Source: an uncultured Rhodobacteraceae bacterium (GTDB lineage: Bacteria; Pseudomonadota; Alphaproteobacteria; Rhodobacterales; Rhodobacteraceae). Taken from it: 64,000 bases of DNA. How positions within the stretch are numbered: position 1 is the stretch's first letter; every line of letters starts with the position of its first letter. This document shows positions 1 to 64,000 of the stretch, piece after piece. The translations under genes and the position numbers were made by a program. The notes below the pieces were generated by a model. The model was not told the origin of the DNA. It was given only the letters and a program-made list of their open reading frames with translations, and did no database searches. The stretch covers positions 364,654 to 428,653 of the forward strand of contig CANNFU010000004.1 of assembly GCA_947503965.1 (NCBI GenBank), written 5' to 3'.

Positions 1-1663
1 ACATCTTGGGAACCTTGTGGGCAGCCAATTGCCTGCCGACCTCTATGCCCGCTATCTGCGCCAACGCGGGCATGAAGTGTTATTTCTGTGTGCGACCGAT
101 GAACACGGCACGCCCGCAGAACTGGCGGCGGCCAAGGCGGGCAAGCCTGTGGCGGAATACTGTGCCGAGATGCATCAGGTGCAATCTGACATCGCCGATG
201 GCTTTCGGTTGTCGTTTGACCATTTTGGCCGGTCGTCCAGCCCGCAAAACCATAAACTGACCCAAGCCTTTGCCCAGCGGCTGGCCGAGGTCGGGTTGAT
301 CAAGGAGGTGACCGAAGAACAGGTCTATTCTGTTGCCGATGGCCGGTTCCTGCCGGATCGCTATATCGAAGGCACCTGCCCCAATTGCGGGTTTGAAAGC
401 GCGCGGGGGGATCAGTGTGACAACTGCACAAAACAGCTGGACCCGACCGATCTGATCAATCCGCACTCGACAATTTCCGGCGCGACCGAACTGGAAGTGC
501 GCAAGACCAAGCATCTTTATCTGCGCCAATCGGAATTGAAGGACGATCTGGCCGCGTGGATCGACAGCAAGAAAGACTGGCCGATCCTGACCACCTCCAT
601 CGCCAAGAAATGGCTGAACGACGGCGACGGCTTGCAGGATCGCGGGATCACCCGTGATCTTGATTGGGGTATTCCCGTAAAGCAAGGCGACCAGACCTGG
701 CCGGGGATGGAAGGAAAGGTGTTCTATGTCTGGTTCGACGCCCCCATCGAATATATCGCCTGCGCACAGGAGTGGGAGGACGCGGGCAAAGGAACCGATT
801 GGGAACGCTGGTGGCGGACCGACAAAGGGGCCGATGACGTGACCTATACCCAGTTCATGGGCAAGGATAACGTGCCCTTCCACACCCTGTCGTTCCCCGC
901 CACCATTCTGGGCAGTCAGGAACCATGGAAACTGGTCGATTACATCAAGTCGTTCAACTACCTCAACTATGATGGCGGCCAGTTCAGCACCTCGCGCGGG
1001 CGCGGCGTGTTCATGGATCAGGCACTTGAGATTTTGCCCGCAGACTATTGGCGCTGGTGGCTTTTGTCGCATGCGCCTGAGTCCTCGGACGCGGAGTTCA
1101 CGTGGGAAAACTTCCAGACCGACGTCAACAAGGACCTCGCCGACGTGTTGGGGAACTTTGTGAGCCGGATTACTAAGTTTTGCCGGTCGAAGTTCGGCGA
1201 GGCTGTTCCAGAGGGTGGTACCTATGGCCCAGCTGAAGAGCAGTTGATTGCGGATCTGACGAAACGCATACGCGCCTATGAAGGCCATATGGACGCCATC
1301 GAGGTGCGCAAGGCCGCAGCCGAGCTGCGTGCGATCTGGGTGCTGGGGAACGAATATCTGCAAGCCAATGCGCCTTGGACCACCTTCAAGACCGATCCGG
1401 AAACGGCGGCAATGCAGGTGCGCCTTGCCCTGAACCTGATCCGGATTTACGCGGTGCTGTCGGCAGCCTTTATCCCGGACGCATCCGCCACGATGATCGC
1501 GGCAGTGCAGACAGAGGATGACAGCTGGCCTACGGATGTGGCGAAGGCGGTGCAGGCGCTGCCGGCCGGGCATGTCTTTACCGTGCCTGAAAACCTGTTC
1601 CGCAAGATCACCGATGAAGAGCGGGAAGACTGGGCCGGGCGCTTTGCCGGCACACGTGATTGA
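1..1663 (+). CDS. metG: methionyl-tRNA synthetase, 5'-truncated at window edge
   Basis: ORF 17..1663 translation has class I aaRS features, a Zn-knuckle CPNCG...CDNC and the anticodon-binding region typical of MetRS. The frame is open to position 1, so the N-terminus lies upstream of the window. Confidence 0.9.
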
Positions 1664-1742
1664 GGAATTAATCATTCATTAAGCATGGTGGCGTCTTATC
1701 CAGTCCAACGGGTCGCATTCCGAAGCCCGGCAGGAGGACACG

Positions 1743-1901
1743 ATGCCCGACCCCATGAACAAGCAGCACGACGACACCGAAACGGATCGCGACCTACGCC
1801 GCTATTATCAACGCATTGTGGATCAGGCCGTTCCTGCGCGCTTTAAAGCCTTGTTTGATCGGTTGCGCGAAGATGAAAAAGAGCTGGAGCACGAAGGTTG
1901 A
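1743..1901 (+). CDS. nepR: NepR-family anti-sigma factor (general stress response), 52 aa
   Basis: Small ORF absent from the >=60-aa track, ATG at 1743 and TGA at 1899-1901. The peptide MPDPMNKQHDDTETDRDLRRYYQRIVDQAVPARFKALFDRLREDEKELEHEG matches the NepR core (LRxxYxxVvdEPVPdxFxxLLxrL). It lies immediately upstream of, and overlaps the start of, an EcfG-type sigma factor. Confidence 0.7.
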   Translation: MPDPMNKQHDDTETDRDLRRYYQRIVDQAVPARFKALFDRLREDEKELEHEG

Positions 1902-2410
1902 GGTCAGCGCAGCGCGCCTCGGACCCTCGCGAAGATATCATAGACCACCTGCCCCAAATGCGCGCCTTTGCGCGCAGCTTGACCCGTGACCGGGTGTCGG
2001 CTGACGATCTTGTGCAAGATACTGTCGTGAACGCGTGGAAAGGTTTTCATAACTTTACGCTGGGGACAAATCTGCGGGCCTGGTTGTTCACCATCCTACG
2101 CAACACGCATTATGCGAACCTGCGCAAAACCAGACGAACGCATCTTGTCTCGGTTGAACCTCTGGCCGGGGAAATGGTCGGACAGCAGGGCAGTGATGCC
2201 TATCTTGCCATGATCGATTTTGAACGCGCCTTAGGAATGTTGCCCACCGAACAGCGCGAGGCGGTTGTTTTGGTCGGGGCGGGTGGTTTGTCTTATCAGG
2301 ACGCCGCGGACGCCTGTGGCGTGTCGATCGGTACGATCAAAAGCAGGGTCAACCGTGGCCGCACACGCCTTGCAGAACTTTTGGGTCGAAAGGGCCCGCA
2401 AATGCTTTAG
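1898..2410 (+). CDS. ecfG: ECF sigma factor, EcfG-like (sigma-70 regions 2 and 4)
   Basis: 170 aa with a sigma-70 r2 motif (DDLVQDTVVNAWKGFHNF..NLRAWLFTILRN) and an r4 HTH (LSYQDAADACGVSIGTIKSRVNRGR). It has a TTG start overlapping the nepR stop. Confidence 0.8.
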   Translation: MRSAQRASDPREDIIDHLPQMRAFARSLTRDRVSADDLVQDTVVNAWKGFHNFTLGTNLRAWLFTILRNTHYANLRKTRRTHLVSVEPLAGEMVGQQGSDAYLAMIDFERALGMLPTEQREAVVLVGAGGLSYQDAADACGVSIGTIKSRVNRGRTRLAELLGRKGPQML

Positions 2411-2442
2411 GATGCGCCAAAGCGATAAGCTGGAAGACGACT

Positions 2443-3051
2443 TTGGCAAAGCAACCACTGAAAGATGCACCGCAAATTGATGTGACGAGTGTCGCCATGC
2501 TGCGCGACTGGCTTGCAAAAAATCACACGCAAGCGACAGGTGTCTGGCTCGTTCTGATGAAAAAGGCGGCACCTGCGGGGTATGTGCCGCTCAGCGATAT
2601 CGTCGACACGTGTCTTTGCTTCGGCTGGGTCGATAGCCTGCCGCGCGCCAAGGACGATTTGCGCACGATGCTCTACGTCAGCCCGCGCAAACCGGGTTCA
2701 AACTGGAGCCGCGTGAACAAGGAAAAGGTCGCGCGGTTGCAGGCGGCCGGGCTGATGCACCCAGCGGGCCAGTCGGTCGTGGATCGGTCCAAAGCGGACG
2801 GATCATGGACAGCACTGGATGATGTTGAAAACCTTGTTATTCCGGCCGATTTGCAAACAGCGTTTGATGCATGTCCCGGTGCGCAGGACCAATGGGATGC
2901 TTTTCCCAGATCCGTCAAACGTGGTGCGCTTGAGATTTTATTGAATGCAAAACGCGCAGCGACACGCGCGGCCAAGATAGAACAGATCGTGGCCGATAGC
3001 GCAAAAAACCAAAGGCCCTTCCAATGGAAGGGCCCCGGTCAAAAGTCATAA
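2443..3051 (+). CDS. YdeI/OmpD-associated family protein (uncharacterized)
   Basis: 202 aa with ATG at 2443. It resembles the YdeI/OmdA bacteriocin-protection family (VWLVLMKK...GWVDS...). Confidence 0.55.
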   Translation: MAKQPLKDAPQIDVTSVAMLRDWLAKNHTQATGVWLVLMKKAAPAGYVPLSDIVDTCLCFGWVDSLPRAKDDLRTMLYVSPRKPGSNWSRVNKEKVARLQAAGLMHPAGQSVVDRSKADGSWTALDDVENLVIPADLQTAFDACPGAQDQWDAFPRSVKRGALEILLNAKRAATRAAKIEQIVADSAKNQRPFQWKGPGQKS

Positions 3052-3065
3052 GCTGATATACTTGA

Positions 3066-4220
3066 TCAGACCTCTGCGAACAGATCCTCTGCCCCGCGTT
3101 TGGCCAGATATTCGGCCTGGCTGATTGGTCCGGCGGAGCCGACCAACGCGCGATAGGCATCATAGCTTTCAAAGATGCGGCGACCCATATCGTCATCCTC
3201 GGCCACGCTGGCCGCCACGTCGAATGACACACGCGACAGTTCGTTCCAGACATCATCCGGCAGACGCGTCGGCTTCACACCGGATTCCGTCAAAAGCTGC
3301 ACCAGTGCGATCCCGTTATTGCCATAATAGTCGGCAGTGTGGGCGGTCAGTTCCGCCTCGGTCACGCTTTCAATCACAGCCCGGTCCACATCAGACAGGT
3401 TGTTCCAGAAATCGAGGTTCATACCAACAGCGGCCATCGTGCCGGGCTCGTGGAAGCCGGGATAGATATAGGTCGACAGCAGCTTCTGGAAGCCAAATTG
3501 CAGGTCGTTATAGGGTCCAACCCACTCGGTCGCGTCAATGGTGCCTTCGAAAAGCGCCTCAACAATGCCACCGCCGGGCAGCACAACCGCATTGGCACCC
3601 ATCCGTGCGATCACCTGACCGCCAAGGCCGGGCATCCGCATGGTCAAGCCTTCGAAATCGTCCTTGCTGGTGATTTCCTTGTTGAACCAGCCACCCATCT
3701 GAACGCCAGTGCCACCGACGGCCAGCGATTTGACGCCATATCCCGCGTTCAGCTCGTCCCACAGCGCTTGCCCACCGCCATATTTGACCCAGGCGGCCTG
3801 TTCGACCGAGGTCAGGCCCAGCGGCACAGTGGTGAAGAAATTGAAACCACGGTGCTTGCCTTGGAAGTAATACTCAGCCGAGTGATACATCTCGATCTCG
3901 CCCGCGCTGGCGGCATCGTGCACGCCTAGCGCCGGAACCAGCGAACCGGCCCAGTAGATTTCGACATTCAGGCGGCCATTGCTGGCAGTATTGATACCTT
4001 CGGCCACGCGCGCTGCACTATCGGCCAGACCACCCAGACCCGCAGGCCAGGATGTTGCCATGCGGATCGTCTGGGGCGCCCCTTGCGCGATGGCTGGGCT
4101 GGCCAGTACCGCAGCACCGGTCAGCGCCGCACCACCGCCCAAAAGGGCACGACGGCGCGACATGGGTTGGGATTTCGATTGCGTATCGGCCATCGGTGTC
4201 TCTTTCAAATCATATGTCAT
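3066..4220 (-). CDS. TRAP transporter substrate-binding protein, DctP/COG4663-type, Tat signal
   Basis: 384 aa with a twin-arginine signal SRRRALLGGGAALTGAAVLASPAIAQG. The mature domain is DctP-like periplasmic binding protein. Confidence 0.75.
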   Translation of the reverse strand: MTYDLKETPMADTQSKSQPMSRRRALLGGGAALTGAAVLASPAIAQGAPQTIRMATSWPAGLGGLADSAARVAEGINTASNGRLNVEIYWAGSLVPALGVHDAASAGEIEMYHSAEYYFQGKHRGFNFFTTVPLGLTSVEQAAWVKYGGGQALWDELNAGYGVKSLAVGGTGVQMGGWFNKEITSKDDFEGLTMRMPGLGGQVIARMGANAVVLPGGGIVEALFEGTIDATEWVGPYNDLQFGFQKLLSTYIYPGFHEPGTMAAVGMNLDFWNNLSDVDRAVIESVTEAELTAHTADYYGNNGIALVQLLTESGVKPTRLPDDVWNELSRVSFDVAASVAEDDDMGRRIFESYDAYRALVGSAGPISQAEYLAKRGAEDLFAEV

Positions 4221-5314
4221 TGGCTCAGCGCCCCCTTACGGCCGAGGAAGAACGCGGTTTCGCCAATCTCGCTCCAACCGGCGACATCGCCGATGAAGTA
4301 AAGATAGGCGTCACCTACATCGGCACCCAGATCACCGGATTCGATGATTTCCAGCATGGTTGCGTTGGATGCGGTGATCTGCGCGTTCCAGATGTCCTGT
4401 GGCATCTCATGCGATGTCACGGCATTGCCTGCAGCCTGTAATGCGGTTGCACTGTCGTGCATCGCTTTGGCCCGGTTCAGGCCATGCTCTGCCATGATGC
4501 AGCGGTCTAACAGCAACTGGTCGGTCTCGGACAGGGCGTCCCATGTGCCAAGGTTAAAGCCCACCGACAGCGCCGATGCAGGGCGACCAGCATTTGGTGT
4601 AGTCATATGCGGGAACGTGCCCAGCAAACCAGCCGCGGCCATCTGTGCGACGTTCAAGCCTTCGAATGCATCCAAGCTAGCCACATCAACACCGCTGATA
4701 CGGATATCGCTGACATCAGACGCGCCCATGGCACGCATCACATTGACACCCAGACCGACAGAGCCGACCTTGCTGCCGGTCAGATCTCCAGCACCCGAAA
4801 GAGGCGCTTTGGACCAGATCGGCATGGGGCCATCATCGCCTGCCATAAAGGATTTGATGCCGTATTCCTCGCCAAGAATATCCCACATGAACCGGCCATC
4901 AGCGACCAGCACCCATGATTCCAGCTCGCTTGGGCTCATCCCGCCGGGCATGGACGAAAAGATGCCAAAAGCGGCGTTGGTGTCGACAAAGGCCTCTTCT
5001 GCGGACAGATACATATCTGCCCCACCCGATGAGACCGTGGATAGAAAACCTGCCGCGTCGGATGCGGGGGCTGTCTGTACAGTGATCTGGATGGTGCCGC
5101 CGGATGTGCGGGCAACACGATCCGCCAGCGCCTGTGCTGCGGCTGGTCGGTCGGTCACCAGGGTCAGTGCCACGGCGCTTTGCGCGTGGGCTGTTGTCCC
5201 TGCAACCGCCATGACACCCAAACCGGTGCCAAGTAACGTTCTGCGTTTCATATCAAGTGTTCCTTCACTTGCGGTCCTGTGCGTGGCGCATCCATCACAC
5301 GGGACCCAATTCAA
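4217..5314 (-). CDS. TRAP transporter substrate-binding protein paralog (likely start MKRRTLLG at 5251)
   Basis: It is homologous in architecture to the upstream SBP and carries a signal peptide MKRRTLLGTGLGVMAVAGTTAHAQS. There is a 4-bp overlap with the neighbouring SBP gene. No dctQ/dctM is nearby. Confidence 0.7.
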   Translation of the reverse strand: MNWVPCDGCATHRTASEGTLDMKRRTLLGTGLGVMAVAGTTAHAQSAVALTLVTDRPAAAQALADRVARTSGGTIQITVQTAPASDAAGFLSTVSSGGADMYLSAEEAFVDTNAAFGIFSSMPGGMSPSELESWVLVADGRFMWDILGEEYGIKSFMAGDDGPMPIWSKAPLSGAGDLTGSKVGSVGLGVNVMRAMGASDVSDIRISGVDVASLDAFEGLNVAQMAAAGLLGTFPHMTTPNAGRPASALSVGFNLGTWDALSETDQLLLDRCIMAEHGLNRAKAMHDSATALQAAGNAVTSHEMPQDIWNAQITASNATMLEIIESGDLGADVGDAYLYFIGDVAGWSEIGETAFFLGRKGALSQ

Positions 5315-5340
5315 TTTCGTGACGCTTGTTTGCCAGCAGC

Positions 5341-6900
5341 TTAACGCAGCCAGATTTCAACGCGGCGATTGCTTTCGCGACCATCTGCAGTCTCGTTACA
5401 ACCCACAGGTGCAAGAGGTCCATAAGATGATACCGATATACGGCCCGCAAGCACGTCACCGCCGATCGCAGCGACAAGCGCATCGCGCAAGGATGTGGCG
5501 CGCAACAATGCCAGACGTTCATTCAGGTCAAAACGCCCCACATCATCTGTAAAGCCGATGATCAGAACCTCGCGGTTACGCGCCTCTGCGCTGTTGAGGA
5601 AGTCAACCATACGCTGAACGTCTTCCAGCGATTTGTTGTCCAACCGGGCCGAACCAGAGGTAAAGCGGAAGGTCGTCGACAAACGGTCCGCAGTTGCCAG
5701 ATCGCGCGAGAAGTTCTGCACCAGACCCAGCGTGGCACCGGTGCTGGCCGACAGGATGGCAGACGTCATCCGCGTACCCTGCAAGCTGATCGGCTCGCTC
5801 ACAACGACCTGATCCACATATCCTGCATTGGCAATCAGCGGCTGCGCCTCTGGTGAAGTCAGGAATTCAATGAAATCGTTCCCGGTGGAGGACTGCACCG
5901 CATCACCGGTATATGCAAACACACGACGGCTGAGCGGGTATTCCTCTGCCTTGATTGCAAAGTCAGTTGCGTAGGCCAGCGGACCGCATGTCTGACGGAT
6001 CGGCAGAACCTCACCCTGATTGGCTTCGGACAGGCTTGTCACAGTGATTGCGGCTTCGTTCGCAGCCACTGCGGCAGCTGCCGCGGCTTCGCTTTCGGCG
6101 CGTTCGGCACTGCGGCGCAGACGCACACGGTTGGGGTCAAGCACCAGTTCAGTAAAGGCCTGATCCAAGGAAGAGCCTTCCGCGGGCAACAGCATCTGGA
6201 TTGGCAGGTTGTCACCGCCCAGTTCGGACCAGTTTCTGATGCGGCCCGACGCGATCAGCGCCAGTTCTTCCAATGACACAGAACGTACGGGATTGTTGGG
6301 ATGCACCAGCGGTACGATCGCGTCCAGCGCGATAATGCGTTCACGGCTCAGATCACGCAGGTCGGTACCACCAGCGGCAACGACGCCTTCGGCGACAGCG
6401 GCAGGGACCGGAACCTTGGTGATGGCCATGTCGACCTGGTTCGTCACCAGTTGCGAAAACGCAGCGTCGGTCGGTGCCAATGTCACATCAACTTTGCCGG
6501 CATTCGTATTTGTCTGGAAATTCTGCAAATCGATACGGGCAACCACACCATTGGCACCCGGTGCCGACAGACCTGTCAGGTCCCGCGAGGTCGCAAACCC
6601 GTTCACCATCGCCTGCAACAGACTAGCGGTCTTCGGTTCATTGACAGCGACCGCCAGCTCAAGATTTGTGGTCAGTTGCGGGCAGGCCGCACCACTGCAA
6701 TCTGTTGCCGAACGCGACAGGCGCAATTGCCCGATATCGGTATCCAGCACGAAAACCTCATCATCGAATGACACGAGTTCACCGGTAATCGAGACTGCGT
6801 TGTCTTTACTTGAGATTGTAACCTGGTCCGCAAATGTTGCCAGCGGTGTCGCGGCAAAACAGGCAGCCAAGGTCATTTTTTGTCGAAGTGTCTTCATCAA
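5341..6900 (-). CDS. phosphate-binding (PstS-like PBP) domain fused to a C-terminal OmpA-like peptidoglycan-binding domain
   Basis: 519 aa. The N-terminal signal peptide is followed by a PBP-like domain, and the C-terminus carries the OmpA_C signature (TDDVGRFDLNERLALLRATSLRDALV....NRRVEIWL). Confidence 0.7.
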   Translation of the reverse strand: MMKTLRQKMTLAACFAATPLATFADQVTISSKDNAVSITGELVSFDDEVFVLDTDIGQLRLSRSATDCSGAACPQLTTNLELAVAVNEPKTASLLQAMVNGFATSRDLTGLSAPGANGVVARIDLQNFQTNTNAGKVDVTLAPTDAAFSQLVTNQVDMAITKVPVPAAVAEGVVAAGGTDLRDLSRERIIALDAIVPLVHPNNPVRSVSLEELALIASGRIRNWSELGGDNLPIQMLLPAEGSSLDQAFTELVLDPNRVRLRRSAERAESEAAAAAAVAANEAAITVTSLSEANQGEVLPIRQTCGPLAYATDFAIKAEEYPLSRRVFAYTGDAVQSSTGNDFIEFLTSPEAQPLIANAGYVDQVVVSEPISLQGTRMTSAILSASTGATLGLVQNFSRDLATADRLSTTFRFTSGSARLDNKSLEDVQRMVDFLNSAEARNREVLIIGFTDDVGRFDLNERLALLRATSLRDALVAAIGGDVLAGRISVSSYGPLAPVGCNETADGRESNRRVEIWLR

Positions 6901-7219
6901 TCATAACCCTAATAATGATTTTCGGTGCCCTTCCCCAGGACGGCCGATTGCATGATAGGGTGGCTAAGCCTCTAATTTGGCGAAAAGATGATCCAATTGC
7001 GGTTATCGCAATGATTGTTTCCAAATTTGGGCGATTCGGACTTGTGCGTAAAAAATAGACATCACGATGCCTCACACTCGCTTTGGCCTATTCATTTACG
7101 GCCATTTCGTGGCTTTTTGACGCGACGTGCAGAAACGGACTTTAGACGGCAGGGCAGCGATATGTTGACCCTTGTCGCGGCCTCCGCCAAACCTGCATCA
7201 AATGCCAAGGAGACGACAG

Positions 7220-7963
7220 ATGATCATCGGACATATCGGTGCACGGGCAGGCAGCAAGGGTGTGCCGAACAAGAATTTTCGCATGCTCCATGGCAAACAT
7301 CTGATCGACTGGTCACTGGACCAGCTATTTGCCTGCGACCGGGTGGATCATGTTGTCGTCTCAACCGATTCAGAAGAAATGTACGCCCATGCGATCAAGC
7401 GTGGCTGTCTTGATATAGGGCTGCGTCCGGCAGAGTTGGCAACCGATACGGCCGCCAAATGGCATGTCTGGCAACACGCCTTAGGCGAGGTGGAAAAGCA
7501 GACCGGCCCGGCTGACGCATTTCTGGACCTTGATTGCACGTCGCCCCTGCGGCTGCCGCAAGACATCGAGGCCGGGTTGGATCTTTTTGCCGCAAAGCAG
7601 CCCGATATGGTGATGTCGTGCTGCGAAAGCCGCAAGAACCCGTATTTCAACATGCTCGAAACGGATGCGGATGGCGGCCTGCACGTGTCAAAACCCCTGC
7701 CCCACGGTGTCGTTGCCCGCCAGCAGGCCCCAATGGTCTATGATCATGTGGGTTTGGTCTATGTGGTCAAACCGGACTACCTGCGCCAGGCGGCCAGCCT
7801 GTTTGAAGGTCATGTCATTCCGCTGGTCGTGCCAAATGAACGGGGGCTGGACGTGGACAGCCCGTTTGACTGGGATGTCATCGATTATCTTCTGGGCAAA
7901 CAGATTGCCGACGGCATCAGGCCACCGGCGGATCGACTACCACCAGCCCTGCCAAGGCTTTAG
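7220..7963 (+). CDS. acylneuraminate (nonulosonic acid) cytidylyltransferase, NeuA/CMP-sugar synthetase family
   Basis: It begins MIIGHIGARAGSKGVPNKN, typical of CMP-NeuAc/CMP-Kdo-type cytidylyltransferases. An AGGAGA RBS lies 6 nt before the ATG at 7220. The ORF track start at 7172 is probably spurious. Confidence 0.75.
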   Translation: MIIGHIGARAGSKGVPNKNFRMLHGKHLIDWSLDQLFACDRVDHVVVSTDSEEMYAHAIKRGCLDIGLRPAELATDTAAKWHVWQHALGEVEKQTGPADAFLDLDCTSPLRLPQDIEAGLDLFAAKQPDMVMSCCESRKNPYFNMLETDADGGLHVSKPLPHGVVARQQAPMVYDHVGLVYVVKPDYLRQAASLFEGHVIPLVVPNERGLDVDSPFDWDVIDYLLGKQIADGIRPPADRLPPALPRL

Positions 7964-8671
7964 CGCGGCCTGCTTGGCGGCAAAACTCGCCGTCAGCGTG
8001 TCAGGATTGTATTCCGTCTCGATCCAGTCATCGATCCGGATCGGGCTTTGCGCGTTACGCGCGGCATAGACATCCAGAAAGTGATCAAGGATCCCCGTCT
8101 TGGTCCGCCGGATATGTAGGTATCGAAAACTTAGCTGTTTTTGCGCCACCGCAAGCGGCGCATCTTCATACAGCATCAGATAAATCGCCGCCGCCAGCCC
8201 CGTGCGATCCGCACCGGATTTGCAGTGCAGCACAAAGGGGCGCTTGATCGTTTCAAACGCCGCCAAAAGATCCGTCAACTCGCGCACGCTGGGCGCACGC
8301 CGCGCGGCCATCTGGCTGTCGATCAGTGTCAGCCCAAGTTTTTGGCAGCTTTCAACCTCGAACAGATAATGCGGTTGCTTGGCGACACCGCGCAGGTTCA
8401 GCACAGTCTTGATCCCCATCGCTGCATACGCTTTGAACCGTTTGTGATTGGGATGGTTCGACCGATAGGCGCCCGGCGCGAATTCTTCGAAATTATGCCA
8501 GAAGGTGCGCAGGATTCCGTGATCCAGCCAGTTCAAATGCCAATACGACCGCCTGCGTTCGCGCGGATCGGTGATGTCATGCCCAAAGGAATGGCGCAGA
8601 TCACGCTCTCTTTTATCCAGATTTCGAAGTATTTTGCGGATCATTGACGGGCCAGAAAACAAGTGCACCAT
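7937..8671 (-). CDS. protein-tyrosine/dual-specificity phosphatase family protein
   Basis: It carries the CX5R P-loop HCKSGADRTG. The likely start is MIRKILRNL at 8644. Its 3' end overlaps the neuA-like gene convergently. Confidence 0.65.
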   Translation of the reverse strand: MVHLFSGPSMIRKILRNLDKRERDLRHSFGHDITDPRERRRSYWHLNWLDHGILRTFWHNFEEFAPGAYRSNHPNHKRFKAYAAMGIKTVLNLRGVAKQPHYLFEVESCQKLGLTLIDSQMAARRAPSVRELTDLLAAFETIKRPFVLHCKSGADRTGLAAAIYLMLYEDAPLAVAQKQLSFRYLHIRRTKTGILDHFLDVYAARNAQSPIRIDDWIETEYNPDTLTASFAAKQAALKPWQGWW

Positions 8672-8773
8672 TCACTTGGACCATGCAAAGCCGCATTGCA
8701 ATGGTTCGTGCAATTGCTCCGCCGCGTCAAACCCCATAGATAACGGGAAAGAGTTTGAACCAAGGAGCCGTCA

Positions 8774-9805
8774 ATGGACATCGCAGGCCGCAAAATCGGA
8801 CCCGACCATCCCCCGCTTGTCATCGCCGAAATCGGGATTAACCATGGCGGCGACCTTGCGGTTGCCAAAGAGATGGTGCGTCTTGCCGCCGGGGCCGGGT
8901 GCGAAATGATCAAGCATCAGACGCACATTTTAGAAGACGAAATGACCGACGAGGCCAAGCAGATTTTTCCACCCAATGCCGACGTGTCAATCTGGGATGT
9001 AATGGCTGCCTGTGCGTTATCGCTGGAGGATGAGGCAGAGCTGAAACGCTACACCGAAAGCCTTGGGATCATCTGGATCTCGACGCCGTTCAGCCGGGCC
9101 GCCGCGGATTTCCTGAACGATCTGGACGTGCCCGCCTTCAAGATCGGGTCAGGCGAGGCCGACAACCTGCCCCTGATCCGGCATATCGCGCGCATGGGCA
9201 AGCCGGTGCTCATGTCCACGGGCATGCAAAGTATCGAAACGATCCGCGCCTCTGTCGATATTCTTGACGCAGCAGGCATCGATTATGCCCTGCTGGAATG
9301 TACGAACCTTTACCCCTCGCCACCTGAAATCGTTTCACTGCAAGGCGTTACAGACTTGCGGAACGCCTTTCCAAATGCCGTTGTCGGCTTCTCGGATCAC
9401 TCCATTGGCCCAGACATGGCACTCGCCTCGGTCGCGCTGGGTGCGTGTATTCTGGAGCGGCACTATACCGACACACGCTACCGCAAGGGGCCGGACATCA
9501 TCAATTCCATGGACCCCGCCGAATTACGCCACATCATCGACCGCTCCCGCGAGATCCATACCGCCCTGCACAATCCCAAACAGCGGACCAGCGCCGAAGA
9601 GGATGTGTATCGCTTTGCCCGTGCATCAGTCGTGGCGGACAAGGATCTGCCGGAAGGCCACACAATCACCGAAGCCGATATCTGGGCCCGCCGCCCCGGA
9701 TCGGGCGAGATTGCAGGCTATGATTTCGACAAGGTCCTTGGCAAAACCCTGACCCGCGCCGTGACCCGCAACACCCAGCTGAGATGGGCTGATCTGAATG
9801 GCTGA
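8774..9805 (+). CDS. N-acetylneuraminate / nonulosonic acid synthase (NeuB/PseI/LegI family)
   Basis: 343 aa, NeuB-like along its length (PLVIAEIGINHGGDL..., a TIM-barrel region, and a C-terminal SAF/antifreeze-like domain). Confidence 0.8.
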   Translation: MDIAGRKIGPDHPPLVIAEIGINHGGDLAVAKEMVRLAAGAGCEMIKHQTHILEDEMTDEAKQIFPPNADVSIWDVMAACALSLEDEAELKRYTESLGIIWISTPFSRAAADFLNDLDVPAFKIGSGEADNLPLIRHIARMGKPVLMSTGMQSIETIRASVDILDAAGIDYALLECTNLYPSPPEIVSLQGVTDLRNAFPNAVVGFSDHSIGPDMALASVALGACILERHYTDTRYRKGPDIINSMDPAELRHIIDRSREIHTALHNPKQRTSAEEDVYRFARASVVADKDLPEGHTITEADIWARRPGSGEIAGYDFDKVLGKTLTRAVTRNTQLRWADLNG

Positions 9806-10592
9806 CACGCTGACCCGCGCCGATCTGGGTATCTGGCTGATCAATCTTGATCGCGATGCCGACCGGCTGGCGGGCATGCAAACCCAGCTTGATGCGATGG
9901 GGTTGAATTACACCCGGTTTCCGGCGATCTATGGTAAGGATAACGCCGACGAACTTGCAAAACGTGCCGATGCCGACGCCTATGCGCGCAATATGGGCAG
10001 CCCGATCCTGCCGGGAAAGATGGGCTGTTACGCAAGCCACGTGGCGGTGTGGGAGGCATTTGTTGCCTCTGACCACAAGGTCGCGCTGATCCTCGAAGAT
10101 GATGTGGTTTTCCACGATGATTTCCTTGAAAGCCTCGATCTGGCGCTGGCGGGCGCCGCGCATTGGGACACGGTACGGTTCAACTGCATTCGCGCCAAAA
10201 TGCCGGTCAGTCAGGGCAAGCTCGGGAACTACAGCCTGAACGCCTATATCGGGCCGTTTACGGGCAACGCGACCTACCTGTTAAAGAAGGATGTAGCCCG
10301 GCGTCTGCTACTCAACCTCTGGCCACAAACCCGTGCCTTTGATCATGAATTGAACCGGTTTTTCCGGCATGATTTCCGGCAATTCGGGTTAGAGCCATTT
10401 TCATCCCATGTGGATGACGGCAATGTCAGTTCAATCACTGGAACTGGCTTTGGGCTGGTGAAAAAGTTCAAGTGGTACAAGCGCTTGCCGCATTACCGGC
10501 TGAAGGCCGCGAATTATTTCCGAAGGGCAGCATGGCTCGCGCGGAAAGGGCGATTGCTCCCAAAAAACAAAAAACTCGACCTTAAAAACTGA
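9798..10592 (+). CDS. glycosyltransferase family 25 (LPS/LOS glycosyltransferase) protein
   Basis: 264 aa with a GT25 (Lic2B/LpsA-like) N-terminal region (LINLDRDADRL...CYASHVAVWE..ALILEDD). It overlaps the neuB-like gene by 8 nt. Confidence 0.7.
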   Translation: MADTLTRADLGIWLINLDRDADRLAGMQTQLDAMGLNYTRFPAIYGKDNADELAKRADADAYARNMGSPILPGKMGCYASHVAVWEAFVASDHKVALILEDDVVFHDDFLESLDLALAGAAHWDTVRFNCIRAKMPVSQGKLGNYSLNAYIGPFTGNATYLLKKDVARRLLLNLWPQTRAFDHELNRFFRHDFRQFGLEPFSSHVDDGNVSSITGTGFGLVKKFKWYKRLPHYRLKAANYFRRAAWLARKGRLLPKNKKLDLKN

Positions 10593-10656
10593 AGCCGAAG
10601 CGCCCCGCGCCATAGTTTGTCTTGCGCCCCTTAAGGCGAGAACATAACATGAACAT

Positions 10657-11892
10657 ATGGCTAAACTTGACCTCTCGCAAAAGCTCGCGATTCTCAGCGA
10701 TGCAGCGCGCTATGACGCCTCTTGCGCGTCCAGCGGCACAACCCGGCGCGACAGTCGGGACGGCAAGGGGTTAGGGTCCACAGAAGGCTCCGGCATTTGC
10801 CACGCCTATGCGCCGGATGGGCGCTGCATCAGCCTGCTCAAAATCCTGATGACGAATTTCTGCATCTATGATTGCGCCTATTGCATCAACCGGGTGTCAT
10901 CAAACGTGCAACGCGCGCGGTTTTCGGTGGATGAGGTCGTGCAGCTAACCATCGAATTCTACCGCCGCAATTATATCGAGGGGCTGTTCCTGTCTTCTGG
11001 CATCATCCAGTCACCCGATACAACCATGTCCGACATGCTGCGGATCGCCAAACGCTTGCGCGAGGTCGAGAACTTTCGCGGCTATATCCACCTGAAAACC
11101 ATCCCCGATGCGGCCCCGGAATTGATCGAACAGGCGGGGCTTTATGCAGACAGGCTGTCGATCAATGTTGAACTGCCCACCGACAATAGTGTGAAGGCCT
11201 ACGCCCCCGAAAAGAACCCCGCGACGATCCGCAAAGCGATGGATGATGTAAAGACACGCAAAGCCATCGCGGCCGAAAAAAGCTATACAGGCAAGCGCGG
11301 CAAACGCTTTGTCCCTGCCGGACAGTCCACGCAGATGATCGTCGGCGCGGATGGATCGACCGATGCCACGATCCTTGGGCAATCCACCCGGCTTTACGGC
11401 GATTACAAGCTCAAGCGCGTCTACTATTCCGCCTTTTCGCCCATTCCCGATGCCACCGTGAAACTGCCGCTGATCAAACCACCCTTGGTCCGCGAACACC
11501 GGCTTTATCAGGCCGATTGGTTGCTGCGCTTCTATGGGTTTGGCGTGGAGGAGATCACAGCCGCCCGCCCCGACGGTAACCTCGATCTGGACGTTGATCC
11601 GAAACTCGCCTGGGCCTTGCAAAACCGCGCTCTGTTTCCAATGGATGTGAATAAGGCCAGTAAAGACATGCTGTTACGCGTTCCCGGTTTCGGCACACGC
11701 ACAGTTGGGCGGATTCTATCCACACGGCGGCATCGTTCGTTGCGCTACGAAGATCTGCTGCGCATGGGCGCATCGCTCAAGAAAGCGCGCGCATTCATCA
11801 CTGCCCGTGACTGGACCCCCGGCGCACTGACCGACAGCGCCAAACTACGCGCGAAATTCGCCCCGCCCCCTGAACAGTTGAGCTTTTTCTGA
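10657..11892 (+). CDS. putative DNA modification/repair radical SAM protein (TIGR03916-like)
   Basis: 411 aa with a radical-SAM-like cysteine cluster (CIYDCAYC) and a C-terminal HhH-like region (LLRVPGFGTRTVGRIL). Confidence 0.7.
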   Translation: MAKLDLSQKLAILSDAARYDASCASSGTTRRDSRDGKGLGSTEGSGICHAYAPDGRCISLLKILMTNFCIYDCAYCINRVSSNVQRARFSVDEVVQLTIEFYRRNYIEGLFLSSGIIQSPDTTMSDMLRIAKRLREVENFRGYIHLKTIPDAAPELIEQAGLYADRLSINVELPTDNSVKAYAPEKNPATIRKAMDDVKTRKAIAAEKSYTGKRGKRFVPAGQSTQMIVGADGSTDATILGQSTRLYGDYKLKRVYYSAFSPIPDATVKLPLIKPPLVREHRLYQADWLLRFYGFGVEEITAARPDGNLDLDVDPKLAWALQNRALFPMDVNKASKDMLLRVPGFGTRTVGRILSTRRHRSLRYEDLLRMGASLKKARAFITARDWTPGALTDSAKLRAKFAPPPEQLSFF

Positions 11893-11893
11893 G

Positions 11894-12724
11894 ATGTATA
11901 CCGTCCCTCTTCCCCGCATCGGCACCGATATCGCGTGGCGTGACGCCGCCAAGCGGTTGATCAGCGCAGGTGTATCGCCTGACGATGTGCTGTGGGACTT
12001 TGGCGCTGAGATGGGTGAGTTATTCGCAACGGCGACGCCTTTGCCCCCGCCAACACGACGGATCAAGGCCCCGCAAAGCTTTGTGCAGATGGCCGACACC
12101 GTGATTTGGCATAAGGACCCGCAGCGGTTTGGGCGGCTTTATGCATTGCTTTGGCGTTTGCGGCACGAGCAGGGATTGATGCAAGACCGCGCCGATCCGC
12201 AACTGGCCAAGCTGCGCCAGATGGAAAAGGGTGTGCATCGTTGCAAGCATAAAATGAAAGCCTTCGTGCGCTTCCGCGACCTGCGCCAGGGTGGCGACAG
12301 GCGCAGTTTTGCCGCATGGTTCGAACCGACCCATCACACGGTGGAACCCACCGCCCCGTTCTTTGCCCGCCGTTTTGCCGATATGGATTGGATGATCGCG
12401 ACACCGGACGTCACCGCGCAATTTGTCGATGGAAATTTGTCCTTCCATCCCGGTCAGCCCAAACCCGACCTGCCCGAAGACGCGGCAGAGGCGCTGTGGG
12501 GCACCTATTTCTGCAACATCTTCAATCCGGCCCGGTTGAAGGTGCAGGCAATGACGTCCCAAATGCCCAAGAAATACTGGAAAAACCTGCCCGAGGCAGC
12601 ACATATTCGATCCCTGATCGAAGGCGCCGAAGCCAAGGTGCAAGAAATGCGCGACAACGCTCCGACGCTGCCGCCGGTCCGTGCGGAACGCATCACCAAA
12701 CGGCTTCGCGGAGACGAAGATTAG
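11894..12724 (+). CDS. DUF4130/TIGR03915-family putative DNA repair protein (partner of the radical SAM protein)
   Basis: 276 aa. Its start lies 2 nt after the radical SAM stop, a conserved pairing. Confidence 0.6.
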   Translation: MYTVPLPRIGTDIAWRDAAKRLISAGVSPDDVLWDFGAEMGELFATATPLPPPTRRIKAPQSFVQMADTVIWHKDPQRFGRLYALLWRLRHEQGLMQDRADPQLAKLRQMEKGVHRCKHKMKAFVRFRDLRQGGDRRSFAAWFEPTHHTVEPTAPFFARRFADMDWMIATPDVTAQFVDGNLSFHPGQPKPDLPEDAAEALWGTYFCNIFNPARLKVQAMTSQMPKKYWKNLPEAAHIRSLIEGAEAKVQEMRDNAPTLPPVRAERITKRLRGDED

Positions 12725-13089
12725 GCGTTTTTACGGTTCATCAAAATGCAGCGATATTCAGCCTCGGCCTGCCTTGAGATCTGAGAAATTTCTGCGTTCA
12801 CCTCGGCCCGTGCGGCCAAACCACCGGCCAGGCCGGGTTGGACCGGAAAGCGGCGCTGCGCGGACTGGATAGCCTCATCGACATAGCGATGCGCTTGCGC
12901 GGCGCGTGATTTGGTGCGCTGTTCGCTATCGCTGGGCACACAGGCATAAGTGTGGACCATGCTGCGATCCGCGGTCAGGAATTGATGCTGGGTACGGCCC
13001 GGGTACGCTTGAGAGCTCAGCGCAGTGACATCACAGGCCGCAAGAAAAGAGAGGGCTGCCAGCCCCAAAAAACACCGCAGATTTCGCAT
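12721..13089 (-). CDS. hypothetical lipoprotein
   Basis: 122 aa with a signal peptide and lipobox (LSFLAAC). Confidence 0.45.
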   Translation of the reverse strand: MRNLRCFLGLAALSFLAACDVTALSSQAYPGRTQHQFLTADRSMVHTYACVPSDSEQRTKSRAAQAHRYVDEAIQSAQRRFPVQPGLAGGLAARAEVNAEISQISRQAEAEYRCILMNRKNA

Positions 13090-13205
13090 AAGTCATCCCT
13101 TTTGACACGCCCCCACCGCGGCACGTTACGCCAAAGATAAGGTCAAGCCCAAGCATTTGGGCGTATTTGCCGTGCTTTGTGCGGCAAAGCGCTCACACGC
13201 GCGGA

Positions 13206-13976
13206 CTAAAGGGTCGCTGTGGTCAGCTTTGTGACACTGCGGAATTCAAGCATTCCATGCGCATCCGCAAACGGTTTCAGGATTGCGCGCAATTCATCAT
13301 CAAATCTTTCGCGGCTCTGGCCAAGTTTGGAGATCGTGAATGTGTCGCGGGAATGCTGGCATAGAATGAAGTCTTCGATGGATTGATGCAGCGGATCTGA
13401 AATCACATCGTACCTGTCCTGCACGGTCACAAAGGTCTCATACTTGTTCCAGAATGTACGGCCTTTATCCGGCTGAAACGGCGCACCTGTGAGCGCAGGC
13501 ACCCATTTTTCATGAAATCGGATCCAATCACCCTGCCATGGCGGGTCATACGCGCCATCGCCTTCGACAACGGCGAAAAGATGCGGTGTCTTGAGGTGCT
13601 TTGCCAAACGCGGAAACAGAATGTCGTGCGCCATCCAATGGATGCTGAGCGCTGCAACAACTGTATCGTAGGGACCGGACAATGGTGCCGTCTCGGCAAC
13701 GCCTTCGATCCATGTCAGGTTCGCCGCATGCCCATGATCAAGCGATTGGCCCAGCTTCATCATTTCGGCAGATGGGTCGATTGCCGTCACCTTCTGAAAA
13801 TGCTGCGACATTGGCCGTGCGATCTTGCCGTGTCCGCAACCTAGATCCAGCAGATGATCTGTCTTTGGCGAAAGCGCAACAATCAGGTCATATATTTGTT
13901 GCGGATATGGTGGGCGATACAGGTAAAGATCGACCACTTCGCTTGATTGGAATGATGTGCCGGTCTTTTGTTCCAT
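13206..13976 (-). CDS. class I SAM-dependent methyltransferase
   Basis: 256 aa with SAM-binding motif I (LLDLGCGHGK). Confidence 0.7.
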   Translation of the reverse strand: MEQKTGTSFQSSEVVDLYLYRPPYPQQIYDLIVALSPKTDHLLDLGCGHGKIARPMSQHFQKVTAIDPSAEMMKLGQSLDHGHAANLTWIEGVAETAPLSGPYDTVVAALSIHWMAHDILFPRLAKHLKTPHLFAVVEGDGAYDPPWQGDWIRFHEKWVPALTGAPFQPDKGRTFWNKYETFVTVQDRYDVISDPLHQSIEDFILCQHSRDTFTISKLGQSRERFDDELRAILKPFADAHGMLEFRSVTKLTTATL

Positions 13977-15073
13977 CAGGTGTTGAACAAAAAGTGCATC
14001 ACATCACCGTCCTTGACGATGTAGCCTTTGCCCTCGGCCCGCATTTTGCCGGCTTCCTTGGCGGCCTGTTCACCACCTAACGTGATAAAATCATCATAAG
14101 CGATAGTTTCCGCGCGGATGAACCCACGTTCGAAATCACCGTGGATCACCCCTGCCGCTTGGGGCGCTGATGTACCTTCCTTGATGGTCCAGGCACGTGC
14201 CTCTTTTGGCCCAACGGTGAAATAGGTCTGCAGGTGCAAAAGTTCGTAACCTGCGCGGATCAACCGGTCGAGGCCCGGTTCCTCTAGCCCCATTTCGGTC
14301 AGGAACATCTCGGCCTCTTCCGCGTCAAGCTGGCTGATCTCCTCTTCGATCCTGGCCGAGATCACAACGTGGCTATTGCCTTGCGCCGCGGCCATTTCAG
14401 CCACACGTGCAGATTGGGAGTTCCCCGTCCCTGCGCTGTCTTCTTCGACGTTGCAGACATACAGCACGGGCTTTGTGGTCAGCAGTTGCAGCATCTTCCA
14501 TTGCTTGGCGTCTTCGGCGTCTACCGCAACCGTCCGGGCGGGTTTGCCGTTCTCAAGCGCTGCTTGCGCCATTTCCAAAAGCCGGACCTGCTGGACGGCG
14601 TCCTTGTCGCCGCCGCGCACCTTGCGCGTCAGGTTCTGCATGCGCTTTTCGATGCTTTCCAGATCGGCGAGCATGAGTTCGGTTTCGATCACATCGGCAT
14701 CCTCGACGGGGTCGACGCGGCCTTCCACATGGGTGATATCGTCATCTTCGAAACAGCGCAGCACGTGGGCGATGGCGTCACATTCGCGGATATTGGCAAG
14801 GAACTGGTTGCCGAGACCTTCGCCTTTAGACGCGCCTTTGACCAATCCCGCGATATCCACAAAAGTCATCCGGGTCGGAATGATCTGTTTTGACGATGCA
14901 ATCGCAGCCAGTTTATCAAGACGTGCGTCAGGCACGGCCACATCGCCCACATTGGGTTCAATCGTGCAGAACGGGAAATTCGCCGCCTGTGCCGCGGCGG
15001 TTCTGGTCAGCGCGTTGAAAAGGGTCGATTTGCCCACATTCGGCAGCCCGACGATACCCATCTTGAAACCCAT
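13976..15073 (-). CDS. ychF: redox-regulated ATPase YchF (ribosome-binding ATPase)
   Basis: It begins [23 protein letters not shown] (G1 motif) and has a C-terminal TGS domain. The ORF track extension to 15457 is a spurious upstream read-through. Confidence 0.9.
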
Positions 15074-15208
15074 TGTGACACTCCTGCTTGCTCGGGGTGC
15101 TTCTAGGGGCGCTTGGAAGCACACGCAAGCGCGCCGGCGCGTTTGCCCCATTGATTTTCCCGCCCTCTTCGCGCACACCGTCCCGAGTTTGCAGACCGGG
15201 GACAGGTA

Positions 15209-16000
15209 ATGGGCCGAATAGACGCGAAATTTGCTGAGTTGAAAGCGCAAGGGCGCAAGGCGTTTGTGGCTTACGTGATGGCCGGAGATCCTGACTATGA
15301 TACCGGCCTGGACATCGTGAAGGGTCTGCCGGGCGCGGGTGTCGACATCATCGAACTGGGCATGCCGTTTACGGATCCGATGGCCGATGGTCCGACAATT
15401 CAGCTGGCCGGGCAGCGGGCGCTGGACGGGGGTCAAACCCTCGAAAAGACGCTGCAATATGCCCGTGAACTGCGAAAGACGGACGATACGACACCGATCG
15501 TCATGATGGGCTATTACAACCCGATCTATTCCCGCGGTGTTGATGCGTTTCTGATGGATGCCAAGGCGGCAGGAATCGACGGGTTGATTATTGTCGATCT
15601 GCCGCCAGAGGAAGATGATGAACTTTGCATTCCCGCGCAGAAGGCCGGGATCAACTTTATTCGTCTCGCAACGCCGACCACGGATGACAAGCGTCTGCCG
15701 ACGGTGCTGCAGAACACATCTGGTTTTGTCTACTATGTGTCCATGACCGGGATCACAGGCACAGCCGCAGCCCAGGCGGGCGACGTCGGACCCGAAGTCG
15801 CACGGATCAAGGCGAAAACTGATTTGCCGGTGATTGTCGGATTTGGCGTGAAAACACCCGAGGCAGCAGAGGCGATCGCGAAAATCGCTGATGGCGCGGT
15901 TGTCGGCTCTGCCATTGTCGAAAAGATCGGCGCGGGTGAACCTGTGGCGGATGTACTGGCCTTTGTGGCGTCACTGGCTGACGGGACGCATCGCGCTTAA
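15209..16000 (+). CDS. trpA: tryptophan synthase alpha chain
   Basis: 263 aa, TrpA-like throughout ([18 protein letters not shown]...[18 protein letters not shown]). Confidence 0.9.
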
Positions 16001-16070
16001 TGCGCACACACCCCATTGCCCAAAATCCACAAATCGGTAATCATTCATTACCAATTTGAGGATTTTTGCC

Positions 16071-17234
16071 ATGCCTGTCATCACGACGATTGATGATCTC
16101 AAGCGGCTTCATAAACGCCGCACCCCCAAGATGTTCTATGATTATGCCGAAAGCGGCAGCTGGACAGAGCAGACATTTCGCGAAAATACCTCTGATTTTG
16201 ATAAGATCCGCCTGCGCCAGCGGGTCGCGGTCGATATGACGAACCGGACCACCGCAAGCCAGATGATCGGCGAAGATGTGGCAATGCCCGTGGCACTTGC
16301 CCCGGTAGGCCTGACCGGGATGCAGGCCGCTGACGGAGAGATCAAGGCAGCCAAGGCCGCCGAGAAATTCGGAGTTCCTTTCACATTGTCCACCATGTCG
16401 ATCTGTTCGATCGAGGATGTGGCGGAAAATACGACCAAACCATTCTGGTTTCAGGTCTACACACTGAAAGACGATGATTTCATGAAGCGGCTGATTGGTC
16501 GCGCACGTGATGCAGGTTGCTCGGCCCTTGTCATCACGCTTGATCTGCAGATCATGGGCCAACGGCACAAAGATCTGAAAAACGGCCTGTCTGCGCCGCC
16601 GAAATTCACCTTAGCGAGCATCGCGGATCTCGCCACTAAATGGCCGTGGGGCATCGAGATGCTGCAAACCAAGCGGCGGTTCTTTGGTAATATTGTGGGT
16701 CATGCAGCCGGCGTATCAAATGCATCGTCGCTATCGGCCTGGACGGCCGAGGCATTCGATCATGCGTTGGATTGGGCGCGTGTGGCCGAATTGATGAAGA
16801 TGTGGGACGGTAAGGTCATCCTGAAAGGTATTCTGGACGCCGAAGATGCCAAAAAGGCAGCAGAGCTGGGTGCCGACGCGATCATCGTGTCTAATCATGG
16901 CGGGCGGCAGTTGGATGGCGCGCTGTCGTCGATCCGCGCCTTACCTGCGATCATGGATGCGGTGGGTGACAAGGTCGAAGTCCATCTTGATAGCGGAATC
17001 CGATCCGGGCAGGACGTGCTCAAGGCGCTGGCGATGGGGGCGAAAGGTACGTATATCGGTCGCGCCTTTGTAAACGGGCTGGGCGCAATGGGTGAAAAGG
17101 GCGTGACCGCGGCGCTTGAGGTGATCCACAAGGAACTGGATACCACCATGGCCCTTTGCGGGCGGCGGGATGTCAAAACGCTCGACCGGAACGTACTTTT
17201 GGTGCCGGAAGATTTTGAAGGGCGGTGGGCCTAG
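16071..17234 (+). CDS. lldD: FMN-dependent alpha-hydroxy acid dehydrogenase (L-lactate dehydrogenase-like)
   Basis: It begins MPVITTIDDLKRLHKRRTPKMFYDYAESGSW... and has an FMN-dependent LldD/glycolate oxidase family TIM barrel. ATG at 16071. Confidence 0.8.
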   Translation: MPVITTIDDLKRLHKRRTPKMFYDYAESGSWTEQTFRENTSDFDKIRLRQRVAVDMTNRTTASQMIGEDVAMPVALAPVGLTGMQAADGEIKAAKAAEKFGVPFTLSTMSICSIEDVAENTTKPFWFQVYTLKDDDFMKRLIGRARDAGCSALVITLDLQIMGQRHKDLKNGLSAPPKFTLASIADLATKWPWGIEMLQTKRRFFGNIVGHAAGVSNASSLSAWTAEAFDHALDWARVAELMKMWDGKVILKGILDAEDAKKAAELGADAIIVSNHGGRQLDGALSSIRALPAIMDAVGDKVEVHLDSGIRSGQDVLKALAMGAKGTYIGRAFVNGLGAMGEKGVTAALEVIHKELDTTMALCGRRDVKTLDRNVLLVPEDFEGRWA

Positions 17235-17416
17235 TATCAGGACCTCTTTATCTGACGCTGTCAGTTTTGCTGCGGATCGCGTTCAGACCGCTAAGAATTC
17301 ATCTGCATTTGCCCCGCCATGCGGAAGATGCGCCGCGCATTGCGATCATCAATATGACACCTGCAAACGCAGCCTGATCGACACCGCGTCCATTCAGCTG
17401 TTGCAGGCCATCGCAA

Positions 17417-18625
17417 TCACTGCGTTGCTGCGCTTCTCTGTTGTGCCGTAGCATGAAACGGCAAACGTGCCGCCATCAGCGCCAGCGGAACAGTGACAAG
17501 CAGCAACACCGCAACGCCACCGAACGCCATGCGCAGTCCAAACGCCTCTGACATCAATCCCATCAGCATTGGCGCGAAAAAGAACCCTGAAAAGCCGATC
17601 ACAGCCGTACGGCTGATGGCTTCGGTCCGCAGATGGGGGGCAACCAGTTTCCCGATCAGCGCAAGCCCCATAGGTCCGATGACGGAAACGCCCAGACCCA
17701 AGATACCAAATCCAAGATAGGCCACCATGGGTGTCGGAGCGATGGCGGCAATCACCGCCCCCGTTGCCGATATGACCGATGCGATCACGACTACGGTGAC
17801 TTCACGCAATCGCTCTGCCACGACCTGCCCGGAAAACCGGCCGATGGCCATTGTTATCCCTAGCATGGCGGGGCCCATCGCACCCTCGGCTGCACCCCCG
17901 CCCAACGTGCGCTCAACATGCAGTGCAGACCAAGCCTCCACCGTGGCTTCTGACATGAACGCAACCAGCACGATCGCCCCGCACAGCGCGATTGGCCATA
18001 GCGGATAGCGGCCTGCATATCCGTCCTCTGCGGCAACGTGGGTGACATCCATCCGCATGAATGGGACCATCATGACACTGACGATGCCGAAGGCCGCAAA
18101 AACATAGACTGGAGGCACCCCTGCCTCGCGTGTCGCACCCGCGACCAGTGCTCCGATCGCATATGCCACCGAAAACATCGCGTGATTTGCGTTCATCAGG
18201 GGCCGTCGATGAAGCGCTTCCAGCTCACTGACCCGCGCGTTCATCACCACATCAAGCAACCCCGACGCGAGACCGACCAGCGCCATCGTCGCAGCAAACA
18301 ACAGCGGGACAGTCATCACTGACGGCAAAAGCCACGCGCCAGCCAGGGCGATCACCCCAACCTGCATCGCGCGTGCGCCCAGAACCTGATCTGCGCGTGG
18401 TGCAAGCCACATGGCCGAGACAAGCCCCGTTGCCGATCCCAGCAATAATGTCCCGAAAAGCGCATCTGACACATCCAATTGTGCCTTCAGCACCGGGACA
18501 TGCGCGGCAAAGCATCCCCAGAACAGCCCAATCACAACAAAGGCGGCCGCAGGACGACGTGAAATGTAAAGGGCGTTGCGCACAGACATGGCCGCTGCAC
18601 TGCACAAGATTTTTGCCCAAGGCAA
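17417..18625 (-). CDS. MFS transporter
   Basis: 402-aa ORF with about 12 predicted TM segments. The likely start is MSVRNALY at 18589. Confidence 0.65.
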   Translation of the reverse strand: MPWAKILCSAAAMSVRNALYISRRPAAAFVVIGLFWGCFAAHVPVLKAQLDVSDALFGTLLLGSATGLVSAMWLAPRADQVLGARAMQVGVIALAGAWLLPSVMTVPLLFAATMALVGLASGLLDVVMNARVSELEALHRRPLMNANHAMFSVAYAIGALVAGATREAGVPPVYVFAAFGIVSVMMVPFMRMDVTHVAAEDGYAGRYPLWPIALCGAIVLVAFMSEATVEAWSALHVERTLGGGAAEGAMGPAMLGITMAIGRFSGQVVAERLREVTVVVIASVISATGAVIAAIAPTPMVAYLGFGILGLGVSVIGPMGLALIGKLVAPHLRTEAISRTAVIGFSGFFFAPMLMGLMSEAFGLRMAFGGVAVLLLVTVPLALMAARLPFHATAQQRSAATQ

Positions 18626-18918
18626 GCATCAAACCGGCACAGATCACCACGAAACGACAGGTCATACATATCGGATTCTGATCCCGCCGCGCGATTGCCG
18701 AGGCAAAAGGGAAAGTGTTGTCGAATTCGCCACTTTATCGGCACCATTTTGTCACGAAAGGCAAACCGCGGCCTCAGATGCCCTGAATGCCGCCGCGGCA
18801 TTCCTTTACGTTTCTCCGATTTATTGTATTTATCGCCTAAAATTCGACCAAATCTATGCTTATGCCTGCCGAGTGGCCGCCTCTCCGGCTTCGGTATTAA
18901 CGGTGAAGGAAAACTTTC

Positions 18919-20628
18919 ATGAGATCTGTGCTCATTGTCGCGGTTGCTTTTTTGACAGCGCTCACATTCTTTTTGGCTTCTTGGCTGACACCGCAAAGTG
19001 CCGAAGGGCTTGCAGCGGACCAGATTGAAGAGGCGCAGGCCGCGTTGCAGGCGCAGCTGGCCGATGCAACCGCCCGAAGCGCCGAGGAAATCGCAACCTT
19101 GCGCAACGCATCCGAGACGCTCGATGCCGAGGTGGCGACGCTGACCGCGTTGGTACAGTCCGTCACCACGGAACGCGATGCGTTGGTTCAGGAACTCGCC
19201 GATGCAAACGAAGCGCTTGCAACACAGACCGATACCGACAGTGATTTGATGTCCCGGATCACCGAATTGGAAGCCGAATTAGCCGCCAGCGAAGGCCGCT
19301 TGGCCGCTGCGCAAGGCACGATCACTACATTAATGGAAACATTTGATGCGAACACGGCTGAAATTACCTCGCTGACCGAACAACTGGCCGCTTTGCAACA
19401 AGAGGCAGACACGACCGCAGCGCGCATTGCGGAACTTGAAGACACAACCGTTGCTGCAGCCCCCGGCGAAACAGACGAACAGGTCAGCCTGCTTGAAGCC
19501 CAAATCGCCGAGCGTGACGCCGCACTTGAAGAACTGCAGGGCACAGTCGCGGCATTGACCGCCGACCTGGAAGCTGCAGCAGCAGCGCAGCCAGAGCCGA
19601 CAGCAGACGTATCAGCCGAGGTTGAGACGCTGACGGCCGATCTTGCAGAGCGTGACACGCTGATTGCGACATTGGAAACCCAGATCGCCGATGCGCAAAC
19701 CGCAAGCGAGGCGACCGCGGCCCAGATCACCGAACTGACCGCCGCCATCGCAGAACGCGATGACGCGATTGCCGCAATGGAAGCCGCCAACGCAGAAGCG
19801 GATTCGGCAGACGAACAGGTCGCTGACCTGACCGCCACATTGGCCGAACGTGACGCCGCGATCGCATCGCTTCAGACCGCATTGGAAGAAGCAACCGCAA
19901 GCGCCGCCGCCGAAGATGCAACGGTAACTGACAGCGAAGCCGCAGTCGCCGCTTTGAACACACAGGTTGCAGAATTGACCGAGCAGGTGACCGAGCAGAC
20001 CAGAACAATTCAGAACCTGCGTTTGGGTCTTGGTGATCCGGATATGCCGCCATCGGAACTGGCCGAGGTCTGCGGCGCACGCGCAACCGAAATCCTGAAT
20101 GCCTCGCAAATCACGTTTGATACAGGCACCACATCGATCAATAACGCATCTGCCGAGACCCTGGCCGAACTCCGCGACATCGCCATTGGCTGCTCAAACG
20201 AAGATCTGATCATCGAAATTGGTGGCCACACCGATAGCCAGGGTGCCGAAGAAAGCAACCAGGCCATCAGTGAAGCACGCGCACAGGCTGTTTTGAACTT
20301 CATGGTCGACGGTGGCGTTTCCGCCGAAGACATGCGCGCAGTCGGTTTTGGCGAAACACAGCCCATCGCGACCAATGACACACGCGATGGTCGCGCTGCA
20401 AACCGCCGTATCACGTTTGAATGGCAGGTTCGCCAGACAGAGCCGGAGGTCGTCGAAGATACAGGAACCGAAGCGGTAGAAGAGAGCGCACCAGAAGCGT
20501 CCACAGAGGAGGGCGCATCCGAAGCGCCAGCCGAAGAGACCGATACCGCGACCACCGAAGAGCCTGCATCAGAAGATGCCGCCGACACAGCAGCCGATGC
20601 TGCCGAAACCAACACCGTAGACGAGTAG
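18919..20628 (+). CDS. membrane-anchored coiled-coil protein with C-terminal OmpA-like peptidoglycan-binding domain and acidic tail
   Basis: 569 aa with an N-terminal TM helix and about 10 tandem ~33-aa Ala/Glu-rich repeats (LTAxLAERDxxIAxLE). It carries an OmpA_C motif (IEIGGHTDSQGAEESNQAISEARAQAV...NRRITFEW) and a D/E/T-rich C-terminal tail. Confidence 0.75.
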   Translation: MRSVLIVAVAFLTALTFFLASWLTPQSAEGLAADQIEEAQAALQAQLADATARSAEEIATLRNASETLDAEVATLTALVQSVTTERDALVQELADANEALATQTDTDSDLMSRITELEAELAASEGRLAAAQGTITTLMETFDANTAEITSLTEQLAALQQEADTTAARIAELEDTTVAAAPGETDEQVSLLEAQIAERDAALEELQGTVAALTADLEAAAAAQPEPTADVSAEVETLTADLAERDTLIATLETQIADAQTASEATAAQITELTAAIAERDDAIAAMEAANAEADSADEQVADLTATLAERDAAIASLQTALEEATASAAAEDATVTDSEAAVAALNTQVAELTEQVTEQTRTIQNLRLGLGDPDMPPSELAEVCGARATEILNASQITFDTGTTSINNASAETLAELRDIAIGCSNEDLIIEIGGHTDSQGAEESNQAISEARAQAVLNFMVDGGVSAEDMRAVGFGETQPIATNDTRDGRAANRRITFEWQVRQTEPEVVEDTGTEAVEESAPEASTEEGASEAPAEETDTATTEEPASEDAADTAADAAETNTVDE

Positions 20629-20638
20629 GACTAATCTG

Positions 20639-20905
20639 ATGTCACCATTATTGCTCCAAATCTTCGCCTTCATGCTTGTGACTTTCTTGCTGGGCATTGG
20701 CCTGGGCTGGCTGGTCTGGCGGTTTGGCCGCGCATCTGATCAGGCTCTCGATACGATGAAAACAGAGATCGACTTTTGGCGCAGCAGCCTGGAACAGTGC
20801 CGCCACGAGCGCGATAATGAACAAAAGGCCGTTGCTGTCTTGCATGAGGAAAAGAAAATGCTGAAGCGGCGTATCGCTTCACTTGAGGCACGCCCCAAGA
20901 CATAG
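20639..20905 (+). CDS. small membrane-anchored coiled-coil protein (hypothetical partner of the upstream OmpA-domain protein)
   Basis: 88 aa, with an N-terminal TM helix followed by a charged helix. Its start is 11 nt after the upstream stop, and it is followed by a strong terminator. Confidence 0.5.
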   Translation: MSPLLLQIFAFMLVTFLLGIGLGWLVWRFGRASDQALDTMKTEIDFWRSSLEQCRHERDNEQKAVAVLHEEKKMLKRRIASLEARPKT

Positions 20906-20928
20906 GCACGCGCTGGTCTTATCCAAAG

Positions 20929-20968
20929 ACAAACGGGCCCGACTGTGACGCAGTCGGGCCCGTTTGTT
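20929..20968 (+). terminator. Rho-independent terminator (15-bp perfect stem, T-tract)
   Basis: Hairpin AAACGGGCCCGACTG-tgacg-CAGTCGGGCCCGTTT followed by GTT. Confidence 0.7.
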
Positions 20969-21097
20969 AAGGTGGGATACCTCCTTGCGTCACTTTGCAA
21001 AATCCCTCTTTTCAACAGCCCGAATCCCCCCTATACGGCAGCCTTCATCGGGCTCGGACACCCTTGGAGGCGGGCCCCTACATATCGGAGAAATACT

Positions 21098-21754
21098 ATG
21101 GCTGGAAAGATCCCAGATCTGAACGCCACGGTACGCGCGGGGACAGGCAAGGGGGCCGCCCGCCAAGCTCGCCGTGATGGCGACGTACCTGGCATTGTTT
21201 ATGGCGGTGGGGCAGACCCACAGGCGATTAGCATCCCATTCAATTATCTGCTGACGAAACTGCGCAAGGGCGGCTTTATGTCGACGTTGCACAACCTCAA
21301 GATCGAAGGTCAGGAAGACGTGCGCGTCATCTGCCGCGGTGTGCAGCGTGACGTGGTCAAGGACCTGCCAACACATATCGACCTGATGCGCCTGAAGCGC
21401 ACAAGCCGTGTAAAGATCTTTATTCCTGTCGAATTCCTGAACGCGGATAAATGCCCCGGCGTGAAAAAGGGCGGCGTCCTGACGGTCGTTCGCAACGAAG
21501 TTGAGCTGGACGTTCTTGCTGGCGACATTCCGGAAAGCATTCAGGTTGATCTGTCAGCGGTCGAGATCGGCGATACGGTTTCGATCAGCAGTGTCACACT
21601 ACCCGAAGGCGCAACACCGGCGATCACCGATCGTGACTTTGTCATCGCGAATGTTTCCGCACCACGTGCGCTTCTGGCTGAGGATGACGACGATGGTGAA
21701 GAGGTCGCAGCGGACGAAGTACCGACAACCGACGACGAAGCCGCTGAAGACTAA
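21098..21754 (+). CDS. rplY: 50S ribosomal protein L25 / general stress protein Ctc
   Basis: It begins [37 protein letters not shown] and has an acidic C-terminus. A GGAG RBS lies upstream of the ATG at 21098. Confidence 0.9.
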
Positions 21755-21792
21755 AGCAGCGTTCTTAAACGAACACGGATCAGGGCACCCAT

Positions 21793-21826
21793 CGCGGGTG
21801 CCCTTTCTTTTTGGGTTGTCGACATG
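21793..21826 (+). terminator. candidate intrinsic terminator/attenuator between rplY and pth
   Basis: Hairpin AGGGCACCCatcgCGGGTGCCCT followed by TTCTTTTTG. Confidence 0.55.
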
Positions 21827-21919
21827 TTGCGATCTGCGCCCAGGCGCACTGCATCTGCGCGATCCTGTCTTTTGCCGACATGGCTGGCGCTGCACTGCGG
21901 CATGAGATAAGTTGCGCCC

Positions 21920-22594
21920 ATGAAGTTACTTGTAGGTCTTGGCAATCCCGGCGCAAAATACGCGCAAAACCGTCATAATATCGGTTTCATGGCGATGGAT
22001 CGCATCGCCGCCGATCATGATTTCAGCGCGTGGCGGTCAAAATTTCAGGGGCAGATCGCCGAGGGGCGTTTTGGATCGGAAAAGGTGACATTACTGAAAC
22101 CGGAAACGTTCATGAACCTTTCCGGTCAGTCGGTGGGTGAAGCGATGCGATATCTCAAGCTCTCTCCCGGTGACATAATCGTCTTTCATGACGAAATTGA
22201 TCTGGCACCAGGCAAGGTCCGCCTGAAAACCGGTGGCGGGCATGCGGGGCATAACGGGTTGCGGTCGATCCATGGACACATCGGACCGGATTATGACCGG
22301 GTCCGGCTGGGTGTGGGACATCCGGGCCACAAAGATGCGGTGCCAGGTTATGTCCTGCGCGATTTCCCCAAAGCGGACGCAGCATGGCTGGATGATGAAA
22401 TGCGTGGGATCAGCGATGGCGTTGCGGATCTGGTTGCCGGGGATGGTCCGAAATTCCTCAACGCCATTGCCTTGCGCGTGGCGCCGCCTCGCTCATCCAC
22501 CACAGCAAAAAGGACAACACCTGCAATACCCGCGACAGAGCCGGAACCAGATACACGGTCGGCGATGCAAAAACTGGTGGACCGGTTTCGCTAG
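21920..22594 (+). CDS. pth: peptidyl-tRNA hydrolase
   Basis: It begins MKLLVGLGNPGAKYAQNRHNIGFM, the canonical Pth N-terminus. Confidence 0.9.
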   Translation: MKLLVGLGNPGAKYAQNRHNIGFMAMDRIAADHDFSAWRSKFQGQIAEGRFGSEKVTLLKPETFMNLSGQSVGEAMRYLKLSPGDIIVFHDEIDLAPGKVRLKTGGGHAGHNGLRSIHGHIGPDYDRVRLGVGHPGHKDAVPGYVLRDFPKADAAWLDDEMRGISDGVADLVAGDGPKFLNAIALRVAPPRSSTTAKRTTPAIPATEPEPDTRSAMQKLVDRFR

Positions 22595-22662
22595 CGCCTG
22601 ATCACATATCTGACGCCCTGAAGTTTCAGGCGCGCGCTTGTGAAAGCCTTGGCTCGCCCTTC

Positions 22663-23622
22663 ATGGGGCAGTTAATCGGGCTGTTGGCGACGCGTGAATG
22701 GCCCGCGGGCAAGGTCCGCGACAGGGTCTTTGGCTGGCAGGGAGACCTTAGCCCACGTGGCCAATCAGTGACGCTGCGGCTGACGGGCGCACTGCATGCC
22801 TTGCGTCTGAAGGGGCATGAAAGCCTTGATGCGGTCTATCCGCCTGCGCAGGTGACCGATGATGTTTTGTGGAACGCGGTCAGCGACACGCTTGTCAGCG
22901 ACGCCGACACAATCGACCGCTGGCTTGATAGTGCACCGCAAACGAACGAGGTACGCCGCGCTGCGACCCTGATCGCAATCGGGCATTGGCTGACAGACCG
23001 TTTCGGCCTGCCGATCCGCACCTCCGAACTGGGGGCCAGCGGCGGATTGAACCTGCATTGGGATGCTTACGGGCTGGCAATTGGCGATCACATTTACGGG
23101 GCGCAAACCCCTGCCCTGGCGCTGACGCCGACTTGGGAGGGTCCTTTGCCCCCTATCGCCACGCCGGTGGTGGCTGAACGTGCCGGTGTTGATCTGAATC
23201 CGCTGGACCCGACCAACCCCGACGATGCGCTACGTCTGCGGGCCTATCTGTGGCCAGATCAGCCGCACCGCATGGATCTGACCCTTGCCGCGATCAAGGC
23301 GGCGACGACCCGTGTTGCAGGGGGTGATGGCGTGGATTGGCTAAAGACCCGGATGGCCCATGTCCCGGGCCAGTTGCACATGATCTACACGACTGTCGCA
23401 TGGCAATATTTCCCCCCCGAAAAGCAGGCAGAAGGCATCGCCCTGATCGAAGCGGCAGGTGCGTCTGCGACCAAGGACACACCACTGGCCTGGTTTGGCA
23501 TGGAAAATGATGGCGGGGAACGCGGTGCGGCGCTGACTTTGCGTTTGTGGCCGGGCGACCTGCGGTTGGATTTCGGACGTGCGGACTTTCACGGACGCTG
23601 GGTTGCCTGGCGCAATCCTTAG
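22663..23622 (+). CDS. DUF2332-like hypothetical protein
   Basis: 319 aa. The frame is open upstream to the pth stop, so the true start may be a non-ATG codon upstream of 22663. Confidence 0.5.
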   Translation: MGQLIGLLATREWPAGKVRDRVFGWQGDLSPRGQSVTLRLTGALHALRLKGHESLDAVYPPAQVTDDVLWNAVSDTLVSDADTIDRWLDSAPQTNEVRRAATLIAIGHWLTDRFGLPIRTSELGASGGLNLHWDAYGLAIGDHIYGAQTPALALTPTWEGPLPPIATPVVAERAGVDLNPLDPTNPDDALRLRAYLWPDQPHRMDLTLAAIKAATTRVAGGDGVDWLKTRMAHVPGQLHMIYTTVAWQYFPPEKQAEGIALIEAAGASATKDTPLAWFGMENDGGERGAALTLRLWPGDLRLDFGRADFHGRWVAWRNP

Positions 23623-23701
23623 ATCGTTTTTGGCGGTCAAGACCCATTGCAAACCCGCACGGCTTCGCGTCATTCTGGATGCCACCACGAACGGAGTCAC
23701 A

Positions 23702-24868
23702 ATGCGCGCAGTAGCAAAATGGGTTTTGCGGCCGATCCTGATCCTGGCCGTGGTGCTGGGCGGATTGGCGATCTGGAAGCGTGAAGAGGTCACCAGACTG
23801 ATGGGCGTTCTGGATCTTTTCTCGGAAGAAAAGATCGTCAGCAACTTCTCGAACATGGAACAGATTTTCCTGCATCGGCAATTGCCCAGTACACGAGAGG
23901 CGCCAAGCCCCCTGCCCAACGGGACGCCTGCCACCTTGCCCCTAGAGGTAGCCGATTGGGTGGTGGACCGCAGCGTAACCGCACTTGTGGTTCTCAAGAA
24001 TGGCGCGGTGGTGTTTGAAGAATATTATCAGGGCACCGGGCAAGAGGATTTGCGCATCAACTGGTCAATCTCGAAAAGTTATCTGTCGGCCCTATTCGGT
24101 GTCTTGCTGGACGAAGGCGCGTTCGACAGTATCGATGATCCGGTTGTGAAATATGCGCCCGCCCTTGCCACGTCAGCCTATGCCGACGCGACCATCAAGG
24201 ATGTCTTGCAGATGCAATCCGGGGTCACCTTCGACGAAGATTATCTTGATTTCTTTTCGGATATTAACCGCATGGGACGGGTGCTGGCGCTGGGCCGGTC
24301 AATGGATGATTTTGCGATCAGTCAGGACGAAGCCTTTGCCGCGCCCGGCCAGCAATGGCAATATGTCTCCATCGACACCCACGTCATCGGCATGGTCATC
24401 CGCGGCGCGACGGGTCGCAGCATTCACGATCTGATGCGCGAAAAAATCCTCGCACCACTTAGCCTGCAAGCGGCTCCGTACTATCTGACCGATGGATTTG
24501 GAACGGCCTTTGTGCTGGGTGGGCTGAACACGACCACGCGGGACAACGCACGGTTCGGTCAGATGTTTGCAAATGGCGGGCGCTGGAATGGGCAGCAAGT
24601 CGTGCCCGAAGACTGGATCACGGTATCAACCCGCGCCAGCGCCAACACAGAACCCGGCAAGATCGGCTACGGGTATCAATGGTGGATCCCGGATGGGTCA
24701 GTACCCGGACAGTTTCTGGGGCGTGGTATTTACGGCCAATACCTCTATGTTGATCAGGTGAATAACGTGGTGATCGCGACCCATGGGGCCGATCGTCTGT
24801 TCCGTGAACCCGGCGTTCATGCGCAAAACGAAGCCATGTTCCGCCTGATCGCAGAAAGCCTGAACTGA
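23702..24868 (+). CDS. serine hydrolase, beta-lactamase/transpeptidase-like family (membrane-anchored)
   Basis: It begins MRAVAKWVLRPILILAVVL (TM anchor) and has an SxxK motif (SISKS). The ORF track start at 23579 is probably spurious. Confidence 0.7.
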   Translation: MRAVAKWVLRPILILAVVLGGLAIWKREEVTRLMGVLDLFSEEKIVSNFSNMEQIFLHRQLPSTREAPSPLPNGTPATLPLEVADWVVDRSVTALVVLKNGAVVFEEYYQGTGQEDLRINWSISKSYLSALFGVLLDEGAFDSIDDPVVKYAPALATSAYADATIKDVLQMQSGVTFDEDYLDFFSDINRMGRVLALGRSMDDFAISQDEAFAAPGQQWQYVSIDTHVIGMVIRGATGRSIHDLMREKILAPLSLQAAPYYLTDGFGTAFVLGGLNTTTRDNARFGQMFANGGRWNGQQVVPEDWITVSTRASANTEPGKIGYGYQWWIPDGSVPGQFLGRGIYGQYLYVDQVNNVVIATHGADRLFREPGVHAQNEAMFRLIAESLN

Positions 24869-24870
24869 CA

Positions 24871-25254
24871 ATGGAAAAAGACCCATCCTTCAATGTACTC
24901 GGCAGCACGCTCGCCCCGTGCTCCACCGCGCCGATGACCGGGTTCTTCCGGAACGGGGCCTGCGACACATGTGCCGCAGATCAGGGAAGCCACACAGTAT
25001 GCGCCGTGATGACAGACGAATTTCTCGCATTCTCAAAATATGTCGGCAATGATCTGAGCACACCGCGCCCGGAATACGGATTTGCCGGGTTGAAAGCGGG
25101 TGATAGCTGGTGCCTGTGCGCAAGCAGGTTCCTGCAGGCGCATGAGGAAGGCTGCGCGCCGCAGGTGAACCTGCACGCAACCCATGTGCGGGCGCTGGAC
25201 ATCGTCCCGATTGATGTGTTGCGCGTGCATGCGATGGCGGATGATCTATCCTGA
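24871..25254 (+). CDS. DUF2237 family protein
   Basis: 127 aa with the conserved Cys-rich DUF2237 pattern (GSHTVCAVMTDEFLAFSKYVGNDLSTPRPE). Confidence 0.65.
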   Translation: MEKDPSFNVLGSTLAPCSTAPMTGFFRNGACDTCAADQGSHTVCAVMTDEFLAFSKYVGNDLSTPRPEYGFAGLKAGDSWCLCASRFLQAHEEGCAPQVNLHATHVRALDIVPIDVLRVHAMADDLS

Positions 25255-25289
25255 CAGTCACACCCAGTCCCGTTGGCAAGGCGGCCGCG

Positions 25290-25718
25290 TTATTCCACCG
25301 TGATCGTGATCACCTCGCTCAGCACGGGTGGGTCATGCGGGACATGGGTCCAGTCGCCTAGCAGTAATTGCAATGTGTGGGTGCCGGTCGGCAGCTCTTT
25401 GGTGATCTGTGTCTGTCCTCCGCCGAAATGCACAACCTGATCAGTGGCAGGGAGACCTGCCTCCATGTCCAATGTGCCGGGGTCGGTGTTGATCAGCAGA
25501 TGATGATGCCCGGTATTGTCCATCTCGACATTTGCCGGTGCGACGCCCATGCCTTCAAGTCCAAAGACAATGGTCACAGGATTTGTCACCGTCGCCCCGT
25601 CGGCTGGCGAAATGATATAGGCACGCGCATCGGCAGGTGCCGCACTGCGATGCCCGTCGGCAAAGACCGCGCTTGCCGACAGTAACCCGGCGCATCCGAC
25701 CGCAAAAAAGAATTTCAT
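25290..25718 (-). CDS. DUF4399 domain-containing periplasmic protein
   Basis: 142 aa with a signal peptide and a GHHHLLIN signature. Confidence 0.65.
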   Translation of the reverse strand: MKFFFAVGCAGLLSASAVFADGHRSAAPADARAYIISPADGATVTNPVTIVFGLEGMGVAPANVEMDNTGHHHLLINTDPGTLDMEAGLPATDQVVHFGGGQTQITKELPTGTHTLQLLLGDWTHVPHDPPVLSEVITITVE

Positions 25719-26079
25719 GATACTCCCCCGTCTCAGGTTGTGAAATGATCGCTACTGTTCAACTAGCGCACGCAGCCGCAACAGCAACATTGACCACTTC
25801 ACCGGTCAGGCTGCTTTCGGATTGCAACCCCCGCGCTGATATCCCGCCTCCAAGGACCCTGCGAATCGGGCAGCGTATCCCCCGCACCATGCGAACCTGA
25901 CATCCGGCCAGCAGCGATAATCCGATCAGAAGGCGCCAATTAGTTCCAATCCATGCCGCATTTAGAGCGAAAAGAGGGGAAACCCGGTATTTCACGATGG
26001 CATCAAACTGCCTATAGTCTATTGAAAAGCGGTCACAAACGCGCATTACGTGATAAATACTGGTTGGGAGGCCAATACT

Positions 26080-26361
26080 ATGATCCGTTCCGAACTCATC
26101 CAGAAAATTGCTGACGAAAATCCCCATCTTTACCAACGGGACGTCGAAAAGATCGTGAACACTATCTTTGAAGAGATCACGAGCGCTATGTCGCGTGGCG
26201 ACCGGGTCGAACTGCGCGGGTTTGGTGCGTTCTCGGTCAAAAAGCGGGATCAACGCATCGGGCGCAACCCGCGCACGGGCGAGTCTGTGCAGGTCGAGGA
26301 GAAGCATGTGCCATTCTTCAAGACGGGAAAACTGCTTCGTGATCGTCTGAACGGCAATTAG
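26080..26361 (+). CDS. ihfB: integration host factor subunit beta
   Basis: It begins [33 protein letters not shown]..., IHF/HU fold. A GGGAGG RBS lies before the ATG at 26080. Confidence 0.9.
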
Positions 26362-26393
26362 AGGCTGTTCATTTCCGGCGCGAAATGCGCTAG

Positions 26394-26759
26394 ATGAGTC
26401 GTATGAAAACTATTCGCTATGCTTTTTGGGCCATCATTGGCCTTTGCCTGATCCTGATCGGACTGGCCAACCGTGACATTGTAACGGTCCGCGCCATGCC
26501 CGAAGCCCTGGGCGAGCTTTTGGGTCTGTCACCGGATGTACAGTTGCCGCTGTTTGTCGTGATCTTCCTTGGCGTTGGGGCCGGTTTGATGATCGGCTTT
26601 CTGTGGGAATGGGTGCGTGAGCACCGCATCCGGGCCGATGCGCGTGGCAAGGCGCGCGAGGTCGAGAACCTCAAGCGCGAAGTGCAACAGCTCAAAGGGG
26701 CTGCTGCTGGTGCAAAGGATGATGACGACGTTCTCGCGCTGCTCGAAAAGACCGGCTGA
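26394..26759 (+). CDS. LapA-domain (DUF1049) inner-membrane protein
   Basis: 121 aa with two TM helices and a charged C-terminal tail. It occupies the conserved position between ihfB and trpF. Confidence 0.65.
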
Positions 26760-27406
26760 TGTCCTCTGATATTCGGGTGAAGATTTGCGGTCTGCGCGAT
26801 GCAACCGCGATGCAGGCTGCCCTGGACGCGGGTGCCGCCTATGTCGGCTTCGTGTTTTTTCCGAAATCACCACGCAGTATCAGTGTTTCAGATGCCACTG
26901 TTTTGGCAGCAAAGGTGCCTGTTGGTGTGGCCAAAGTCGCGCTTGTCGTCGACCCGGACGATACGCAACTGGATGAGATTACAAACCATGTCCCGATCGA
27001 CATGATCCAACTGCATGGGTCCGAGACGCCCGAAAGGATCGCGGCAATTCAGGCCCGTTACGGTCTGCCGGTGATGAAGGCGATCGGCGTCGCGGATGCG
27101 ACGGATGTTGCGCAGATCGATACATATGCCAGGGTCGCCGACCAGATACTTATTGATGCCAAGCCGCCCAAAGATGCAGATCGGCCTGGCGGCAACGGGG
27201 CCCGGTTTGACTGGAACCTGATCGCCGGACGTCGCTGGCCGGTGCCTTGGATGCTGGCAGGCGGTTTGACACCGGAAAATGTGGCTGAAGCGGTGCGCGT
27301 TACCGGCGCGCGCCAGCTTGATCTGTCGTCAGCGGTGGAAAGTGCGCTGGGCAAGAAGGACCCCGCCTTGATCAAGGCTTTCACAGACGCTGTGCGTGCG
27401 ATTTAA
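26759..27406 (+). CDS. trpF: phosphoribosylanthranilate isomerase
   Basis: It begins [21 protein letters not shown].. and has a TIM-barrel PRAI. Its start overlaps the lapA-like stop. Confidence 0.85.
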
Positions 27407-27438
27407 CCTTTCGTTCACCAAAAATATCCATATTTCTG

Positions 27439-27672
27439 GTGATGCATGGCGTCTCTGTTCATATCTCTCCGGAACGCTGGCTGCGTCAGATGTTTTCGGC
27501 GCAGGCCGCGCGTGATGGCGGGGTGATCCGGCGACAGGTGCAGGATGTGGAACGGCTGATCGGTCGAGATCTCTTTGAATCAGAGCTACGACGGCGCGGC
27601 TATTGCGCGGTCGAGAATGCCGGACAGTATGTTGTCTTTTGTAACGCCGAACCGCTGCGATTGATTAAATAG
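27439..27672 (+). CDS. hypothetical small protein (77 aa) inserted between trpF and trpB
   Basis: This is an ORF call only, with no recognisable domain. It is followed by a REP-like double palindrome. Confidence 0.3.
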   Translation: MMHGVSVHISPERWLRQMFSAQAARDGGVIRRQVQDVERLIGRDLFESELRRRGYCAVENAGQYVVFCNAEPLRLIK

Positions 27673-27673
27673 G

Positions 27674-27718
27674 CAAATTCCTTCGAAGGAATTTGACAAG
27701 GCTTTTACAAAAGCCTTG
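27674..27718. repeat. REP/BIME-like double palindrome (copy A)
   Basis: CAAATTCCTTCGAAGGAATTTG followed by CAAGGCTTTTACAAAAGCCTTG. A near-identical composite element lies at 49614-49657. Confidence 0.6.
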
Positions 27719-27801
27719 CGGCACCACCTGCGGCAGGCTGACGCTTTACCATTTCAGACGAAGAAGATACTGCTGGCTGGTGCAAAAAAGCAGGTGTTCT
27801 G

Positions 27802-29028
27802 ATGGCCAACGATCTATTCAACAGCTTCATGACTGGCCCCGACGAAAAGGGCCGCTTTGGTGATTTCGGGGGCCGTTTCGTGTCGGAAACCCTGATGCCG
27901 CTGATTCTGGAGCTGGAAGAGCAATACGAACATGCCAAGACCGATGACAGTTTCTGGGCCGAGATGCACCATCTTTGGACCCATTACGTCGGCCGCCCCA
28001 GCCCGCTGTATCATGCCGAACGGCTGACCGAACATCTGGGCGGCGCCAAGATTTACCTCAAGCGCGATGAGCTGAACCACACCGGCGCACATAAGATCAA
28101 CAATGTGCTGGGCCAAATCATTCTGGCCCGCCGCATGGGCAAATCCCGGATCATCGCCGAAACAGGTGCCGGCCAACATGGCGTTGCCACGGCAACGGTC
28201 TGCGCCAAGTTCGGGTTGAAATGCGTCGTCTATATGGGCGCACATGATGTGGAACGTCAGGCCCCCAATGTTTTTCGTATGCGCCTGCTGGGGGCCGAGG
28301 TCATCCCTGTCACCTCTGGCCGTGGCACATTGAAAGACGCGATGAACGACGCGCTTCGCGACTGGGTCACCAATGTCCGCGACACGTTTTACTGCATTGG
28401 CACTGTGGCAGGCCCGCATCCCTATCCGGCGATGGTGCGCGACTTTCAGGCCATCATCGGTCAGGAAACCAAGGAACAGATGCAGGCCGCCGAAGGGCGC
28501 TTGCCAGACACGATCATCGCAGCGATTGGCGGTGGATCGAACGCTATGGGCCTGTTCTATCCGTTCCTTGACGACAAGGACGTGAACATCATCGGCGTGG
28601 AGGCTGGCGGTAAAGGCGTGAATGCCAAGATGGAGCATTGCGCCTCGCTCACCGGCGGTCGACCTGGTGTGCTGCATGGCAACCGGACCTATCTGCTGCA
28701 GGATGATGTCGGGCAAATCCTTGAAGGGTTTTCGATCTCAGCGGGGCTCGACTATCCGGGGATTGGTCCGGAACATGCATGGCTGCACGATATCGGTCGC
28801 GCGGAATACGTTGCCATCACCGATGTCGAAGCGCTCGAGGCGTTCCAGCTTTGTTGCGCACTCGAGGGTATCATTCCTGCGCTTGAGCCGTCACATGCGC
28901 TGGCGCATGTGATGAAAATCGCGCCCGATTTGCCGAAAGACCATTTGCTGGTCATGAATATGTGTGGGCGCGGCGACAAGGACATCTTCACAGTCGCCAA
29001 ACACCTCGGTTTTGAGATGACAGGTTAA
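27802..29028 (+). CDS. trpB: tryptophan synthase beta chain
   Basis: 408 aa with a PLP-binding lysine context ([11 protein letters not shown]) and the GGGSNA motif. Confidence 0.92.
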
Positions 29029-29187
29029 TTTTCTATTAATATTGGTCTAAACTTTGGTTTAGGTCCGTCGTTCATGGGTTTAATCTGGTCTGTCTAAACC
29101 CATGATCCATGGTGATCGTCGCCTCTTCTTGCGACGACCTTTGGCAATGGTTCGCATGGTGCGAATCGACAATCAAAGGAGCATGTC

Positions 29188-29661
29188 ATGAAAAAAACGC
29201 TACTTTCCACCACCGCCATCTTTGCCCTCACCGCGACCACGGGCTTTGCGCAATCGATCGCCGAACAGGTAGTCACGCAATTACAAGCCGAAGGCTACCA
29301 GCGCATCGAAGTCAAGAACGGACCCAATCAGGTCAAAGTCGAAGCAATCCGCAACGGCCGGAAGCTAGAAGTCGTTTATGACGCCGCAACAGGCGCCATT
29401 CTCGATCAAGAGGTCGAGCCCGTCGATGATGATGACGAAACATCACCCGGGGTCGAGATCTCTGACGAGGATGAAGATTTCATCGACGACGAAGATGATG
29501 ACGAAGGCGACGATGAAGATGGCGACGATGATGAAGATGATGACGAAGACAACGATGATGCCGACGACGAAGACGATGATGAAGATGATGATAACGACGA
29601 TGATGAAGATGACGGCGATGATGCCGACGACGAAGACGATGATGAAGATGACGACGAGTAA
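29188..29661 (+). CDS. secreted PepSY-domain protein with about 80-aa poly-Asp/Glu C-terminal tail (paralog 1)
   Basis: 157 aa. A signal peptide (MKKTLLSTTAIFALTATTGFAQS) is followed by a PepSY-like beta-hairpin region (QVKVEAIRNGRKLEVVYDAATGAILDQE) and then a tail that is more than 90% D/E. Confidence 0.7.
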   Translation: MKKTLLSTTAIFALTATTGFAQSIAEQVVTQLQAEGYQRIEVKNGPNQVKVEAIRNGRKLEVVYDAATGAILDQEVEPVDDDDETSPGVEISDEDEDFIDDEDDDEGDDEDGDDDEDDDEDNDDADDEDDDEDDDNDDDEDDGDDADDEDDDEDDDE

Positions 29662-29676
29662 TCGACGTGGTATGGC

Positions 29677-30129
29677 GTGGTTATGATTAAGCGAGCAATC
29701 ATATGTCTTGCCGTGGCTGGGGCGCCGTCCGATGCGGTGGCCCAGTCAGTCCAGGATCACATCGTGCGGCAGCTGCGCGATCAGGGGTTTAGCGATATAC
29801 AGCTGAACCGGACATGGCTTGGCCGTGTCCGGGTCACGGCGGAACGCAATGACCTGCGCCGTGAACTGGTCTTCAACCCTCAAACCGGTGAAATCCTGCG
29901 CGACTATTGGGGCGATGACGACGATGACGGCGGTCCACAACTGTTCAATCCGGGCAATAGCGGCTCGGGTGGTTCAGGTGGCGGGTCATCCGGTGGTGAT
30001 GACGACGAAGACGATCGCGATGATGATGATGATCGTGACGATGACGACGAAGATGATGACGATGATGAAGACGACGATGACGATGAAGACGACGATGATG
30101 AAGACGATGACGATGACGATGATGACTAA
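29677..30129 (+). CDS. secreted PepSY-domain protein with Gly/Ser linker and poly-Asp C-terminal tail (paralog 2)
   Basis: 150 aa with a signal peptide and a PepSY-like region (RVRVTAERNDLRRELVFNPQTGEILRDY). A GSGGSGGGSSGG linker precedes a tail of about 60 aa that is almost pure D/E. GTG at 29677 or ATG at 29683. Confidence 0.7.
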   Translation: MVMIKRAIICLAVAGAPSDAVAQSVQDHIVRQLRDQGFSDIQLNRTWLGRVRVTAERNDLRRELVFNPQTGEILRDYWGDDDDDGGPQLFNPGNSGSGGSGGGSSGGDDDEDDRDDDDDRDDDDEDDDDDEDDDDDEDDDDEDDDDDDDD

Positions 30130-30161
30130 CGCCGACTGATTTCAAAGGAGGCGACACCCCA

Positions 30162-30647
30162 GTGAAGCGCCAATGGCATGTCCTCGTCATTGTCTGTGTC
30201 CAGGTGCTTTGCGCCTTTTTTTTCGTTTCACAGATTCTGGCATCCATCATCGGTATCGGACCCGTCAGTTGGCAGGTCTATGAACTGATTGAATTGGGCG
30301 CAGCACTTGGGCTGCTGTTGGGTGTCGGATTGGGGTGGATTGTCTTGCGCCGCACAATGGCCCGCAATGTCGTGGTCGAGGATCAGTTACGCGTCGCGTC
30401 AGGCGCATTTCTCGACGTGATGGAGGAACGGTTCACCACCTGGGAGTTAACCCCCGCAGAACGCGACGTGGCGCTGTTCGCGATCAAAGGTATGTCAACA
30501 CAGGAAATCGCCACCCTGCGCGAGGTCAGTGAAGGCACAATCAAGGCGCAAACCAACGCGATTTATCGCAAGGCCGGTGTGTCAGGCCGCACCCAATTGC
30601 TCAGCCTGTTCATCGACGACCTGATGGCGGATGTGACGCCGGGCTAA
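30162..30647 (+). CDS. membrane-anchored LuxR-family (HTH) transcriptional regulator
   Basis: GTG start 10 nt after an AAGGAGG RBS. Two N-terminal TM helices precede a C-terminal LuxR-type HTH (LTPAERDVALFAIKGMSTQEIATLREVSEGTIKAQTNAIYRKAGV). Confidence 0.7.
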   Translation: MKRQWHVLVIVCVQVLCAFFFVSQILASIIGIGPVSWQVYELIELGAALGLLLGVGLGWIVLRRTMARNVVVEDQLRVASGAFLDVMEERFTTWELTPAERDVALFAIKGMSTQEIATLREVSEGTIKAQTNAIYRKAGVSGRTQLLSLFIDDLMADVTPG

Positions 30648-30962
30648 CCCAGGGTCAGTCCAAACCGCGCAATATCTGCCAAGATCCAGTCGAGGATCGC
30701 GCGCAGCCACGGCCGCTAAATCCACGGCGCCTTTTCATTTATTGCGCAACTTGGTAATTTTGTTGCGCGCACGCCACAGTTTGAAAACTGGCCTGATTTC
30801 TAAGGTTGAGCGAATCCAACCCTTCCCTCTATTCAGCACATCCCGATCAGACGGATCGGACCCTAGCGGCCAGAGGTGATCACTCTGCCGGTGCGGGCGG
30901 CGCTGCCAGCCCCGTATGCCAGGGTCGGGACGTTGAATGGGGCTTGGCCTGTTACGCCAATG

Positions 30963-31039
30963 TTCGATGTAGCTCATCTGGATAGAGCAATAGACTACGA
31001 ATCTATAGGGAGCGGGTTCGAATCCCGCCATTGAAACCA
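30963..31039 (+). tRNA. tRNA-Arg (anticodon ACG), CCA encoded
   Basis: Manual cloverleaf from the sequence. The acceptor stem TTCGATG/CATTGAA has one G-U pair. D arm GCTC-atctggata-GAGC. Anticodon arm ATAGA-ctACGaa-TCTAT. Variable loop AGGGA. T arm GCGGG-ttcgaat-CCCGC. Discriminator A, then CCA. Confidence 0.85.
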
Positions 31040-31430
31040 ACGGTAAATGGGAAACCATTGAGGTTCGACTCCTCATCTGACGTCTTCAAAACGTCTTCCA
31101 TTCGGGTATCCGGGGTTGCCTCAGCAGGGGTGGCCTGCCCGCTTGTGGCCGCCTGACGGTCGCAAAACGAACGGTCATCGCTGCTCTGCCCTTTTGGCGG
31201 CAACAGGCGATGGCAGGCACGGCCCTTGGTCCGGCAAAGGTGGTTTCGACCGCCCCACACCGCGCCTTTGGCCTTGCCTGCCCGCTCACCTCGTTGCCCC
31301 CGAATGGGCATGGCGCGGGGCGGCCTCGGATATCTTTCACACCTGTCACCCATCCCGGGTGCAACCAACCAAACCCAAAGGAGATCGCATTGCGACACCG
31401 ACGTTAACCGCAGGAGAATGAAGGAGAAGA

Positions 31431-32567
31431 ATGATGTTGCGGATACTTGATACACTGACTGGCCACCGGCGGCTGGTTCTGACCGAAAACGACCGGGCCA
31501 TCCTGACGCGCAAAGGGCGGATCGTCGATCTGCTGGGCGCAGGCGAACACCGGATCAAACGCAACGATGTGGTCGAGGCACATAACCTGACCTCGGCTTT
31601 CTTCACCGGCGGAAACGTTGACACGCTTTTGCGGGACGCACCTGATCTTGTGGCGACACATCTGGTCGAGGTTCGGACGTGCGCGACCGAGGTTGCTTTG
31701 GTGGCGCGGGACGGGCGGCTGATGACAGCGCTTGCGCCTGACAGCCGGACGCATCTTTGGGCAGATGCGGGGCCTTTCGATATCACGCGGCACGATGTAG
31801 CGGCTGATGTGCGGGTGCCCGGTGATCTGGCCAAGCGGCTGGTCCGGGGGCGGTTGGTTAGCCTACTCACCTCGGTCGAGGTGCCCGAAGGCCATGTGGG
31901 CGTCATGACCCTTGATGGGACAAACCCCACCGTGCTGGACCCCGGTTTGCACACGTTCTGGAATGTCGGACCCAAAGTGGCGGTCAAACTGGTCGACACG
32001 CGGCTCCGGTCCCATGACGTGACCGGGCACGAGATCCTGACACGTGACCGGGTAACGCTGCGGGTAAACCTTGCGGCAGACTTCCGGGTCGTGGACCCTG
32101 TGACAGCCGTCACAAAGGTCCGGGATTTCGAGGAGGCCTTGCACCGGGCCTTGGGTCTGGCCTTCCGGCGGACACTAGGGGCGCTGACGCTTGATGCGCT
32201 GTTGGCCGACAAGGTCGCCGTTGACGAAGGGGCCGCAGATGCGGTGCGGACGGAAATGGCCGGTCTTGGCGTCGAAGTGGGTGCGATCGCGTTGAAAGAC
32301 GTGATCCTGCCCGGTGAGATGCGGGACATTCTGACAGCGGTCGTCGCGGCTGAAAAGGAGGCCGAAGCCAACGTCATCCGGCGGCGGGAAGAAACGAACG
32401 CAACGCGGTCGCTTCTGAACACCGCCAAGGTGATGGCCGAGAACCCTGTGATGCTGCGGCTGAAAGAGCTGGAAGCGTTGGAGGTGATCGCCGGCAAGGT
32501 CGAGCGGTTGACCGTGCATAACGGCACCGCGGGTCTGTTGGGTGATATCGCCAAACTGCGGGACTAA
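31431..32567 (+). CDS. SPFH/band-7 (slipin-like) domain protein with an uncharacterized ~150-aa N-terminal domain
   Basis: 378 aa. The C-terminal two-thirds shows the SPFH pattern (ALTLDALLADKVAVDEGAADAVRTEMAGLGVEVGAIALKDVILPGEMRDILTAVVAAEKEAEANVIRRREE). No N-terminal TM is obvious. It lies in a locally very GC-rich stretch. Confidence 0.65.
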   Translation: MMLRILDTLTGHRRLVLTENDRAILTRKGRIVDLLGAGEHRIKRNDVVEAHNLTSAFFTGGNVDTLLRDAPDLVATHLVEVRTCATEVALVARDGRLMTALAPDSRTHLWADAGPFDITRHDVAADVRVPGDLAKRLVRGRLVSLLTSVEVPEGHVGVMTLDGTNPTVLDPGLHTFWNVGPKVAVKLVDTRLRSHDVTGHEILTRDRVTLRVNLAADFRVVDPVTAVTKVRDFEEALHRALGLAFRRTLGALTLDALLADKVAVDEGAADAVRTEMAGLGVEVGAIALKDVILPGEMRDILTAVVAAEKEAEANVIRRREETNATRSLLNTAKVMAENPVMLRLKELEALEVIAGKVERLTVHNGTAGLLGDIAKLRD

Positions 32568-32652
32568 AACGGACCCATCCGGGGCATCCCCGGGTGGGTC
32601 CTTTTGCGCATCGCCTAGCCAGACCAAACACCGCGGCGCAAAGGTGGTGGCG

Positions 32653-33450
32653 TCAATACGGCTTTTCAATTCCCAGCGTCTTGCGCAATTGCGCCCATGT
32701 CGCCGCCTCGAACCGTTCAGGCCAGTCTGCACCAATGGCCTTCGCGCGGTCCCGGGCGCGCGGCAGATAGACTTTGGCATAGGCCAGATGCGTGTCAATC
32801 ATCGCTTGTCGTTCCGGCACTGGCGGTGGGAGCGAGAGTATCAAATCCTTCTGCTCATCCGTGATCAACCGATTGAGATGCAGAATGCCCCCGCGGTTCG
32901 GTGCGTTCGTTTCGGCGATCAGCAAGTCGACCAGCTTGTTGCGCAGATGGAACACGCCCAGCACGCCGTTTATATATTCTTCGCGACCGGCGGCCAAATG
33001 TAACAAACCCAGTATACGAATGAATTCCTCGACCTGATAGGTGAACCGCTTTGGGTCAGGCACGACCTCAGGCGATTCTGCAGCCAAGCCTTCGTAGATA
33101 TCATCGTGATCGAACAACACCTTCAGACTGCTTTGGGCATGCGCACGCATCTGTTCGGGCTTCAGGATGATGACATCTGTGCGGGTCCAGTCATCCGTGA
33201 TCGCGTTGATCAAAACGGGAACGGTGCTGCGATCCCACCACAGAACAATCTCACCCGTTTGCGCGACAGCGTCGTACCAGACCTGTGCAACCGCGTCCGT
33301 CGCGCCATCCTCGGCGACCATGATAAAGTCGATATCGCTATGGGCATCCGCCATACCGTTGCCATAGCTGCCGCTCAGGAACAGGGCGCGGATACCGGGG
33401 GCCTCCGTGGTTGCATCCGTGATGGTGGAAATGACGTCGGCGTGGTTCAT
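32653..33450 (-). CDS. nucleotidyltransferase, ANT(6)/AadK-like (aminoglycoside adenylyltransferase family) protein
   Basis: 265 aa with the minimal NTase motif LFLSGSYGNGMADAHSDIDFIMV. Overall similarity is to streptomycin 6-adenylyltransferase-like proteins. Confidence 0.55.
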   Translation of the reverse strand: MNHADVISTITDATTEAPGIRALFLSGSYGNGMADAHSDIDFIMVAEDGATDAVAQVWYDAVAQTGEIVLWWDRSTVPVLINAITDDWTRTDVIILKPEQMRAHAQSSLKVLFDHDDIYEGLAAESPEVVPDPKRFTYQVEEFIRILGLLHLAAGREEYINGVLGVFHLRNKLVDLLIAETNAPNRGGILHLNRLITDEQKDLILSLPPPVPERQAMIDTHLAYAKVYLPRARDRAKAIGADWPERFEAATWAQLRKTLGIEKPY

Positions 33451-33511
33451 ATGGTGCCCTCGACTTGTCTGATAGGGTGCACATTATCAGCCGGTCAGGG
33501 ACGCCACCAGC

Positions 33512-34255
33512 CTACACGTGATCCAACGTCACAGGCTCGGGACGACCGACACGACACAGATCACAGATGCGCACGGCCTCGGTAATGCCCATCAGCGCCA
33601 GTTCACGGAAACTGGGCAAAACGAACGGGTCCGCGCGGGCATAATCGACCTCATACCCGATATCCTCGAACGCGGCGACCGACAGACGGCTGAGCGGGCG
33701 GTCATCGCCCGACAGGAAGCCGGTCAGCAGTTCATCGCCAAAGATCAGCTCGCGCCAATGTCCTTCGCGGGTGCCTGCCCCGCCGGTATTGGACAAAGGC
33801 ACCGCATCCCCGCCCGCCGCATCAAGAGCTGCATATTCCCGGATTGAGGCCGTACCGGTGAACCGCGGGTCCATACTGCCGGTCCCACGGATCAACCCCT
33901 TGCGCGACCAAAGCGTACCAAAGCCCAGAACATGCGCCATTTCATGCAGGATCACATCTTCAAAGCTGCCACCGGCCTCAAGATTCGCCACATCTGCGTC
34001 GTCGAATTGCATGATCCCGGCAACGGGTAAATCAGTATCAGGGCGCAGGATCGTGGGGCCTGCCTGCCCCAAAACGCCGCTCTCGCCGTCGATATCCTCG
34101 ATCATCACGTCAATGCGCACCCCGGTCAGCACATCACCATCCACATCAATCGGCGCAAACCCGGTATTTATGACATTGTCCCAACGCGCCGCCGCCCGAT
34201 CAAAGACGCCGCGACGCCCGGCTGACAATTCTGTGACGTAGTTCAGGGTGATCAT
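33512..34255 (-). CDS. zinc metallopeptidase, HEXXH (leishmanolysin/M8-like motif HEMAHVLGFG)
   Basis: 247 aa. The HEMAHVLGFG motif is read directly from the sequence. There is no obvious signal peptide. Confidence 0.55.
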   Translation of the reverse strand: MITLNYVTELSAGRRGVFDRAAARWDNVINTGFAPIDVDGDVLTGVRIDVMIEDIDGESGVLGQAGPTILRPDTDLPVAGIMQFDDADVANLEAGGSFEDVILHEMAHVLGFGTLWSRKGLIRGTGSMDPRFTGTASIREYAALDAAGGDAVPLSNTGGAGTREGHWRELIFGDELLTGFLSGDDRPLSRLSVAAFEDIGYEVDYARADPFVLPSFRELALMGITEAVRICDLCRVGRPEPVTLDHV

Positions 34256-34503
34256 GATGTCTCTCCTGCATGGCCTATACGAGCATTAACAAAGCAGACT
34301 TGGGCGCGGTGTGGAACCGTAACACGACGTATCGGCGCCCCGTGGCTGACGCCGGGGATCTGCAATGGCCAGATTATGCCTGTCTATCAAACGAGGTGAG
34401 TGTGCAGGGCGCGTTTGGGAAGGTACCACAGCATAACCGAATGCGCTTGTTATGGCAGAAACTGTGCTTGTGACCGCGCCAATCCGGGCAATGGCTGAGG
34501 TGA

Positions 34504-34779
34504 TTATTGGCCTGTACTGACCACTTGATCCTCATCGTCCAATACGGCGAAACGCGCCGCCACACCCATCGCACATAAAATCAGGACACATGTACCACCA
34601 AGGCTGTAGGCGACCGAGGCGCCCAGCAGACCATAGCCGAAGGCCAGCATGATCAGGGCAAAGGCAAGGCCGCCAACGAAAGAACACACAAGGCTCGCCA
34701 TCAAGTTAAGATCATTTGTCATCGAAATATACCACGTTGCATCAATTGCCGACCCGTCTAGGCCAAACCCAATGCACAC
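34504..34779 (-). CDS. hypothetical small membrane protein
   Basis: ORF with two predicted TM helices. The likely start is MTNDLNLM. Confidence 0.35.
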   Translation of the reverse strand: MCIGFGLDGSAIDATWYISMTNDLNLMASLVCSFVGGLAFALIMLAFGYGLLGASVAYSLGGTCVLILCAMGVAARFAVLDDEDQVVSTGQ

Positions 34780-34977
34780 GCCTATGGGAAGATTGTCCGC
34801 CTGTTCCCCAGTCGTAACGTCACTTTCGATTTTTTACGGGTCATAAAAATGCCAAAACCGGCAGATTTACCCTGATTGGTGTGCTTCGGTGATTTGCAGA
34901 ACTGGTGTCCAATAAGTCAAGAATGCACGATTCTGAATGTTCCGTGATATGGGAAAAACGCAGCAAAGGTCGCGACA

Positions 34978-35937
34978 ATGCTAGACTTCAACAGATGGAA
35001 AAGATCGATTACTTTTCTTGAAGGCCCGACACGGGAATGCGCAAACCCCTACGATCAGGATGCGACCGAACATGTGCGCACAGCGCGTATCACTGGGCCG
35101 TGGCATCGCAATATGCCAGCGTATCTCGAAAAACACGCGGCCAAAGGCTTGGCATTTTCGTTCAAGGATGGATTTCGGTGCACAAGCTATGATTTCTTTG
35201 CAGAATTGAGGTTCATCGAAGCCTTCAATGTGCCGACTTACAACCCCGACTTCGATTTCGGTGACATGCCGATTTCCCTTCTGTCAGGGCTTAGGAGGAT
35301 CAAAGCATCAGGGAATGTGAAACAGACCATCGATCTTTCGACGCTACCGCACCTGCAGTCCTGTACGATGAAATGGCAGAAGGCGACTGAAAGCGTGTTT
35401 GAAGCCAAGTGTCTGAAACGCTTGCAGATCCGCAGCCTGAGCAAGCAAGGCGCAGAGGGTCTGGCAAACCTCACATCCCTCGAAAATCTGGAGGTGTCGC
35501 ATAGCGGCATTCATTCCTTCGCGCCAATCAGCGCATTGACCCAGCTAAGGCGACTGTCGCTATCGGTTTGCCGTGGCCTCGAAAACCTTGATGGGATTGA
35601 GGCGCTGCAGAACCTGCGCTGTCTGCATCTGGACGAGGTGCATCATGTGTCTTCTTTTGATTGTTTGACGCCGCTGAAGAACCTAGAAGTCCTGACAATT
35701 GCGGATGCGCGCGACATCGAATCCGTTGCGCCGCTGAAAGAACTACCAAATCTTAGGGCGCTCTGGATCGCGGGCACAAAGACCAGGATTGTCGATGGCG
35801 ACCTGACCCCGTTGACGCACCTACCAAAACTGGCGATGCTGACGCTGGGAAACAAGCGGCACTACAGCCACCAGGTGATCAAGAAGTGGAGTTGGGATAA
35901 CCTCGAAAAACCCGACACATTGCTTGAGAAGGTCTAA
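34978..35937 (+). CDS. leucine-rich repeat (LRR) domain protein
   Basis: 319 aa with about 7 LRR units (LxxLxxLxLxx[CN]xxL: LANLTSLENLEVSHSGIHSFAPISALTQLRRLSLSVCRGLENLDGIEALQNLRCLHLDEV...). GC content (about 48%) is markedly below its surroundings. Confidence 0.65.
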   Translation: MLDFNRWKRSITFLEGPTRECANPYDQDATEHVRTARITGPWHRNMPAYLEKHAAKGLAFSFKDGFRCTSYDFFAELRFIEAFNVPTYNPDFDFGDMPISLLSGLRRIKASGNVKQTIDLSTLPHLQSCTMKWQKATESVFEAKCLKRLQIRSLSKQGAEGLANLTSLENLEVSHSGIHSFAPISALTQLRRLSLSVCRGLENLDGIEALQNLRCLHLDEVHHVSSFDCLTPLKNLEVLTIADARDIESVAPLKELPNLRALWIAGTKTRIVDGDLTPLTHLPKLAMLTLGNKRHYSHQVIKKWSWDNLEKPDTLLEKV

Positions 35938-35946
35938 GGCAGGGTA

Positions 35947-35985
35947 AAAAAACCCGCCGCAGTTTCCTGCGACGGGTTCAATTCT
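35947..35985. terminator. bidirectional intrinsic terminator between the LRR gene and rpsA
   Basis: AAAAAAACCCGCCGCAGtttcCTGCGACGGGTTCAATTC, a hairpin flanked by A- and T-rich runs. Confidence 0.6.
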
Positions 35986-36003
35986 CAAACTGCTAGGTCT
36001 GAC

Positions 36004-37677
36004 TTATTCGTCGCCTTTCAGCGCGGCACCCAGGATATCACCCAAGGATGCGCCGGAATCGCTTGAGCCATACTGCTCAACCGCTTCCTTCTCTTCGGCG
36101 ATCTCGCGTGCCTTGATCGACAGACCCAGCTTGCGGGTCTTGCTGTCGATATTGGTCACGCGCACGTCAACCTTGTCGCCAACGCCGAAACGCTCCGGGC
36201 GCTGCTCGGCACGGTCACGGGACAGGTCGGACCGACGGATAAAGGATTTCGCACCTTCGTAATCCACTTCGATCCCGCCATCTTCGATCTTGGTCACTTC
36301 AACGGTAATGATCGAACCGCGCTTCACGCCGCCAACAGCTTCGGCAAACGGATCACCGTCAAGCGCCTTGATCGACAACGAGATACGCTCCTTCTCGACA
36401 TCCACCTCGGCAACCTTCGCCTTGACGATATCGCCTTTGCGGAAATCACCGATGACATCTTCGCCACGGCCTTCCCATGTCAGGTCGGACAGGTGAACCA
36501 TGCCGTCGATGTCGCCTTCAAGGCCGATGAACAGACCGAATTCGGTGATGTTCTTGACCTCGCCTTCAACCTCAGTGCCCTCTGGGAACTGCTCTGCAAA
36601 GACTTCCCATGGATTGCGCTGTGTCTGCTTGAGGCCCAAGGAAACGCGACGCTTGGCGCTGTCGATTTCCAAGACCATGACTTCGACTTCCTGAGAGGTC
36701 GACACGATCTTGCCGGGGTGCACGTTCTTCTTGGTCCAGGACATTTCGGACACGTGAACCAGACCCTCAACACCGGCTTCCAGCTCAACAAATGCGCCGT
36801 AGTCAGTGATGTTGGTCACACGACCCTGATGCACGGAGCCCAAGGAGAACTTGGCTTCCACCGCATCCCACGGATCATCCTGCAACTGCTTCATCCCCAA
36901 GGAAATACGATGTGTTTCCTTGTTGATCTTGATGACCTGCACCTTGATCGTCTCGCCAATGGACAGGATTTCGGACGGGTGGTTGACCCGGCGCCATGCC
37001 ATGTCGGTAACGTGCAACAGACCGTCAACACCGCCCAGATCAACGAACGCACCATATTCGGTGATGTTCTTGACCACGCCGTCAACTTCCTGGCCTTCGG
37101 TCAGGTTGCCGATGACTTCGGCGCGCTGTTCGGCACGAGATTCTTCAAGGATCGCACGACGGGACACAACGATGTTGCCACGACGACGGTCCATCTTCAG
37201 GATCTGGAACGGCTGCTTGAGACCCATCAGCGGGCCAGCGTCACGGACAGGGCGCACATCAACCTGAGAGCCGGGCAGGAACGCGACCGCGCCGCCAAGG
37301 TCCACAGTGAAACCACCTTTTACGCGGCCAAAGATCGCGCCATCGACACGCTCTTCGTCAGCATAGGCTTTTTCCAGACGATCCCACGCTTCTTCACGGC
37401 GGGCCATCTCACGAGAGATAACAGCCTCACCACGGGCATTTTCAACCTGACGCAGGAACACTTCGACAGTGTCACCGACGGCCAGTTCAGCCTCTTCCCC
37501 GGGATTTGCGAATTCTTTGATATCAACGCGGCCTTCCATCTTGTAGCCGACATCGATGATGGCTTGTCCCGCTTCGATTGCGATGACTTTGCCTTTGACA
37601 ACAGACCCTTCAGCGGGTGTGTCCATCTCGAAGCTTTCGTTCAAGAGTGCTTCAAACTCTTCCATTGTGTTTGCCAT
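36004..37677 (-). CDS. rpsA: 30S ribosomal protein S1
   Basis: 557 aa with six S1 domains. The N-terminus is MANTMEEFEALLNESFE. Confidence 0.95.
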   Translation of the reverse strand: MANTMEEFEALLNESFEMDTPAEGSVVKGKVIAIEAGQAIIDVGYKMEGRVDIKEFANPGEEAELAVGDTVEVFLRQVENARGEAVISREMARREEAWDRLEKAYADEERVDGAIFGRVKGGFTVDLGGAVAFLPGSQVDVRPVRDAGPLMGLKQPFQILKMDRRRGNIVVSRRAILEESRAEQRAEVIGNLTEGQEVDGVVKNITEYGAFVDLGGVDGLLHVTDMAWRRVNHPSEILSIGETIKVQVIKINKETHRISLGMKQLQDDPWDAVEAKFSLGSVHQGRVTNITDYGAFVELEAGVEGLVHVSEMSWTKKNVHPGKIVSTSQEVEVMVLEIDSAKRRVSLGLKQTQRNPWEVFAEQFPEGTEVEGEVKNITEFGLFIGLEGDIDGMVHLSDLTWEGRGEDVIGDFRKGDIVKAKVAEVDVEKERISLSIKALDGDPFAEAVGGVKRGSIITVEVTKIEDGGIEVDYEGAKSFIRRSDLSRDRAEQRPERFGVGDKVDVRVTNIDSKTRKLGLSIKAREIAEEKEAVEQYGSSDSGASLGDILGAALKGDE

Positions 37678-37914
37678 GTGGCGTCGTGTTCCTAACGTTT
37701 GGTTTTATACGGGCCGCGCGGTTGTCTCCGCCGGTCTTTCAGATTGCAGTTTGGTCTGGCGCCATTCACGGAACATAAAACAACAGGGCCGGTTCAGAAC
37801 CGACCCCACTCAAGTCTCAAGTCCGCGCCTGTCTCGACGCTTCGACAGGGCGGCGTATAGGGGGGATTCCCCTGTAATGCAAGGCCTACGCCACGCATAT
37901 ACGCCGCTGATCGC

Positions 37915-39303
37915 TTACCGGAAAATCAACCTGTCCTGTAAAGCATCCAGATCAGCCTGATAGGCATCAACCGCCTCCTGACCCCGAATACCCATGGCAT
38001 CGGCCTGCGCAACCCAATCTGCAATGCGTACCTGAGAGACCTCTTCCAGTTCCGCAAGCAATGCGGGGCTGGCTTTGACAACATTCAGACCAGTATCCAA
38101 CATGTGCCGGCGATGCCCATTGTCGAATGCGTCCCAAGACGCTGACCGATGCGCAAGGTATTCACCCGAGATCGCCTCGATCGCGGCTTGGTCGGCAGGC
38201 GAAATCTGACGCCATGCCTCGTTTGACAGAATGACCGAGAATGTCGGTGTATAAAGGCCATAATCCACTTCGGTTACGGTGCGATCCTCGGTCCAGACAC
38301 CGGCAGCGCGCGCGGCTCCGTGGGCCATAAAGAAGGTGAGTGTCCCGTTCACCTCTTCATTTTGCGCCATCAGCTGCATTTCGTTCTCTGCACGCACGGC
38401 TGCCGGCCCGCGGGTATCCAAGCCTTCAAAGTAAGGAACAGCATAATTGTTCAGATCGGCGACGCCCGCGTCTAATTCAACAGGCTGACTGCTGAGCCGC
38501 CAGATATGCGCAGCCGGAGCAGCCACAAAACCCATGACTTTTGCGTCATCAAAGTAATCGGTGTCCGCAAGATAGTTGGCATGCAAATTCCAAAGCGAAA
38601 CAGCCGTTTGCTCCGCCGATCCCCCCATCAACGGGATCATCGGCAGTTGCAGCAGTGGGTGTGACGCATCCAGATACCCGTTGAACAGGTAGGTGCCATC
38701 AACCGCGCCTGATGTAACAAGTTCAAACTGAGCCTTGGGGTCGCGGTTCATGACAGGTGGGTCGATAAACTGCACGCGCCCCTCTGTCACATCGGCAATC
38801 TCGGCCAGATAATAATCAATGATACCGTCATTCATAATGAATTTGGGTGCGGATGTTTTGTTGAAGGTGAAAACCAGGTTTTCCGTGGCCGAAGCCGTTA
38901 CTGTCGGCGCGTCTGATCCCGGTTCGATGGTTGTCGATGTAGGCACTGGCGCAGTGGCGGCGGCGATCTCGCCCTCCAAACAGGGCACCTGCAGATTTTG
39001 GCCAACCAATATCAGATTAGGATTGCGTCCAATCGTCTCCGCATTGGCCCGATAAAGCGCAGCGAAAACGCTTGTCCCATAAGCACGAAAGCTGATCTGA
39101 CTAAGGGTGTCGCCCCGCACGACCATATAGGGCTGCCCACAGGCGATTTCTGCTGTTTTCGTCTGGGACACCGCTGCAAACGGGGTACCCACAACTAACA
39201 AGGATGCCAGAATACTGGCATTGACTGTCTTACTCACCAAATTACTCCACTCGTCAAAAACTGTTGGTGTTTCGATATACAAATCGAAGAAGACGCGACG
39301 CAA
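37915..39303 (-). CDS. LysM domain-containing secreted protein with large uncharacterized C-terminal domain
   Basis: It has a LysM motif (YMVVRGDTLSQISFRAYGTSVFAALYRANAE...LILVGQNLQVP). The likely true start is the GTG at 39237 (VSKTVNASILASLLVVG signal peptide). Confidence 0.6.
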   Translation of the reverse strand: MRRVFFDLYIETPTVFDEWSNLVSKTVNASILASLLVVGTPFAAVSQTKTAEIACGQPYMVVRGDTLSQISFRAYGTSVFAALYRANAETIGRNPNLILVGQNLQVPCLEGEIAAATAPVPTSTTIEPGSDAPTVTASATENLVFTFNKTSAPKFIMNDGIIDYYLAEIADVTEGRVQFIDPPVMNRDPKAQFELVTSGAVDGTYLFNGYLDASHPLLQLPMIPLMGGSAEQTAVSLWNLHANYLADTDYFDDAKVMGFVAAPAAHIWRLSSQPVELDAGVADLNNYAVPYFEGLDTRGPAAVRAENEMQLMAQNEEVNGTLTFFMAHGAARAAGVWTEDRTVTEVDYGLYTPTFSVILSNEAWRQISPADQAAIEAISGEYLAHRSASWDAFDNGHRRHMLDTGLNVVKASPALLAELEEVSQVRIADWVAQADAMGIRGQEAVDAYQADLDALQDRLIFR

Positions 39304-39419
39304 AGACCACGTTCCCTTACGTCACTAATCACCGATCATGACTTAAATATGGCTGAAATTTTCACCCAAAATTTTACAATCCGGGCTGTCTATATGCGCC
39401 GCGCCGAACTGTCGTTTCG

Positions 39420-40082
39420 TCAGACTGTCACATTGCGCAAAGCATTTTGAACAGCCGCGAAATATGCACCCACTTGCTCACCATCGACCAGCGCATGATG
39501 CACCTCCAGCGTCATGGCCATGTCCCAGTGATCGCCCTGCTGCACAAACCGGCCCCATGTGACACGCGGAATGCAATCGTCCGGCCCCGGTAGTGCGTTG
39601 TTGATCGACGTGTAATCCAGCCAGGGCATGCAGGACAGATAGGCCAGGTCGTCGCGTTCGCCGCTATTGGCCTGCAAGGCGCCACCCGCTGCGACCTCAT
39701 CGATCAGCGCCTTGGCCTGCGCGTCAAATGCGGCAAAATCAGAAATATAAGGGACATAGGCGTAACCAAAACTGCCCGCATGTGTCGGTACGGTCATCGA
39801 TAGCGTGACCATATCGTGCCGCACCACCTGATTGCCGCGAAACCGCATGCAAAGTTCAGGCACCGCATGCAGCCCCGTACCAATCGCGTAAAGGCACGAT
39901 CTGTATGGCGAAATTCCGTTCGCCTTGCGCGCCATCACGTGACTGACATCCATGCGCGCCGTAACCGCATAATGCGGTTTCCGGTAGGTCCGGAAAAAGT
40001 GGAACTGCGCCGAACGCGGCCATGTTTCGAGATCGACGATATGTTCTGCCATAAGGCAGACAGTGTCAGATATCCTGCCCAC
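39420..40082 (-). CDS. chloramphenicol acetyltransferase (CAT, type A fold) family protein
   Basis: It has a CAT-like trimer-fold active-site region (VHHALVDGEQVGAYF, corresponding to the HHAVCDG motif). The likely start is MAEHIVDLETW at 40052. Confidence 0.6.
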   Translation of the reverse strand: MGRISDTVCLMAEHIVDLETWPRSAQFHFFRTYRKPHYAVTARMDVSHVMARKANGISPYRSCLYAIGTGLHAVPELCMRFRGNQVVRHDMVTLSMTVPTHAGSFGYAYVPYISDFAAFDAQAKALIDEVAAGGALQANSGERDDLAYLSCMPWLDYTSINNALPGPDDCIPRVTWGRFVQQGDHWDMAMTLEVHHALVDGEQVGAYFAAVQNALRNVTV

Positions 40083-40584
40083 GCTCCAGCAGTTCTTCGA
40101 TCAACTGACGTTGCAGATCACCGCTGTCACCGGCCCCGAATTGACCCGCACCACTGGTGTAAAGCGTGCCATAGGTTTTGGCGACATTTACCGTTTGCGC
40201 CACACCGGAAATCAGCTGATCCCGCTCCAACTCTTTGAACGGGTGAATGAAAATCCCCCAGAGGCGACCCTGCGCCACCGCATAGCGGGCATCCAGTGCG
40301 CTGTCGAAATTGGCCTGCATCACGCGCTGCATTTCCTCGGGCGTCATCCCGTCGGCAGACCGGATCGGGACCATCGCGCGCATCCGGTTGGCGCGTATAT
40401 CAAACACAATCAGGACCGGAATATCATCGATCTGGAATTCAAAGCTGTTGCCGGTGGTCCTTGCTTCGGGGTCCAGTGCCAACACAATCTCTGCCATACG
40501 GGGCAGGGTCATATGCGGCTCGGCCTCTTGGGCCGGGGCGGCGACAGGCAGCAGTAACACGACAAGGGCAAGAATACGGATCAT
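40066..40584 (-). CDS. hypothetical secreted protein
   Basis: 172 aa with signal peptide MIRILALVVLLLPVAAPAQEA. No known domain was recognised. Confidence 0.45.
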   Translation of the reverse strand: MIRILALVVLLLPVAAPAQEAEPHMTLPRMAEIVLALDPEARTTGNSFEFQIDDIPVLIVFDIRANRMRAMVPIRSADGMTPEEMQRVMQANFDSALDARYAVAQGRLWGIFIHPFKELERDQLISGVAQTVNVAKTYGTLYTSGAGQFGAGDSGDLQRQLIEELLERGQDI

Positions 40585-40662
40585 GGCAAAAACTCCTTTG
40601 CTGCCATGCTACACGTCAAAATTGCCAATTGCCTAAGCAACCTTTGGTGAAATTCTGAAACG

Positions 40663-41268
40663 CTACCGAGCGCGGTCGATGACAGCAATCGCTGCGGCAA
40701 CGGCGGCGTCGATGGTCAGATCAGAGGTGTCGATCAGCACTGCATCATCGGCCGGCACCAACGGGGCGGCAGCACGGGTCCGGTCGCGTTCGTCGCGTTC
40801 TTTGACGTCCGCCAGAACGGTATCATAGGTGATATCCATGCCCTTATCGGTCAGCTCTTTGAACCGCCGTTGTGCGCGACATTCCGGGCTGGCGGTGACA
40901 AACAGCTTCACATCTGCCTGCGGACAAATCACCGTTCCGATATCGCGCCCGTCCAATACGGCACCATCCGCCCGCATCGCAAACTGACGTTGAAACGTAA
41001 CCAAGGCCGCGCGCACATCAGGGATCACGGCCACTTCGCTGGCGGTTTGGGCGACGCGCGGCGTGCGTAGCGTACCGTCCTCTAGATCAACAGCATCAAG
41101 CGTTCGGGCAGCCTGCACCGGGTCCGCGCCCGCCAGAACCTTGGCCGCGACGGCCCTGTAAAGCAGCCCAGTATCCAGATGCGCAAAGCCGAAATGCGCA
41201 GCCACCGCCTTGGACAAGGTCCCTTTTCCCGCAGCGGCCGGCCCATCGATAGCAACGACAAAGGTCAC
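40663..41268 (-). CDS. cmk: (d)CMP kinase
   Basis: It begins [34 protein letters not shown] (P-loop). Confidence 0.9.
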
Positions 41269-42665
41269 GTGTTCCTGCGCACGATCTGCGCACCAAGCTG
41301 GGCCATCAGGCTTTCGAATATGGGGAAGGATGTCGCGATGGGCGATGCATCATCGACGCTTATCGGCTTTTGCGTGGCCATGCCCATGACCATGAATGCC
41401 ATTGCAATCCGGTGATCCAGCTCACTTGCAACCATTGCCCCACCCGGTACATTCCCATGCCCCAGCCCGGTGACCTTCCACCAATCAGGGCCTTCATCCA
41501 CAGTAACACCTGCCGCGCGCAGCCCTTTCGCCATCGCATCAATCCGGTCGCTTTCCTTGACGCGCAGTTCCTTGACGCCCTGCATGTCTGTCACACCGTC
41601 CGCAAAACACGCCACGACCGACAGCACCGGGTATTCATCAATCATGCTGGCGGCCCGTTCGGGCGGCACCGCGATGCCTTTCAGATCGGGCGAGAATTTG
41701 GCGCGCAGATCGGCAACAGGTTCGCCCCCTTCTTCGCGCATGTTTTCATAGGTCAGGTCTGCGCCCATCTCTTGCAGCGTTGTGAAAAGACCGGCCCGCG
41801 TTGGGTTCAACCCGATATTGGGGACCAGCACATCCGAACCGGGTGTGATGATTGCGGCACAGACCGGAAACGCGGCAGAGGACGGATCGCGCGGCACAAC
41901 GATGCTTTGTGGCGTCAGTTCAGGCTGGCCGGTCAGGGTGATCACACGGCCCTCATCCGTTTCCTGCACCGTCAGCTCCGCGCCGAAACCCTGCAACATA
42001 CGTTCGGTATGGTCGCGGGTCGCTTCCTTTTCGATCACCACTGTCTGCCCGGGGGCATTCAACCCCGCCAGCAAAACAGCCGATTTCACCTGTGCGGACG
42101 GCACCGGCACTTCGTAGCGGACAGGGATCGGATCAGCCGCGCCGACAACCGTCATCGGCAAACGCCCACCCTGCCGACCCACGGCTTGCGTGCCAAACAG
42201 AGCCAGCGGCTCTGTCACGCGCCCCATCGGACGACCATTCAATGACGCATCCCCGGTGAATGTCACGGTGATCGGCGATGTCGCGACGGCCCCCATGATC
42301 AAGCGCACACCGGTGCCGGAATTGCCGCAGTCGATCACATTCTCGGGTTCTGCAAAGCCACCAACACCCACGCCCTGCACGGTCCATTCGCCATCTCCGT
42401 GATCGGTCACTGTCGCACCAAAGGCGCGCATCGCCTTGGCGGTATCCAGCACGTCCTCACCCTCTAACAAGCCGGTGATATGTGTCTCGCCCACGCACAT
42501 CGCACCCAGGATCAGCGACCGGTGCGAGATTGATTTATCACCCGGTACATGCGCGATGCCTTTCAGCGGCCCGCAAGGCCGGGATGTCATAGGTATAGGG
42601 GTGCCATGGCCGGACATGGGGCAGTTCCTTTTTGCTTTGCCCGCCTGATAGCGGAGGCGCTGCAC
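41265..42665 (-). CDS. aroA: 3-phosphoshikimate 1-carboxyvinyltransferase (EPSP synthase)
   Basis: It has EPSPS motifs ([16 protein letters not shown]....). The likely start is about 42617. There is a 4-bp overlap with cmk. Confidence 0.9.
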
Positions 42666-42674
42666 AGGGTCCAG

Positions 42675-43454
42675 TCAGGCCTTGCGAAAGGTCAGATAAT
42701 GGGGTGTGCGCCCTTCGCGCAGGGCTTTTTGTTCGTATCGCGTCGACAGCCAGTCATCCCAAGGTTTCCGCCAGTCGTCGGGCCGCTCTGCCAGCCAGTC
42801 GAAGCCGTGACGCGGGACCTGTTCAAGCGTCTGGCGCACATAGTCCGGAATGTCCGTGGCAACACGCAATTCCGCGCCCGGTTTCATCACACGGTGCAGC
42901 GGTTCAAGATGTTCAGGCGTGACGAACCGCCGACGATGATGGCGTTTCTTGGGCCAGGGATCGGGGTAGTTCAGGAAAACCTTGCTGAGCGAGTGATCAG
43001 GCAGAACATCGAACAGGTCGCGCACATCACCGGGATGCACCCGCAGGTTATCCACGTCCGCCTTACGGATCTTGCCCAGCAGCATCGCCACACCGTTGAT
43101 AAACGGCTCACACCCGATCAAGCCGATATCTGGATAGGTTTCAGCCATATGGACCAGATGTTCACCGCCGCCAAAGCCGATCTCAAGCCAGATATCCTTG
43201 CCACCAAACAGGGCGTTCACATCCAGCGGGGTGCGATCGGGGTTGTCGTCCCAACTGATCGGCCCGGGGGACAATGGCACAAGGTCATTGTCAAGATAAT
43301 CGTGTTGGCTGGCCCGAATAGTCTTGCCCTTGAACCGGCCATAAAAATTTCGCCAGGGGGCACCGGATGGATGATTGGTCTTGCTCATAGGCCGGGCTTT
43401 ACCAAGCGGGCGTGCGGGGTGCAATTCAATCAACAGCACCCGACCGAAGGCCAA
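42675..43454 (-). CDS. trmB: tRNA (guanine46-N7)-methyltransferase
   Basis: TrmB fold (IWLEIGFGGGEHLVHMAETYPDIGLIGCEPF). The likely start is MSKTNHPSG at 43388. Confidence 0.85.
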   Translation of the reverse strand: MAFGRVLLIELHPARPLGKARPMSKTNHPSGAPWRNFYGRFKGKTIRASQHDYLDNDLVPLSPGPISWDDNPDRTPLDVNALFGGKDIWLEIGFGGGEHLVHMAETYPDIGLIGCEPFINGVAMLLGKIRKADVDNLRVHPGDVRDLFDVLPDHSLSKVFLNYPDPWPKKRHHRRRFVTPEHLEPLHRVMKPGAELRVATDIPDYVRQTLEQVPRHGFDWLAERPDDWRKPWDDWLSTRYEQKALREGRTPHYLTFRKA

Positions 43455-43662
43455 GGGTCGTTAGCGTGGTCGCAATCTGCGTAATGCAGATAGAACACAA
43501 GCAGGTTATCGCTGATCAGCGAGCGAGTTGTGGCCACCAAAAACTTTTACAATCACAGGGTATATTGAAATGGAAAAAACGCCGAGATAACCCAAAAATA
43601 CGATCATGGTTTCTTTTGTAACGAGTGAAAACCGTTTCAAATCAAACTGAAGGATCAAAAAT

Positions 43663-44172
43663 ATGACGACCCAGAATTCAATCAGCAACCTGTCCGAAAT
43701 TGGTGCAGCATTACAAGTCGCTGCGCTGAACAGCTTTGTTGACGTATTCGAATTTCTAGTTGTTGACAATGTGACGACCAACGAAAACACCATCAATACA
43801 GATGGCTATTCGTTTCTGACGTCTGATGTCCCGTTTTTCGATGAAACCGTTACGATTGTTCTCGATACAGGCGATGATAATGACCCTAATGCGAACAATG
43901 CCCTCGAAGAGTCGACCGGCGTCGACTTTGAATGGTTGGCGATTACAACCGGCGACGACGGTATTATCGACAGCCAAGTTACGATGTTAGACAATGGGCT
44001 TTTGAACATCACTGAATATAACGAAGACGGCACAGCCGCGCTGACATCGACATTCTACGATCTGGACGACACGGAGGAATGGTCAATTCTTCAAGTCGAC
44101 GCCGATGGCAATGTGACAGAAATCCCGGACTTTGAATTCTCGTTCTTCCAAACATTTGATTTTGGCTTCTAA
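43663..44172 (+). CDS. hypothetical acidic protein (pI about 3.5), AT-rich orphan gene
   Basis: 169 aa, rich in D/E/T/N, with no signal peptide. GC is about 42% against about 60% background. It has an AT-rich promoter region and its own terminator. Confidence 0.5.
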   Translation: MTTQNSISNLSEIGAALQVAALNSFVDVFEFLVVDNVTTNENTINTDGYSFLTSDVPFFDETVTIVLDTGDDNDPNANNALEESTGVDFEWLAITTGDDGIIDSQVTMLDNGLLNITEYNEDGTAALTSTFYDLDDTEEWSILQVDADGNVTEIPDFEFSFFQTFDFGF

Positions 44173-44204
44173 GCCAAATCGCTCTCACTGCGACAAATGA
44201 ATAA

Positions 44205-44231
44205 GGGCAGCACCATTTTCTGGTGCTGCCC
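44205..44231. terminator. bidirectional intrinsic terminator (orphan gene / metK)
   Basis: GGGCAGCACCattttcTGGTGCTGCCC. Confidence 0.6.
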
Positions 44232-44291
44232 TGTCAATTTCAGCTTTATGCAATTTGGCAACTCATGCGCCAAGGGAACGCGGTTCTCGCA

Positions 44292-45488
44292 TCAAACAGC
44301 GCGTTTCAGCGCTTCCACCAGATCGGTTTGCTCCCAGCTGAACCCGCCATCCGCATCCGGTTCGCGTCCGAAATGGCCGTAGGCCGCGGTACGTTCATAG
44401 ATCGGTTTGTTCAGGTGCAGATGCTGCCGGATACCGCGCGGGGTCAGGTCCATGACCTGCGCGATCGCGCGTTCAATCGCCTCTGGATCAACCTCGCCAG
44501 TTTCATGCGTGTTGGCATAGATCGACAAAGGCTTGGCGACCCCAATCGCATAGCTCAGCTGGATGGTGCAGCGTTCGGCCATACCAGCGGCAACGACGTT
44601 CTTGGCCAGATAACGCGCGGCATAGGCGGCAGAGCGGTCCACCTTGGTCGGGTCCTTGCCGGAGAAAGCACCACCACCATGCGGGGCGGCACCGCCATAG
44701 GTGTCCACGATAATCTTGCGCCCGGTCAGGCCCGCATCCCCGTCAGGGCCGCCGATAACGAATGTCCCGGTGGGGTTCACCCACCATTCCGTATTCGCCG
44801 TGATCAGACCATCAGGCAGCACTTCGCGGATATAAGGTTCGACAATGGCGCGGATATCGGCGCTGGTCTGGCTTTCCAGTTCGTGCTGCGTGGATAGCAC
44901 AATTGACGTCACCTCGACCGGTTTGCCACCGGCATAGCGCAATGACACCTGACTTTTGGCGTCGGGGCGCAATGTGGGCTGTTCGCCGGATTTGCGGACC
45001 TCGGCCAGACGGCGCAGGATCGCATGGGCGTACTGGATCGGGGCCGGCATCAGCGCGTCGGTCTCGGTCGTGGCATAGCCAAACATGATGCCCTGATCAC
45101 CGGCACCTTCGTCCTTGTCCTCGGCTGCATTCACGCCCTGCGCGATATGTGCAGATTGTTCGTGCAACAGGTTCGTCACCTTGCATGTCGCATGGTGGAA
45201 CTTGTCCTGCTCATACCCGATATCTTTGATGCAGGCGCGCGCGATGTCATCAACGCGGGCCATATAATCCTTGAGCTTTGTCTGGTCTGAAAGACCAACC
45301 TCACCCCCGATCACGACCCGGTTTGTTGTGGCAAATGTTTCGCAGGCAACCCGTGCTTCGGGTTCTTCGGCTAGAAATGCGTCCAGCACCGCGTCAGAGA
45401 TACGGTCGCAGACCTTATCTGGGTGGCCTTCGGACACGGATTCCGAAGTGAAAATGTAGTCTTGTCGTGCCATGGGGATGTGCTCCAA
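44292..45488 (-). CDS. metK: S-adenosylmethionine synthetase
   Basis: It begins ...[31 protein letters not shown]. The likely start is MARQ at about 45473. Confidence 0.95.
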
Positions 45489-45561
45489 TAAAATTAACTG
45501 CCACGTCAGGAAGCCGTTGTGACAGAACCGACCCCGGCTCTATGAGGTCAGATCACCAAGG

Positions 45562-47130
45562 TCAATCGTTATTCCGCCTGCGCATCGCGTAACGCCCAAG
45601 CGTTAACAAAAGAAGCACAGCAAAGACGGGCCAATCACCCCATGCGACATAAAGTGTCGGCGGCAAGGCCGCAGGTAGCGCCACATCCAGCGCGCCATCG
45701 ACACCCAGCGGCAGGCTATCAATAATCCGCCCTTTGGAATCGATCATCGCACTGATCCCGGTATTGGCCACGCGGACCATCGGCAATCCCTGTTCGATCG
45801 CACGAAGCCGGGCCTGGGCGAGGTGCTGATAGGGGCCTGCTGCCTCTCCGAACCAGGCATCATTGGTGATCAACAGCAACAACCGGGCACGGTCACCGCC
45901 ATCGGTGATTTCCTCGGCAAAGATGCCTTCGTAGCAGATCAGCGGAATAGCCCCGCCGATGCCGGGCAGCATCACAGGGCCTGGCGTTGTTCCAGGCGTG
46001 AACCCCGAACCCAGATTGCGGGCAAGCCCCGTGGCCCCTACCCGTCCAAGCAATCGCGCGCCGGGAATGTATTCCCCAAAAGGAACCAGATGCTGCTTGT
46101 CATAGATGGTCTGCACCTGTCCGCCGGGGCCCATCACAACAAGGCTGTTGAAAAACTGCCGGTCCTGATCAAGGCGCTGAATGCCAAACACCAGCGGTGC
46201 ACCGCGGGCCGCATCCGACAAAAGGCGCATATCATCTTCGATATGGTTGAGCAGATAGGGCACAGCCGTTTCAGGCCAGACAACCAGATCAGGCGTATCA
46301 CCTGCGCTGGTCAAATTGATCAGCCGGTTCACGAACACATCACGAAACGCAGGGTCCCATTTTTGATGCTGCGGTGCATTGGGCTGAACGATGCGGACAA
46401 TGGGCAGGTCGTTCACAGATACGGGCGGGCCCACCGGACCCGAATGCGCCGGGGCCAGCACATCGGCACCAATGACCAAAACCCCAAGTATCGCCGCACC
46501 CTTGATCCATTTGCCGTGCAAGATCATGACGATAGCCCAAGCCGCCAAAATAGTCAGCAGTGTCAACAGATGCGGCCCGCCATAGGCCGCGGCCTGCGCC
46601 AAAGAGGTCGTGATCCAGATATGACCCAAAAGCGCCCACGGAAACCCCGTCAGGATCAGCGAACGCGTCACCTCTGCAAGGACCAGCACCAACCCAAAAA
46701 ACAGCATCGACCCGGGCGCGCATTTCTTGGCCAAAAAGGCCGCCAGCGCCCAGAACAATCCGGCGCCTGAGGCCATCAGCGCAAGCGCAAAGGGCGCCAT
46801 CCAGCCATGCCTGGCAATATCAACCAGAAACGGCTCAATAATCCAGCGCAGGCTGAAGGCGAAATATCCGACGCCAAAGGCCCACGCATGAAACGCCGCT
46901 TGCTTTGGCGCAACACTGTGACGCAACACCAACAATAAGAAAGCCAAGGCCAGTATCGTCGCGGGCCACAGGTCAAGCGGGGCCTGACCAAAACCGGCAA
47001 AAACGCCCAGCAGCGCCAACGCAGCAAAGCGTACCCAGCGCGGACGGTCCGAAATCTGCAGAATGATGCTAGCCACGCGCAGTGTTCGGCAACCAGACGC
47101 GCAACCGCTTGATCCGGCGGGGATCGGCAT
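45562..47130 (-). CDS. lnt: apolipoprotein N-acyltransferase
   Basis: It has multi-TM N-terminal and CN-hydrolase C-terminal domains. The likely true start is the GTG at about 47034 (VRFAALALLG), which removes the overlap with corC. Confidence 0.85.
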   Translation of the reverse strand: MPIPAGSSGCASGCRTLRVASIILQISDRPRWVRFAALALLGVFAGFGQAPLDLWPATILALAFLLLVLRHSVAPKQAAFHAWAFGVGYFAFSLRWIIEPFLVDIARHGWMAPFALALMASGAGLFWALAAFLAKKCAPGSMLFFGLVLVLAEVTRSLILTGFPWALLGHIWITTSLAQAAAYGGPHLLTLLTILAAWAIVMILHGKWIKGAAILGVLVIGADVLAPAHSGPVGPPVSVNDLPIVRIVQPNAPQHQKWDPAFRDVFVNRLINLTSAGDTPDLVVWPETAVPYLLNHIEDDMRLLSDAARGAPLVFGIQRLDQDRQFFNSLVVMGPGGQVQTIYDKQHLVPFGEYIPGARLLGRVGATGLARNLGSGFTPGTTPGPVMLPGIGGAIPLICYEGIFAEEITDGGDRARLLLLITNDAWFGEAAGPYQHLAQARLRAIEQGLPMVRVANTGISAMIDSKGRIIDSLPLGVDGALDVALPAALPPTLYVAWGDWPVFAVLLLLTLGRYAMRRRNND

Positions 47131-47956
47131 CGACCACTTCGAATTCGGGACCTTCGGGATGCACGATCACCTCACCGCGGGCAGGCAGATGGCCGGCCAG
47201 CAGGGTCACCAGCCCGCCAAGCGTGTCGATCTCTTCCTCGTCGATGTCATCATGTTCGGTCAGGTTCATCCCGATCTCTTCTTCGAAATCGTCCAGATCG
47301 GTGCGGGCCTGCGCCAGATAACAGCCGGGCTTTTCCATCACCCAGCTTTTGGCCTCTTCGATGTCGTGTTCATCCTCAATCTCGCCCACGACCTGTTCGA
47401 TCACGTCCTCAATCGTCACCAGACCGTCGGTGCCGCCATATTCATCAATGACCAGTGCCATATGGGTGCGTTCAGCCTGCATCTTTTGCAAAAGCACACC
47501 AAGCGGCATGGAAGGGGGCACGTAGATCAAGGGGCGGGCCAGTTCGCGCAGGTCCAGATCGGGGCTTTCGCCATTAAACCCATGACGCAGGGCAAAATCC
47601 TTCAGGCTGACAAAGCCGATGGGCGTATCCAGTGTGCCGTCATAGACCGGCAGGCGGGTCAGGCCGCAATCGCGAAAGGTGCTGACCAGTTCATCACGGG
47701 TGATTGTCACGGCAACGGCCACGATGTCGGGTTTGGGAACCGCCACATCCTCGACCCGCATCCGGCGCAGGTTGAGCATACCAAGCACAGACCCCGCTGC
47801 CCGCGTCACCTCATCGGGCACATCATCGTGAACCTCGGGGGTTGCGGGGGGCAAAATTGCATCGCGCACCCGGGCGAACAGGCCCGGGGTTTTGTCTGTC
47901 TGGTCCGTTTGCGCGCCCTGCGCTGCGATAGATGGACCTTCGTCAGTGTCGCCCAT
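47069..47956 (-). CDS. corC: CBS-domain hemolysin-family / CorC Mg2+/Co2+ efflux-associated protein
   Basis: It has a CBS pair plus a CorC_HlyC C-terminal domain. Confidence 0.85.
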   Translation of the reverse strand: MGDTDEGPSIAAQGAQTDQTDKTPGLFARVRDAILPPATPEVHDDVPDEVTRAAGSVLGMLNLRRMRVEDVAVPKPDIVAVAVTITRDELVSTFRDCGLTRLPVYDGTLDTPIGFVSLKDFALRHGFNGESPDLDLRELARPLIYVPPSMPLGVLLQKMQAERTHMALVIDEYGGTDGLVTIEDVIEQVVGEIEDEHDIEEAKSWVMEKPGCYLAQARTDLDDFEEEIGMNLTEHDDIDEEEIDTLGGLVTLLAGHLPARGEVIVHPEGPEFEVVDADPRRIKRLRVWLPNTARG

Positions 47957-47989
47957 TTTTCCCTTACCTATGTGGGCGTAACTGCCCGG

Positions 47990-48478
47990 TTATTCCTTAT
48001 ATGGGTCAGATATACCCAGTTTGCCAAGTATCTCTGTTTCCAAACCTTCCATCAAGATCGCGTCACGCTCACGTTCATGATCAAAACCCAGCAGATGAAG
48101 TGTGCCGTGGACAAGTAAATGAATGGCATGGTCGTGCAGTGATTTGCCTGCGACCGCTGCTTCCTTTGCGCATGTATCATAGGCGATGGCAATATCACCC
48201 AGCGCATTGTCCGGTACTGGCTGCGGGGGCAGCGGCATTTCGCCATCCACCGCAGCGGCGCGTTCATCCGACGGCCAGCTCAGCACATTGGTTGGCCGGG
48301 GTTTCGCGCGAAAATCCTGATTCAGCACCGCAATGCGGGCATCGTCACACGCGAGGATGCTGATCTCAAAAACCGATGGTTCCAGGCCAAGCCGTTCAAG
48401 TGCCGCGTCGGTGGCGGTCTGCGCGAGCGCTTCGACATCACCCCAGCGCGGGTCTTCGACCACGCAATCAACGCTCAC
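47990..48478 (-). CDS. ybeY: rRNA maturation RNase YbeY
   Basis: It carries the HGTLHLLGFDH metal-binding motif. Confidence 0.9.
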   Translation of the reverse strand: MSVDCVVEDPRWGDVEALAQTATDAALERLGLEPSVFEISILACDDARIAVLNQDFRAKPRPTNVLSWPSDERAAAVDGEMPLPPQPVPDNALGDIAIAYDTCAKEAAVAGKSLHDHAIHLLVHGTLHLLGFDHERERDAILMEGLETEILGKLGISDPYKE

Positions 48479-49488
48479 TTGGCATCGTCCGCCTCGTAAG
48501 CCTCAATAATCGCGGCAACCAATGGGTGGCGCACCACATCCTTGGACGTGAAGTAGTTGAAGCTGATCTTGGGGATATTCTTCAACAAACGCTCTGCATC
48601 CCACAGGCCGGAGTTCACGCCGCGTGGCAGGTCGATCTGGGTGCGGTCCCCGGTGATAACCATGCGCGAACCTTCACCCAAGCGGGTCAGGAACATCTTC
48701 ATCTGCATGGTGGTGGCATTCTGCGCCTCGTCCAGCACCACAAAGGCGTTCGACAATGTGCGCCCCCGCATGAAAGCAAGCGGTGCGATCTCGATGATCT
48801 TCTCTTCCATCATCTTGGCCGATTGCTTGCCTGGCAGAAAATCGTTCAGCGCGTCATAAAGCGGCTGCATGTAGGGGTCGACCTTGTCCTTCATGTCGCC
48901 GGGCAGATAGCCCAGCTTTTCGCCCGCCTCGACCGCCGGGCGGGACAGGATGATCTTGTCCACATGGCCGCTGATCAGCATGTTCACACCTACGGCCACC
49001 GCCAGATAGGTCTTGCCCGTCCCCGCCGGGCCAATGCCAAAGGCCAGTTCGTTGTCAAACAGCGATTTCACATAAGCCTTTTGTGCATCGGTGCGCGGTT
49101 CGATCAGCTTCTTGCGGGTCTTGATTTCGACGCGCGCAATCTCGCCCCTGAACATCTCGATCTGGTCGGCATCGGCAACCGGGTCGAACGTGTTATCCGG
49201 CCCCATACGCAATTCGCGGTCCAGATCGCCCGGCTCCAGCGTGCGCCCCGCCTCTAACCGGGTGTAAAGTGACTGCAACACCTGGGTGGCATCATGGCGC
49301 GGCCCGTCCTCGCCGATGACAGCCAACTGATTGCCGCGGCGCAGGATTTGCACATTCAGCTTGTCTTCGATGGTCGTGAGATTGCGGTCATATTCACCGC
49401 AAAGATCAATCAACAGGAAGTTGTCGGGGAATTCCAGCAGGGATTCATTGACGGGGTCAGCGGGTGGGGTCAGGGCACCAGTGGCCAA
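48475..49488 (-). CDS. phoH: PhoH-family ATPase (YbeZ-like)
   Basis: Walker A GPAGTGKTYLAVA. There is a 4-bp overlap with ybeY. Confidence 0.9.
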   Translation of the reverse strand: MATGALTPPADPVNESLLEFPDNFLLIDLCGEYDRNLTTIEDKLNVQILRRGNQLAVIGEDGPRHDATQVLQSLYTRLEAGRTLEPGDLDRELRMGPDNTFDPVADADQIEMFRGEIARVEIKTRKKLIEPRTDAQKAYVKSLFDNELAFGIGPAGTGKTYLAVAVGVNMLISGHVDKIILSRPAVEAGEKLGYLPGDMKDKVDPYMQPLYDALNDFLPGKQSAKMMEEKIIEIAPLAFMRGRTLSNAFVVLDEAQNATTMQMKMFLTRLGEGSRMVITGDRTQIDLPRGVNSGLWDAERLLKNIPKISFNYFTSKDVVRHPLVAAIIEAYEADDAK

Positions 49489-49613
49489 ACAGCTCTCCTT
49501 TGAGTCTAGATGTAACTATCGTGGCAAGTCCGACCGCAAGGCGCAAGCGGTGATGGCGGATTGTCACGGATTTGATACGAAATTCAGCACGAAACGATGC
49601 AACGGGCGCAAAT

Positions 49614-49657
49614 CAGACTTTTCGAAAAGTCTGAACAAATTCCTTCAAAGGAATTTG
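49614..49657. repeat. REP/BIME-like double palindrome (copy B)
   Basis: CAGACTTTTCGAAAAGTCTG followed by CAAATTCCTTCAAAGGAATTTG. Its second half is near-identical to the copy at 27674-27695. Confidence 0.6.
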
Positions 49658-49662
49658 CCGCA

Positions 49663-50973
49663 TCACTTAATCAGCTCACCTTTCAATGAATTCGGGCTGT
49701 CTTGCAGGACTTTGACCCGGCAGACCTGTCCCAGCACATCGCTGGGTGCATCCGCGTAAACTGCATGCAAATATTCCGACTTCCCGATCATCTGCCCCGG
49801 CTCTCGCCCTGCTTTTTCAAACAGAACCTTCACCTCTCGACCCACCATCGACGCCTGCGTCGCATGTTGTTGTTCGCGCAAGAGCGCCTGCAACCGCTGC
49901 AATCGATCATGCATCACATCCTCGGGCAGTTGCGGCTTTTCCGCCGCCGGGGTGCCGGGGCGGGTCGAGTATTTGAACGAATAGGCCTGCCCGTAATGCA
50001 CATCGCGGACAAGTTGCATGGTGTCTTCAAAGTCTTCCTCGGTCTCACCTGGAAAGCCGACAATGAAGTCACCAGAGAGCAGCAGATCAGGCCGCGCCGC
50101 ACGGATACGTTCGATCAAACGGATATAGCTTTCGCCAGTGTGCTTGCGGTTCATCGCCTTCAGAATGCGATCTGATCCCGACTGCACCGGTAAATGCAGG
50201 TAAGGCATCAGCTTGTCACATGTCCCGTGGGCATCAATCAGCGCGTCATCCATGTCATTGGGATGCGAGGTCGTGAAACGGATCCGCTCCAGCCCATCGA
50301 CCTTGTCGAGGGCCCAGATCAGCCCGGCCAAACCGCCTTCGTGCCCGTGATAGGCGTTCACATTCTGACCAAGCAAGGTGATTTCCTTGACACCCGCCGC
50401 GACCAGCTCTTGCGCCTCACGGATCACCCGATCTGCGGGGCGCGACACCTCTGCCCCGCGCGTGTAGGGCACCACGCAGAAGGCGCAGAATTTGTCACAG
50501 CCTTCCTGCACCGTCAGAAACGCGGTTGGGCCGCGCTTGCCCTTGGCGCGCGTTTTCAGCGTGTCGAATTTGTCATCTTCGGGGAAATCGGTGTCGAGCG
50601 CCTTTTCACCCGCCCGCACCGCATCCTCCATGTCTGGCAGGCGGTGATAGCTTTGCGGCCCGACCACCAGATCCACCATCGGCTGACGGCGCATGATCTC
50701 CTGACCCTCGGCCTGCGCAACACAGCCTGCGACACCGATCTTCAAATCAGGATTTTCGGCTTTCAAATCCTTATAGCGGCCCAATTCGGAATAGACCTTT
50801 TCGGCGGCCTTTTCCCGGATGTGGCAGGTGTTCAGCAGGATCATGTCCGCGTCATCGGGGGTCTGCGTTTCGACATAACCCTTCCCGCCCAGCGCCTCCG
50901 CCATGCGTTCGCTGTCATAGACATTCATCTGACAACCATAGGTCTTGATAAATAGCTTCTTGGGCGCTGACAT
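49663..50973 (-). CDS. miaB: tRNA-i6A37 methylthiotransferase
   Basis: It begins [24 protein letters not shown] and has radical SAM CxxxCxxC and a TRAM domain. The alternative start MKALLM is at 50988. The ORF track extension to 51780 is spurious. Confidence 0.9.
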
Positions 50974-50994
50974 CAGAAGGGCTTTCATCATAGG

Positions 50995-51951
50995 GTGAAT
51001 CTGGCGTCTTCTATCGGGTCGGCGGATCGCTTGCAATGCGGGGCAATATCGCAGAATTTGCCCGGACCTCAGCCGGATCATGACATGACGCACTACCCCG
51101 ATCTTTCCGCCCTGACCCGCGACCGCAAACGGTTGCTGGCCCAAGGGCCCGTGGCCCTGATACTGGTCGAGGATACGGTCAAGGTTGAAAGCACAATCCG
51201 TCATCACCTGACGTTGGGTTTTGGGCAGGTCATCGCATTTTGTATGCCTGATCTGACATTGCCTGCGACCGTCGCCGATCAGGTGCACCGTGTCGATTAC
51301 GATATCGCCAGCGAAGAGGCGCTGCCGGACATTGTGAACGCGCTGATCAATGCGGCGCCCGACAACTGGTTCTATTACGGCTACAACGCCGAATACCTGT
51401 TCTATCCATTCAGCGAACATCGCAGTGTCGGCGAAATGCTGGGCTTTGTCACCGAAGAACGGCGTGATGTGGTCATGTCTTATGTGGTTGATCTGTACGC
51501 GGGCGACCTGACCGCACACCCGAGCGGTGTTGCTACGGATGATGCCTATTTTGACAAATCGGGTTACTATGCGCTGGCCCGGCAGGATGCTGAGGGAGAG
51601 GTGCTTGAGCGGCAGATGGATGTCTTTGGCGGGCTGCGCTGGCGGTTCGAGGAACATATCGCCCAGAACAGGCGTCGGATCGACCGCATATCTTTGTTCC
51701 GGGCCAAACCGGGTCTGAAAATGCTGGCTGATCGCACATTCAATCGCCCAGAATACAACACCGTCGCCTGCCCCTGGCACAACAGCCTGACAGCGGCGGT
51801 CGCGTCATTCCGCACCGCCAAGGCGCTGCGCCGCAATCCGGGCAGTCGGCACGAGATCGACAGCTTTCACTGGCAACAGTCAGAGCGGTTCAACTGGCGC
51901 GCGCAGCAACTGATGGATCATGGCTGGATGGAACCGGGGCAATGGTTTTAG
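50995..51951 (+). CDS. hypothetical protein (likely start MTHYPDLS at 51085)
   Basis: ORF call only, with no confidently recognised domain. Its 3' end overlaps the RAYT gene convergently by about 60 bp. Confidence 0.45.
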
Positions 51952-52429
51952 AAGCGATAGCGCCCGTCCCGCGCACTGCCAACGAACTATAGGGCCAGTC
52001 GCCCGCTTTCTTGACCAAACCGGCCTGCACGGGCGCTGTTACGATCAGATGCATGTGACGGTCATAGTCGCCGATGTCCCGGATCAGATGGTCCCAGAAC
52101 CGGCGCTGCCAAATCCCCTTTTCGCCGCGTTTTTGCAGGCGCGGCGCGACATAGGCCGGTGCCGGAACATGGCGCGAAAAGGTCGATTTGATCAATCGCC
52201 ACCGTTTTGAGAAATCCGCATCGCCATTCGGTAACACCCAGATCATATGCAACCGGTCCGGCAGGATCACAGCACTCGCGATTTCAAACGGCCAACGTTT
52301 CATGCAAAGCCGTGTGGCATCGCGCAGCAGATCAATCTGACTGACCAGCAGGTCAGAAGCCGGATTCTGCAAGCGCGCTGTAAAGAAATAGGTGCAGTCG
52401 GGCACATAGCGTCGTTGGCGATTGGTCAT
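51890..52429 (-). mobile_element. REP-associated tyrosine transposase (RAYT, IS200/IS605 TnpA-like HUH Y1)
   Basis: It begins MTNRQRRYVPDCTYFFTARL and has HUH (RLHMIW) and catalytic Tyr region (GDYDRHMHLIVTAP) characteristic of RAYTs. The ORF track N-terminal extension is ignored. Confidence 0.65.
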
Positions 52430-52527
52430 GCGACAGACTTGCCCGGGCATGGTTAGTAAGAGGTAAACGCAACACGTTTTTCGCCAATGACGCACCGGAA
52501 TGCTCAGAAAGTGGGACCGCGCAGGTC

Positions 52528-53235
52528 TTAGCCCATCTCGGTCCCGGCGTTTCGTCTTGCCATTCGGATCAAGGCAAGATCGGCCTTGCCCTTGACCAGC
52601 CATGACAGGCCAAAGGCCCAGATCCCTATCGCCTCGAACCAGAACACCAGACCATAGCCGACAACGATATCTCGCGCCGGACCAGCGCCAAGGATTTTCA
52701 CCGCAGAGGCCGCGGCAATCCCGATCAGTGACAGAATGATGATCCATCCGCAGGCCAGATAGATCTGCCGACGTCCAGGATTAGCGGTGCGGGGGAACTT
52801 CACCAGACAGAAGACCGCGAGACAGGCAAAGAATATCAACGCAGACGCATAGTGAAACATCGGGCTGGTCCCGATTCCGACAATATTCTGGGTCATCGTC
52901 GCGATCTGGTCTGTTGGGCTTTCGTTGGGAAACAGCGCCACGCCAAAGGCTGACACGCCCGCAATCGTGCCCAGCCAATCATCATCAATGACATCGCCCT
53001 CGCGGCGGCCATAGCCGCGATAGCAGATCAGGAAGACGCCGATTGCACACAGCGTACCGACAAAGATGTCGCGGTAGGTCGTGTGATAGAAATCGCTGAT
53101 CGATGGCTCAATCCGGCGATAGTCCATCAGCCCGCCGATGATCAGAACCAGCGGCAGTGCCATGCCCAGAATGCCCAATGCCGTCCGGACCCGGTGATAG
53201 GATAAAACCATATCCTGACGATGTTTTTCGACCAC
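52528..53235 (-). CDS. hypothetical polytopic membrane protein
   Basis: 235 aa with about 6 TM helices. Confidence 0.5.
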   Translation of the reverse strand: MVEKHRQDMVLSYHRVRTALGILGMALPLVLIIGGLMDYRRIEPSISDFYHTTYRDIFVGTLCAIGVFLICYRGYGRREGDVIDDDWLGTIAGVSAFGVALFPNESPTDQIATMTQNIVGIGTSPMFHYASALIFFACLAVFCLVKFPRTANPGRRQIYLACGWIIILSLIGIAAASAVKILGAGPARDIVVGYGLVFWFEAIGIWAFGLSWLVKGKADLALIRMARRNAGTEMG

Positions 53236-53331
53236 AATGACGCCCCTGAATGCCTTGCTGAAATCGCGGGCATCATGGGCAGCGGGTGGGGGCGGTTCAA
53301 GTCAGCATTACCTGACTTTGGGATTTTCGTG

Positions 53332-53748
53332 TCAGGTGCGACGCAAACGGATCACAACGTCAACCGATGCAATTTCTGCCCCTGCCGGGGCTATGGGAAG
53401 TTTGCAAATCTCCAGCTCTTCGGCGGGAGCATCGGTGAGTGTGGCGCTGTCTTCCCAGTAGAAATGAGGATGATCCGTCATGTTGGTGTCGAAATAGCTT
53501 TTCGATCCATCCACGGTGATCTCGCGCACAAGACCTGCGTCGCAGAAGGCGCGCAGCGTGTTGTAGACAGTTGCCAGCGATACCTTTTCGCCAGCGTTCG
53601 ACGCGGCCTCAAACAGGCTCTCTGCCGTGACATGCCGGTCCTGACCATCGCCCACCAGAAGACCCGCCAGCGTCATGCGCTGCCGCGTCGGGCGCAATCC
53701 GGCCCCGGCGAGCCAGTCGGAACTGCGTTGTGTCTCAATCTCGGTCAT
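53332..53748 (-). CDS. irr: Fur-family iron response regulator (Irr-like)
   Basis: 138 aa with a Fur fold (PTRQRMTLAGLL...VYNTLRAFCDAGLVREI). It lies divergent from fabA, as is typical for alphaproteobacterial irr. Confidence 0.8.
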   Translation of the reverse strand: MTEIETQRSSDWLAGAGLRPTRQRMTLAGLLVGDGQDRHVTAESLFEAASNAGEKVSLATVYNTLRAFCDAGLVREITVDGSKSYFDTNMTDHPHFYWEDSATLTDAPAEELEICKLPIAPAGAEIASVDVVIRLRRT

Positions 53749-53907
53749 GGTCGCTCTTACGCTGCCTACGCCTTATATATGGGGGAAAACCCCTTCGGAT
53801 CAATTGCAAATCGTTCTCAATTTGCCGAATCCGGCAGATACTTGCCCTGTCGAAGCCTTGGATGCTAGAGGTCAGCGATCGTAGCAGCCAAGAATGAGAC
53901 CAGAAAT

Positions 53908-54417
53908 ATGGCGGACTTCCCTTCCAGTTTTGACAAGGACGACCTGTTGAAATGCGCCCGCGGCGAACTTTTCGGCCCCGGCAACGCGCAGCTTCCTGCG
54001 CCCCCGATGCTGATGATGGACCGGATCACCGATATTTCGGGCGATGGCGGCGCGCATGGCAAGGGCCACGTGGTGGCGGAATTCGACATCACCCCTGATC
54101 TGTGGTTTTTCGACTGCCACTTTCCCGGCAACCCGATCATGCCCGGCTGTCTGGGTCTGGACGGGCTGTGGCAGCTAACCGGTTTCAACCTTGGCTGGCG
54201 CGGCTGGCAAGGGCGCGGCTATGCGCTGGGTGTGGGCGAGGTGAAGCTGACGGGCATGGTGCGCCCTGACCGCAAGATGCTGACTTACAAGATTGATTTC
54301 ACCAAGGCTTTGCAAACCCGTCGCCTGACGATGGGTGTCGCTGACGGCATCGTCGAGGCCGATGGCGAAGTGATCTATCAGGTCAAGGACATGAAGGTCG
54401 CGCTTAGCGAAAGCTAG
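53908..54417 (+). CDS. fabA: 3-hydroxydecanoyl-ACP dehydratase/isomerase
   Basis: 169 aa with a FabA hotdog fold ([24 protein letters not shown]). Confidence 0.92.
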
Positions 54418-54461
54418 TCACCCCAGTTCAAAGCAGCATATCCTGAACGCGCAGATGCGGC

Positions 54462-55289
54462 TTGATCGCAAGACGCGCCGATGTTTACGTGTTGCTATCA
54501 TATTCGTCGGAAATAACCTGTATGTCTGATAGCGATCGAGAAATGCTGCCCGTCTATCCGGACTTGGATTGTTTTCGGGAATACGACAACCCACCGGAAA
54601 TCATTCCCGGCAGGTCCTCTCGGGATTGGATGGATCAGACGACCAGCCGGTTTGCCTATCGTTGCACGCCTTTACCGATTGCCAATGCAAGTGGCTGGGA
54701 AGTCATTCTGCCGTTCTCAATTGCGGCGCATTGGAATGGTGGCACCTTGCCATCTGATGTGGTGGTCACCTGCGATGATCCCGATGTGCGCCCCGATCTG
54801 GTTGTCGGACCTGTTTTCGGGCACGGCATTTTGACATTCCATCCCGGTTACCTGTTTCGCACCTCGCCGGGTTGGGCGATTGCCGCCCGTGGCGCACCGA
54901 ACACCGTAAAAGACGGCATTACCGCGCTCGAAGGATTGGTCGAGACGGATTGGCTGCCTTTCACCTTTACAATGAACTGGCGCTTTACACGCCCCGGAAC
55001 GGTTCATTTTGCGAAGGGAGAGGCGTTTTGCTTTTTGTCGCTCGTGCCTCATGCAGCACTTGATCAGGTGCAACCGCGGCTGCGCACATTCGCCGAAGCC
55101 GAGGATCTGAAGCACAGCTATGACCATTGGCGCAAGGAACGCGCAGATTTCCAAAAGCGCCTCGCCCAAAGCGACCCCGAGGCCGTCAAACTGGGCTGGC
55201 AGCGCGACTATGTCAGGGGACAGGACCCGTCCGGGCGTATGGTACCCGACTTCCATCTGTCACGACGCACGCTCAAAAGCCCGATATGA
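54462..55289 (+). CDS. DUF6065-like hypothetical protein inserted between fabA and fabB
   Basis: The likely start is MSDSDREML at 54522. No catalytic motif was recognised. GC is about 52%. Confidence 0.5.
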   Translation: MIARRADVYVLLSYSSEITCMSDSDREMLPVYPDLDCFREYDNPPEIIPGRSSRDWMDQTTSRFAYRCTPLPIANASGWEVILPFSIAAHWNGGTLPSDVVVTCDDPDVRPDLVVGPVFGHGILTFHPGYLFRTSPGWAIAARGAPNTVKDGITALEGLVETDWLPFTFTMNWRFTRPGTVHFAKGEAFCFLSLVPHAALDQVQPRLRTFAEAEDLKHSYDHWRKERADFQKRLAQSDPEAVKLGWQRDYVRGQDPSGRMVPDFHLSRRTLKSPI

Positions 55290-55406
55290 GAGTAATGCAA
55301 TGCCGTAGCGGTTGTGCGGATTTAGACCGCGACATGCGCAATCATGCCTGGGACTTCAGTGAAGTTAAGACGCAAACAAGCATTTTGAAATTGAAGAGAT
55401 GACCAT

Positions 55407-56444
55407 ATGATCGCACATATTTCACATCCCATCACGCTCGTGCTTGTCTTGCTTGCCACCGCAGGTAAGGCCGAAGAAATGACGTTTTACTTCACAGGAA
55501 ACGGCGGCAACTGCCTTGGTTGCGAATGGATCGAAGCACAGGGCGAGATCACTGCGAACACGCCCGCCCGGTTTGCAGCATTTGCCGACAGCTTCAACGG
55601 CGCGGGAAGCATCGCCTTTGACTCAGCAGGTGGTGATCCAGTCGCCGCCATGGTGCTGGGGCGGCTCATCAGGGAACGGGGCTGGGGCACGGACCGCCGC
55701 GAACTGGGCACCCCAAGCGGGGCGGACCCCGATCGAGACACCATATGCCGCGATGCGTGTCTACTGGCCTTCATGGGTGGGGTGGGTCGCGACATTGATC
55801 CCAATATCAGCCTGACGGTTACCGGCGTGGGGGTGGATCCATGGATATCAGCCGAAGTTTTGGAATATACGCTGGAAATGGGCGTATCCGCCGAAGTTCT
55901 GACAATCGCCGCGAATGTACCGGTTGGGCAAGCATATGATTTCGACGTGGCTGATCACGAAAGGCTCGGTCTCGACAACACAAAACTGACAACAGACGAG
56001 TGGTATCTGGAACCATATAAAGCAGGTTTGGTTTTGGCGACAAAGCAGCGATACGGCCCTGATAGCGAGCTACCATTTACGTTGTTTTGCAGGGTTGAAG
56101 ACCCACGCCTGCATATTCTGGTTGTTGAACCCGGTGACTACAGCGATCACACATTCCCTGGCGGGACGCCGCTTAACGTTTCATCTGGCCCGAGCCGCTA
56201 TGGACCAATGTTTATCATGGAAGGTGAAAGACATCCGCTGGGGCCGGATGATGTCGAATTTGTGCGTAAGAACGAAACAGGACTCACCGCGTCGATAAGG
56301 TTGCCAGAAACACTTGCCATTCGCGGTGGAGAAGATTTGTCCTTCACGCCCAATTTGGGGCGGGTTTACGGACATATACTACAGTTCAGTATCCCCCTGC
56401 CACCTGCAAGTTGGATCACGGCGGTTCGCCAAAACTGCATCTAA
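55407..56444 (+). CDS. hypothetical secreted protein inserted between fabA and fabB
   Basis: 345 aa with signal peptide MIAHISHPITLVLVLLATAGKAEE and conserved Cys pairs. GC is about 50%. Confidence 0.5.
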   Translation: MIAHISHPITLVLVLLATAGKAEEMTFYFTGNGGNCLGCEWIEAQGEITANTPARFAAFADSFNGAGSIAFDSAGGDPVAAMVLGRLIRERGWGTDRRELGTPSGADPDRDTICRDACLLAFMGGVGRDIDPNISLTVTGVGVDPWISAEVLEYTLEMGVSAEVLTIAANVPVGQAYDFDVADHERLGLDNTKLTTDEWYLEPYKAGLVLATKQRYGPDSELPFTLFCRVEDPRLHILVVEPGDYSDHTFPGGTPLNVSSGPSRYGPMFIMEGERHPLGPDDVEFVRKNETGLTASIRLPETLAIRGGEDLSFTPNLGRVYGHILQFSIPLPPASWITAVRQNCI

Positions 56445-56627
56445 AGTTAAGCGCCAGCGGCTCCTGTCGAAGCTTGAAATACAAAAGTATTCCTTAAGAC
56501 TCTAAAAATCAGCGGCTTAGGACCGAGACTGACATTCTTATAACAAGCTCCATCCCTTAAACACCCGCCACTTGCCCCGTCGCCCCCTGTCGCCTACACA
56601 GCCATCAAAGCTATTGAGGGAGCAGCC

Positions 56628-57857
56628 ATGCGCCGTGTCGTCATTACAGGGTTGGGGATCGTCTCGCCTATCGGAAATAATGCGGATGAAGTGACCGCCG
56701 CTCTCAAGGCCGGACAATCCGGGATCGAAGCCAGCCCCGAAATGACCGAACATGGGTTCCGTAGCCAGATTGCCGGGACGCTCAAGATCGACATCACGGA
56801 ACATGTGGACAAACGCACCCTACGCTTCATGGGGCCGGGTGCCGCCTATGCGCATATCGCCATGCAGCAGGCGATTGCCGATGCAAAGCTGACCGAAGAC
56901 CAGATCGTCAACCCGATGACAGGGCTGATCGCAGGCTCGGGTGGCCCTTCGACTTCTGCCATTCTGACAGCACATAACGTGGTCAGGGACACAGGATCAA
57001 CCAAACGGATCGGGCCCTTTGCCGTTCCCAAGGCGATGTCATCCACCGTTAGCGCAAATCTTGCGACGGCGTTCAAGATCAAGGGGATGAACTTTTCGAT
57101 CACATCAGCCTGCTCTACATCATTGCATTGCATCGGCATGGCCGCGGGTCAGGTCGCACTGGGCAATCAGGACATCATGTTCGCCGGTGGCGGCGAAGAA
57201 CTGGATTGGACGCTGTCCTGCCTGTTTGACGCGATGGGTGCGATGTCATCAAAATACAATGACACACCACAGCGTGCCAGCCGCGCCTTTGACGCCAACC
57301 GCGATGGTTTCGTAATCGCGGGCGGCGGCGCGATGGTCGTATTGGAAAGCCTCGAAAGCGCACAGGCCCGCGGTGCCAAGATCTATGCCGAGGTCACAGG
57401 CTTTGCAGCTACATCCGATGGTGCCGACATGGTCGCTCCCTCGGGCGAAGGCGGCGAACGGGCCATGCGCGGCGCGCTCAGATCGCTGCCAGAGGGCCGC
57501 AAGGTCAGTTACATCAACGCTCATGGTACATCGACGCCCGTGGGCGACGTCGGAGAGGTTGAGGCCGTGCGCCGCGTCTTTGGCCAAGGCACCACACCGC
57601 CAATCAGTTCAACCAAATCCATGACCGGGCACAGCCAAGGCGCGACTGGCGCGCAAGAAGCAATCTATTGCCTCCTGATGTTGCAAGATGATTTCATCGC
57701 ACCCTCTATCAATGTCGAAAACCTGGACCCTGCGCTCGACCCATCCGAGATCGCAACAGATCTTGTTGAAAACGCAGGACTTGATACGGTGATGACGAAC
57801 TCGTTCGGGTTCGGCGGCACCAACGGGTCCATGCTCCTGTCCAAATTCCAAGGCTGA
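56628..57857 (+). CDS. fabB: beta-ketoacyl-ACP synthase I
   Basis: 409 aa with a KAS I fold and active-site Cys context (SACSTSLH). Confidence 0.92.
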   Translation: MRRVVITGLGIVSPIGNNADEVTAALKAGQSGIEASPEMTEHGFRSQIAGTLKIDITEHVDKRTLRFMGPGAAYAHIAMQQAIADAKLTEDQIVNPMTGLIAGSGGPSTSAILTAHNVVRDTGSTKRIGPFAVPKAMSSTVSANLATAFKIKGMNFSITSACSTSLHCIGMAAGQVALGNQDIMFAGGGEELDWTLSCLFDAMGAMSSKYNDTPQRASRAFDANRDGFVIAGGGAMVVLESLESAQARGAKIYAEVTGFAATSDGADMVAPSGEGGERAMRGALRSLPEGRKVSYINAHGTSTPVGDVGEVEAVRRVFGQGTTPPISSTKSMTGHSQGATGAQEAIYCLLMLQDDFIAPSINVENLDPALDPSEIATDLVENAGLDTVMTNSFGFGGTNGSMLLSKFQG

Positions 57858-57861
57858 TCCA

Positions 57862-58653
57862 ATGACAATTTCAATGAACGGCAAACGCGGCCTGATCATG
57901 GGCGTCGCCAACGAACGCTCGATTGCGTGGGGGATCGCCAAAGCTATGGCAGAGGCAGGTGCGGAACTGGCCTTTACCTATCAGGGCGAAGCATTCGGCA
58001 AACGGCTTGAACCACTGGCGCAATCGGTCGGCTCTGACATGATGGTCGATGTGGATGTCACCGATGATGCCAGCATGGATGCGGCCTTTGCGATGATCAA
58101 GGACCGCTGGGGCAGCCTTGATTTCGTGGTTCACGCGATTGCCTTTTCCGACAAGGACGAACTGACGGGTCGGTTCATCAACACGAGCCGTGATAACTTC
58201 AAGAATTCGCTGGCGATCTCGTGCTATTCCTTCATCGACGTCGCCAACCGGGCATCACAACTGATGCCAAACGGCGGCACATTGTTGACGCTGACCTATC
58301 AGGGGTCCAACCGGGTGACGCCGTTCTACAACGTGATGGGCGTGGCCAAGGCAGCATTGGAAAGTGCCACGCGCTATCTGGCGAATGATCTGGGCCCGCA
58401 GGGCATCCGCGTCAATGCAATCAGCCCCGGGCCGATGAAGACCCTTGCCGGGGCCGCAATTGGCGGTGCCCGGCGGACCTACAAACACACCGATCAGAAC
58501 GCGCCACTGCGATCCAATGCGACGCTGGAGGCTGTAGGCGGCACCGCCGTCTACCTCGCTTCAGACGCCGGCGCATGTACCACCGGCGAGATCATTCGCG
58601 TTGATGGCGGTTTTCACGTGCTGGGGATGCCACAACCGGATCATCTGATCTGA
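57862..58653 (+). CDS. fabI: enoyl-ACP reductase (NADH)
   Basis: It begins LIMGVANERSIAWGIAKA... and has the SDR FabI Tyr-x6-Lys motif. Confidence 0.92.
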   Translation: MTISMNGKRGLIMGVANERSIAWGIAKAMAEAGAELAFTYQGEAFGKRLEPLAQSVGSDMMVDVDVTDDASMDAAFAMIKDRWGSLDFVVHAIAFSDKDELTGRFINTSRDNFKNSLAISCYSFIDVANRASQLMPNGGTLLTLTYQGSNRVTPFYNVMGVAKAALESATRYLANDLGPQGIRVNAISPGPMKTLAGAAIGGARRTYKHTDQNAPLRSNATLEAVGGTAVYLASDAGACTTGEIIRVDGGFHVLGMPQPDHLI

Positions 58654-58739
58654 CAGCGACAAGCACCTTACGGCAAATCAACCCATGACCGGTGCCGATG
58701 CATGCAAGCGCTGACACGATCAGAGCGCGAATACGCGCA

Positions 58740-60032
58740 TCAATAGGTGTTCAGCTCTGCAAACAGATCGGCAGGCGCACCTGCAAACACTGCGGCAAGA
58801 TCTTGTGCAAATTCGGCCTCGGTGTCGTATCTGGTCTGGCTGACCAGTTGACCATCATCATCGTAGAGATTGATGATACCGAAATCATGGCCGCCGTTGT
58901 ATCCAAAATCAGAAATATCTTCGCGTGCAAAAACAAGCACATCACCATCCGCATCATATTTCAGATACCGGACTTCATCAGCATCGTCTTCCCACGCGCG
59001 ATAGGTCCGGTTTCCATCTGCGTCGAAAAAGGTGACCATCTGCTCGTATTCGCCGGATGGGACGAAATCAAACAGGATGTTGTGCTGTCCGATCTTGGTC
59101 AGCACGCCGTCAGTATAGAACTTTCGCACACCGTCCGTGAAATCAAAGCGATCATAGAAAATCGCGATCTCGCCATCGGCGTCATATGTGATCTCGCGTT
59201 CCAAAAAACCGTATTTGTTATCTACATCCCAAATCTTGGCATGGGCCAAAACTCCATTTTCATAGGTTTCCCTGGTCAGAAGATAATCATCGTAAGCAAT
59301 AATGCGTTTGGTCAGGACACCCGCTGCATCGTAGCTTTCCGTGATCGTTTCCCAGTCGCGCAGGTTGGTCGGCGCATCAACGAAACGAACGATGGTGCTG
59401 CCATCGCTTTGCACCGTTTCCTTGCGGGTAACTTCGTTTTTCGGAATGCGGCCGTTGCTCCAATCCTCTTCAGAAGCAAAGAATACCTGATCGATGATTT
59501 CACCATTTTCATAGATATCCGCACGCACCCGACCATCATCAGTGATGGTTGCGACTTCATCCAGAATATCATCGTCACCGAAATATTCGATCTTTTCCTG
59601 CCAGCGATACGCGTCGCCCAAATCGGCAGTGCGTGCATAAACCACAGCACCGTCTTCATACACGGCCTTGCGTTCGCGGCCATCGTCAAAGGCAGTCGTT
59701 TTCAACCGCTCAACGCCAGTGATATCGAACGTCACCTGAATACTGTCCCAAGTATACAAGTCATTTTCGCTGTCGTCATAGCGCACAATCTGTCGGGTAT
59801 TAATGACCGCAAACGCGTCCCTGTCATAGAGATTGCGGTATTCCGTCGTCTTGACGACATCGTCATGAGCAATCTCTTCTGATCGGACGCGCACATAAGG
59901 CTCATCAATCGGAAGGCTGAAATAATCCCGTTGTGTGACAATGCCGTTTTCGGTCGTTACGTCCAAACGATCGTAACGGGTATTTTCAATCGTTCTGCCG
60001 CGCGGAAAGAAATCAAATGTTTCTGTAGGCAT
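58740..60032 (-). CDS. hypothetical repeat protein (about 20-residue Y-x-[DE]-[ND]-G repeats), low GC
   Basis: 430 aa with no signal peptide. It has recurring motifs (IYENGEIIDQVFF, TYENGVLAHAKIWD, ITYDADGEIAIFYD, FYTDGVLTKI, LKYDADGDVLVFARED, NLYDDDGQLVSQTRYD). GC is about 47%. Confidence 0.55.
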   Translation of the reverse strand: MPTETFDFFPRGRTIENTRYDRLDVTTENGIVTQRDYFSLPIDEPYVRVRSEEIAHDDVVKTTEYRNLYDRDAFAVINTRQIVRYDDSENDLYTWDSIQVTFDITGVERLKTTAFDDGRERKAVYEDGAVVYARTADLGDAYRWQEKIEYFGDDDILDEVATITDDGRVRADIYENGEIIDQVFFASEEDWSNGRIPKNEVTRKETVQSDGSTIVRFVDAPTNLRDWETITESYDAAGVLTKRIIAYDDYLLTRETYENGVLAHAKIWDVDNKYGFLEREITYDADGEIAIFYDRFDFTDGVRKFYTDGVLTKIGQHNILFDFVPSGEYEQMVTFFDADGNRTYRAWEDDADEVRYLKYDADGDVLVFAREDISDFGYNGGHDFGIINLYDDDGQLVSQTRYDTEAEFAQDLAAVFAGAPADLFAELNTY

Positions 60033-60234
60033 GTTTGTTTCCCATCGTTTTTCTGTCGTGACGTGTTTGCTGTCGCAAGGTCACCGTAGATTGGAAACAA
60101 AACGCTGTGATCAGGGTTTTTGGATCAGAAAGCCCGCCAAGCCAAACCGCGCCGATCACGATAGCAAAAACCCGCCTCTCTCAAAAAACCAGGCGGTGGT
60201 TGGGAAAATTTTGCCTGAAATGATCAAGAAGGCC

Positions 60235-60669
60235 TCAGGCCGCGTCGATCCCGACAATTTCAATCGCGAAATTCAGATCCTGCCCGGCCAGCGGGTGATT
60301 GGCATCCAGCGTCACCTCTGTCTCGGTCACTTCGGCCACGACGACCGGCACGACCTGTCCCTGAGGTGTCTGCATCTGCAACCGCGTGCCCTGCTCTAAC
60401 GGGATGTTGTCCGGGATCTCGCTTCGCGGAATGGCCTGCCGCGCCTCTGGGTTATGTGCACCATAGGCGTCCGCACAGGGCACGTTCACCACCTTCTTTT
60501 CACCCACGGCCATACCGGCAATTGCGGCATCCAGACCTTTGATAATCTGCCCGGACCCCACCACAAATTCCAGCGGATCGCGCCCTTCGGAACTGTCGAA
60601 CTGATCCCCGTTATTCAGGGTGCCAGTATAGTTGATCCGCACGGTATCACCTTCTTTTGCTTGGCTCAT
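60235..60669 (-). CDS. FKBP-type peptidyl-prolyl cis-trans isomerase (SlyD-like, no His tail)
   Basis: It begins MSQAKEGDTVRINYTGTL and has an IF (insert-in-flap) domain. The ORF track extension to 60813 overlaps the downstream gene start and is spurious. Confidence 0.8.
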   Translation of the reverse strand: MSQAKEGDTVRINYTGTLNNGDQFDSSEGRDPLEFVVGSGQIIKGLDAAIAGMAVGEKKVVNVPCADAYGAHNPEARQAIPRSEIPDNIPLEQGTRLQMQTPQGQVVPVVVAEVTETEVTLDANHPLAGQDLNFAIEIVGIDAA

Positions 60670-60799
60670 CGGGATGCTCTTTCGTGTGTGAATAGGTTGA
60701 GCGACGCAAACTAAGCGGACGATGCCGTTATTGCAAATCGGTTTGCCCTTTTCGTCCCGCAACGCCCGTGACAATGTGGCGGCAAAAGGGAAGGTCACA

Positions 60800-61477
60800 A
60801 TGCCCATTACCACCTGTGTCTTTGATGCCTATGGCACGCTGTTCGACGTGAACGCCGCCGCGGCCCAGGCTGCGGCAGAGCCTGAACATACCGCACTTTC
60901 CACGGTTTGGCCTGCCCTGGCCCGTGATTGGCGGCTCAAGCAATTGCATTATACCTGGCTGCGCGCGGTTGCTGATCAGCACTGCGACTTCTGGCAGGTC
61001 ACACAGGACGGGCTGGATTGGGCGCTGGAGGCGAACGGCGTGATGGGTGACGCCACCCGTGCGCGCCTACTTGAACTTTACTGGGAACTGGCCGCCTATA
61101 GTGAGGTTCCTGCGATTTTGGCGACACTGAAGGCCAAGGGCATGCAAACGGCGATCCTGTCGAATGGGTCGCCTGACATGTTGCAGGGTGCAGTCAGCTC
61201 TGCCGGGATTGGTGATGTACTGGATGCGGTGCTGAGCGTTGAGGCTGTTGGCGTCTTCAAACCGCATGCCCGGGTTTACGACCTTGTGGAACAGCATTTT
61301 GACTGTATGCGGGATGCTGTTTTATTCGTTTCATCGAACGGTTGGGATGCAGCCGGCGCTGCTGGCTATGGCTTTCAAACGGTGTGGGTGAACCGCGCCG
61401 ACGAACCGATGGATCGTCTTTACGCCCAGCCGCACCATGTCTTGCCAGACCTTACCACAATCCCGGAGCTTGTCTGA
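60800..61477 (+). CDS. haloacid dehalogenase type II (HAD superfamily)
   Basis: It begins MPITTCVFDAYGTLFDV (DxYGT nucleophile motif). ATG at 60800. Confidence 0.75.
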   Translation: MPITTCVFDAYGTLFDVNAAAAQAAAEPEHTALSTVWPALARDWRLKQLHYTWLRAVADQHCDFWQVTQDGLDWALEANGVMGDATRARLLELYWELAAYSEVPAILATLKAKGMQTAILSNGSPDMLQGAVSSAGIGDVLDAVLSVEAVGVFKPHARVYDLVEQHFDCMRDAVLFVSSNGWDAAGAAGYGFQTVWVNRADEPMDRLYAQPHHVLPDLTTIPELV

Positions 61478-62295
61478 TGCCCCATTTCCAAAGCCCCGAT
61501 GGGCTGCGCCTGCACTATCTGGATGAGGGCGAGGGGCTGCCTGTTATTGCCCTGGCCGGGTTGACCCGGAATGCGGCAGATTTCGATCACGTCGCACCCC
61601 ATCTGCCTGTGCGACTGATCCGCCCCGATTATCGCGGGCGCGGGCAGTCGGATTGGGCGGATCACAGCACCTACACAATCCCGCAGGAAGCACAGGATGT
61701 GCTGGCCTTGATGGACCATCTGGGGTTGGAAAAGGCAGCGATCCTGGGCACATCGCGCGGCGGACTGATTGCTATGGTCCTGGCCGCAACCGCGCGGGAC
61801 CGGTTGTTGGGGGTCGCGCTGAACGATATCGGGCCAGACATCGCGCCAGCGGGCCTTGAGATCATCAAAGACTATATTGGCCGCAAGCCTGCGCAAAAGA
61901 CCTATGCCGAGGCGGCTGCTTTTCGCGCGCAAAACTGGGTGCATTTCAGGAATGTGCCGATGGAACGCTGGTTGGATGAGGTGAAAGCGCATTACGAAGA
62001 AACGCCACAAGGGTTGGTCCTGCGCTATGATCCCAAACTGCGCGATGCGGTACTTGAGGCAGGTGCGCAACTCGCACCTGATCTATGGCCGCTTTTTGAT
62101 GCACTGCACGGATTGCCGCTGGCATTGATCCGGGGCGCGAATTCCGACCTGCTGACGGTCGCCACCGCCGACAAGATGGCCGAGCGCCGCCCGGACATGA
62201 TCCGCAGCGATGTCCCCGGACGCGGGCATGTGCCGTTTCTGGATGAACCGCAGGCGCTGGACGCGCTGCACCGTTGGTTAAAGAGGATGCCATGA
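61477..62295 (+). CDS. alpha/beta hydrolase fold protein
   Basis: It begins MPHFQSPDGLRLHYLDEG and has the nucleophile elbow GTSRGG. Its ATG overlaps the HAD stop. Confidence 0.7.
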   Translation: MPHFQSPDGLRLHYLDEGEGLPVIALAGLTRNAADFDHVAPHLPVRLIRPDYRGRGQSDWADHSTYTIPQEAQDVLALMDHLGLEKAAILGTSRGGLIAMVLAATARDRLLGVALNDIGPDIAPAGLEIIKDYIGRKPAQKTYAEAAAFRAQNWVHFRNVPMERWLDEVKAHYEETPQGLVLRYDPKLRDAVLEAGAQLAPDLWPLFDALHGLPLALIRGANSDLLTVATADKMAERRPDMIRSDVPGRGHVPFLDEPQALDALHRWLKRMP

Positions 62296-63263
62296 ATATC
62301 GACATGATCCGCGCAGCCGCCAAGCGGCTGGAAGGCCACGCGCGGCGCACGCCGATCCTGACATCGCCCTTTCTGGACGAGATCGCAGGGCGTCGGCTAT
62401 TCGTGAAAGCGGAATGTCTGCAACATACCGGATCGTTCAAATTTCGCGGCGGTTGGTCAGCGATTTCCGCCTTGACGGACAACGCTTTGAAAACTGGTGT
62501 GATCGCCTTTTCCAGCGGCAACCATGCCCAAGGCGTGGCACTGGCCGCGCGCGCGCATAGTGCGCCTGCAGTGATCGTGATGCCCTCTGATGCGCCCAAG
62601 GTGAAGATCGACAACACCAGGGCGTTGGGCGCAGAGGTTGTGCTGTACGATCGCGCGCGCGAAAGCCGCGAAGAGATCGGGGACAGGCTGTCGCAGGAAC
62701 GCGGACTGACGCTGGTACGTCCTTATGATGAGCCGCAGGTGATTGCGGGCCAGGGGACAACTGGTCTTGAGATTGCCCACGACATGAATGACCTGGGCGT
62801 GACCAAGGCAGACGTGGCTGTGTGCTGTGGCGGTGGTGGCCTGACCTCTGGTATCGCACTCGCTTTGGCGGCGGATGCGCCCGGCCTGCGCGCCCGCCCG
62901 GTCGAACCGGAAGGCTTTGATGATGTGACCCGGTCCCTGATCAGCGGAAAAATCGAACGGAATGAGCAGCTTAGCGGATCACTATGCGACGCGATCATCA
63001 CGCCACAGCCCGGCGATCTGACCTTTCCGATCATGCAGGCCCATTGCGGGCCGGGTATCGTGGTGAGCGAGGAAGAATGCCTGCGCGCCGTGGCGCTGGC
63101 CTTTGACCGGCTACGCATTGTCGTGGAACCCGGCGGCGCCGCAGCACTTGCCGCTGCGCTGTTCCACCCCGAAGAATTCGAAGGCGACGCGGTGATTGCC
63201 GTGGCGACCGGCGGCAATGTCGACGCTGCCGTCTTTGCACGCGCGCTGGAGACCCTTGCATGA
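62292..63263 (+). CDS. PLP-dependent threonine/serine dehydratase family protein
   Basis: PLP lysine context (SFKFRGG) and a Gly-rich loop (GGGGL). ATG at 62292 is preceded by an AAGAGGA motif. An alternative start is 62274. Confidence 0.8.
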   Translation: MNIDMIRAAAKRLEGHARRTPILTSPFLDEIAGRRLFVKAECLQHTGSFKFRGGWSAISALTDNALKTGVIAFSSGNHAQGVALAARAHSAPAVIVMPSDAPKVKIDNTRALGAEVVLYDRARESREEIGDRLSQERGLTLVRPYDEPQVIAGQGTTGLEIAHDMNDLGVTKADVAVCCGGGGLTSGIALALAADAPGLRARPVEPEGFDDVTRSLISGKIERNEQLSGSLCDAIITPQPGDLTFPIMQAHCGPGIVVSEEECLRAVALAFDRLRIVVEPGGAAALAAALFHPEEFEGDAVIAVATGGNVDAAVFARALETLA

Positions 63264-64000
63264 CCCGGTTCACGATTGCCAGTTTCAACGTCAAGAACCT
63301 GATCGAGGCTGAGCAGGAGTATTACCGGTTCGAGGAATACACCCCCGAAGAATACGCCTGGAAACGCGCATGGCTGGCCGATCAATTGCTGACGATGAAC
63401 GCCGATATTGTCTGTTTTCAGGAAATCTTCACCGAAAACGCCCTGCGCGACGTGGTTATCGAAACCGATGAGTTGGGGCTGGCCGCCAATGCGGCGAATA
63501 TTCCGCATCGCTCCAAAGGTTATGCCCGCAAGGCTATTTTTCGCAAACTGGCTTACGAGCCCTACACGGAATCCGCACTGGCCTTTGCACCGAACAGTTT
63601 TGACGGCGGCTCGGGGCAGCGGCGCCCCGGCGTTGCGATCCTGTCCCGCTTTGGCTTTGACGGGCTGCCCGAGGTTATTCAGGACCTTCCCGAACCCCTC
63701 GACATCCCCTTCAGCGATCTTGATGGCAGCGATAGCGGGTCATATCGGATAAAAAGGCTCAGCCGTCCGATCCTGAAAGCACGCATTCCGGTTGGCGGCA
63801 CGGTCATCACGGTCTTCAACTGTCACCTGAAATCCAAACTGGGAGAGTTTCCGCGCCCCGATGGTACGGCTTTCCCGCCAGAGGCTGATCTGGTGAATTA
63901 TGATCCGGCAGGCCGCGCAATGGGGTCATTGCGGGCCGCATTGCGCCGCATGGCCGAAGCGTGGGTGCTGCGCCGCGCCGTATTGGCGGAGCTGGCGGCG
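63260..64000 (+). CDS. endonuclease/exonuclease/phosphatase (EEP) family protein, 3'-truncated at window edge
   Basis: My own translation from the ATG at 63260 (MTRFTIASFNVKNL...DIVCFQEIF...) is open to the window end. This ORF is not in the supplied track because it lacks a stop. Confidence 0.6.
   Translation, partial: MTRFTIASFNVKNLIEAEQEYYRFEEYTPEEYAWKRAWLADQLLTMNADIVCFQEIFTENALRDVVIETDELGLAANAANIPHRSKGYARKAIFRKLAYEPYTESALAFAPNSFDGGSGQRRPGVAILSRFGFDGLPEVIQDLPEPLDIPFSDLDGSDSGSYRIKRLSRPILKARIPVGGTVITVFNCHLKSKLGEFPRPDGTAFPPEADLVNYDPAGRAMGSLRAALRRMAEAWVLRRAVLAELAA

Follow-up and report, generated by a model that had tools for sequence, protein, structure and literature searches.

The 64,000-nucleotide stretch of DNA analysed here (the window) comes from an uncultured marine bacterium placed in the Yoonia/Loktanella group of the Rhodobacteraceae. 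In this stretch, genes for the synthesis and activation of a nonulosonic acid lie on either side of a phosphatase gene and are followed by a glycosyltransferase gene. Which sugar would such a cassette make, to which surface glycan would it be attached, and what is the role of a phosphatase in this company?

Gene order and its recurrence in related loci

All four genes of the original prediction were found where it had placed them. The neuA-like gene (7220-7963, + strand, 247 aa) likely starts at the ATG at 7220, with AAGGAG just upstream at 7207-7212 (the mechanical ORF, 7172-7963, starts from TTG 7172). The gene for a phosphatase of the PTP/DSP fold (7937-8644, - strand) follows; its ORF extends to an alternative start at 8671 (7937-8671), and the form conserved in relatives has 235 aa and starts at 8644. 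Next come neuB (8774-9805, + strand, 343 aa) and a gene for a GT25-family glycosyltransferase (9798-10592, + strand, 264 aa), whose start lies over the neuB stop in an 8-bp overlap. The other three genes had been described as co-oriented and overlapping, with the phosphatase gene convergent between them. The overlap holds for neuB and the GT25 gene only: neuA has the same orientation, yet the phosphatase gene separates it from these two. The phosphatase gene converges on neuA, with 27 bp of overlap at the 3' ends, and diverges from neuB. The 129-bp gap on that side (8645-8773, GC 0.52) may be a shared promoter region for the phosphatase gene and neuB. Transmembrane segments were predicted for none of the four proteins.

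The neuA/phosphatase/neuB core is present in 12 related loci besides the window, ten of them from the Yoonia/Loktanella group (core loci named: L001-L010, with L005-L007 recognised by tblastn and L004 truncated). The full four-gene order was seen in at least six related loci (L001, L002, L003, L005, L007 and L008), counting those with the GT25 position in range. The flanks of the cassette differ among the related loci while its gene order stays. Thus the four genes have not come together by chance.

Upstream, the region 6901-7219 separates a PstS-OmpA fusion gene (- strand) from neuA (+ strand) and has a GC content of 0.49, compared with 0.573 for the window. Its first 270 bp (6901-7170) had been singled out as unusually AT-rich and as carrying small palindromes. 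The AT-richness is real but modest: at a GC content of 0.474 the stretch falls in the 2nd percentile of 270-bp segments, the lowest of which, elsewhere in the window, has 0.385. The clearest palindrome, ATTGCGGTTATCGCAAT at 6996-7012, is indeed present but is not kept in L006 or L007, the two relatives with the same flank; alignment with these two revealed a block at about 6962-7022 that is conserved in part (GATaCAAtTGCG...ATTGTTTCC). An Rfam search of 6901-7219 gave no match, and folding of the upstream region was nothing unusual (z = 0.13). This stretch is an ordinary divergent promoter region.

Identity and destination of the nonulosonic acid

Judged by its sequence, the neuB product is a true NeuB-family synthase. 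It matches PF03102 (226.8 bits) and the SAF domain (42.4 bits), is 49% identical to Neisseria meningitidis NeuB (NmNeuB, a Neu5Ac synthase of characterised structure; 168/340, E 1e-106) and is identical to it at 17 of the 17 active-site positions checked. These profiles and the NmNeuB match rule out a Kdo8P or DAHP synthase, the identity that would have spoken against the original prediction. PseI is ruled out by score, both with the NCBIfam models (232 bits versus 342.8 bits for NeuB, TIGR03569) and in the PDB comparison (129 bits versus 360 bits for NmNeuB). The score of 342.8 bits is below the curated equivalog cut-off of TIGR03569 (399.65). The neuA-like product has the CTP_transf_3 domain (PF02348, 55.4 bits), every one of its five PDB matches is a CMP-Neu5Ac synthetase (6IFD, E 2e-21; 1EYR from N. 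meningitidis, E 2e-17), and its orthologues in the Yoonia loci are 83-92% identical. We read it as a NeuA-like CMP-nonulosonate synthetase, probably one for CMP-Neu5Ac, with PseF as its best NCBIfam match (93 bits, under the cut-off of 205.7).

In N. meningitidis, the sia genes siaA/neuC, siaB/neuA and siaC/neuB serve Neu5Ac biosynthesis. The cassette shares with them the similarity of NeuB including its active site, a NeuA of the CMP-Neu5Ac synthetase type and, in related loci, a NeuC-type epimerase. Unlike the sia genes, which belong to a capsule locus, it stands in an LOS-core context, has a phosphatase gene between neuA and neuB, and is accompanied in the window by neither neuC nor a polysialyltransferase gene. 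That neuC and other pathway genes are missing from the window had been predicted and was confirmed: tblastn of the window gave no hit for the NeuC, KdtA, MsbA-like, GT29-like or LpxL-like proteins of related loci, and Pfam scans of 39 further window ORFs identified housekeeping genes or, for 12 ORFs, gave no match. Neither search detected a sialyltransferase of a known family in the window.

Related loci indicate where the sugar may go. Two GT30 Kdo transferase genes lie beside the same neuB, with or without the GT25 gene, in L003, L009, L010, L066 and L087, and the last four of these loci also contain a full-length NeuC gene (in L009, 348 bits with TIGR03568, over the cut-off). L067 has an additional lipid A acyltransferase gene and a GT29-like sialyltransferase gene. 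The complete Neu cluster of Halodurantibacterium has the order NeuB-GT25-NeuC-KdtA-KdtA-NeuA. Together with the NeuB-type synthase, these loci with NeuC and Kdo transferases support the original view of a partial or modular nonulosonic acid cassette for the decoration of LPS or capsule. They also match known chemistry: in Yoonia (Loktanella) rosea, the LOS consists of alpha-Neu-(2->8)[alpha-Kdo-(2->4)]-alpha-Kdo attached to a lipid A without 1- and 4'-phosphates (PMC3210612). Y. rosea belongs to the same genus-level group, and its glycan needs Neu5Ac synthesis and activation as encoded here; the comparison is one of chemistry, with no genes assigned in Y. rosea (Ierano et al. 2010, reviewed in PMC3210612), and the window comes from another strain or species.

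It is quite unlikely, albeit conceivable, that the cassette makes another nonulosonic acid (legionaminic or related, or Kdn) or serves capsule or flagellin instead of the LOS core. Sequence does not tell NeuB from LegI, even in a large-scale phylogeny (PMC8208679), both NeuB and NeuA score under their NCBIfam equivalog cut-offs, with PseF as the best match of NeuA, and KpsS-like capsule genes adjoin neuB in L065 and L074, so capsule use of neuB occurs in some lineages. However, dehydratases, aminotransferases and acetyltransferases of the LegB/C/H or PseB/C/H type are absent from the window and the related clusters, whose pathway genes are the NeuC/NeuB/NeuA trio only, and PseI is excluded as shown above. 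Moreover, the neighbours in the relatives are Kdo transferase and lipid A acyltransferase genes, not kps, wzx/wzy or flagellar/maf genes, and a congener carries Neu on the Kdo of its LOS. From the locus context and the chemistry of this other species, the sugar is most likely Neu5Ac and its target most likely the LOS inner core.

The phosphatase and its genomic partners

Both profile matches of the phosphatase, PF22784 (36.5 bits) and PF13350 (35.5 bits), are above the cut-offs, and its CX5R motif reads HCKSGADRTG. C141, R147, D146, D41, R46 and H177 are invariant across 56 family members. The AF2 model (pLDDT 96) shows a DSP core with N- and C-terminal helices, and its best Foldseek matches are Tk-PTP, TpbA, PFA-DSP/Siw14, DUF442 and PTPMT1. 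No signal peptide was predicted.

Among 82 related loci, an msbA-like gene is nearby in 40, neuB in 16, neither in 26 and both in none; 66 of the 82, and thereby most Rhodobacteraceae loci with an orthologue, are without any neuB. The phosphatase and msbA-like genes share a 4-bp stop/start overlap in 18 of the 29 pairs placed adjacent by a crude gene caller (the msbA-like genes score 477-570, under the MsbA equivalog cut-off of 602). Further copies adjoin KdtA, LpxL-like or manC/manB genes. The neuB-linked phosphatases are polyphyletic in the family tree, so that they represent one orthologue with varying neighbours. In alphaproteobacteria outside the Rhodobacteraceae, genes of the family again adjoin ABC exporters with MsbA as best match; the proteins concerned are 39-75% identical to a family member that is itself about 31% identical to the window protein. 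LPS neighbours are absent at L084 and L089 (non-Rhodobacteraceae, one further lineage) and in Azospirillum. With orthologues across the Rhodobacteraceae that mostly overlap an msbA-like gene, the phosphatase is not specific to sialic acid.

In Caulobacter, the tyrosine-phosphatase homologue ctpA adjoins msbA-lpxJ-kdtA-lpxK, and upon its loss lipid A keeps the 1- and 4'-phosphates (PMC9393093). Like the window protein, CtpA is an alphaproteobacterial cytoplasmic PTP-fold protein with a CX5R site from a gene family associated with msbA and kdtA, and the lipid A phosphates are replaced (GalA) in both organisms. On the other hand, ctpA and msbA point away from each other, while in the Rhodobacteraceae the two genes run in the same direction and overlap; in the window the phosphatase gene has neuA and neuB as neighbours instead of msbA, and the substrate of CtpA is itself putative. 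The outcome proposed here, a lipid A that loses its 1- and/or 4'-phosphate, is that of Rhizobium LpxE/LpxF; these are PAP2-family membrane enzymes acting at the periplasmic face, unlike the soluble or peripheral PTP-fold protein of the window. Probably, then, the phosphatase represents in this lineage a PTP-fold enzyme of the lipid A/LPS pathway that is CtpA-like and associated with msbA, the link to CtpA being one of fold family and gene neighbourhood only.

Two other roles were considered. The protein had been labelled a tyrosine phosphatase. With its CX5R site and DSP fold, and with P. aeruginosa TpbA among the best structural matches, it might regulate envelope or polysaccharide synthesis as a genuine protein tyrosine or dual-specificity phosphatase, resembling TpbA or the phosphatases of Wzb type that partner BY-kinases. 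We regard this as improbable. TpbA is periplasmic whereas the window protein lacks a signal peptide, and neither the window nor the conserved neighbourhoods hold a BY-kinase or diguanylate cyclase partner. Where classical DSPs have their general-acid Asp loop, the aligned position is not conserved as Asp in 28 rows of the family alignment, and the P-loop HCKSGADR resembles that of lipid or inositol phosphatases. The tight coupling with msbA and the lipid A phenotype of the Caulobacter homologue (PMC9393093) point the same way.

Alternatively, the enzyme could act on a sugar phosphate and so complete a route like that of eukaryotes, from ManNAc-6-P via Neu5Ac-9-P to Neu5Ac (or its Kdn-9-P equivalent), which would explain a cassette without neuC. 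Its place between the neuA and neuB genes, seen in twelve related loci, would fit. So would Siw14/PFA-DSP among the structural neighbours, as examples of the DSP-fold enzymes whose substrates are carbohydrate or inositol phosphates. Yet most orthologues occur without neuB, the complete Halodurantibacterium cluster has no phosphatase gene, and the bona fide NeuC of related loci implies the non-phosphorylated bacterial route. In addition, the window NeuB has E at Nm position 134, where the ManNAc-6-P-using NanS enzymes have D (PMC8208679). Such a role is thus very improbable; the phosphatase probably acts neither on proteins nor in the sialic acid pathway.

The glycosyltransferase and a proposed assembly of the LOS core

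The GT25 protein (PF01755, 88.6 bits) is highly conserved (66-90%), and its DXD motif, E100-D101-D102, is invariant in 14 orthologues. Its PDB relatives are GT25 collagen galactosyltransferases only. GT25 enzymes of LOS synthesis are Neisseria LgtB/LgtE and Haemophilus Lic2A/LpsA (CAZy, Pfam PF01755), which share with it the length of about 260 aa and the DXD motif and serve, as it presumably does, to extend the LOS core. The similarity is remote, and in contrast to these enzymes the window GT25 is coupled to neuB and would have a Kdo/Neu-only core as acceptor.

Possibly, though we consider it unlikely, the GT25 is itself the Neu5Ac transferase forming Neu-(2->8)-Kdo, which would make it the first member of its family to use a CMP-sugar. 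Its high conservation would suit this role, as would the translational coupling to neuB through the 8-bp overlap and the pairing of both genes in at least eight loci (L001-L003, L005, L007, L008, L066 and L087); the window offers no sialyltransferase of a known family instead. GT25 enzymes also invert, as the formation of an alpha-sialoside from CMP-beta-Neu5Ac requires. However, a DXD motif typically serves in Mn2+/UDP-diphosphate binding, and the known sialyl and Kdo transferases lack it. Seven neuB loci are without GT25 (L006, L009, L010, L012, L065, L067 and L074), a second GT30 paralogue, or GT29, tracks neuB better, and Rhodobacter lacus has a GT25 orthologue with no neuB nearby. Given the DXD motif, a UDP-hexose is a likelier donor than CMP-Neu5Ac. 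The LOS of Y. rosea has no hexose that would call for a GT25.

Taken in order, the proposed pathway would begin with a hydrolysing UDP-GlcNAc 2-epimerase of the NeuC type yielding ManNAc; its gene, adjacent to the module in some relatives, is outside the window and presumably elsewhere in the genome. NeuB would condense ManNAc with PEP to Neu5Ac, and NeuA would activate this to CMP-Neu5Ac. On the cytoplasmic side of the inner membrane, a transferase would then link Neu5Ac to the inner Kdo of Kdo2-lipid A, giving the Neu-(2->8)-Kdo known from the chemistry of Y. rosea LOS. The GT25 would most likely add a UDP-derived hexose to the core. The phosphatase, whose usual partner is the gene of the lipid A flippase MsbA, would most likely dephosphorylate lipid A or a precursor by analogy with CtpA. 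This agrees with the situation in Y. rosea, whose phosphate-free lipid A needs a phosphatase.

Since the module of the relatives adjoins NeuC and two Kdo transferase genes, and since Neu-(2->8)-Kdo is part of the LOS of Y. rosea, we favour, with reasonable though not full confidence, the interpretation that the cassette is a four-gene piece of the LOS core and lipid A gene set of this Yoonia/Loktanella-group bacterium, in which Neu5Ac would be transferred to Kdo and lipid A would be relieved of its phosphates.

Layout and setting of the module

All four genes of the module were found at the positions originally predicted for them, as shown by the ORF list and the domain scans. The neuA-like gene, which encodes a CTP_transf_3 cytidylyltransferase, occupies an ORF at 7172-7963 (+); its likely start is the ATG at 7220, preceded by AAGGAG at 7207-7212, and its orthologues are 237-238 aa long. 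The CX5R phosphatase gene (7937-8671, -) is convergent to it, the 3' ends of the two genes overlapping by 27 bp. Its start at 8644 gives a 235-aa form, the version kept in about 120 close relatives. Divergent from the phosphatase gene and separated from it by 129 bp is the gene for the NeuB + SAF synthase (8774-9805, +), which overlaps the GT25 glycosyltransferase gene (9798-10592, +) by 8 bp. The coding GC of the four genes (0.55-0.59) equals the background; base composition gives no hint of a recent transfer.

The region upstream of the module (6901-7170) had been described as unusually AT-rich. With a GC content of 0.474 versus 0.573 for the window it lies in the 2nd percentile of 270-bp windows, but it is not the extreme of the window, whose minimum (0.385) is found elsewhere. 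It is a divergent promoter region common to neuA and a PstS-OmpA fusion gene. The latter (5341-6900, -), which has the same position in the related loci L006 and L007, encodes a protein in which a phosphate-binding domain of the PstS family (PBP_like_2) is joined to an OmpA peptidoglycan-binding domain at the C-terminus. The best palindrome of the upstream region (ATTGCGGTTATCGCAAT, 6996-7012) is not kept in the alignment with L006 and L007, the two relatives with the same flank. An RNA element or structured leader was also considered here and rejected, as there was no Rfam match, the z-score of the fold was 0.13 and the palindrome is not conserved. Within the neuA/PstS-OmpA intergenic region, both relatives retain a block at about 6962-7022 (GCTAAG...GATaCAAtTGCG...ATTGTTTCC) but not its surroundings; the block may be a common regulatory site.

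The left flank (metG ... two SBP genes, PstS-OmpA, neuA) is common to the window, L006 and L007, and the right flank, consisting of a radical-SAM gene and a DUF4130 gene, to the window, L002 and L006. The variable stretch lies between neuB and the radical-SAM gene, and this interval is a typical glycan-diversity spot of a chromosomal, vertically inherited locus. Yoonia maritima (L001) and Roseobacter sp. CCS2 (L002) have the identical neuA/phosphatase/neuB/GT25 order within other outer flanks. Both carry an additional GT-A-like gene after GT25; a search of the window showed that this gene is missing there. The additional protein (L001:6899-8113 (-), L002:6897-8051 (-) and, in a third locus, L007:4945-6063 (-)) has 372-404 aa and no Pfam domain; its GT-A-like motifs are ADNGS and CDVDELV. 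In the related locus L009 the variable slot is occupied, instead of by GT25, by a kinase-like YrbL-PhoP_reg protein (4662-5333, -) and a short Glyphos_transf-like protein (5973-6791, +). The radical-SAM gene directly downstream of GT25 in the window (TIGR03916, 581 bits; 10657-11892, +) is followed by its partner, a TIGR03915/DUF4130 putative DNA-repair gene (11894-12724, +). There is no relation between this pair and the glycan genes.

In Pfam scans, 39 further window ORFs proved to be housekeeping genes, among them metG, ychF, trpA, rpsA, aroA, metK, lnt, miaB, fabF and fabI, or gave no Pfam match (12 ORFs). When the 64 kb were searched by tblastn with the NeuC, Kdo transferase, MsbA-like, GT29-like and LpxL-like proteins of the related loci, no match was obtained. 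The NeuC query was the protein from L009, and Epimerase_2 did not appear in the Pfam scans either; the original prediction of a partial cassette without neuC was thus correct. Likewise, no sialyltransferase of a known family (GT29/38/42/52/80/97/100) was found in the window by Pfam scans and tblastn with the GT29-like protein. A leishmanolysin-like (Peptidase_M8) ORF at 33512-34255 (-) lies near a gene for a leucine-rich-repeat protein (34978-35937, +); both kinds of protein are uncommon in free-living marine alphaproteobacteria.

Probable Neu5Ac synthesis and its proposed link to the lipooligosaccharide core

The synthase belongs to the NeuB family, as had been proposed. It contains the NeuB TIM-barrel domain (PF03102, 226.8 bits, cut-off 22.1) and a C-terminal SAF/antifreeze-like domain (PF08666, 42.4 bits, cut-off 21). 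The best NCBIfam model was TIGR03569 NeuB with 342.8 bits, which is below the equivalog cut-off of 399.65 bits; PseI reached 232 bits. Among solved structures Neisseria meningitidis NeuB (NmNeuB) scored 360 bits (E 1e-106), SpsE 146 and PseI 129. The identity to NmNeuB is 49% (168/340), and in the phmmer alignment to 1XUU/1XUZ all 17 checked active-site residues, E134 included, are the same. These are E25, K53, Q55, T110, K129, S132, E134, S154, N184, Y186, S213, H215, E234, H236, D247, F288 and R314 in NmNeuB numbering, which we take from the 1XUZ literature to be the residues binding metal, PEP and ManNAc. The alternative that would have made the synthase a Kdo-8-P or DAHP synthase can be dismissed because of the NeuB scores, the match to NmNeuB and the 17 identical residues; Pfam returned only NeuB and SAF, and NCBIfam only NeuB and PseI.

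A large survey found D in place of E134 in the ManNAc-6-P-using NanS enzymes, and in the same survey NeuB and LegI were phylogenetically inseparable (PMC8208679). From the context of the related clusters, whose sole sugar-nucleotide genes are the NeuC/NeuB/NeuA trio, together with the lipooligosaccharide (LOS) chemistry of Yoonia rosea discussed below, we infer that the reaction is probably ManNAc + PEP -> Neu5Ac. The related clusters lack the additional dehydratase, aminotransferase and acetyltransferase genes by which legionaminic or pseudaminic acid would be made. The neuA product matched PF02348 with 55.4 bits, and all five of its PDB matches were CMP-Neu5Ac synthetases (E 2e-21 to 1e-7). 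It reaches no equivalog model, the best in NCBIfam being PseF TIGR03584 with 93.4 bits versus a cut-off of 205.7; against KdsB models it scored at most 34 bits.

A probable target of these genes is suggested by the related loci. With or without GT25, the same neuB adjoins two tandem GT30 Kdo transferase genes (PF04413) in L003, L009, L010, L066 and the Halodurantibacterium locus L087. NeuC is present in L009, L010, L065, L066, L067 and L087, with a full-length gene in L009, L010, L066 and L087; the L009 protein scored 348 bits against TIGR03568 (cut-off 236). In L067 there are, besides a Kdo transferase gene, genes for a GT29-like sialyltransferase and a lipid A acyltransferase. A chemical structure is available for the LOS of Yoonia rosea (formerly Loktanella rosea): since 2010 it has been known that the core contains ulosonic acids exclusively, with Neu attached to Kdo among them, and that the lipid A is phosphate-free (PMC3210612). 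Since the genes of the module are what a core of this type needs, our reading is that the cassette forms the Neu5Ac branch of an LOS-core gene set, on the basis of the context in related loci and the chemistry of Y. rosea. This species is not among the named GT25 or phosphatase homologues listed. KpsS-like genes in L065 and L074 suggest a use for capsule in other lineages.

GT25 (PF01755, 88.6 bits versus a gathering score of 24) has orthologues of 66-90% identity in Yoonia, Loktanella, Cognatiyoonia, Halodurantibacterium, Pseudotabrizicola and Rhodobacter lacus. In 14 orthologues the DXD motif E100-D101-D102 is invariant, and the basic C-terminal tail is kept as well. In GT-A enzymes the DXD motif binds Mn2+ and the nucleotide diphosphate. 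The sialyl and Kdo transferases known to us use CMP donors and have no DXD motif. Some neuB loci lack GT25, and GT25 also exists without a nearby neuB. The motif and the separate occurrence of the two genes favour the reading of GT25 as a UDP-hexose transferase, which would extend the LOS core. A typical enzyme of family GT25 would take UDP-Gal or UDP-Glc as donor and form a beta-linkage to a glycoprotein or LOS acceptor. That GT25, being coupled to neuB, is itself the Neu transferase is improbable.

Another candidate for this step emerges from the distribution of the other transferases. A GT29-like gene occurs only in L065 and L067 (e. g. L067:6401-7033), each with a single GT30. The neuB loci without it (L003, L009, L010, L066, L087) have two tandem GT30 genes, e. 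g. L009:985-2265 and 2258-3562. The second GT30 is thus present where GT29 is absent, and vice versa, which makes it a candidate for the formation of the Neu-Kdo bond. Judging by this pattern of five loci versus two, it might transfer Neu to Kdo in (2->8) linkage.

The phosphatase and its changing neighbours

The protein encoded between neuA and neuB is a CX5R phosphatase as predicted: the signature HC141KSGADR147 is invariant, and PF22784, PF13350 and PF22785 all score above their cut-offs. The family to which it belongs is sharply delimited, with proteins of about 230 aa, at least 150 matching clusters at 50% identity (E < 1e-30) and the invariant residues D41, R46, P65, R85, H140, C141, G144, D146, R147, H177 and G184. 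The two best-scoring cluster representatives, P0121 (459 aa) and P0122 (635 aa), have two matched stretches each and are tandem duplications or fusions. The protein is basic and has neither a transmembrane segment nor a signal peptide. In the AF2 model (pLDDT 96) N- and C-terminal helices flank a DSP core, and Foldseek returned DSP matches with probability 1.00. The nearest solved folds (Tk-PTP, TpbA, PFA-DSP/Siw14, DUF442, PTPMT1) share only about 18% identity, thus the substrate is not given by structure alone. Where ShufPTP and Tk-PTP have the general-acid loop 'pDfxaP', the phosphatase reads AARRAPS, with no conserved Asp among the 28 aligned rows shown. The general-acid Asp could be replaced by D146 of the P-loop or by D41 of the N-terminal extension, both of which are invariant.

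Close homologues are found in Yoonia, Loktanella, Cognatiyoonia and Roseobacter sp. CCS2. Scanning one genome per species with an alignment of the family yielded 80 Rhodobacteraceae loci. In most Rhodobacteraceae an orthologue (45-55% identity) lies between aminotransferase genes and the gene for an ABC exporter whose best hit is MsbA, with an NCBIfam MsbA score of 477 bits, which does not reach the cut-off of 602. According to tblastn on all 82 related loci, the msbA-like exporter is near the phosphatase gene in 40, neuB is within reach in 16, neither in 26 and both in none. Gene neighbours and adjacencies were counted on greedy longest-ORF calls, which overlook some phosphatase genes because of longer antisense ORFs; the adjacency counts are therefore lower bounds. 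In 18 of the 29 pairs called adjacent, the phosphatase stop overlaps the msbA-like start by exactly 4 bp. The neuB-linked copies do not group together in a neighbour-joining tree; they are scattered among the msbA-linked copies at four or more positions. This indicates one orthologue with changing neighbours and not a paralogue specific for sialic acid.

Outside the Rhodobacteraceae, family members adjoin an exporter with MsbA as best hit in two lineages (L083; L085/L088). The non-Rhodobacteraceae members are 39-75% identical to a representative which in turn shares about 31% identity with the window phosphatase. No adjacency of the msbA type was seen in L084/L089 and Azospirillum. Other neighbours are kdtA (L061) and an LpxL-like gene (L067, L074). 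On plasmid p1 of Jannaschia sp. CCS1 (L091) a copy of 55% identity (1937-2608) lies between manC and a manB/phosphomannomutase gene and adjoins a gene of the lysophospholipid acyltransferase family, which is another LPS-type context.

The phosphatase gene in the window is flanked by neuA and neuB and has no msbA, kdtA or lpx neighbour. A phosphatase gene is lacking from the complete Neu cluster of Halodurantibacterium. A role as Neu5Ac-9-P, Kdn-9-P or ManNAc-6-P phosphatase was rejected in view of the distribution of the family, the NeuC-containing relatives and E134 of NeuB. A minor possibility is a Kdo-8-P phosphatase substituting for KdsC; kdsA, kdsB or kdsD were not seen among the neighbours.

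A lipid A-related role is suggested by comparison with CtpA of Caulobacter. The gene of this tyrosine-phosphatase homologue is divergent from msbA-lpxJ-kdtA-lpxK; loss of CtpA lowers lipid A about 1000-fold, and the remaining species keep their 1- and 4'-phosphates (PMC9393093). The authors proposed that CtpA dephosphorylates lipid A before GalA is added, possibly as a substitute for LpxF (PMC9393093). CtpA and many members of the family described here, though not the window copy itself, are found in an msbA/kdtA/lpx neighbourhood. From fold family, taxon and neighbourhood we infer that the phosphatase is probably orthologous to CtpA, and the phosphate-free lipid A of Y. rosea would fit a CtpA-like role. 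The cluster members of ten high-GC family representatives carried only Hyphomicrobiales or metagenome names, and Caulobacter CtpA was not found among them.

Significance for LOS biosynthesis

All four gene families are already known, as are the standard bacterial route to Neu5Ac and the glycan product in a congener, and for the phosphatase a characterised protein is a plausible counterpart. What is new are candidate genes for the unusual LOS of Yoonia, the msbA linkage of CtpA-type phosphatases well beyond Caulobacter, and the question of the identity of the Neu-Kdo transferase. As no part is a new kind of gene, the value lies in annotation and hypotheses rather than in surprise.

In the literature searched, no genes have been assigned to the LOS of Y. 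rosea. For an LOS of this type, the locus and its relatives provide neuB and neuA (and neuC in the relatives) as candidates for the Neu residue; the unusual Neu-Kdo linkage may be due to GT25, GT29 or the second GT30, and the missing lipid A phosphates to the CtpA-like phosphatase. Moreover, the msbA association of CtpA-type phosphatases is extended from Caulobacter to Rhodobacteraceae and other marine alphaproteobacteria, which supports the view that a family annotated as 'tyrosine-protein phosphatase' acts generally in the lipid A pathway.

A joint reading for Yoonia and Loktanella, which as a whole we regard as rather unlikely, would be the following. A soluble CtpA-family enzyme of the PTP fold would strip the lipid A phosphates at the cytoplasmic face and would be genetically wired to the Neu5Ac module; the carboxylates of Neu5Ac and GalA would replace phosphate as the anions of LOS; and the neuB-coupled GT25 or the second GT30 of the related loci, both from families not known as sialic acid transferases, would form the Neu-(2->8)-Kdo bond. 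If this were true, these bacteria would possess a phosphorus-sparing pathway to a 'phosphate-free' endotoxin.

What the first reader, a model, noticed from the sequence alone, without database searches (positions are those of the whole stretch)
18919..20968. Repeat-rich coiled-coil OmpA-domain protein with acidic tail and a co-transcribed mini membrane partner
The 569-aa protein has an N-terminal TM anchor, about 10 tandem ~33-aa Ala/Glu-rich repeats (recurring LTAxLAERDxxIAxLE), a C-terminal OmpA_C domain and a D/E/T-rich tail. An 88-aa TM plus helix protein starts 11 nt downstream, and a strong terminator follows. The architecture resembles a periplasm-spanning ruler or tether linking inner membrane to peptidoglycan. 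Repeat number could vary between strains.
Basis: seen in the sequence. Interest (0 to 1): 0.5.

Follow-up and report, generated by a model that had tools for sequence, protein, structure and literature searches.

The report
Inner-membrane coiled-coil cell-wall anchor with mini partner
This is a real two-gene unit, seen so far only in marine Roseobacter-group bacteria, encoding a long, very acidic helical stalk protein that probably ties the inner membrane to the cell wall, plus a tiny, highly conserved membrane partner; it is an uncharacterised variant of a familiar kind of envelope protein, and its role as a periplasmic ruler is not supported.

Summary
There is a 569-aa ORF (18919-20628) and an 88-aa ORF starting 10 nt after it. 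A 19-bp hairpin (-40 kcal/mol) follows the second ORF.

**The large protein:**
- It has one N-terminal transmembrane segment and a roughly 340-residue helical stalk with strong 3.5-residue periodicity.
- It carries a canonical OmpA-like domain, and the Asp/Arg pair I take to be the peptidoglycan-binding residues is invariant.
- It ends in a disordered acidic tail.

**What is overstated.** "About 10 tandem 33-aa repeats" does not hold. Only five clear copies of an LTAxLAERDxxIAxLE-type motif exist. They are irregularly spaced, and there is no DNA-level repeat that could drive strain-level variation.

**The gene pair.** It is conserved in about 20 Roseobacteraceae loci with unrelated flanks. A conserved upstream element travels with it.

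**The small protein.** It is the most constrained part (dN 0.02-0.07, against 0.33 for the stalk). It is one long helix: a transmembrane segment with a GxxxG motif, then a basic part that is probably cytoplasmic.

**Ruler idea.** Stalk length varies from 308 to 421 residues through heptad-sized indels. Fully extended it would be about 50 nm, longer than a typical periplasm is wide. That fits a flexible tether, not a ruler.

**Status.** No characterised homologue was found, and the function is inferred, not shown. The protein is also lysine-free.

The parts
18834..18855 (+). Conserved upstream element CGCCTAAAATTCGACCAAATCT, 64-85 nt before the start codon. It is probably a promoter or operator belonging to the operon.
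   Evidence: It is 100% identical in the window and its three closest relatives, although the protein stalk is only 54-57% identical. It is recognisable in all 11 short-form loci, whose flanking genes differ. It occurs once in the window, with 0 expected. There is no Rfam match. Its function was not determined.
18906..18910 (+). Shine-Dalgarno sequence AAGGA of the large gene.
   Evidence: It lies 8 nt before the ATG. The A-G-G core is conserved in nearly all of the 11 aligned loci.
18919..20628 (+). Large gene, 569 aa: a bitopic OmpA-like protein with a coiled-coil stalk. pI is about 4, the net charge of the ectodomain is -97, and there are no lysines.
   Evidence: Purifying selection acts on every region.
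18925..18987 (+). N-terminal transmembrane segment (about residues 3-23). It is probably an uncleaved signal-anchor, with the N-terminus in the cytoplasm.
   Evidence: Kyte-Doolittle 19-residue mean 2.36. It is 93% identical to Cognatiyoonia, and T13, F17 and A20 are invariant in 19 homologues. R2 precedes it and an acidic flank follows. It has no lipobox cysteine and no Asp. No dedicated signal-peptide predictor was available.
19009..20043 (+). Periplasmic helical stalk (residues 31-375). The AlphaFold helices run to residue 176, then 186-220, 229-330 and 337-368, with breaks at the Pro/Gly sites.
   Evidence: 3.55-residue periodicity. AlphaFold secondary structure. Composition is 26% Ala, 73 D+E against 12 Arg and 0 Lys. 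Indels against relatives are mostly 7, 14 or 35 residues.
19135..19212 (+). Motif copy 1 (residues 73-98), ATLTALVQSVTTERDALVQELADANE.
   Evidence: hmmsearch i-E-value 3e-11. This model was built from these same five copies, so for them the score is circular. Independent support is the shuffle test and matches in relatives.
19474..19551 (+). Motif copy 2 (residues 186-211), DEQVSLLEAQIAERDAALEELQGTVA.
   Evidence: i-E-value 6.5e-13; same caveat as for copy 1.
19612..19689 (+). Motif copy 3 (residues 232-257), SAEVETLTADLAERDTLIATLETQIA.
   Evidence: i-E-value 1.7e-11; same caveat as for copy 1.
19717..19794 (+). Motif copy 4 (residues 267-292), AAQITELTAAIAERDDAIAAMEAANA.
   Evidence: i-E-value 3.1e-11; same caveat as for copy 1.
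19810..19887 (+). Motif copy 5 (residues 298-323), DEQVADLTATLAERDAAIASLQTALE.
   Evidence: i-E-value 2.4e-12; same caveat as for copy 1.
20050..20430 (+). OmpA-like peptidoglycan-binding domain with its N-terminal helix (residues 378-504). C385 and C425 are conserved, as is the motif GGHTDSQG...NQAISEARA, which contains D439 and R454.
   Evidence: Pfam PF00691 at 74.2 bits. PDB sequence hits at 2e-15. Foldseek TM-score 0.83 to 5wtp, with 3td5 also matched. D439, R454, C385 and C425 are invariant in 19 homologues.
20431..20625 (+). Disordered acidic tail (residues 505-569).
   Evidence: pLDDT 40-45. 24 D+E of 69. It is the fastest-evolving part, with dN 0.54-0.62. Its length is 6-98 residues in orthologues, and it is absent from long-form relatives.
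20639..20905 (+). Small partner gene, 88 aa. It forms one continuous helix: a transmembrane segment (about residues 4-27) with an invariant G19xxxG23 motif, then a basic 55-residue helix with a conserved FWRSxLEQCR motif. pI is 9.4.
   Evidence: It is 89-95% identical in relatives whose large protein is 59-63% identical. dN is 0.02-0.07. The Shine-Dalgarno AGGA overlaps the stop codon of the large gene.
20928..20968 (+). Hairpin that ends the operon: a 19-bp perfect stem, a 3-nt loop, then UUUGUU.
   Evidence: -40.4 kcal/mol, z = -9.5. Relatives have a hairpin of different sequence in the same place, there followed by a T-run.

Best explanation
The region is a two-gene operon for a wall-to-membrane tether.

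**Large protein**
- It is inserted in the inner membrane by one uncleaved N-terminal helix, with the N-terminus in the cytoplasm (inferred).
- Its remaining roughly 545 residues lie in the periplasm (inferred). They comprise a segmented alpha-helical coiled-coil stalk of about 340 residues, an OmpA-like domain and a floppy acidic tail.
- The stalk is extremely acidic and free of lysine (shown).
- The OmpA-like domain would bind the peptide stem of peptidoglycan non-covalently through the conserved Asp439/Arg454 pocket. The fold and residues are shown; binding is inferred.

**Small protein**
- It is a single long helix with the opposite topology (inferred). A few residues face outward, then comes a transmembrane segment with a GxxxG packing motif, then a basic 55-residue helix in the cytoplasm.

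**The complex**
- The two proteins most likely associate through their conserved transmembrane helices (inferred, not tested).
- The complex would connect the sacculus to the inner membrane and to something on its cytoplasmic face.
- The stalk tolerates insertions and deletions of whole heptads, and its length is not conserved. It therefore acts as a flexible spacer or tether, not as a length standard.
- The cellular process served, whether envelope integrity, division or positioning, is unknown.
For: **Domain architecture**
- One transmembrane segment in each protein.
- Heptad periodicity in the stalk, and four helices with an OmpA fold and a disordered tail in the AlphaFold model.
- OmpA membership by Pfam, PDB sequence search and Foldseek. 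The Asp/Arg pair and two cysteines are invariant.

**Operon structure**
- A 10-nt gap, with the Shine-Dalgarno sequence overlapping the stop codon. There is a hairpin only after gene 2.

**Linkage**
- The small gene lies directly downstream of an OmpA stalk gene in 16 of 18 genome loci. The same holds in the loci reached through homologues (L002, L004, L007, L008, plus L001, L005 and L006, which repeat genome-scan contigs). Flanking genes differ.
- A conserved upstream element travels with the pair.

**Constraint**
- dN is 0.02-0.07 for the partner, 0.03-0.19 for the large protein's transmembrane segment and 0.10 for OmpA.
- dN is 0.33-0.35 for the stalk and 0.54-0.62 for the tail.
- Stalk indels of 7, 7, 14, 35, 7 and 7 residues keep the heptad phase.

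**Cytoplasmic location of the partner's helix**
- Arg28 and Arg31 follow the transmembrane segment directly, and the helix carries a net positive charge.

**Periplasmic exposure of the large protein**
- Its acidic, lysine-poor composition resembles that of the other exported proteins in the window.
Against: - No experiment and no characterised homologue supports any function.
- Whether the N-terminal segment is cleaved was not tested with a dedicated predictor.
- Pairing of the two transmembrane helices is inferred only from co-conservation. No multimer model could be run.
- Fully extended, the stalk (about 47-51 nm) is much longer than my estimate of what is needed to reach the wall from the inner membrane. 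It must therefore fold back, lie obliquely or pass through the wall. The AlphaFold pTM of 0.33 gives no reliable arrangement.
- dS is saturated, so dN/dS ratios are rough.
- Co-transcription is inferred from DNA, not from RNA data.
Confidence: 0.5

Rival explanations
1. Scaffold or landmark of the division or polar apparatus. The complex marks a particular site on the wall, such as the septum or a pole, and recruits other proteins through the acidic stalk or tail and the cytoplasmic helix. This would resemble bitopic wall-binding divisome proteins (FtsN, DamX) or polar organisers (HubP, FimV). It refines the tether model and does not exclude it.
For: - The partner has a weak, N-terminal-only resemblance to the Z-ring-associated protein ZapG/YhcB: NCBIfam E = 3.7e-4 and Pfam E = 0.013. 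JGI gave homologues that label.
- The partner is extremely conserved, which suggests several binding surfaces.
- The acidic, repeat-bearing region next to a wall-binding domain recalls HubP and FimV (my own knowledge).
Against: - The ZapG scores are far below the curated cutoffs: 20 against 150 bits, and 16 against 33.5 bits.
- No division or polarity genes lie nearby, and the flanks differ in every genome.
- In HubP and FimV the acidic region is cytoplasmic, whereas here it must be on the same side as the OmpA domain.
Confidence: 0.2
2. Exported protein that is not anchored in the inner membrane. The N-terminal segment would be a cleaved signal peptide. Alternatively it would insert into the outer membrane, as the helix of Thermotoga Omp-alpha does. 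The rod would then be a soluble or outer-membrane-tethered periplasmic strut bound to the wall.
For: - The N-terminal segment has the n-h-c layout of a signal peptide, with Arg2 followed by a hydrophobic core.
- Omp-alpha is a precedent for a wall-binding domain joined to a 50-nm coiled coil and one membrane helix (my own knowledge; the Thermotogales paper is listed).
Against: - The hydrophobic run is about 20 residues long. It is followed by no consistent small-x-small cleavage motif across orthologues: ASW-L, AAQ-L, AAR-L, ASV-L.
- The segment is conserved well beyond what a signal peptide needs. It is 93% identical to Cognatiyoonia and has invariant T13, F17 and A20, even in distant BON-containing forms.
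- AlphaFold models it as continuous with the stalk helix.
- The conserved partner, with its own transmembrane helix, is best explained by an intramembrane contact.
Confidence: 0.12
3. Periplasmic ruler: the stalk length sets the distance between the inner membrane and the wall (or the outer membrane), as Lpp length sets periplasmic width in E. coli.
For: A long heptad-periodic rod lies between a membrane anchor and a wall-binding domain. Indels preserve heptads.
Against: - Stalk length ranges from 308 to 421 residues among short-form orthologues. It differs by 35-60 residues (about 5-9 nm) between genera whose partner protein is 89-95% identical.
- There are three or four flexible breaks.
- The extended length exceeds my estimate of periplasmic dimensions.
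Confidence: 0.05
4. Wall anchor (stator-like part) of a larger machine encoded elsewhere, such as a flagellar, pilus or secretion apparatus, in the manner of MotB, TagL or MotY.
For: Generic OmpA-domain similarity to MotB, MotD, MotY, TssL and ZorB models.
Against: - All of those scores are far below the family cutoffs and cover only the OmpA domain.
- The transmembrane helix has no Asp, unlike the proton-conducting MotB helix.
- No MotA, ExbB or TolQ-like gene, and no machine gene, is adjacent in any locus.
Confidence: 0.08

Closest known systems
OmpA-like (OmpA_C, PF00691) peptidoglycan-binding domain proteins anchored in the inner membrane, such as MotB/PomB and TagL
   Same: A single N-terminal transmembrane helix, a periplasmic linker and a C-terminal OmpA-like domain with the conserved Asp/Arg pocket.
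   Different: - The linker here is a coiled-coil stalk of about 340 residues, not a short plug or linker.
- There is no Asp in the transmembrane helix and no MotA-type partner.
- The partner is an 88-aa single-helix protein.
- An acidic tail follows the domain.
NCBIfam PRK09039 'peptidoglycan-binding protein' models (NF006542, NF006543, NF006544)
   Same: The overall layout matches: a coiled-coil region followed by an OmpA domain. NF006544 aligns over residues 191-500 of the window protein, against profile positions 43-338 of 343.
   Different: - Scores are 49-80 bits against curated cutoffs of 305-388, so this is not the same family.
- I found no published function for those models either, so they explain nothing further.
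Mycobacterium tuberculosis ArfA (Rv0899/OmpATb): membrane anchor, BON-like domain and OmpA-like domain, encoded with small membrane proteins
   Same: - The long-form relatives of this protein have the domain order transmembrane helix, BON, then OmpA, and a small membrane partner downstream.
- The OmpA domain matches Rv0899 structures at 3e-12 to 5e-12.
   Different: - The window protein has no BON domain.
- All forms in this family carry a long coiled coil that ArfA lacks.
- The operon comparison with arfB and arfC rests on my own knowledge and was not tested.
Thermotoga Omp-alpha and E. coli Lpp (coiled-coil connectors between a membrane and the wall)
   Same: A rod-shaped coiled coil links one membrane to peptidoglycan.
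   Different: - Those anchor the outer membrane, and they use an SLH domain or a covalent C-terminal lysine.
- The window protein has an OmpA domain, no lipobox and no lysine at all.
- Its length is not conserved.
ZapG/YhcB (DUF1043), for the small partner
   Same: An N-terminal transmembrane helix followed by a cytoplasmic helix, and similarity around the ...G..W/MRFG juxtamembrane stretch.
   Different: - It has 88 aa against about 130.
- Scores are 20.4 bits against a cutoff of 150 (NCBIfam), and 16 against 33.5 (Pfam).
- It is always encoded with an OmpA stalk protein.

Membership tests
OmpA-like domain (Pfam PF00691) | Profile score above the curated gathering threshold | tested here: met
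   74.2 bits against 27.2, with residues 399-496 covering profile positions 1-98 of 98.
OmpA-like domain (Pfam PF00691) | Alpha/beta fold of solved OmpA C-terminal domains | tested here: met
   Foldseek against the PDB: 5wtp TM-score 0.83 and rmsd 2.3 A. Pal, OprF, TagL and the A. baumannii OmpA-peptidoglycan-peptide complex 3td5 are also matched. Model pLDDT in the domain is 75-90.
OmpA-like domain (Pfam PF00691) | Conserved Asp and Arg that hold the diaminopimelate of the peptide stem (GHTD ... LSxxRA motif) | tested here: met
   GGHTDSQG...NQAISEARA is present. D439 and R454 are invariant in 19 homologues and align with the motif in 7rjj and 5wtp. Their equivalence to the A. baumannii binding residues rests on my own knowledge.
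OmpA-like domain (Pfam PF00691) | Actual binding to peptidoglycan | not testable with these tools
   This needs a sacculus co-sedimentation assay.
MotB/PomB-type stator subunit | Conserved Asp in the transmembrane helix and an adjacent MotA-type four-helix partner | tested here: not met
   The transmembrane sequence VLIVAVAFLTALTFFLASWL has no Asp. No such gene is adjacent in the window or in the related loci. NCBIfam MotB and MotD scores are 42-64 bits against cutoffs of 250-300.
Pal / YiaD / YfiB OmpA-family lipoproteins | Lipobox with an acylated Cys after the signal peptide, and a family score above the cutoff | tested here: not met
   There is no Cys in the first 384 residues. YiaD scores 98.5 against 175, Pal 62 against 125 and YfiB 70.5 against 128.
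PRK09039 peptidoglycan-binding protein (NF006542-4) | Score above the curated NCBIfam cutoff | tested here: not met
   80.3 against 305, 61.2 against 388 and 49.2 against 362 bits.
ArfA-like (membrane anchor, BON, OmpA) | BON domain between the anchor and the OmpA domain | tested here: not met
   There is no BON hit in window residues 1-227. BON is found at 35-40 bits (cutoff 27) in the long-form relatives L021, L022, L023 and L026.
Lpp-type periplasmic ruler | [quoted passage not shown] | tested here: not met
   Rod length is 308-421 residues among orthologues. There is no lipobox, and 0 Lys in 569 residues.
ZapG/YhcB (DUF1043), small partner | Score above the curated cutoff, over the full-length profile | tested here: not met
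   NCBIfam NF008672 scores 20.4 against 150 bits and covers only profile positions 4-54 of 133. Pfam PF06295 scores 16 against 33.5.
Known anti-phage defence systems (for example Zorya ZorB) | Match to a full defence-protein model together with the system's partner genes | tested here: not met
   Only the OmpA part matches ZorB models (35-38 bits), alongside generic coiled-coil hits. The small protein has no hit. No ZorA, ZorC or ZorD-like genes are nearby.
Coiled coil | Heptad (3.5-residue) hydrophobic periodicity sustained over long helices | tested here: met
   The power at 3.55 residues is 17 sd above shuffles. AlphaFold gives helices of 146, 35, 102 and 32 residues. Indels occur in multiples of 7. 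The oligomeric state and the actual supercoiling were not testable.

The most novel reading that the evidence does not exclude
The pair is a trans-envelope connector, found here only in Roseobacteraceae, whose key element is the nearly invariant cytoplasmic mini-helix.

In long-form relatives this helix carries the same enigmatic domain found on NADH dehydrogenase subunit E and on protein-O of the photosynthetic reaction-centre complex. The complex would mechanically or spatially couple a cytoplasmic or inner-membrane process to the cell wall. Candidates are respiratory or photosynthetic membrane complexes, or the nucleoid.

The lysine-free, heptad-elastic acidic stalk would then be a specialised periplasmic element and not a passive spacer.
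Probability: 0.12. Interest if true: 0.6.

Novelty: new variant of a known kind. Interest (0 to 1): 0.35.

Why it matters
The Roseobacter group is a major marine bacterial lineage, and much less is known about its envelope than about that of E. coli. As I understand it, Alphaproteobacteria lack Lpp. How their inner membrane, wall and outer membrane are held together is therefore still being worked out.

This is a conserved, self-contained two-gene module with a clear wall-binding domain. It also has a stalk of adjustable length and a very strongly constrained 88-residue partner. That makes it a tractable candidate for such a link.

The value here is modest. The work defines the module, its two forms and its conserved parts. 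It removes the ruler and variable-repeat ideas. It gives concrete residues and constructs to test.

Tried and rejected
- **Exact-sequence look-up** of the large protein found nothing on record. The source genome is therefore not in that collection. The nearest named relatives are Cognatiyoonia sp. IB215446 and IB215182 and the MAG J06616_17.
- **DNA tandem repeats.** Tandem Repeats Finder found only two trivial arrays. Direct repeats are short and diverged. A slippage or recombination basis for repeat-number variation is rejected.
- **RgsD of Sinorhizobium.** I recalled it as a possible wall-binding analogue. The paper shows that it has no OmpA domain and a different fold (PMC7327166), so it is rejected.
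- **Defence system (Zorya-like).** Only generic domain hits were found, so this is rejected.
- **Structured RNA or riboswitch** in the leader or the intergenic regions. No Rfam match was found, even at E = 1.
- **Sigma-70 promoter scan.** None was found in the region. The conserved upstream element fits neither the CtrA (TTAA-N7-TTAA) pattern nor the EcfG pattern when inspected by eye, and it remains unassigned.
- **Foldseek against the AlphaFold database** could not be run because the library was unavailable. The PDB search returned only OmpA domains, so nothing is learned about the stalk.
- **Literature searches** for an inner-membrane-anchored coiled-coil OmpA protein in Alphaproteobacteria or Rhodobacterales found no characterised homologue. 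A search for COG3743 found two papers that mention the term; neither was read.
- **L024 and L025**, two weak hits to the partner in the genome scan. L024 looks like a degraded, frameshifted copy. L025 matches only the transmembrane part. Neither was counted.
Full report
**1. What is in the sequence**

ORF 18919-20628 (+) encodes 569 aa, and ORF 20639-20905 (+) encodes 88 aa. The two are separated by 10 nt. An AGGA Shine-Dalgarno sequence overlaps the TAG stop of the first gene, and that layout is conserved in relatives.

No hairpin lies between the genes. After the second gene there is a 19-bp perfect hairpin at 20928-20968 (-40.4 kcal/mol, z = -9.5), followed by UUUGUU. The simple terminator scan missed it because the T-run is weak. 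Close relatives have a hairpin of different sequence at the same place, with a proper T-run.

The neighbours are unrelated in function. They are trpA, an FMN-dependent dehydrogenase and a divergent MFS transporter upstream, and ribosomal protein L25 and peptidyl-tRNA hydrolase downstream.

**2. The large protein**

*Membrane segment and stalk.* One hydrophobic segment lies at the extreme N-terminus (Kyte-Doolittle 19-residue mean 2.36), and nothing else exceeds 0.8. Residues 31-375 are 26% Ala, 13% Thr, 13% Glu and 11% Leu, with 73 acidic residues against 12 Arg. The pattern of hydrophobic residues has a sharp 3.55-residue period. Its power is 4.54 against 0.58 +/- 0.23 in 1000 shuffles, none of which reaches it. 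The best heptad register stays fixed over 57-168, 169-210, 211-280 and 281-364.

*Structure model.* AlphaFold2 with 19 homologues (mean pLDDT 73, pTM 0.33) gives helices 2-176, 186-220, 229-330 and 337-368. It gives an alpha/beta domain at 378-504 and a disordered tail with pLDDT about 43. The breaks coincide with the few Pro and Gly residues.

*OmpA domain.* The C-terminal domain is a standard OmpA-like domain.
- Pfam scores 74.2 bits against a cutoff of 27.2.
- PDB sequence hits reach 2e-15.
- Foldseek gives a TM-score of 0.83 and rmsd 2.3 A to 5wtp. It also matches Pal, OprF, TagL and the A. baumannii domain solved with a peptidoglycan peptide.
- The motif GGHTDSQG...NQAISEARA is intact. 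D439, R454 and the two cysteines C385 and C425 are invariant in 19 homologues.

**3. The repeats**

The recurring motif is real. ERD occurs five times against 0.13 expected from composition (0 of 20000 shuffles), and the longer pattern occurs four times against none.

A profile built from it finds only five significant copies, starting at residues 73, 186, 232, 267 and 298. The rest are fragments with E-values of 0.2 to 5. Spacings are 113, 46, 35 and 31 residues, so the "33-aa tandem" description fits only the last three or four copies.

There is no repeat at the DNA level. Direct repeats are at most 34 nt long and 62-87% identical, so nothing would drive rapid copy-number change between strains. 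Across species the number of significant copies ranges from 0 to 6. The same motif, xRDxxIxxL, recurs in distant relatives, where it can form 14-residue (two-heptad) tandem units.

**4. Relatives and linkage**

The nearest large-protein homologues in a collection of 5.8 billion sequences are only 45-67% identical. The small protein has homologues at 86-95%.

A scan of one genome per species found 18 loci, all in Roseobacteraceae: Cognatiyoonia, Yoonia, Loktanella, Sulfitobacter, Roseicyclus, and unnamed Rhodobacteraceae and Pseudomonadota MAGs. In 16 of them a large ORF with an OmpA domain ends 9-50 nt upstream of the small gene. The same holds in the loci reached through homologous proteins, some of which are the same contigs as in the genome scan. 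The genes flanking the pair differ from genome to genome, so the two genes move as a unit.

A 22-nt element, CGCCTAAAATTCGACCAAATCT (window 18834-18855), is identical in the four closest genomes. It is recognisable in all 11 short-form loci aligned. It is unique in the window and has no Rfam match. It is most likely the module's own promoter or operator.

**5. Two forms of the module**

*Long form* (Sulfitobacter, Roseicyclus, Sedimentitalea and others):
- The large protein has a transmembrane helix, a BON domain, a stalk and an OmpA domain, with no tail.
- The partner has 170-210 aa.
- BON scores 35-40 bits, above the cutoff of 27.
- The partner's C-terminal 80 residues match protein-O of the Dinoroseobacter shibae RC-LH1 complex (8yy9_O) and a 41-kDa complex I subunit (9wqv_a), at 1.6e-30 and 4e-30.
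- The authors of the RC-LH1 structure note that this domain also ends NADH dehydrogenase subunit E, and that its function is obscure (PMC12079452).

*Short form* (the window; Yoonia, Loktanella, Cognatiyoonia):
- It lacks BON.
- It has an acidic tail of 6-98 residues.
- Its partner has 81-104 aa and lacks that domain.

In all 16 loci the form of the large protein matches the form of its partner.

**6. Constraint**

These figures compare the window with its three closest relatives. dS is saturated, so only dN is compared.

| Region | dN |
|---|---|
| Small partner | 0.02-0.07 |
| Transmembrane helix of the large protein | 0.03-0.19 |
| OmpA domain | 0.10 |
| Stalk | 0.33-0.35 |
| Tail | 0.54-0.62 |

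Identity by region tells the same story: transmembrane helix 63-93%, stalk 46-57%, OmpA 76-84% and tail 32-38%.

Gaps in the stalk alignment are mostly 7, 14 or 35 residues long. Gaps that are not multiples of 7 cluster at the Pro/Gly breaks and at the distal Ala-rich part. The aligner knows nothing about heptads, so this is independent evidence for a coiled coil that changes length in whole heptads.

**7. The small partner**

AlphaFold gives one continuous helix, residues 3-83, at pLDDT 83. Residues 4-27 are hydrophobic, and L18, G19, L22, G23, W24 and W27 are invariant or nearly so, forming a GxxxG motif. Arg28 and Arg31 follow directly. The remainder is basic (14 K+R against 11 D+E; pI 9.4).

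By the positive-inside rule the helix is cytoplasmic. The long-form domain shared with a cytoplasmic complex I subunit points the same way. Both are inferences.

The conserved FWRSxLEQCR motif places the nearly invariant Cys54 at a core heptad position. The resemblance to ZapG/YhcB is confined to the N-terminal 50 residues and falls far below the family cutoffs.

**8. Mechanism**

The best-supported reading has three parts.
- The large protein is an inner-membrane protein whose ectodomain binds the wall.
- The small protein has the opposite orientation.
- The two meet in the membrane.

This would give a connection from the sacculus through the inner membrane to the cytoplasmic face.

Shown: the domain content, the helical periodicity, the operon layout, the linkage and the pattern of constraint.

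Inferred: the topology, the absence of signal-peptide cleavage, wall binding, the contact between the proteins and the oligomeric state.

The ruler idea is weak, for two reasons. Stalk length varies from 308 to 421 residues. It also differs by 35-60 residues between genera whose partner is 89-95% identical. At about 0.15 nm per residue, the four helices would add up to roughly 47 nm, and the whole stalk to roughly 51 nm. Both exceed the inner-membrane-to-wall distance as I estimate it from published envelope dimensions. The stalk must therefore bend at its breaks, lie obliquely or cross the wall.

**9. Comparison with known systems**

The protein is a member of the OmpA-like domain superfamily. 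It is not a member of the MotB, Pal/YiaD/YfiB, PRK09039 or ArfA families, nor of any defence family.

In function it most resembles bitopic wall-binding inner-membrane proteins. Geometrically it recalls coiled-coil connectors such as Omp-alpha or Lpp.

No paper describing this module was found. Public annotation calls it "OmpA family protein" and "hypothetical protein".

**10. Verdict**

The module is real and conserved, and it is under purifying selection. It is a new variant of a familiar kind. Interest is moderate to low at 0.35. It offers a tidy, testable envelope module in an ecologically important group. Nothing here contradicts current understanding, and the function is still inferred.

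Noticed in passing
window 18919-20628: The 569-aa protein contains no lysine at all but has 22 arginines. Its four closest relatives (594, 616, 609 and 680 aa) also have none, although their stalks are only about 55% identical. Further relatives have 1-5, and distant ones 9-29. Nine neighbouring genes average 3.5% Lys, which gives a naive P of about 2e-9. The other exported proteins in the window are also Lys-poor (1.5-2.6%). It may therefore be an extreme of salt-exposed periplasmic composition, or selection against amine-based cross-linking.
   Followed up: partly
window 18834-18855: The 22-nt element CGCCTAAAATTCGACCAAATCT upstream of the large gene is better conserved than the coding sequence, and it travels with the operon into different genomic contexts. 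It matches no consensus I could assign.
   Followed up: partly
L008 6967-7491; P0139, P0173, P0213 and about 100 others: Long-form partners end in an approximately 80-residue domain also found on protein-O of the D. shibae RC-LH1 complex (8yy9_O), on a 41-kDa complex I subunit (9wqv_a) and on NuoE C-termini. JGI labels it 'flap endonuclease-1-like 5' DNA nuclease'. Its function is called obscure in PMC12079452.
   Followed up: partly
window 20611-20625 and the C-termini of P0002-P0007, L013, L016 and L019: Many orthologues end their otherwise unconserved acidic tail with x-V-(D/N/E/A)-E, for example TVDE, TVNE, PVDE and TVEE. This may be a short C-terminal binding motif. The closest relatives (L009-L012) do not share it.
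   Followed up: no
window 5341-6900 (-): A second OmpA-domain protein of 519 aa, which looks by eye like a periplasmic solute-binding-type region fused to a C-terminal OmpA-like domain. It is unrelated to the finding apart from that domain.
   Followed up: no
window 18785-18803: A terminator-like GC-rich hairpin, GAATGCCGCCGCGGCATTC, followed by CTTTACGTTT, lies in the divergent intergenic region between the MFS gene and the large gene. The CTTTAC part is conserved in relatives. Its role is unknown.
   Followed up: no
L024 2900-4400: In one Sulfitobacter assembly the locus appears degraded. It holds fragments of a stalk-like ORF and a partial partner match, with no intact OmpA ORF. It may be a pseudogene or an assembly error.
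   Followed up: no
L010 2140-3990: Cognatiyoonia sp. IB215446 carries a 35-residue insertion in the stalk made of short internal repeats (ETLSAEFTTVSTELGTVSAEFETMSAELETVTAQ). This is an example of stalk lengthening by local duplication in multiples of seven.
   Followed up: partly

Follow-up and report, generated by a model that had tools for sequence, protein, structure and literature searches.

The window, the whole 64-kb stretch of DNA that we analyzed, carries two 45-bp palindromic units, at 27674 to 27718 and 49613 to 49657. A sequence-only reading of this DNA had placed them there, in the trpF-trpB and phoH-miaB intergenic regions. We confirmed the units in the sequence, and family matches of the flanking genes confirmed the two regions. 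The genes and palindromes at the two sites are as follows.

26759 to 27406: trpF (PRAI; PF00697)
27439 to 27672, plus strand: a 77-codon ORF with no family match, between trpF and the first array
27674 to 27695, no strand: PalA copy 1, CAAATTCCTTCGAAGGAATTTG, an 11-bp perfect palindrome
27697 to 27718, no strand: partner of copy 1, CAAGGCTTTTACAAAAGCCTTG, with 10-bp arms and the center AC
27802 to 29028, plus strand: trpB-like PLP enzyme gene (PALP; PF00291), downstream of the first array
48475 to 49488, minus strand: phoH (PF02562), downstream of the second array
49613 to 49634, no strand: partner of copy 2, TCAGACTTTTCGAAAAGTCTGA, an 11-bp perfect palindrome, identical in the syntenic relative L107
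49636 to 49657, no strand: PalA copy 2, CAAATTCCTTCAAAGGAATTTG, with 10-bp arms, palindromic except for the central CA
49663 to 50985, minus strand: miaB (TIGR01574, 502 bits), whose 3' end the second array follows

Both units follow one plan: a palindrome of the form CAAATTCCTT-NN-AAGGAATTTG, here called PalA, and a second, different 22-bp palindrome, its partner. This pairing had been read from the sequence before, and we found it in each unit, with CAAGGCTTTTACAAAAGCCTTG as the partner at the first site and TCAGACTTTTCGAAAAGTCTGA at the second. A single A separates PalA from its partner in both units, and the order relative to the upstream gene is the same in both: stop codon, PalA, partner. 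The two partners are related (AG-R-CTTTT-NN-AAAAG-Y-CT), and where they differ, the difference is compensated on the opposite arm. At the first site, PalA begins 2 nt past the stop codon of the 77-codon ORF, and the partner ends 84 nt before the trpB-like start at 27802. If the 77-codon ORF is not a real gene, the first array lies 267 nt past the trpF stop codon. Copy 1 is probably inside a trpF-trpB operon. At the second site, PalA is located 5 nt past the miaB stop codon on the minus strand, and about 125 nt, part of them a conserved stretch ahead of phoH, lie between the array and phoH.

The four palindromes are 32 to 41% GC, against 57.3% for the 64-kb window. Of the perfect stems in the 64 kb that reach 8 bp or more, no others are AT-rich 22-mers in intergenic DNA. 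We found no third PalA site in the 64-kb window with up to 3 mismatches allowed, and the PalA search gave a match in 0 of 100 dinucleotide-preserving shuffles. Two further AT-rich palindromes were placed outside the family, the one at 23813 to 23836 because it is coding sequence and the one at 44161 to 44178 because it runs across a stop codon and has an ordinary terminator behind it. A further AT-rich palindrome, CCAAAAATATCCATATTTCTGG, is imperfect and not of the TTCGAA type; it occupies 27418 to 27439, 11 nt past the trpF stop codon, and reaches into the start of the 77-codon ORF.

Each unit is predicted to fold as two adjacent hairpins (-21 to -23 kcal/mol; z-scores, -3.3 to -4.7), and the predicted fold of PalA copy 1 is a 9-bp stem with a tetraloop. 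Neither window copy was called as a canonical intrinsic terminator on the transcribed strand; the stems have the low GC content given above and no U-tract. The array is followed by CGGCACC at copy 1 (plus strand) and by TTTGCGCC at copy 2 (minus strand). At the gathering threshold, Rfam reported only a tRNA and a SAM/SAH riboswitch in the window and no family matching the arrays, and a permissive Rfam scan around copy 1 gave noise only. The riboswitch (RF01727, 60.9 bits; 45481 to 45528, minus strand) lies directly upstream of a minus-strand ORF at 44292 to 45488. We also observed GC-rich terminator-type hairpins at 20929 to 20967 and 44204 to 44232, one with a 17-bp stem flanked by ACAAA and TTTGT and the other with a 12-bp stem. 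Thus, the organism also uses conventional terminator-like structures.

The sequence-only reading had proposed a search for the pattern beyond the window. We ran such searches on genome and metagenome collections, and each gave at least 120 matches, those listed being almost all from GC-rich Rhodobacterales. The PalA scan used one genome per species and the pattern AAATTCCTT-NN-AAGGAATTT, which has 18 fixed bases, and it yielded at least 120 loci. Among 120 PalA matches listed, 111 are in GC-rich Rhodobacterales contigs. The other 9 are in low-GC genomes, have no partner palindrome, and are about as many as chance would give for 18 fixed bases. Among the matches listed, at least 14 named genera carry PalA (Tabrizicola, Rhodobacter, Pseudogemmobacter, Xinfangfangia, Fuscovulum, Frigidibacter, Gemmobacter, Thioclava, Salipiger, Tropicibacter, Ponticoccus, Pelagimonas, Nioella, and Roseicyclus), and the number of PalA loci in one genome reaches at least 5. 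Three loci with typical arrays, L096, L099 (CP059262.1), and L103 (NCCO01000124.1), are on GC-rich contigs labeled as "Exiguobacterium profundum" and "Bosea sp." MAGs; these are probably mislabeled or contaminated bins. The plasmid collection gave one weak Jannaschia match and otherwise chance matches. Viral contigs gave 7 matches, all in contigs of 31 to 45% GC without a partner palindrome, and these are therefore chance matches.

A second palindrome of 20 to 24 bp abuts PalA in about 100 of 104 cases. The spacer between the two is 0 nt in 86 of 101, the arms are 10 to 12 bp, and the partner is perfect in 94 of 101. Partner sequences come in more than 40 variants with a common plan, CAAA-N4-TTCGAA-N4-TTTG. 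Across the family, arrays consist of 2 to 4 non-identical perfect palindromes, usually without a spacer; two units are the rule, and the rarer arrays of three or four are found at loci L027, L054, L076, and L119. The center of a unit is 0 to 4 nt long and is CG in about 60% of units, with otherwise variable sequence. Arrays without PalA also occur, so PalA is the commonest variant but is not obligatory. There are 2 arrays in the 64-kb window and about 11 unseeded arrays in each Mb of the fetched loci, which by rough extrapolation would come to some 50 to 100 arrays per genome.

We determined the placement of the arrays with crude gene calls based on ORF length and GC3. By these calls, 53 PalA sites are between tandem genes, 29 are between convergent genes, and only 2 are between divergent genes. 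Over 213 arrays, the median stop-to-array distance is 8 nt, and 75% lie no farther than 15 nt from the stop codon. Under relaxed criteria, a gene end lies within 150 nt of about 90% or more of the arrays. In 28 of 39 convergent pairs, neither stop codon is more than 15 nt from the array, so that the array makes up the whole intergenic region. In tandem contexts, 60 arrays are closer to the upstream stop codon and 33 are closer to the downstream start, the downstream distance being a lower bound. PalA is stop proximal in 31 arrays and distal in 22, and we found no clear preference for either polarity.

Base pairing is conserved in these arrays. The metagenome scan used the pattern CAAA-NNNN-TTCGAA-NNNN-TTTG twice in a row and left the N4 blocks unconstrained. 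The contigs of the matches listed are all 59 to 72% GC. Among these matches, 118 of 120 first halves and 115 of 120 second halves have N4 blocks that are complementary throughout, where chance would give 1 in 256. The same matches hold 31 distinct doublets, and the two halves are identical in none of them. We also examined covariation in 35 distinct PalA-seeded doublets, in which the partner helix was unconstrained. We found changes on both sides at 10 of 10 pairs of the partner helix, with 96% of cells paired; 0 of 500 shuffles reached this pairing, and sliding the register destroyed it. Of 350 cells, only 3 are G-U. Where arms differ between orthologues, the changes are likewise compensated. 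A closing helix between the array flanks was not found (2.14 of 6 pairs, compared with 2.10 in shuffles).

The miaB site can be followed across relatives. Locus L107, from an uncultured Rhodobacteraceae bacterium, is syntenic with the window, and its coding flanks have about 80% DNA identity. We found that 44 of the 45 bases of its miaB doublet are identical to the window and that the sole change is in a hairpin center, whereas the adjoining intergenic DNA has diverged with indels. That the doublet was kept at this orthologous site despite flanks of about 80% identity argues for long-term retention rather than recent mobility. In L251, a Yoonia/Loktanella relative, the miaB doublet is kept and its partner is symmetrically lengthened by one pair. 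The doublet is decaying in L248 and absent from L254 and L255, and in L252 and L253 another palindrome replaces it, between miaB and an inserted convergent corA. Retention in L107 and the variable sites in the Yoonia/Loktanella relatives together indicate that units are kept over the long term and are also gained and lost. At the other site, L114 has nearly the same partner palindrome as copy 1, but it is not a trpF-trpB orthologue. We also noticed that about 100 nt ahead of phoH (49489 to 49600; ..CGCTTGCGC..TTGCCAC.ATA..TAGACTCAAAGGAGAGCTG) are conserved in L107, L248, L251, and L254. This stretch persists in relatives even without the twin array and is probably a promoter or leader of phoH.

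The sequence-only reading had noted a REP-associated tyrosine transposase (RAYT) gene near the second unit. There is indeed a RAYT homologue at 51890 to 52429 on the minus strand, 2.2 kb from copy 2 (NCBIfam NF047646, 158 bits). The protein aligns with E. coli TnpAREP (PDB 4ER8; E = 7e-32 over residues 3 to 150) and has no Pfam family match. The active site of TnpAREP consists of Y115 with H59-M60-H61, N119, H123, and E161 (PMC3479197). In our alignment, the RAYT-like protein has R, L, and H at positions 59 to 61, L at 115, and A at both 119 and 123, which corresponds to H59R, Y115L, N119A, and H123A; its LPDRLHMIW and HMHLIVTAPVQAG stand opposite LPEHMHCIW and HVDYIYINPVKHG of E. coli. The 120 homologues listed are 58 to 100% identical and, where named, come from Yoonia or Loktanella. 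The first HUH His is replaced in 119 of these 120 (by K, Q, R, and others, followed by x-H), the motif not being located in one, and the catalytic Tyr is present in none of those listed whose Tyr-region motif was located. The order fabA, fur, DUF998 gene, RAYT-like gene, glycosyltransferase-like gene, miaB, phoH, ybeY is conserved. The gene belongs to a syntenic Yoonia/Loktanella clade that includes L107 and L248 to L255 and that has lost the N119/H123 equivalents as well. Given this conserved gene order and the lost active-site residues, the RAYT-like protein is vertically inherited and should be catalytically dead. Judged by its sequence, the gene looks like a domesticated or inactivated RAYT. 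Databases still name the protein "REP-associated tyrosine transposase," and this automatic label can cover a protein without catalytic residues. The glycosyltransferase-like ORF (50995 to 51951, plus strand; weak PF13704 match) runs toward the RAYT-like ORF and shares about 60 nt with its 3' end, an overlap that is called in all syntenic relatives.

The same reading had raised the possibilities that copies of the palindromes flank the RAYT gene and that they carry a GTAG-like tag. We found nothing similar to the units within 51400 to 53000, and the RAYT-like gene of the window has no flanking palindrome. The arrays have no GTAG or CGTC, and their flanks are variable and G/C rich. In relatives, the RAYT-like gene is flanked by a different palindrome, AAGATGGGT-N4-ACCCATCTT or GTAAGGTGGAT-N4-ATCCACCTTAC, with one copy over the stop codon of the upstream gene and one inside the RAYT-like 3' end. 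Nioella ostreopsis (L098) has a RAYT with an intact HLH and Tyr, flanked by GTAG-tagged GC-rich REPs (GGTGGGCAG..CTGCCCACC; full form, GTAGGGTGGGCAG..CTGCCCACC). The features at these loci are as follows.

L251, 4925 to 4946 and 5461 to 5480: palindromes bracketing the RAYT-like gene
L107, 5643 to 5662 and 6177 to 6196: palindromes bracketing the RAYT-like gene
L252, 4925 to 4950 and 7751 to 7776: the RAYT-bracketing palindrome family
L098, 4259 to 4938 and 7646 to 7777: RAYT/REP locus, 8 kb, with two AT-rich twin arrays

The bracketing family also fills the miaB-corA convergent gap in L252 and L253. The window retains only a degenerate, coding-constrained left arm of the upstream bracketing copy, near 52522 to 52540. 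In the L098 locus, the AT-rich twins are 2.8 kb from the RAYT and its REPs. Since tagged REPs and AT-rich twins occur in the same locus, the two repeat families are distinct and coexist. Across about 1.8 Mb of array-bearing loci, we found RAYT homologues only in the loci syntenic with the window and in one Nioella locus.

On these results, the active or recently active REP/RAYT system that the sequence-only reading suggested does not stand up: the arrays have no tag and do not flank the RAYT gene, the catalytic residues are lost, other palindromes accompany the RAYT genes of relatives, and the miaB doublet has been retained. What stands of the REP doublet or BIME signature that it described is that the arrays are repeated extragenic composite palindromes with a REP/BIME-like placement past stop codons and in tandem and convergent gaps; what falls is the tie to RAYT.

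We tentatively favor the reading that the units are members of an order-wide, RAYT-independent, REP-like twin-hairpin family acting at transcript 3' ends, although we hold it with somewhat less than even confidence. The arrays can form hairpins, covary strictly, are symmetric, and sit at the 3' ends of genes; one is retained at an orthologous site, and the family is independent of RAYT. According to this model, transcription would pass the stop codon into the array, and the RNA would fold into two adjacent hairpins of about -10 kcal/mol each. RNA may be the active form, with an effect on 3'-end formation or stability, and the twin hairpins would set the 3' end of the upstream message or shield it. 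Their effect could come from blocking 3'-to-5' exonucleases, as REPs do, or from serving as a "hairpin cluster" that favors termination and needs no U-tract. The stop-proximal hairpin would be within reach of the terminating ribosome while the second would stay folded, which may be why the units come in pairs. As a perfect palindrome, each unit is the same on both strands, so one array can serve both genes of a convergent pair. Convergent arrays are often the only sequence available for the ends of two opposing transcripts, and they are structure constrained and strand symmetric, which favors a REP-like 3'-end role. Strong termination would harm a trpF-trpB operon; therefore, copy 1, which probably lies in one, argues against strong termination everywhere and fits an intercistronic stabilizer.

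Some observations count against a role in RNA. The stems are weak and AT rich, and no U-tract follows them. A constraint on RNA only should tolerate G-U pairs, yet they are nearly absent. The CG center is kept though it is unpaired, which suggests a constraint on duplex or hairpin DNA or else templated repair. An RNA-only role leaves these last two features, and the never-identical halves, unexplained and so leaves room for a mechanism at the DNA level. The arrays might, for example, be an undescribed, order-wide form of Rhodobacterales genome punctuation, built of tandem perfect AT-rich palindromes that have to differ from each other, whose symmetry is maintained in DNA and which a host factor reads at gene ends, independently of any transposase. 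Either fold-back templated repair or selection acting on both strands would keep the arms symmetric, and a conserved host factor would read the hairpin or cruciform as a bidirectional terminator, insulator, or supercoiling relay. We regard this as possible but lean against it. We are a little more doubtful of a structural element in DNA, namely, cruciforms or slipped hairpins or AT-rich landing pads at gene ends. By analogy with BIME-2 and gyrase in E. coli and with GapR at active-gene 3' ends in Caulobacter, such an element might recruit a topoisomerase or nucleoid protein where transcription-driven supercoils build up. It would account for arms that are perfectly symmetric with almost no G-T "wobble" states and for the fully palindromic center, TTCGAA or TTGCAA, that most units keep though it is unable to pair in a hairpin. 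The units are also AT islands in DNA of 59 to 72% GC, they have no polarity to the flanking genes (the 31 proximal and 22 distal PalA copies noted earlier), and they sit at gene ends, convergent gaps included. However, an arm of 10 to 11 bp is short for cruciform extrusion, and the positive supercoils that collect at gene ends disfavor cruciforms. AT-richness alone needs neither strict arm complementarity nor a fixed 22-bp unit, and the binding protein is only hypothetical.

It is unlikely that the arrays are REPIN-like mobile DNA, that is, non-autonomous elements spread in trans by the nearby RAYT-like protein, another Y1/HUH enzyme, or a further enzyme, with locations that reflect only where insertions are tolerated. 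Such spread would fit the multiple copies per genome at non-orthologous sites, the recurrence of the same 22-mers in many combinations in arrays of 2 to 4 units, the miaB site that is present, decayed, or absent among Yoonia/Loktanella relatives, and the RAYT homologue 2.2 kb from copy 2. But PalA is letter-identical across at least 14 genera, unlike usual REPs, and our searches turned up almost no copies in plasmids and none in viral contigs. H59, Y115, N119, and H123 are missing from the RAYT-like protein, and its clade, among the homologues listed, lacks the first His and the Tyr. Its gene is not flanked by twins, the RAYT genes of relatives are flanked by their own different palindromes, the intact Nioella RAYT has GTAG-tagged GC-rich REPs instead, and the array loci in the 1.8 Mb have no RAYT homologue beyond the syntenic and Nioella cases. 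The palindromes also lack the GTAG tag and the bulge, both of which TnpAREP needs for binding and cleavage (PMC3479197). Operator sites, with each 22-bp palindrome binding one dimer of a DNA-binding protein, are very improbable. In their favor, both the outer CAAA/TTTG blocks and the inner TTCGAA block are conserved and show dyad symmetry, but the divergent, promoter-bearing spacers hold only 2 of 84 arrays, and the arrays follow the stop codons of unrelated genes. Moreover, the non-conserved N4 blocks covary perfectly, which a duplex-binding dimer does not require, and a center of 0 to 4 nt would alter the half-site spacing. We concluded that RAYT mobilization and dimeric-regulator binding are both poorly supported.

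A role at transcript 3' ends, the reading that we favor, bears on how transcripts end in GC-rich alphaproteobacteria. These bacteria have few canonical terminators, and their transcript ends are poorly understood, especially where convergent genes are 50 to 70 bp apart. A conserved twin-hairpin unit that fills such gaps is a concrete and easily mutated candidate for ending transcripts, and model roseobacters and Rhodobacter relatives are suited to testing its role.

The family resembles the REPs and BIMEs of enterobacteria and pseudomonads in being made of short, hairpin-capable extragenic palindromes, in composite units, in tandem and convergent gaps near stop codons, and in tens or more copies per genome. 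REPs stabilize upstream mRNA and are usually species or genus specific; they are imperfect hairpins with a conserved 5' tetranucleotide, which is GTAG or, in many alphaproteobacteria, CGTC. In contrast, the sequence here is conserved across many genera and is absent from RAYT flanks, and its arms are perfect and symmetric, without a bulge and without a GTAG or CGTC tag. BIMEs are laid out as asymmetric REPs in alternating orientation with linkers, whereas the units here have no orientation and abut without a linker. Units within an array are never identical here, and they are AT rich in a GC-rich genome. Thus, the distinctive traits of the family are its tandem non-identical perfect palindromes, its AT-richness in GC-rich genomes, its order-wide sequence conservation, and its RAYT independence. 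REP-like repeats can exist without a RAYT partner, a point that matters to the dispute about their nature as parasites or as tools of the host.

Untagged REP-like stem-loop families have been described in Mycobacterium, Deinococcus, Bordetella, Brucella, and cyanobacteria, and more are expected (PMC3733652). They are like the family here in being palindromic repeats without a conserved terminal tag or known enzyme. In the searchable literature on Rhodobacter and Rhodobacterales palindromes, REP, RAYT, and hairpins, neither this Rhodobacterales family nor arrays built from non-identical perfect palindromes turned up in our searches; the coverage is incomplete, and novelty is unproven. Gupta and Pal (2021, PMC8355165) proposed that hairpin clusters, with at least 2 hairpins less than 15 nt apart and no more than 80 nt past the stop codon, act as termination units. 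The arrays share this layout, with two adjacent predicted hairpins and a median stop-to-array distance of 8 nt, and, like the clusters, would need no U-tract. Those clusters are gene-specific hairpins, whereas here a repeated sequence family with weak AT-rich stems occupies the site and termination is putative. Bidirectional terminators between convergent genes are a further likeness, in that an array can fill the whole convergent gap.

Follow-up and report, generated by a model that had tools for sequence, protein, structure and literature searches.

Three co-oriented genes at positions 29188-30647 of the window (the whole 64-kb stretch of DNA that was analysed) belong to an operon that is conserved in Rhodobacterales, and we tentatively suggest, with slightly less than even confidence, that this operon encodes a three-part envelope signalling module in which PepSY proteins serve as co-sensors for a membrane regulator. 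Across the order the three genes, or at a minimum the g2-type and the regulator genes, stay together.

Organization of the locus

The ORF check of the window recovered the three genes at the coordinates at which the earlier note had placed them, and the strong AAGGAGG ribosome-binding site that it had claimed for the third gene is present as well. The features of the coding region are as follows:

29188-29661, + strand, g1, predicted secreted PepSY_2-domain protein of 157 aa
29419-29658, + strand, polyacidic tail of g1, 80 aa, 78% Asp+Glu, net charge about -62
29677-30129, + strand, g2, predicted secreted, divergent PepSY-like protein of 150 aa
29914-30126, + strand, tail of g2, 71 aa, 65% Asp+Glu, net charge about -44, 11-Gly/5-Ser linker included
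30145-30151, + strand, AAGGAGG ribosome-binding site of g3, read straight from the sequence, 10 nt before the g3 start
30162-30647, + strand, g3, membrane-anchored LuxR/GerE-type regulator of 161 aa with a GTG start

The gaps between the genes are short, as claimed; by stop and start coordinates they measure 15 nt (g1-g2) and 32 nt (g2-g3) and not 16 and 33 bp. Judged against the orthologs, the ATG at 29683 is the likelier start of g2. A consensus promoter and terminator scan of the locus gave nothing informative, and it predicted no internal terminator in the operon. Co-transcription of g1, g2 and g3 is supported indirectly by the sequence because the gaps are short, no internal terminator is predicted and a single conserved element lies upstream. 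Within ~6 kb on either side of the operon we found no gene for a histidine kinase or for a receiver-domain protein, and the products of all three genes are annotated only as 'hypothetical' or as a generic 'helix-turn-helix regulator'.

Conservation of the operon in Rhodobacterales

Usable sequence upstream of the regulator gene was available for 78 species-level genomes of Rhodobacterales. In 77 of these loci a PepSY ORF ends <200 nt 5' of the regulator gene (median distance 32 nt), at least two such ORFs are present in 54 loci, and a g2-type gene lies immediately 5' of the regulator gene in 76 of the 78. An exception is one Thalassovita genome, in which an unrelated secreted ORF replaces the PepSY gene. 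The linkage of PepSY and regulator genes also extends throughout the metagenome loci, down to a regulator identity of 44%, and this arrangement is far beyond chance. The operon is carried by more than 500 genomes and the family hardly occurs outside one order; a scan of a wider collection together with a profile search for relatives of the regulator returned mostly Rhodobacterales-type orthologs with 44-68% identity to g3. The trpB gene is syntenic upstream in 61 of 80 loci, and given this synteny part of the conserved adjacency could reflect vertical inheritance within one order.

It could be argued that the genes have no functional link at all, having stayed side by side downstream of trpFB through inheritance, and that the acidic tails arose by neutral expansion of slippage-prone GAY codon repeats. 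The frequent presence of trpB upstream and the limitation of the family to a single order would fit this scenario, as would tails that consist of imperfect codon repeats and vary in length between strains. However, the PepSY-regulator pair persists where trpB is absent or where other genes lie upstream, while downstream synteny is lost, and adjacency in 77 of 78 loci with a median gap of 32 nt is accompanied by one shared conserved control element. Moreover, neutral drift would not maintain tails in both paralogs of essentially every genome, with 219 of 221 being net negative. We regard an absence of any functional link as very remote.

The PepSY proteins g1 and g2

From their sequences, g1 and g2 are predicted to be small Sec-exported proteins of the PepSY type with the following parts:

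g1, aa 1-21, signal peptide
g1, aa ~22-77, PepSY domain
g1, following the domain, short conserved linker motif SPGVEI...EDFIDD
g1, from there to aa 157, Asp/Glu tail
g2, aa 1-22, signal peptide
g2, aa ~23-79, PepSY-like domain
g2, following the domain, GPQLFNP motif, Gly/Ser linker and poly-Asp/Glu tail

In both proteins the N-terminus has a K/R segment and a hydrophobic stretch as well as an A-x-A|Q motif, the latter being conserved in orthologs, and neither contains a lipobox cysteine.

A match to a profile of the PepSY superfamily (Pfam PF13670, PF03413), on which the earlier note had made its reading depend, is present in g1, which scores 26.5-28.3 bits against Pfam PepSY_2 (PF13670) and passes the gathering score of 24.3; 25 of 37 g1-type orthologs match the same profile (E<0.01). 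Taken alone, g2 reaches 12 bits, which is below the gathering score, and 5 of 37 g2-type orthologs match a PepSY profile. Nevertheless, g2 is, by sequence comparison, a paralog of g1 whose domain is homologous to a genuine PepSY_2 domain, because the two proteins match each other in BLASTP (E 9e-9) and because the alignments of g1-type and g2-type orthologs match in a profile-profile comparison (hhalign, probability 99.4%, E 9.6e-22, 82 columns). The proposal that the first two genes encode paralogous PepSY-type proteins with signal peptides is upheld by these data. The AF2 model of g2 consists of one helix and four strands with pLDDT >90, and ~12 residues of the g2-type domain are invariant or near-invariant across Rhodobacterales, those invariant in g2 being T46, L48, G49, R50, R52, R62, E63, P68, G71, L74, R75 and D76.

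The vibriolysin propeptide and YpeB are among weak structural neighbours, and the Pfam family itself is annotated as 'peptidase propeptide and YpeB domain'; the PepSY domain initially became known as a propeptide module that inhibits proteases. These similarities are consistent with a mechanism in which membrane proteolysis releases or destroys the HTH of g3 and the PepSY proteins protect or expose g3. The layout of a membrane-tethered transcription factor with a co-encoded periplasmic partner would likewise suit such a mechanism, which resembles the protection of TcpP by TcpH and of ToxR by ToxS. Gating by proteolysis nevertheless appears to us highly unlikely.

The regulator g3

The earlier description of the third gene product as a LuxR-family HTH protein with two transmembrane helices agrees with our analysis: g3 scores 33.8 bits against GerE (PF00196; cut-off 23.5), sequence analysis finds two hydrophobic segments, and the AF2 model places helices at 3-30 and 37-93 ahead of an HTH of four helices at 98-158. 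The predicted parts of g3 are as follows:

aa ~3-30, TM1
aa 31-36, periplasmic turn
aa ~37-62, TM2, running on as a cytoplasmic helix to aa 93
aa 96-158, four-helix HTH

In the model TM2 extends as a cytoplasmic helix of ~30 residues into the LuxR/GerE domain, and this helix carries an ASGAF motif. The matches of g3 to PDB sequences include the DNA-binding domains of VraR and GerE (E ~1e-3). The N-terminal 95 residues consist of two hydrophobic helices and a linker and match no Pfam family, and no more than 194 relatives of the N-terminal membrane module (clustered at 50% identity) occur among 1.84 billion representatives. A periplasmic loop, which the earlier note had proposed as an interaction target, is present; it is, however, merely ~6-10 residues long. 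This turn, with the conserved residues G31, P34, W37, E41 and E44, is among the best-conserved N-terminal parts of the regulator.

Two family assignments were rejected. Response_reg has no match in g3, which accordingly lacks the N-terminal receiver domain of a NarL/FixJ response regulator. The score against the NCBIfam LIC13292 family (NF047608) is 60.6 bits compared with a cut-off of 200, and the match covers the C-terminal 75 residues only.

A conserved element upstream of the operon

The region upstream of g1 contains a conserved element that, to judge from its sequence, is probably the operator of the operon. Its parts are as follows:

29047-29112, + strand, conserved control region, candidate operator, plausibly that of g3 (autoregulation)
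29047-29062, + strand, IR1, CTAAAC-TTTG-GTTTAG, first inverted repeat of the element
29078-29082, + strand, third half-site, GTTTA
29095-29099, + strand, fourth half-site, TAAAC
29108-29112, + strand, conserved CATGG/AATGG box

The four half-sites are arranged as TAAAC-N4-GTTTA-N16-GTTTA-N12-TAAAC and lie ~135 nt upstream of g1; across related loci the median distance of the element to the start of the first gene is ~139 nt. In 160 related loci there are 106-107 distinct instances with an exact TAAAC-N4-GTTTA core, and the 21-nt and 12-nt spacings within the element are practically invariant. Almost always the element is single and located 5' of the first PepSY gene, also in loci without trpB, and a second copy precedes additional g2-like PepSY paralogs that lack an adjacent regulator gene. 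The window holds one match to the element only. The second half of the element, GTTTA-N12-TAAAC, does not fit a single canonical dimer.

A function of the element at the RNA level, i.e. as a trpB terminator, as leader hairpins or in alternative pairings, was rejected as the main explanation because the core is conserved in sequence without compensatory change, pairing in the flanks (26-58% Watson-Crick) is at most positions close to what shuffled sequences would give, there is no U-tract behind the element, loci without trpB have the element too and Rfam gives no match to it even at E<=1. By itself the element sequence of the window folds well (z -4.95) because it is palindromic.

The acidic tails

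As the earlier note had observed, the C-termini of both PepSY proteins are rich in Asp and Glu. The coding sequence of the g1 tail consists of imperfect GAY/GAR codon repeats; in g2 the Gly/Ser linker that had been described is followed by a ~43-aa run of almost pure Asp/Glu. Orthologs across the order have such tails too, as the reading in the earlier note had likewise required, the charge being net negative in 219 of 221 (mean 41% Asp, median charge -31), and tails are kept in both paralogs in essentially every genome with a minimum of 30-44 aa. Their length and sequence are hypervariable across orthologs, even between near-identical strains, and length is polymorphic among metagenome contigs in which the regulator and the g1 domain are identical. 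In some lineages the tails are weakly acidic or Gly/Ser/Asn-rich, and in some they are His- or Met/His-rich. Because of this hypervariability and of the weakly acidic lineages, the precise function of the tails is not strongly constrained.

We consider it plausible from the composition of the tails that the module might sense Ca2+/Mg2+ or polycations. This possibility is circumstantially supported by the Asp-rich composition, by the His-rich variants and by the more acidic tails in marine genera; the median tail content of Asp+Glu is 0.50 in marine-named and 0.26 in non-marine genera (p=4e-5, with statistics that ignore phylogeny). Profile searches of g1-g3 gave no match to calsequestrin, EF-hand or other calcium-binding profiles. 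In calsequestrin and in Asp-rich biomineralisation proteins, long, Asp-dominated low-complexity regions serve as low-affinity, high-capacity binders of Ca2+, and the likeness of these proteins to the tails is compositional only and does not reflect homology.

The tailed PepSY proteins could also be the output of the system rather than part of its input. In this scenario, g3 alone senses a membrane or intramembrane cue and switches on PepSY-polyAsp proteins as a periplasmic cation buffer that does not feed back on g3; the buffer might store Ca2+/Mg2+, prevent mineral precipitation or trap metals, polyamines or cationic peptides. The high capacity and low specificity suggested by a content of 41% Asp, a length that drifts freely and the greater acidity in marine genera are all expected of a bulk buffer. 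Similarly, an element located 5' of the PepSY genes, including the extra paralogs without a regulator, is expected of regulon targets, and the modelled regulator has almost no periplasmic surface to contact. A pure buffer, however, could do without a folded domain such as the g2-type domain, in which ~12 residues are invariant or nearly so, and without near-universal adjacency to a regulator, and the periplasmic turn of g3 is among the best-conserved N-terminal parts of that protein. A buffer without feedback is in our opinion somewhat unlikely. The buffer and co-sensor functions are not mutually exclusive because autoregulated operons with their own accessory sensor, as in the case of dbfQRS, look alike in sequence.

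A model for the PepSY proteins as co-sensors

Combining the genomic linkage with the predicted domain organization, we suggest a model in which (i) g3 would stay in the membrane and bind DNA as a dimer, its most likely target being the TAAAC-N4-GTTTA repeat 5' of its own operon, which would give rise to autoregulation, (ii) the PepSY proteins, g2-type proteins above all, would be periplasmic co-sensors that dock on the periplasmic turn and the membrane face of g3 (G31-P34-W37-E41-E44) and in that way shift its activity, and (iii) cations (Ca2+/Mg2+, transition metals or polycations) would be captured by the Asp-rich tails, which would thereby couple the cation status of the envelope to the availability of the PepSY domain for the regulator. 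Because it has no periplasmic domain, g3 would be unable to sense periplasmic cues alone. Invariant charged and aromatic residues on the g2-type domain and on the turn of g3 are candidate contact surfaces. We favor this co-sensor model because of the linkage in 77 of 78 loci, the conserved surfaces, the single control element, the lack of an alternative transducer nearby and the precedents discussed below. What counts against docking is that the turn of g3 comprises ~6-10 residues compared with the folded sensor domain of DbfS. The trpB synteny, the hypervariable tails, the second half of the upstream element and the Thalassovita genome likewise weigh against the model.

An extended version of the co-sensor model, which we consider unlikely, would make the tails themselves the sensor. 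They would function as a periplasmic polyelectrolyte gauge whose collapse or expansion, driven by divalent cations, transition metals or polycations, gates docking of the PepSY domains on the minimal periplasmic turn of the two-TM LuxR regulator, with no phosphorelay being involved. This gauge would report the ionic state of the envelope in essentially all Rhodobacterales and be tuned to the habitat by tail composition.

Relation to known systems

Of the systems described so far, the PepSY-plus-two-component modules DbfQ-DbfRS and BqsPQ-BqsRS come closest. In these, small periplasmic PepSY proteins are encoded beside a membrane signal transducer and control it: DbfQ binds and controls the kinase DbfS in Vibrio cholerae, and BqsS is accompanied by two PepSY proteins, the pair PA2658/PA2659 being encoded upstream of bqsRS in Pseudomonas aeruginosa (PMC12714742). 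Transcription of dbfQRS is under autoregulation and reacts to envelope perturbation (PMC12714742). As in these systems, the Rhodobacterales operon encodes small, predicted Sec-exported single-domain PepSY proteins just 5' of a membrane transducer with which they are presumably co-transcribed, and the two tandem paralogs parallel PA2658/PA2659. Unlike DbfRS and BqsRS, a single 161-aa LuxR-type protein with two TM helices takes the place of a kinase with a periplasmic sensor domain and a response regulator, and no phosphorelay is involved. Also, the Asp-rich tails of 50-100 residues set these PepSY proteins apart from DbfQ, PA2658 and PA2659 as reported (PMC12714742).

Our literature search found no description of this cluster, of PepSY proteins with acidic tails, of PepSY proteins in roseobacters or of LuxR regulators with few TM helices. 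Thus, the claim that this is not a described system stands for the cluster and for the acidic-tail PepSY proteins; it does not stand for the general principle of PepSY co-sensors, which has already been described (PMC12714742), or for membrane-integral LuxR regulators, which are known (PMC9734109). The published survey of PepSY neighbourhoods covered kinases and response regulators only (PMC12714742). The polyanionic tails on PepSY proteins are new, and the cluster appears to be a variant, as yet uncharacterised, of an envelope-sensing mode that was described recently. If the PepSY proteins control g3, then the accessory-sensor principle applies beyond two-component systems and covers a minimal one-component regulator tethered to the membrane, and this would show how a transcription factor without a periplasmic domain can read the periplasm. 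The tails would be a rare case of a disordered bacterial polyanion used in the periplasm, with a possible link to the handling of seawater calcium and magnesium. Rhodobacterales include the roseobacters, which are among the most abundant marine heterotrophs, as well as model phototrophs and denitrifiers; an operon that is present in nearly every sampled species yet generically annotated represents a sizeable blind spot, and the conserved candidate operator provides an immediate handle for reporters and regulon mapping.

ToxS and TcpH are the co-encoded periplasmic partners of ToxR and TcpP, and like the Rhodobacterales trio both systems pair an inner-membrane DNA-binding protein with a co-encoded exported accessory protein. 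The folds of ToxS and TcpH are unrelated to those of the PepSY proteins. ToxR and TcpP exemplify the concept of the transmembrane transcription regulator (TTR) (PMC11856585). A ToxR-like identity of g3 was rejected: proteins of the ToxR type begin with an OmpR-type winged helix, cross the membrane once and end in a periplasmic domain, whereas g3 has the reverse topology with a TM hairpin followed by a LuxR-type HTH and no periplasmic domain.

A C-terminal LuxR/GerE HTH on an N-terminal integral-membrane module is shared with the LuxR-type regulators DadR, CadR and HcdR of Coriobacteriia, which are membrane-integral one-component activators and respond to small molecules (PMC9734109). Membership of g3 in this group was also rejected, since DadR-type regulators have 10-12 TM helices and no accessory PepSY proteins whereas g3 has two hydrophobic helices only and adjacent PepSY genes; outside the HTH there is no detectable sequence relationship.

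The upstream element resembles the operator of ComA, in which a tetrahelical HTH dimer recognizes TTGCGG-N4-CCGCAA (6-4-6) plus downstream elements (PMC4797271), in that a 5-4-5 inverted repeat with a 4-nt spacer is followed by extra half-sites at fixed spacing. It differs from the ComA operator in its half-sites (TAAAC/GTTTA) and in the second pair, which is everted with a 12-nt spacer, and binding by g3 is a prediction.

Finally, extracytoplasmic PepSY proteins have been tied to cations before, as in the case of the metal-binding protein LanP (PMC9988556) and of UipA, which is implicated in cation binding (cited in PMC12714742). In the Rhodobacterales proteins a similar connection is suggested by the composition of the tails. 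LanP and UipA bind metals via their PepSY domains, of which there are two per protein, whereas here a ligand-rich disordered tail is attached to a single domain.

Organization and conservation of the gene cluster

The three co-oriented genes that the earlier note had proposed are present as ORFs at 29188-29661, 29677-30129 and 30162-30647, all on the + strand, with intergenic gaps of 15 nt (g1-g2) and 32 nt (g2-g3) and with AAGGAGG 10 nt before the GTG start of g3.

Features of the cluster and its flanks (positions in the window)
26759-27406, trpF, upstream of the cluster
27802-29028, trpB, upstream of the cluster
29047-29112, whole element TAAAC-N4-GTTTA-N16-GTTTA-N12-TAAAC with CATGG/AATGG box, between trpB and g1
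29047-29062, inverted repeat CTAAAC-TTTG-GTTTAG, 19 nt after the trpB stop codon
29078, third half-site, GTTTA
29095, fourth half-site, TAAAC
29188-29661, +, g1, PepSY-type gene with acidic tail, ORF of 157 aa
29677-30129, +, g2, PepSY-type gene with acidic tail, ORF of 150 aa
30162-30647, +, g3, two-TM LuxR-type regulator gene, ORF of 161 aa, GTG start
30963-31039, +, tRNA-Arg(ACG), 316 nt after g3

A scan for the regulator using one genome per species gave at least 542 loci, the best 80 of which were analysed further and are all from Rhodobacterales. In 77 of the 78 loci with usable upstream sequence the regulator has a co-directional PepSY ORF whose end lies <200 nt ahead of it (median distance 32 nt); this ORF is an ortholog of g2 (g2-type) in 76 of the 77, and two or more PepSY ORFs are present in 54 of the 78. 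The sole exception among the 78 genomes is Thalassovita taeanensis (L063), in which an unrelated 119-aa signal-peptide ORF (3472-3831) takes the place of the PepSY gene, after the conserved element and before the regulator. The same PepSY-regulator pattern is seen in 80 metagenome loci wherever upstream sequence is present, down to 44-49% regulator identity. Because trpB lies upstream of the cluster in 61/80 loci, vertical synteny contributes to the conserved adjacency; the PepSY-regulator pair is also retained in loci with different upstream genes, and the downstream neighbour of the regulator is kept solely in the closest relatives. That the three genes have no functional link is, therefore, the less likely reading.

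The membrane-bound regulator

g3 scores 33.8 bits against GerE/LuxR (cut-off 23.5) and gives weak matches to the VraR and GerE DNA-binding domains in the PDB; by these matches it belongs to the LuxR/GerE HTH family. No Pfam family matches its N-terminal 95 residues and, in contrast to response regulators, no receiver domain was found in it. A TM hairpin plus HTH is apparent from hydropathy and from an AF2 model (mean pLDDT 82), in agreement with the two-TM LuxR-family regulator originally described: helix 3-30 is followed by a six-residue turn, a continuous helix 37-93 and a four-helix HTH, so that the predicted second TM segment passes without a break into a cytoplasmic linker. As basic residues flank the cytoplasmic helix ends (MKRQ..., ...LRRTMAR), the protein fits a putative N-in membrane hairpin with a cytoplasmic HTH. 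Among the N-terminal positions, those best conserved in orthologs include Q14 of TM1, an ASGAF motif within the linker, and G31, P34, W37, E41 and E44 in the periplasmic turn and at the start of TM2. The family of this membrane module is small: in a search of 1.84 billion representatives it matches, at E<=1e-3, only 194 clusters formed at 50% identity. All relatives inspected consist of two TM segments, linker and HTH.

Two PepSY paralogs with predicted export signals

g1 passes the gathering score of Pfam PepSY_2 (PF13670; 24.3 bits) with 26.5 bits for the whole protein and 28 bits for the N-terminal part, and 25/37 g1-type orthologs match this family. g2 alone reaches 12 bits, under the gathering score, and only 5/37 g2-type orthologs match. 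The paralogy of g1 and g2 is nevertheless solid, as judged from BLASTP (E 9e-9) and from profile-profile comparison of the g1-type and g2-type alignments (99.4% probability, E 1e-21, 82 columns). For the N-terminal part of g2, AF2 predicts residues 30-80 with pLDDT >90 and in the topology of PepSY, one helix and then four strands; fold searches do not set PepSY structures apart from small alpha/beta folds of other kinds. The leaders of both families are basic and hydrophobic, end with the conserved motif A-x-A|Q and have no lipobox cysteine; judged from sequence, the proteins are most simply regarded as Sec-exported, soluble and periplasmic. Profile and pairwise scores place g1 and g2 in the PepSY superfamily, and the earlier claim of two exported PepSY paralogs holds, for g1 directly and for g2 by way of g1.

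Acidic tails

The g1 tail has 80 residues, 78% of them Asp+Glu, and a charge of ~-62; that of g2 has 71 residues with a charge of ~-44 and contains the Gly/Ser linker reported before, counted here as 11 Gly and 5 Ser, ahead of an almost pure Asp/Glu terminal run. Both are encoded by imperfect GAY/GAR codon repeats. The acidic character is kept in orthologs: all but two of 221 orthologous tails are net negative (median -31), with a mean composition of 41.5% Asp, 16.8% Gly, 9.4% Ser and 6.7% Glu and a hydrophobic fraction of 5%. Sequence and length are hypervariable (poly-D, DDE, DDDR, DDS and G/S-rich variants, with His-rich tails or (DNHDTMG)n repeats in some lineages). The (DNHDTMG)n repeat forms the g2-type tail of a divergent relative (L143, 2857-3369; regulator 44% identical), and g1-type tails with 8-13% His occur in several other lineages (L049, L061, L037, L074); such compositions are typical of transition-metal ligands rather than of plain polyanions. 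Among metagenome contigs L161-L166 (g1 genes ~1112-1953), in which the regulator and the g1 domain are identical, the g1 tail contains anywhere from ~17 to ~65 acidic residues and also differs in Asp versus Glu content; the cause is either slippage of the repeats between strains or their collapse during metagenome assembly. The motifs linking domain and tail, SPGV-x-I...DF (g1-type) and P-x-hydrophobic-hydrophobic-(D/N)-P (g2-type), each occur in at least a substantial minority of the orthologs of their own paralog and almost never in those of the other. Median D+E of g2-type tails is 0.50 in genera that we class as marine and 0.26 in those that we class as freshwater or soil (Mann-Whitney p=4e-5, without phylogenetic correction).

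A conserved element upstream of g1

The element between trpB and g1, which the earlier note does not mention, is conserved across the order. Its exact core TAAAC-N4-GTTTA is present in 106-107 distinct instances among 160 related loci, nearly always in one copy per locus and upstream of the first PepSY gene, also where trpB is missing; the 64-kb window holds no second match. The half-sites keep fixed distances: from the second to the third it is exactly 21 nt in 53 instances, and from the third to the fourth 12 nt in 40/41, with a (C/A)AT(G/A)G box ~8 nt beyond the fourth; from the element centre to the start of the first gene the median distance is 139 nt. One metagenome locus (L082, 1935-2056) has the inverted repeat three times, at a spacing of 53 nt, upstream of the first PepSY gene. 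In five loci a second copy of the core precedes an extra g2-like paralog.

Extra g2-like paralogs with their own element (local coordinates)
L060, 868 and 1058-1834
L068, 656 and 1534-2085
L072, 733 and 1520-1951
L106, 282 and 1084-1578
L126, 384 and 1021-1524

These paralogs lie upstream of the main cluster and have non-acidic tails rich in Ala/Thr/Ser/Pro/Gly (D+E 0.03-0.10). That they carry their own copy suggests a small regulon of PepSY genes.

The intergenic RNA of the window folds well (z -4.95), as expected of any palindrome. An RNA-structure reading was rejected: in the comparison of loci, pairing between the flanks does not exceed that of shuffled controls at most positions. Because of this and because Rfam gives no match, the element is probably a protein-binding DNA operator of the g1-g2-g3 operon. 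The single conserved element before g1, the short gaps and the lack of a predicted internal terminator support a common transcript for the three genes. At its promoters the tetrahelical HTH protein ComA recognises a short inverted repeat, with 4 nt between the arms, and additional half-sites downstream (PMC4797271). Since the element has this layout, g3 is its obvious, but unproven, candidate binder.

A model for periplasmic signalling

The best-supported model is that of a signalling module, with exported PepSY proteins that would inform a membrane-tethered LuxR-type regulator, which in turn would control its own operon: (i) g3, without a periplasmic domain, would receive periplasmic information from the co-encoded exported PepSY proteins, (ii) the PepSY domains would contact the periplasmic turn of g3, (iii) the tails would bind cations, and (iv) g3 would bind the upstream element and thereby autoregulate the operon. 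Cation binding is suggested by the dominance of Asp, the His- and Met/His-rich variants, the habitat trend and the metal binding known in other PepSY proteins (PMC9988556). Alternatively, and as the main rival, the PepSY-polyAsp proteins would simply be a regulated output that buffers periplasmic cations; the loose constraint on the tails agrees with a buffer, whereas the strongly conserved g2 domain and the near-universal adjacency of g2 to the regulator argue against it. Co-sensor and buffer functions can coexist, and protease gating is less likely than either.

The earlier note held that this is not a described system. A literature search found no published description of the cluster, the products of which are named 'hypothetical protein' and 'helix-turn-helix transcriptional regulator' in databases, but the underlying principle of PepSY accessory sensors is no longer unprecedented. 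A recent precedent is DbfQ, a small PepSY protein of the periplasm whose gene lies upstream of dbfRS; it binds the kinase DbfS at the sensor domain and sets the output of this kinase, in a pathway that responds to outer-membrane damage. PepSY genes are >60-fold enriched beside two-component genes, and two precede bqsRS in P. aeruginosa (PMC12714742). Unlike DbfQRS-type modules, the cluster lacks a kinase and a response regulator, and no histidine kinase or response regulator was found within ~6 kb of it; by analogy, its working would come closest to that of a DbfQRS module reduced to a one-component transducer. Transmembrane transcription regulators are a known general class (PMC11856585), as are membrane-integral LuxR regulators that activate transcription (PMC9734109); g3 differs from ToxR-type regulators in topology and HTH type and fails the defining feature of the 12-TM LuxR family. 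The system is order-wide, its polyanionic feature is unusual, and the putative operator makes it easy to test.

Genomic surroundings

A 77-aa ORF between trpF and trpB (27439-27672, +) has no Pfam match and a similar ORF in 9/80 related loci. Synteny with related genomes mostly stops at tRNA-Arg(ACG), since the Band_7 gene at 31431-32567 is common to just 2/80 loci. A few kb downstream of the cluster are a leishmanolysin-like ORF (33512-34255, -; Peptidase_M8, E 8.5e-10) and a leucine-rich-repeat protein ORF (34978-35937, +), the adjacency of which to the cluster is not kept in other genomes; genes for both kinds of protein are uncommon in bacteria. A SAM/SAH riboswitch (45481-45528, -; Rfam RF01727, 60.9 bits) adjoins the start of a 398-aa ORF (44292-45488, -). 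From this riboswitch and the nearest g3 homologs (Cognatiyoonia, Yoonia and Loktanella, 80-89% identity), the window is assigned to a Yoonia-like member of Rhodobacterales.
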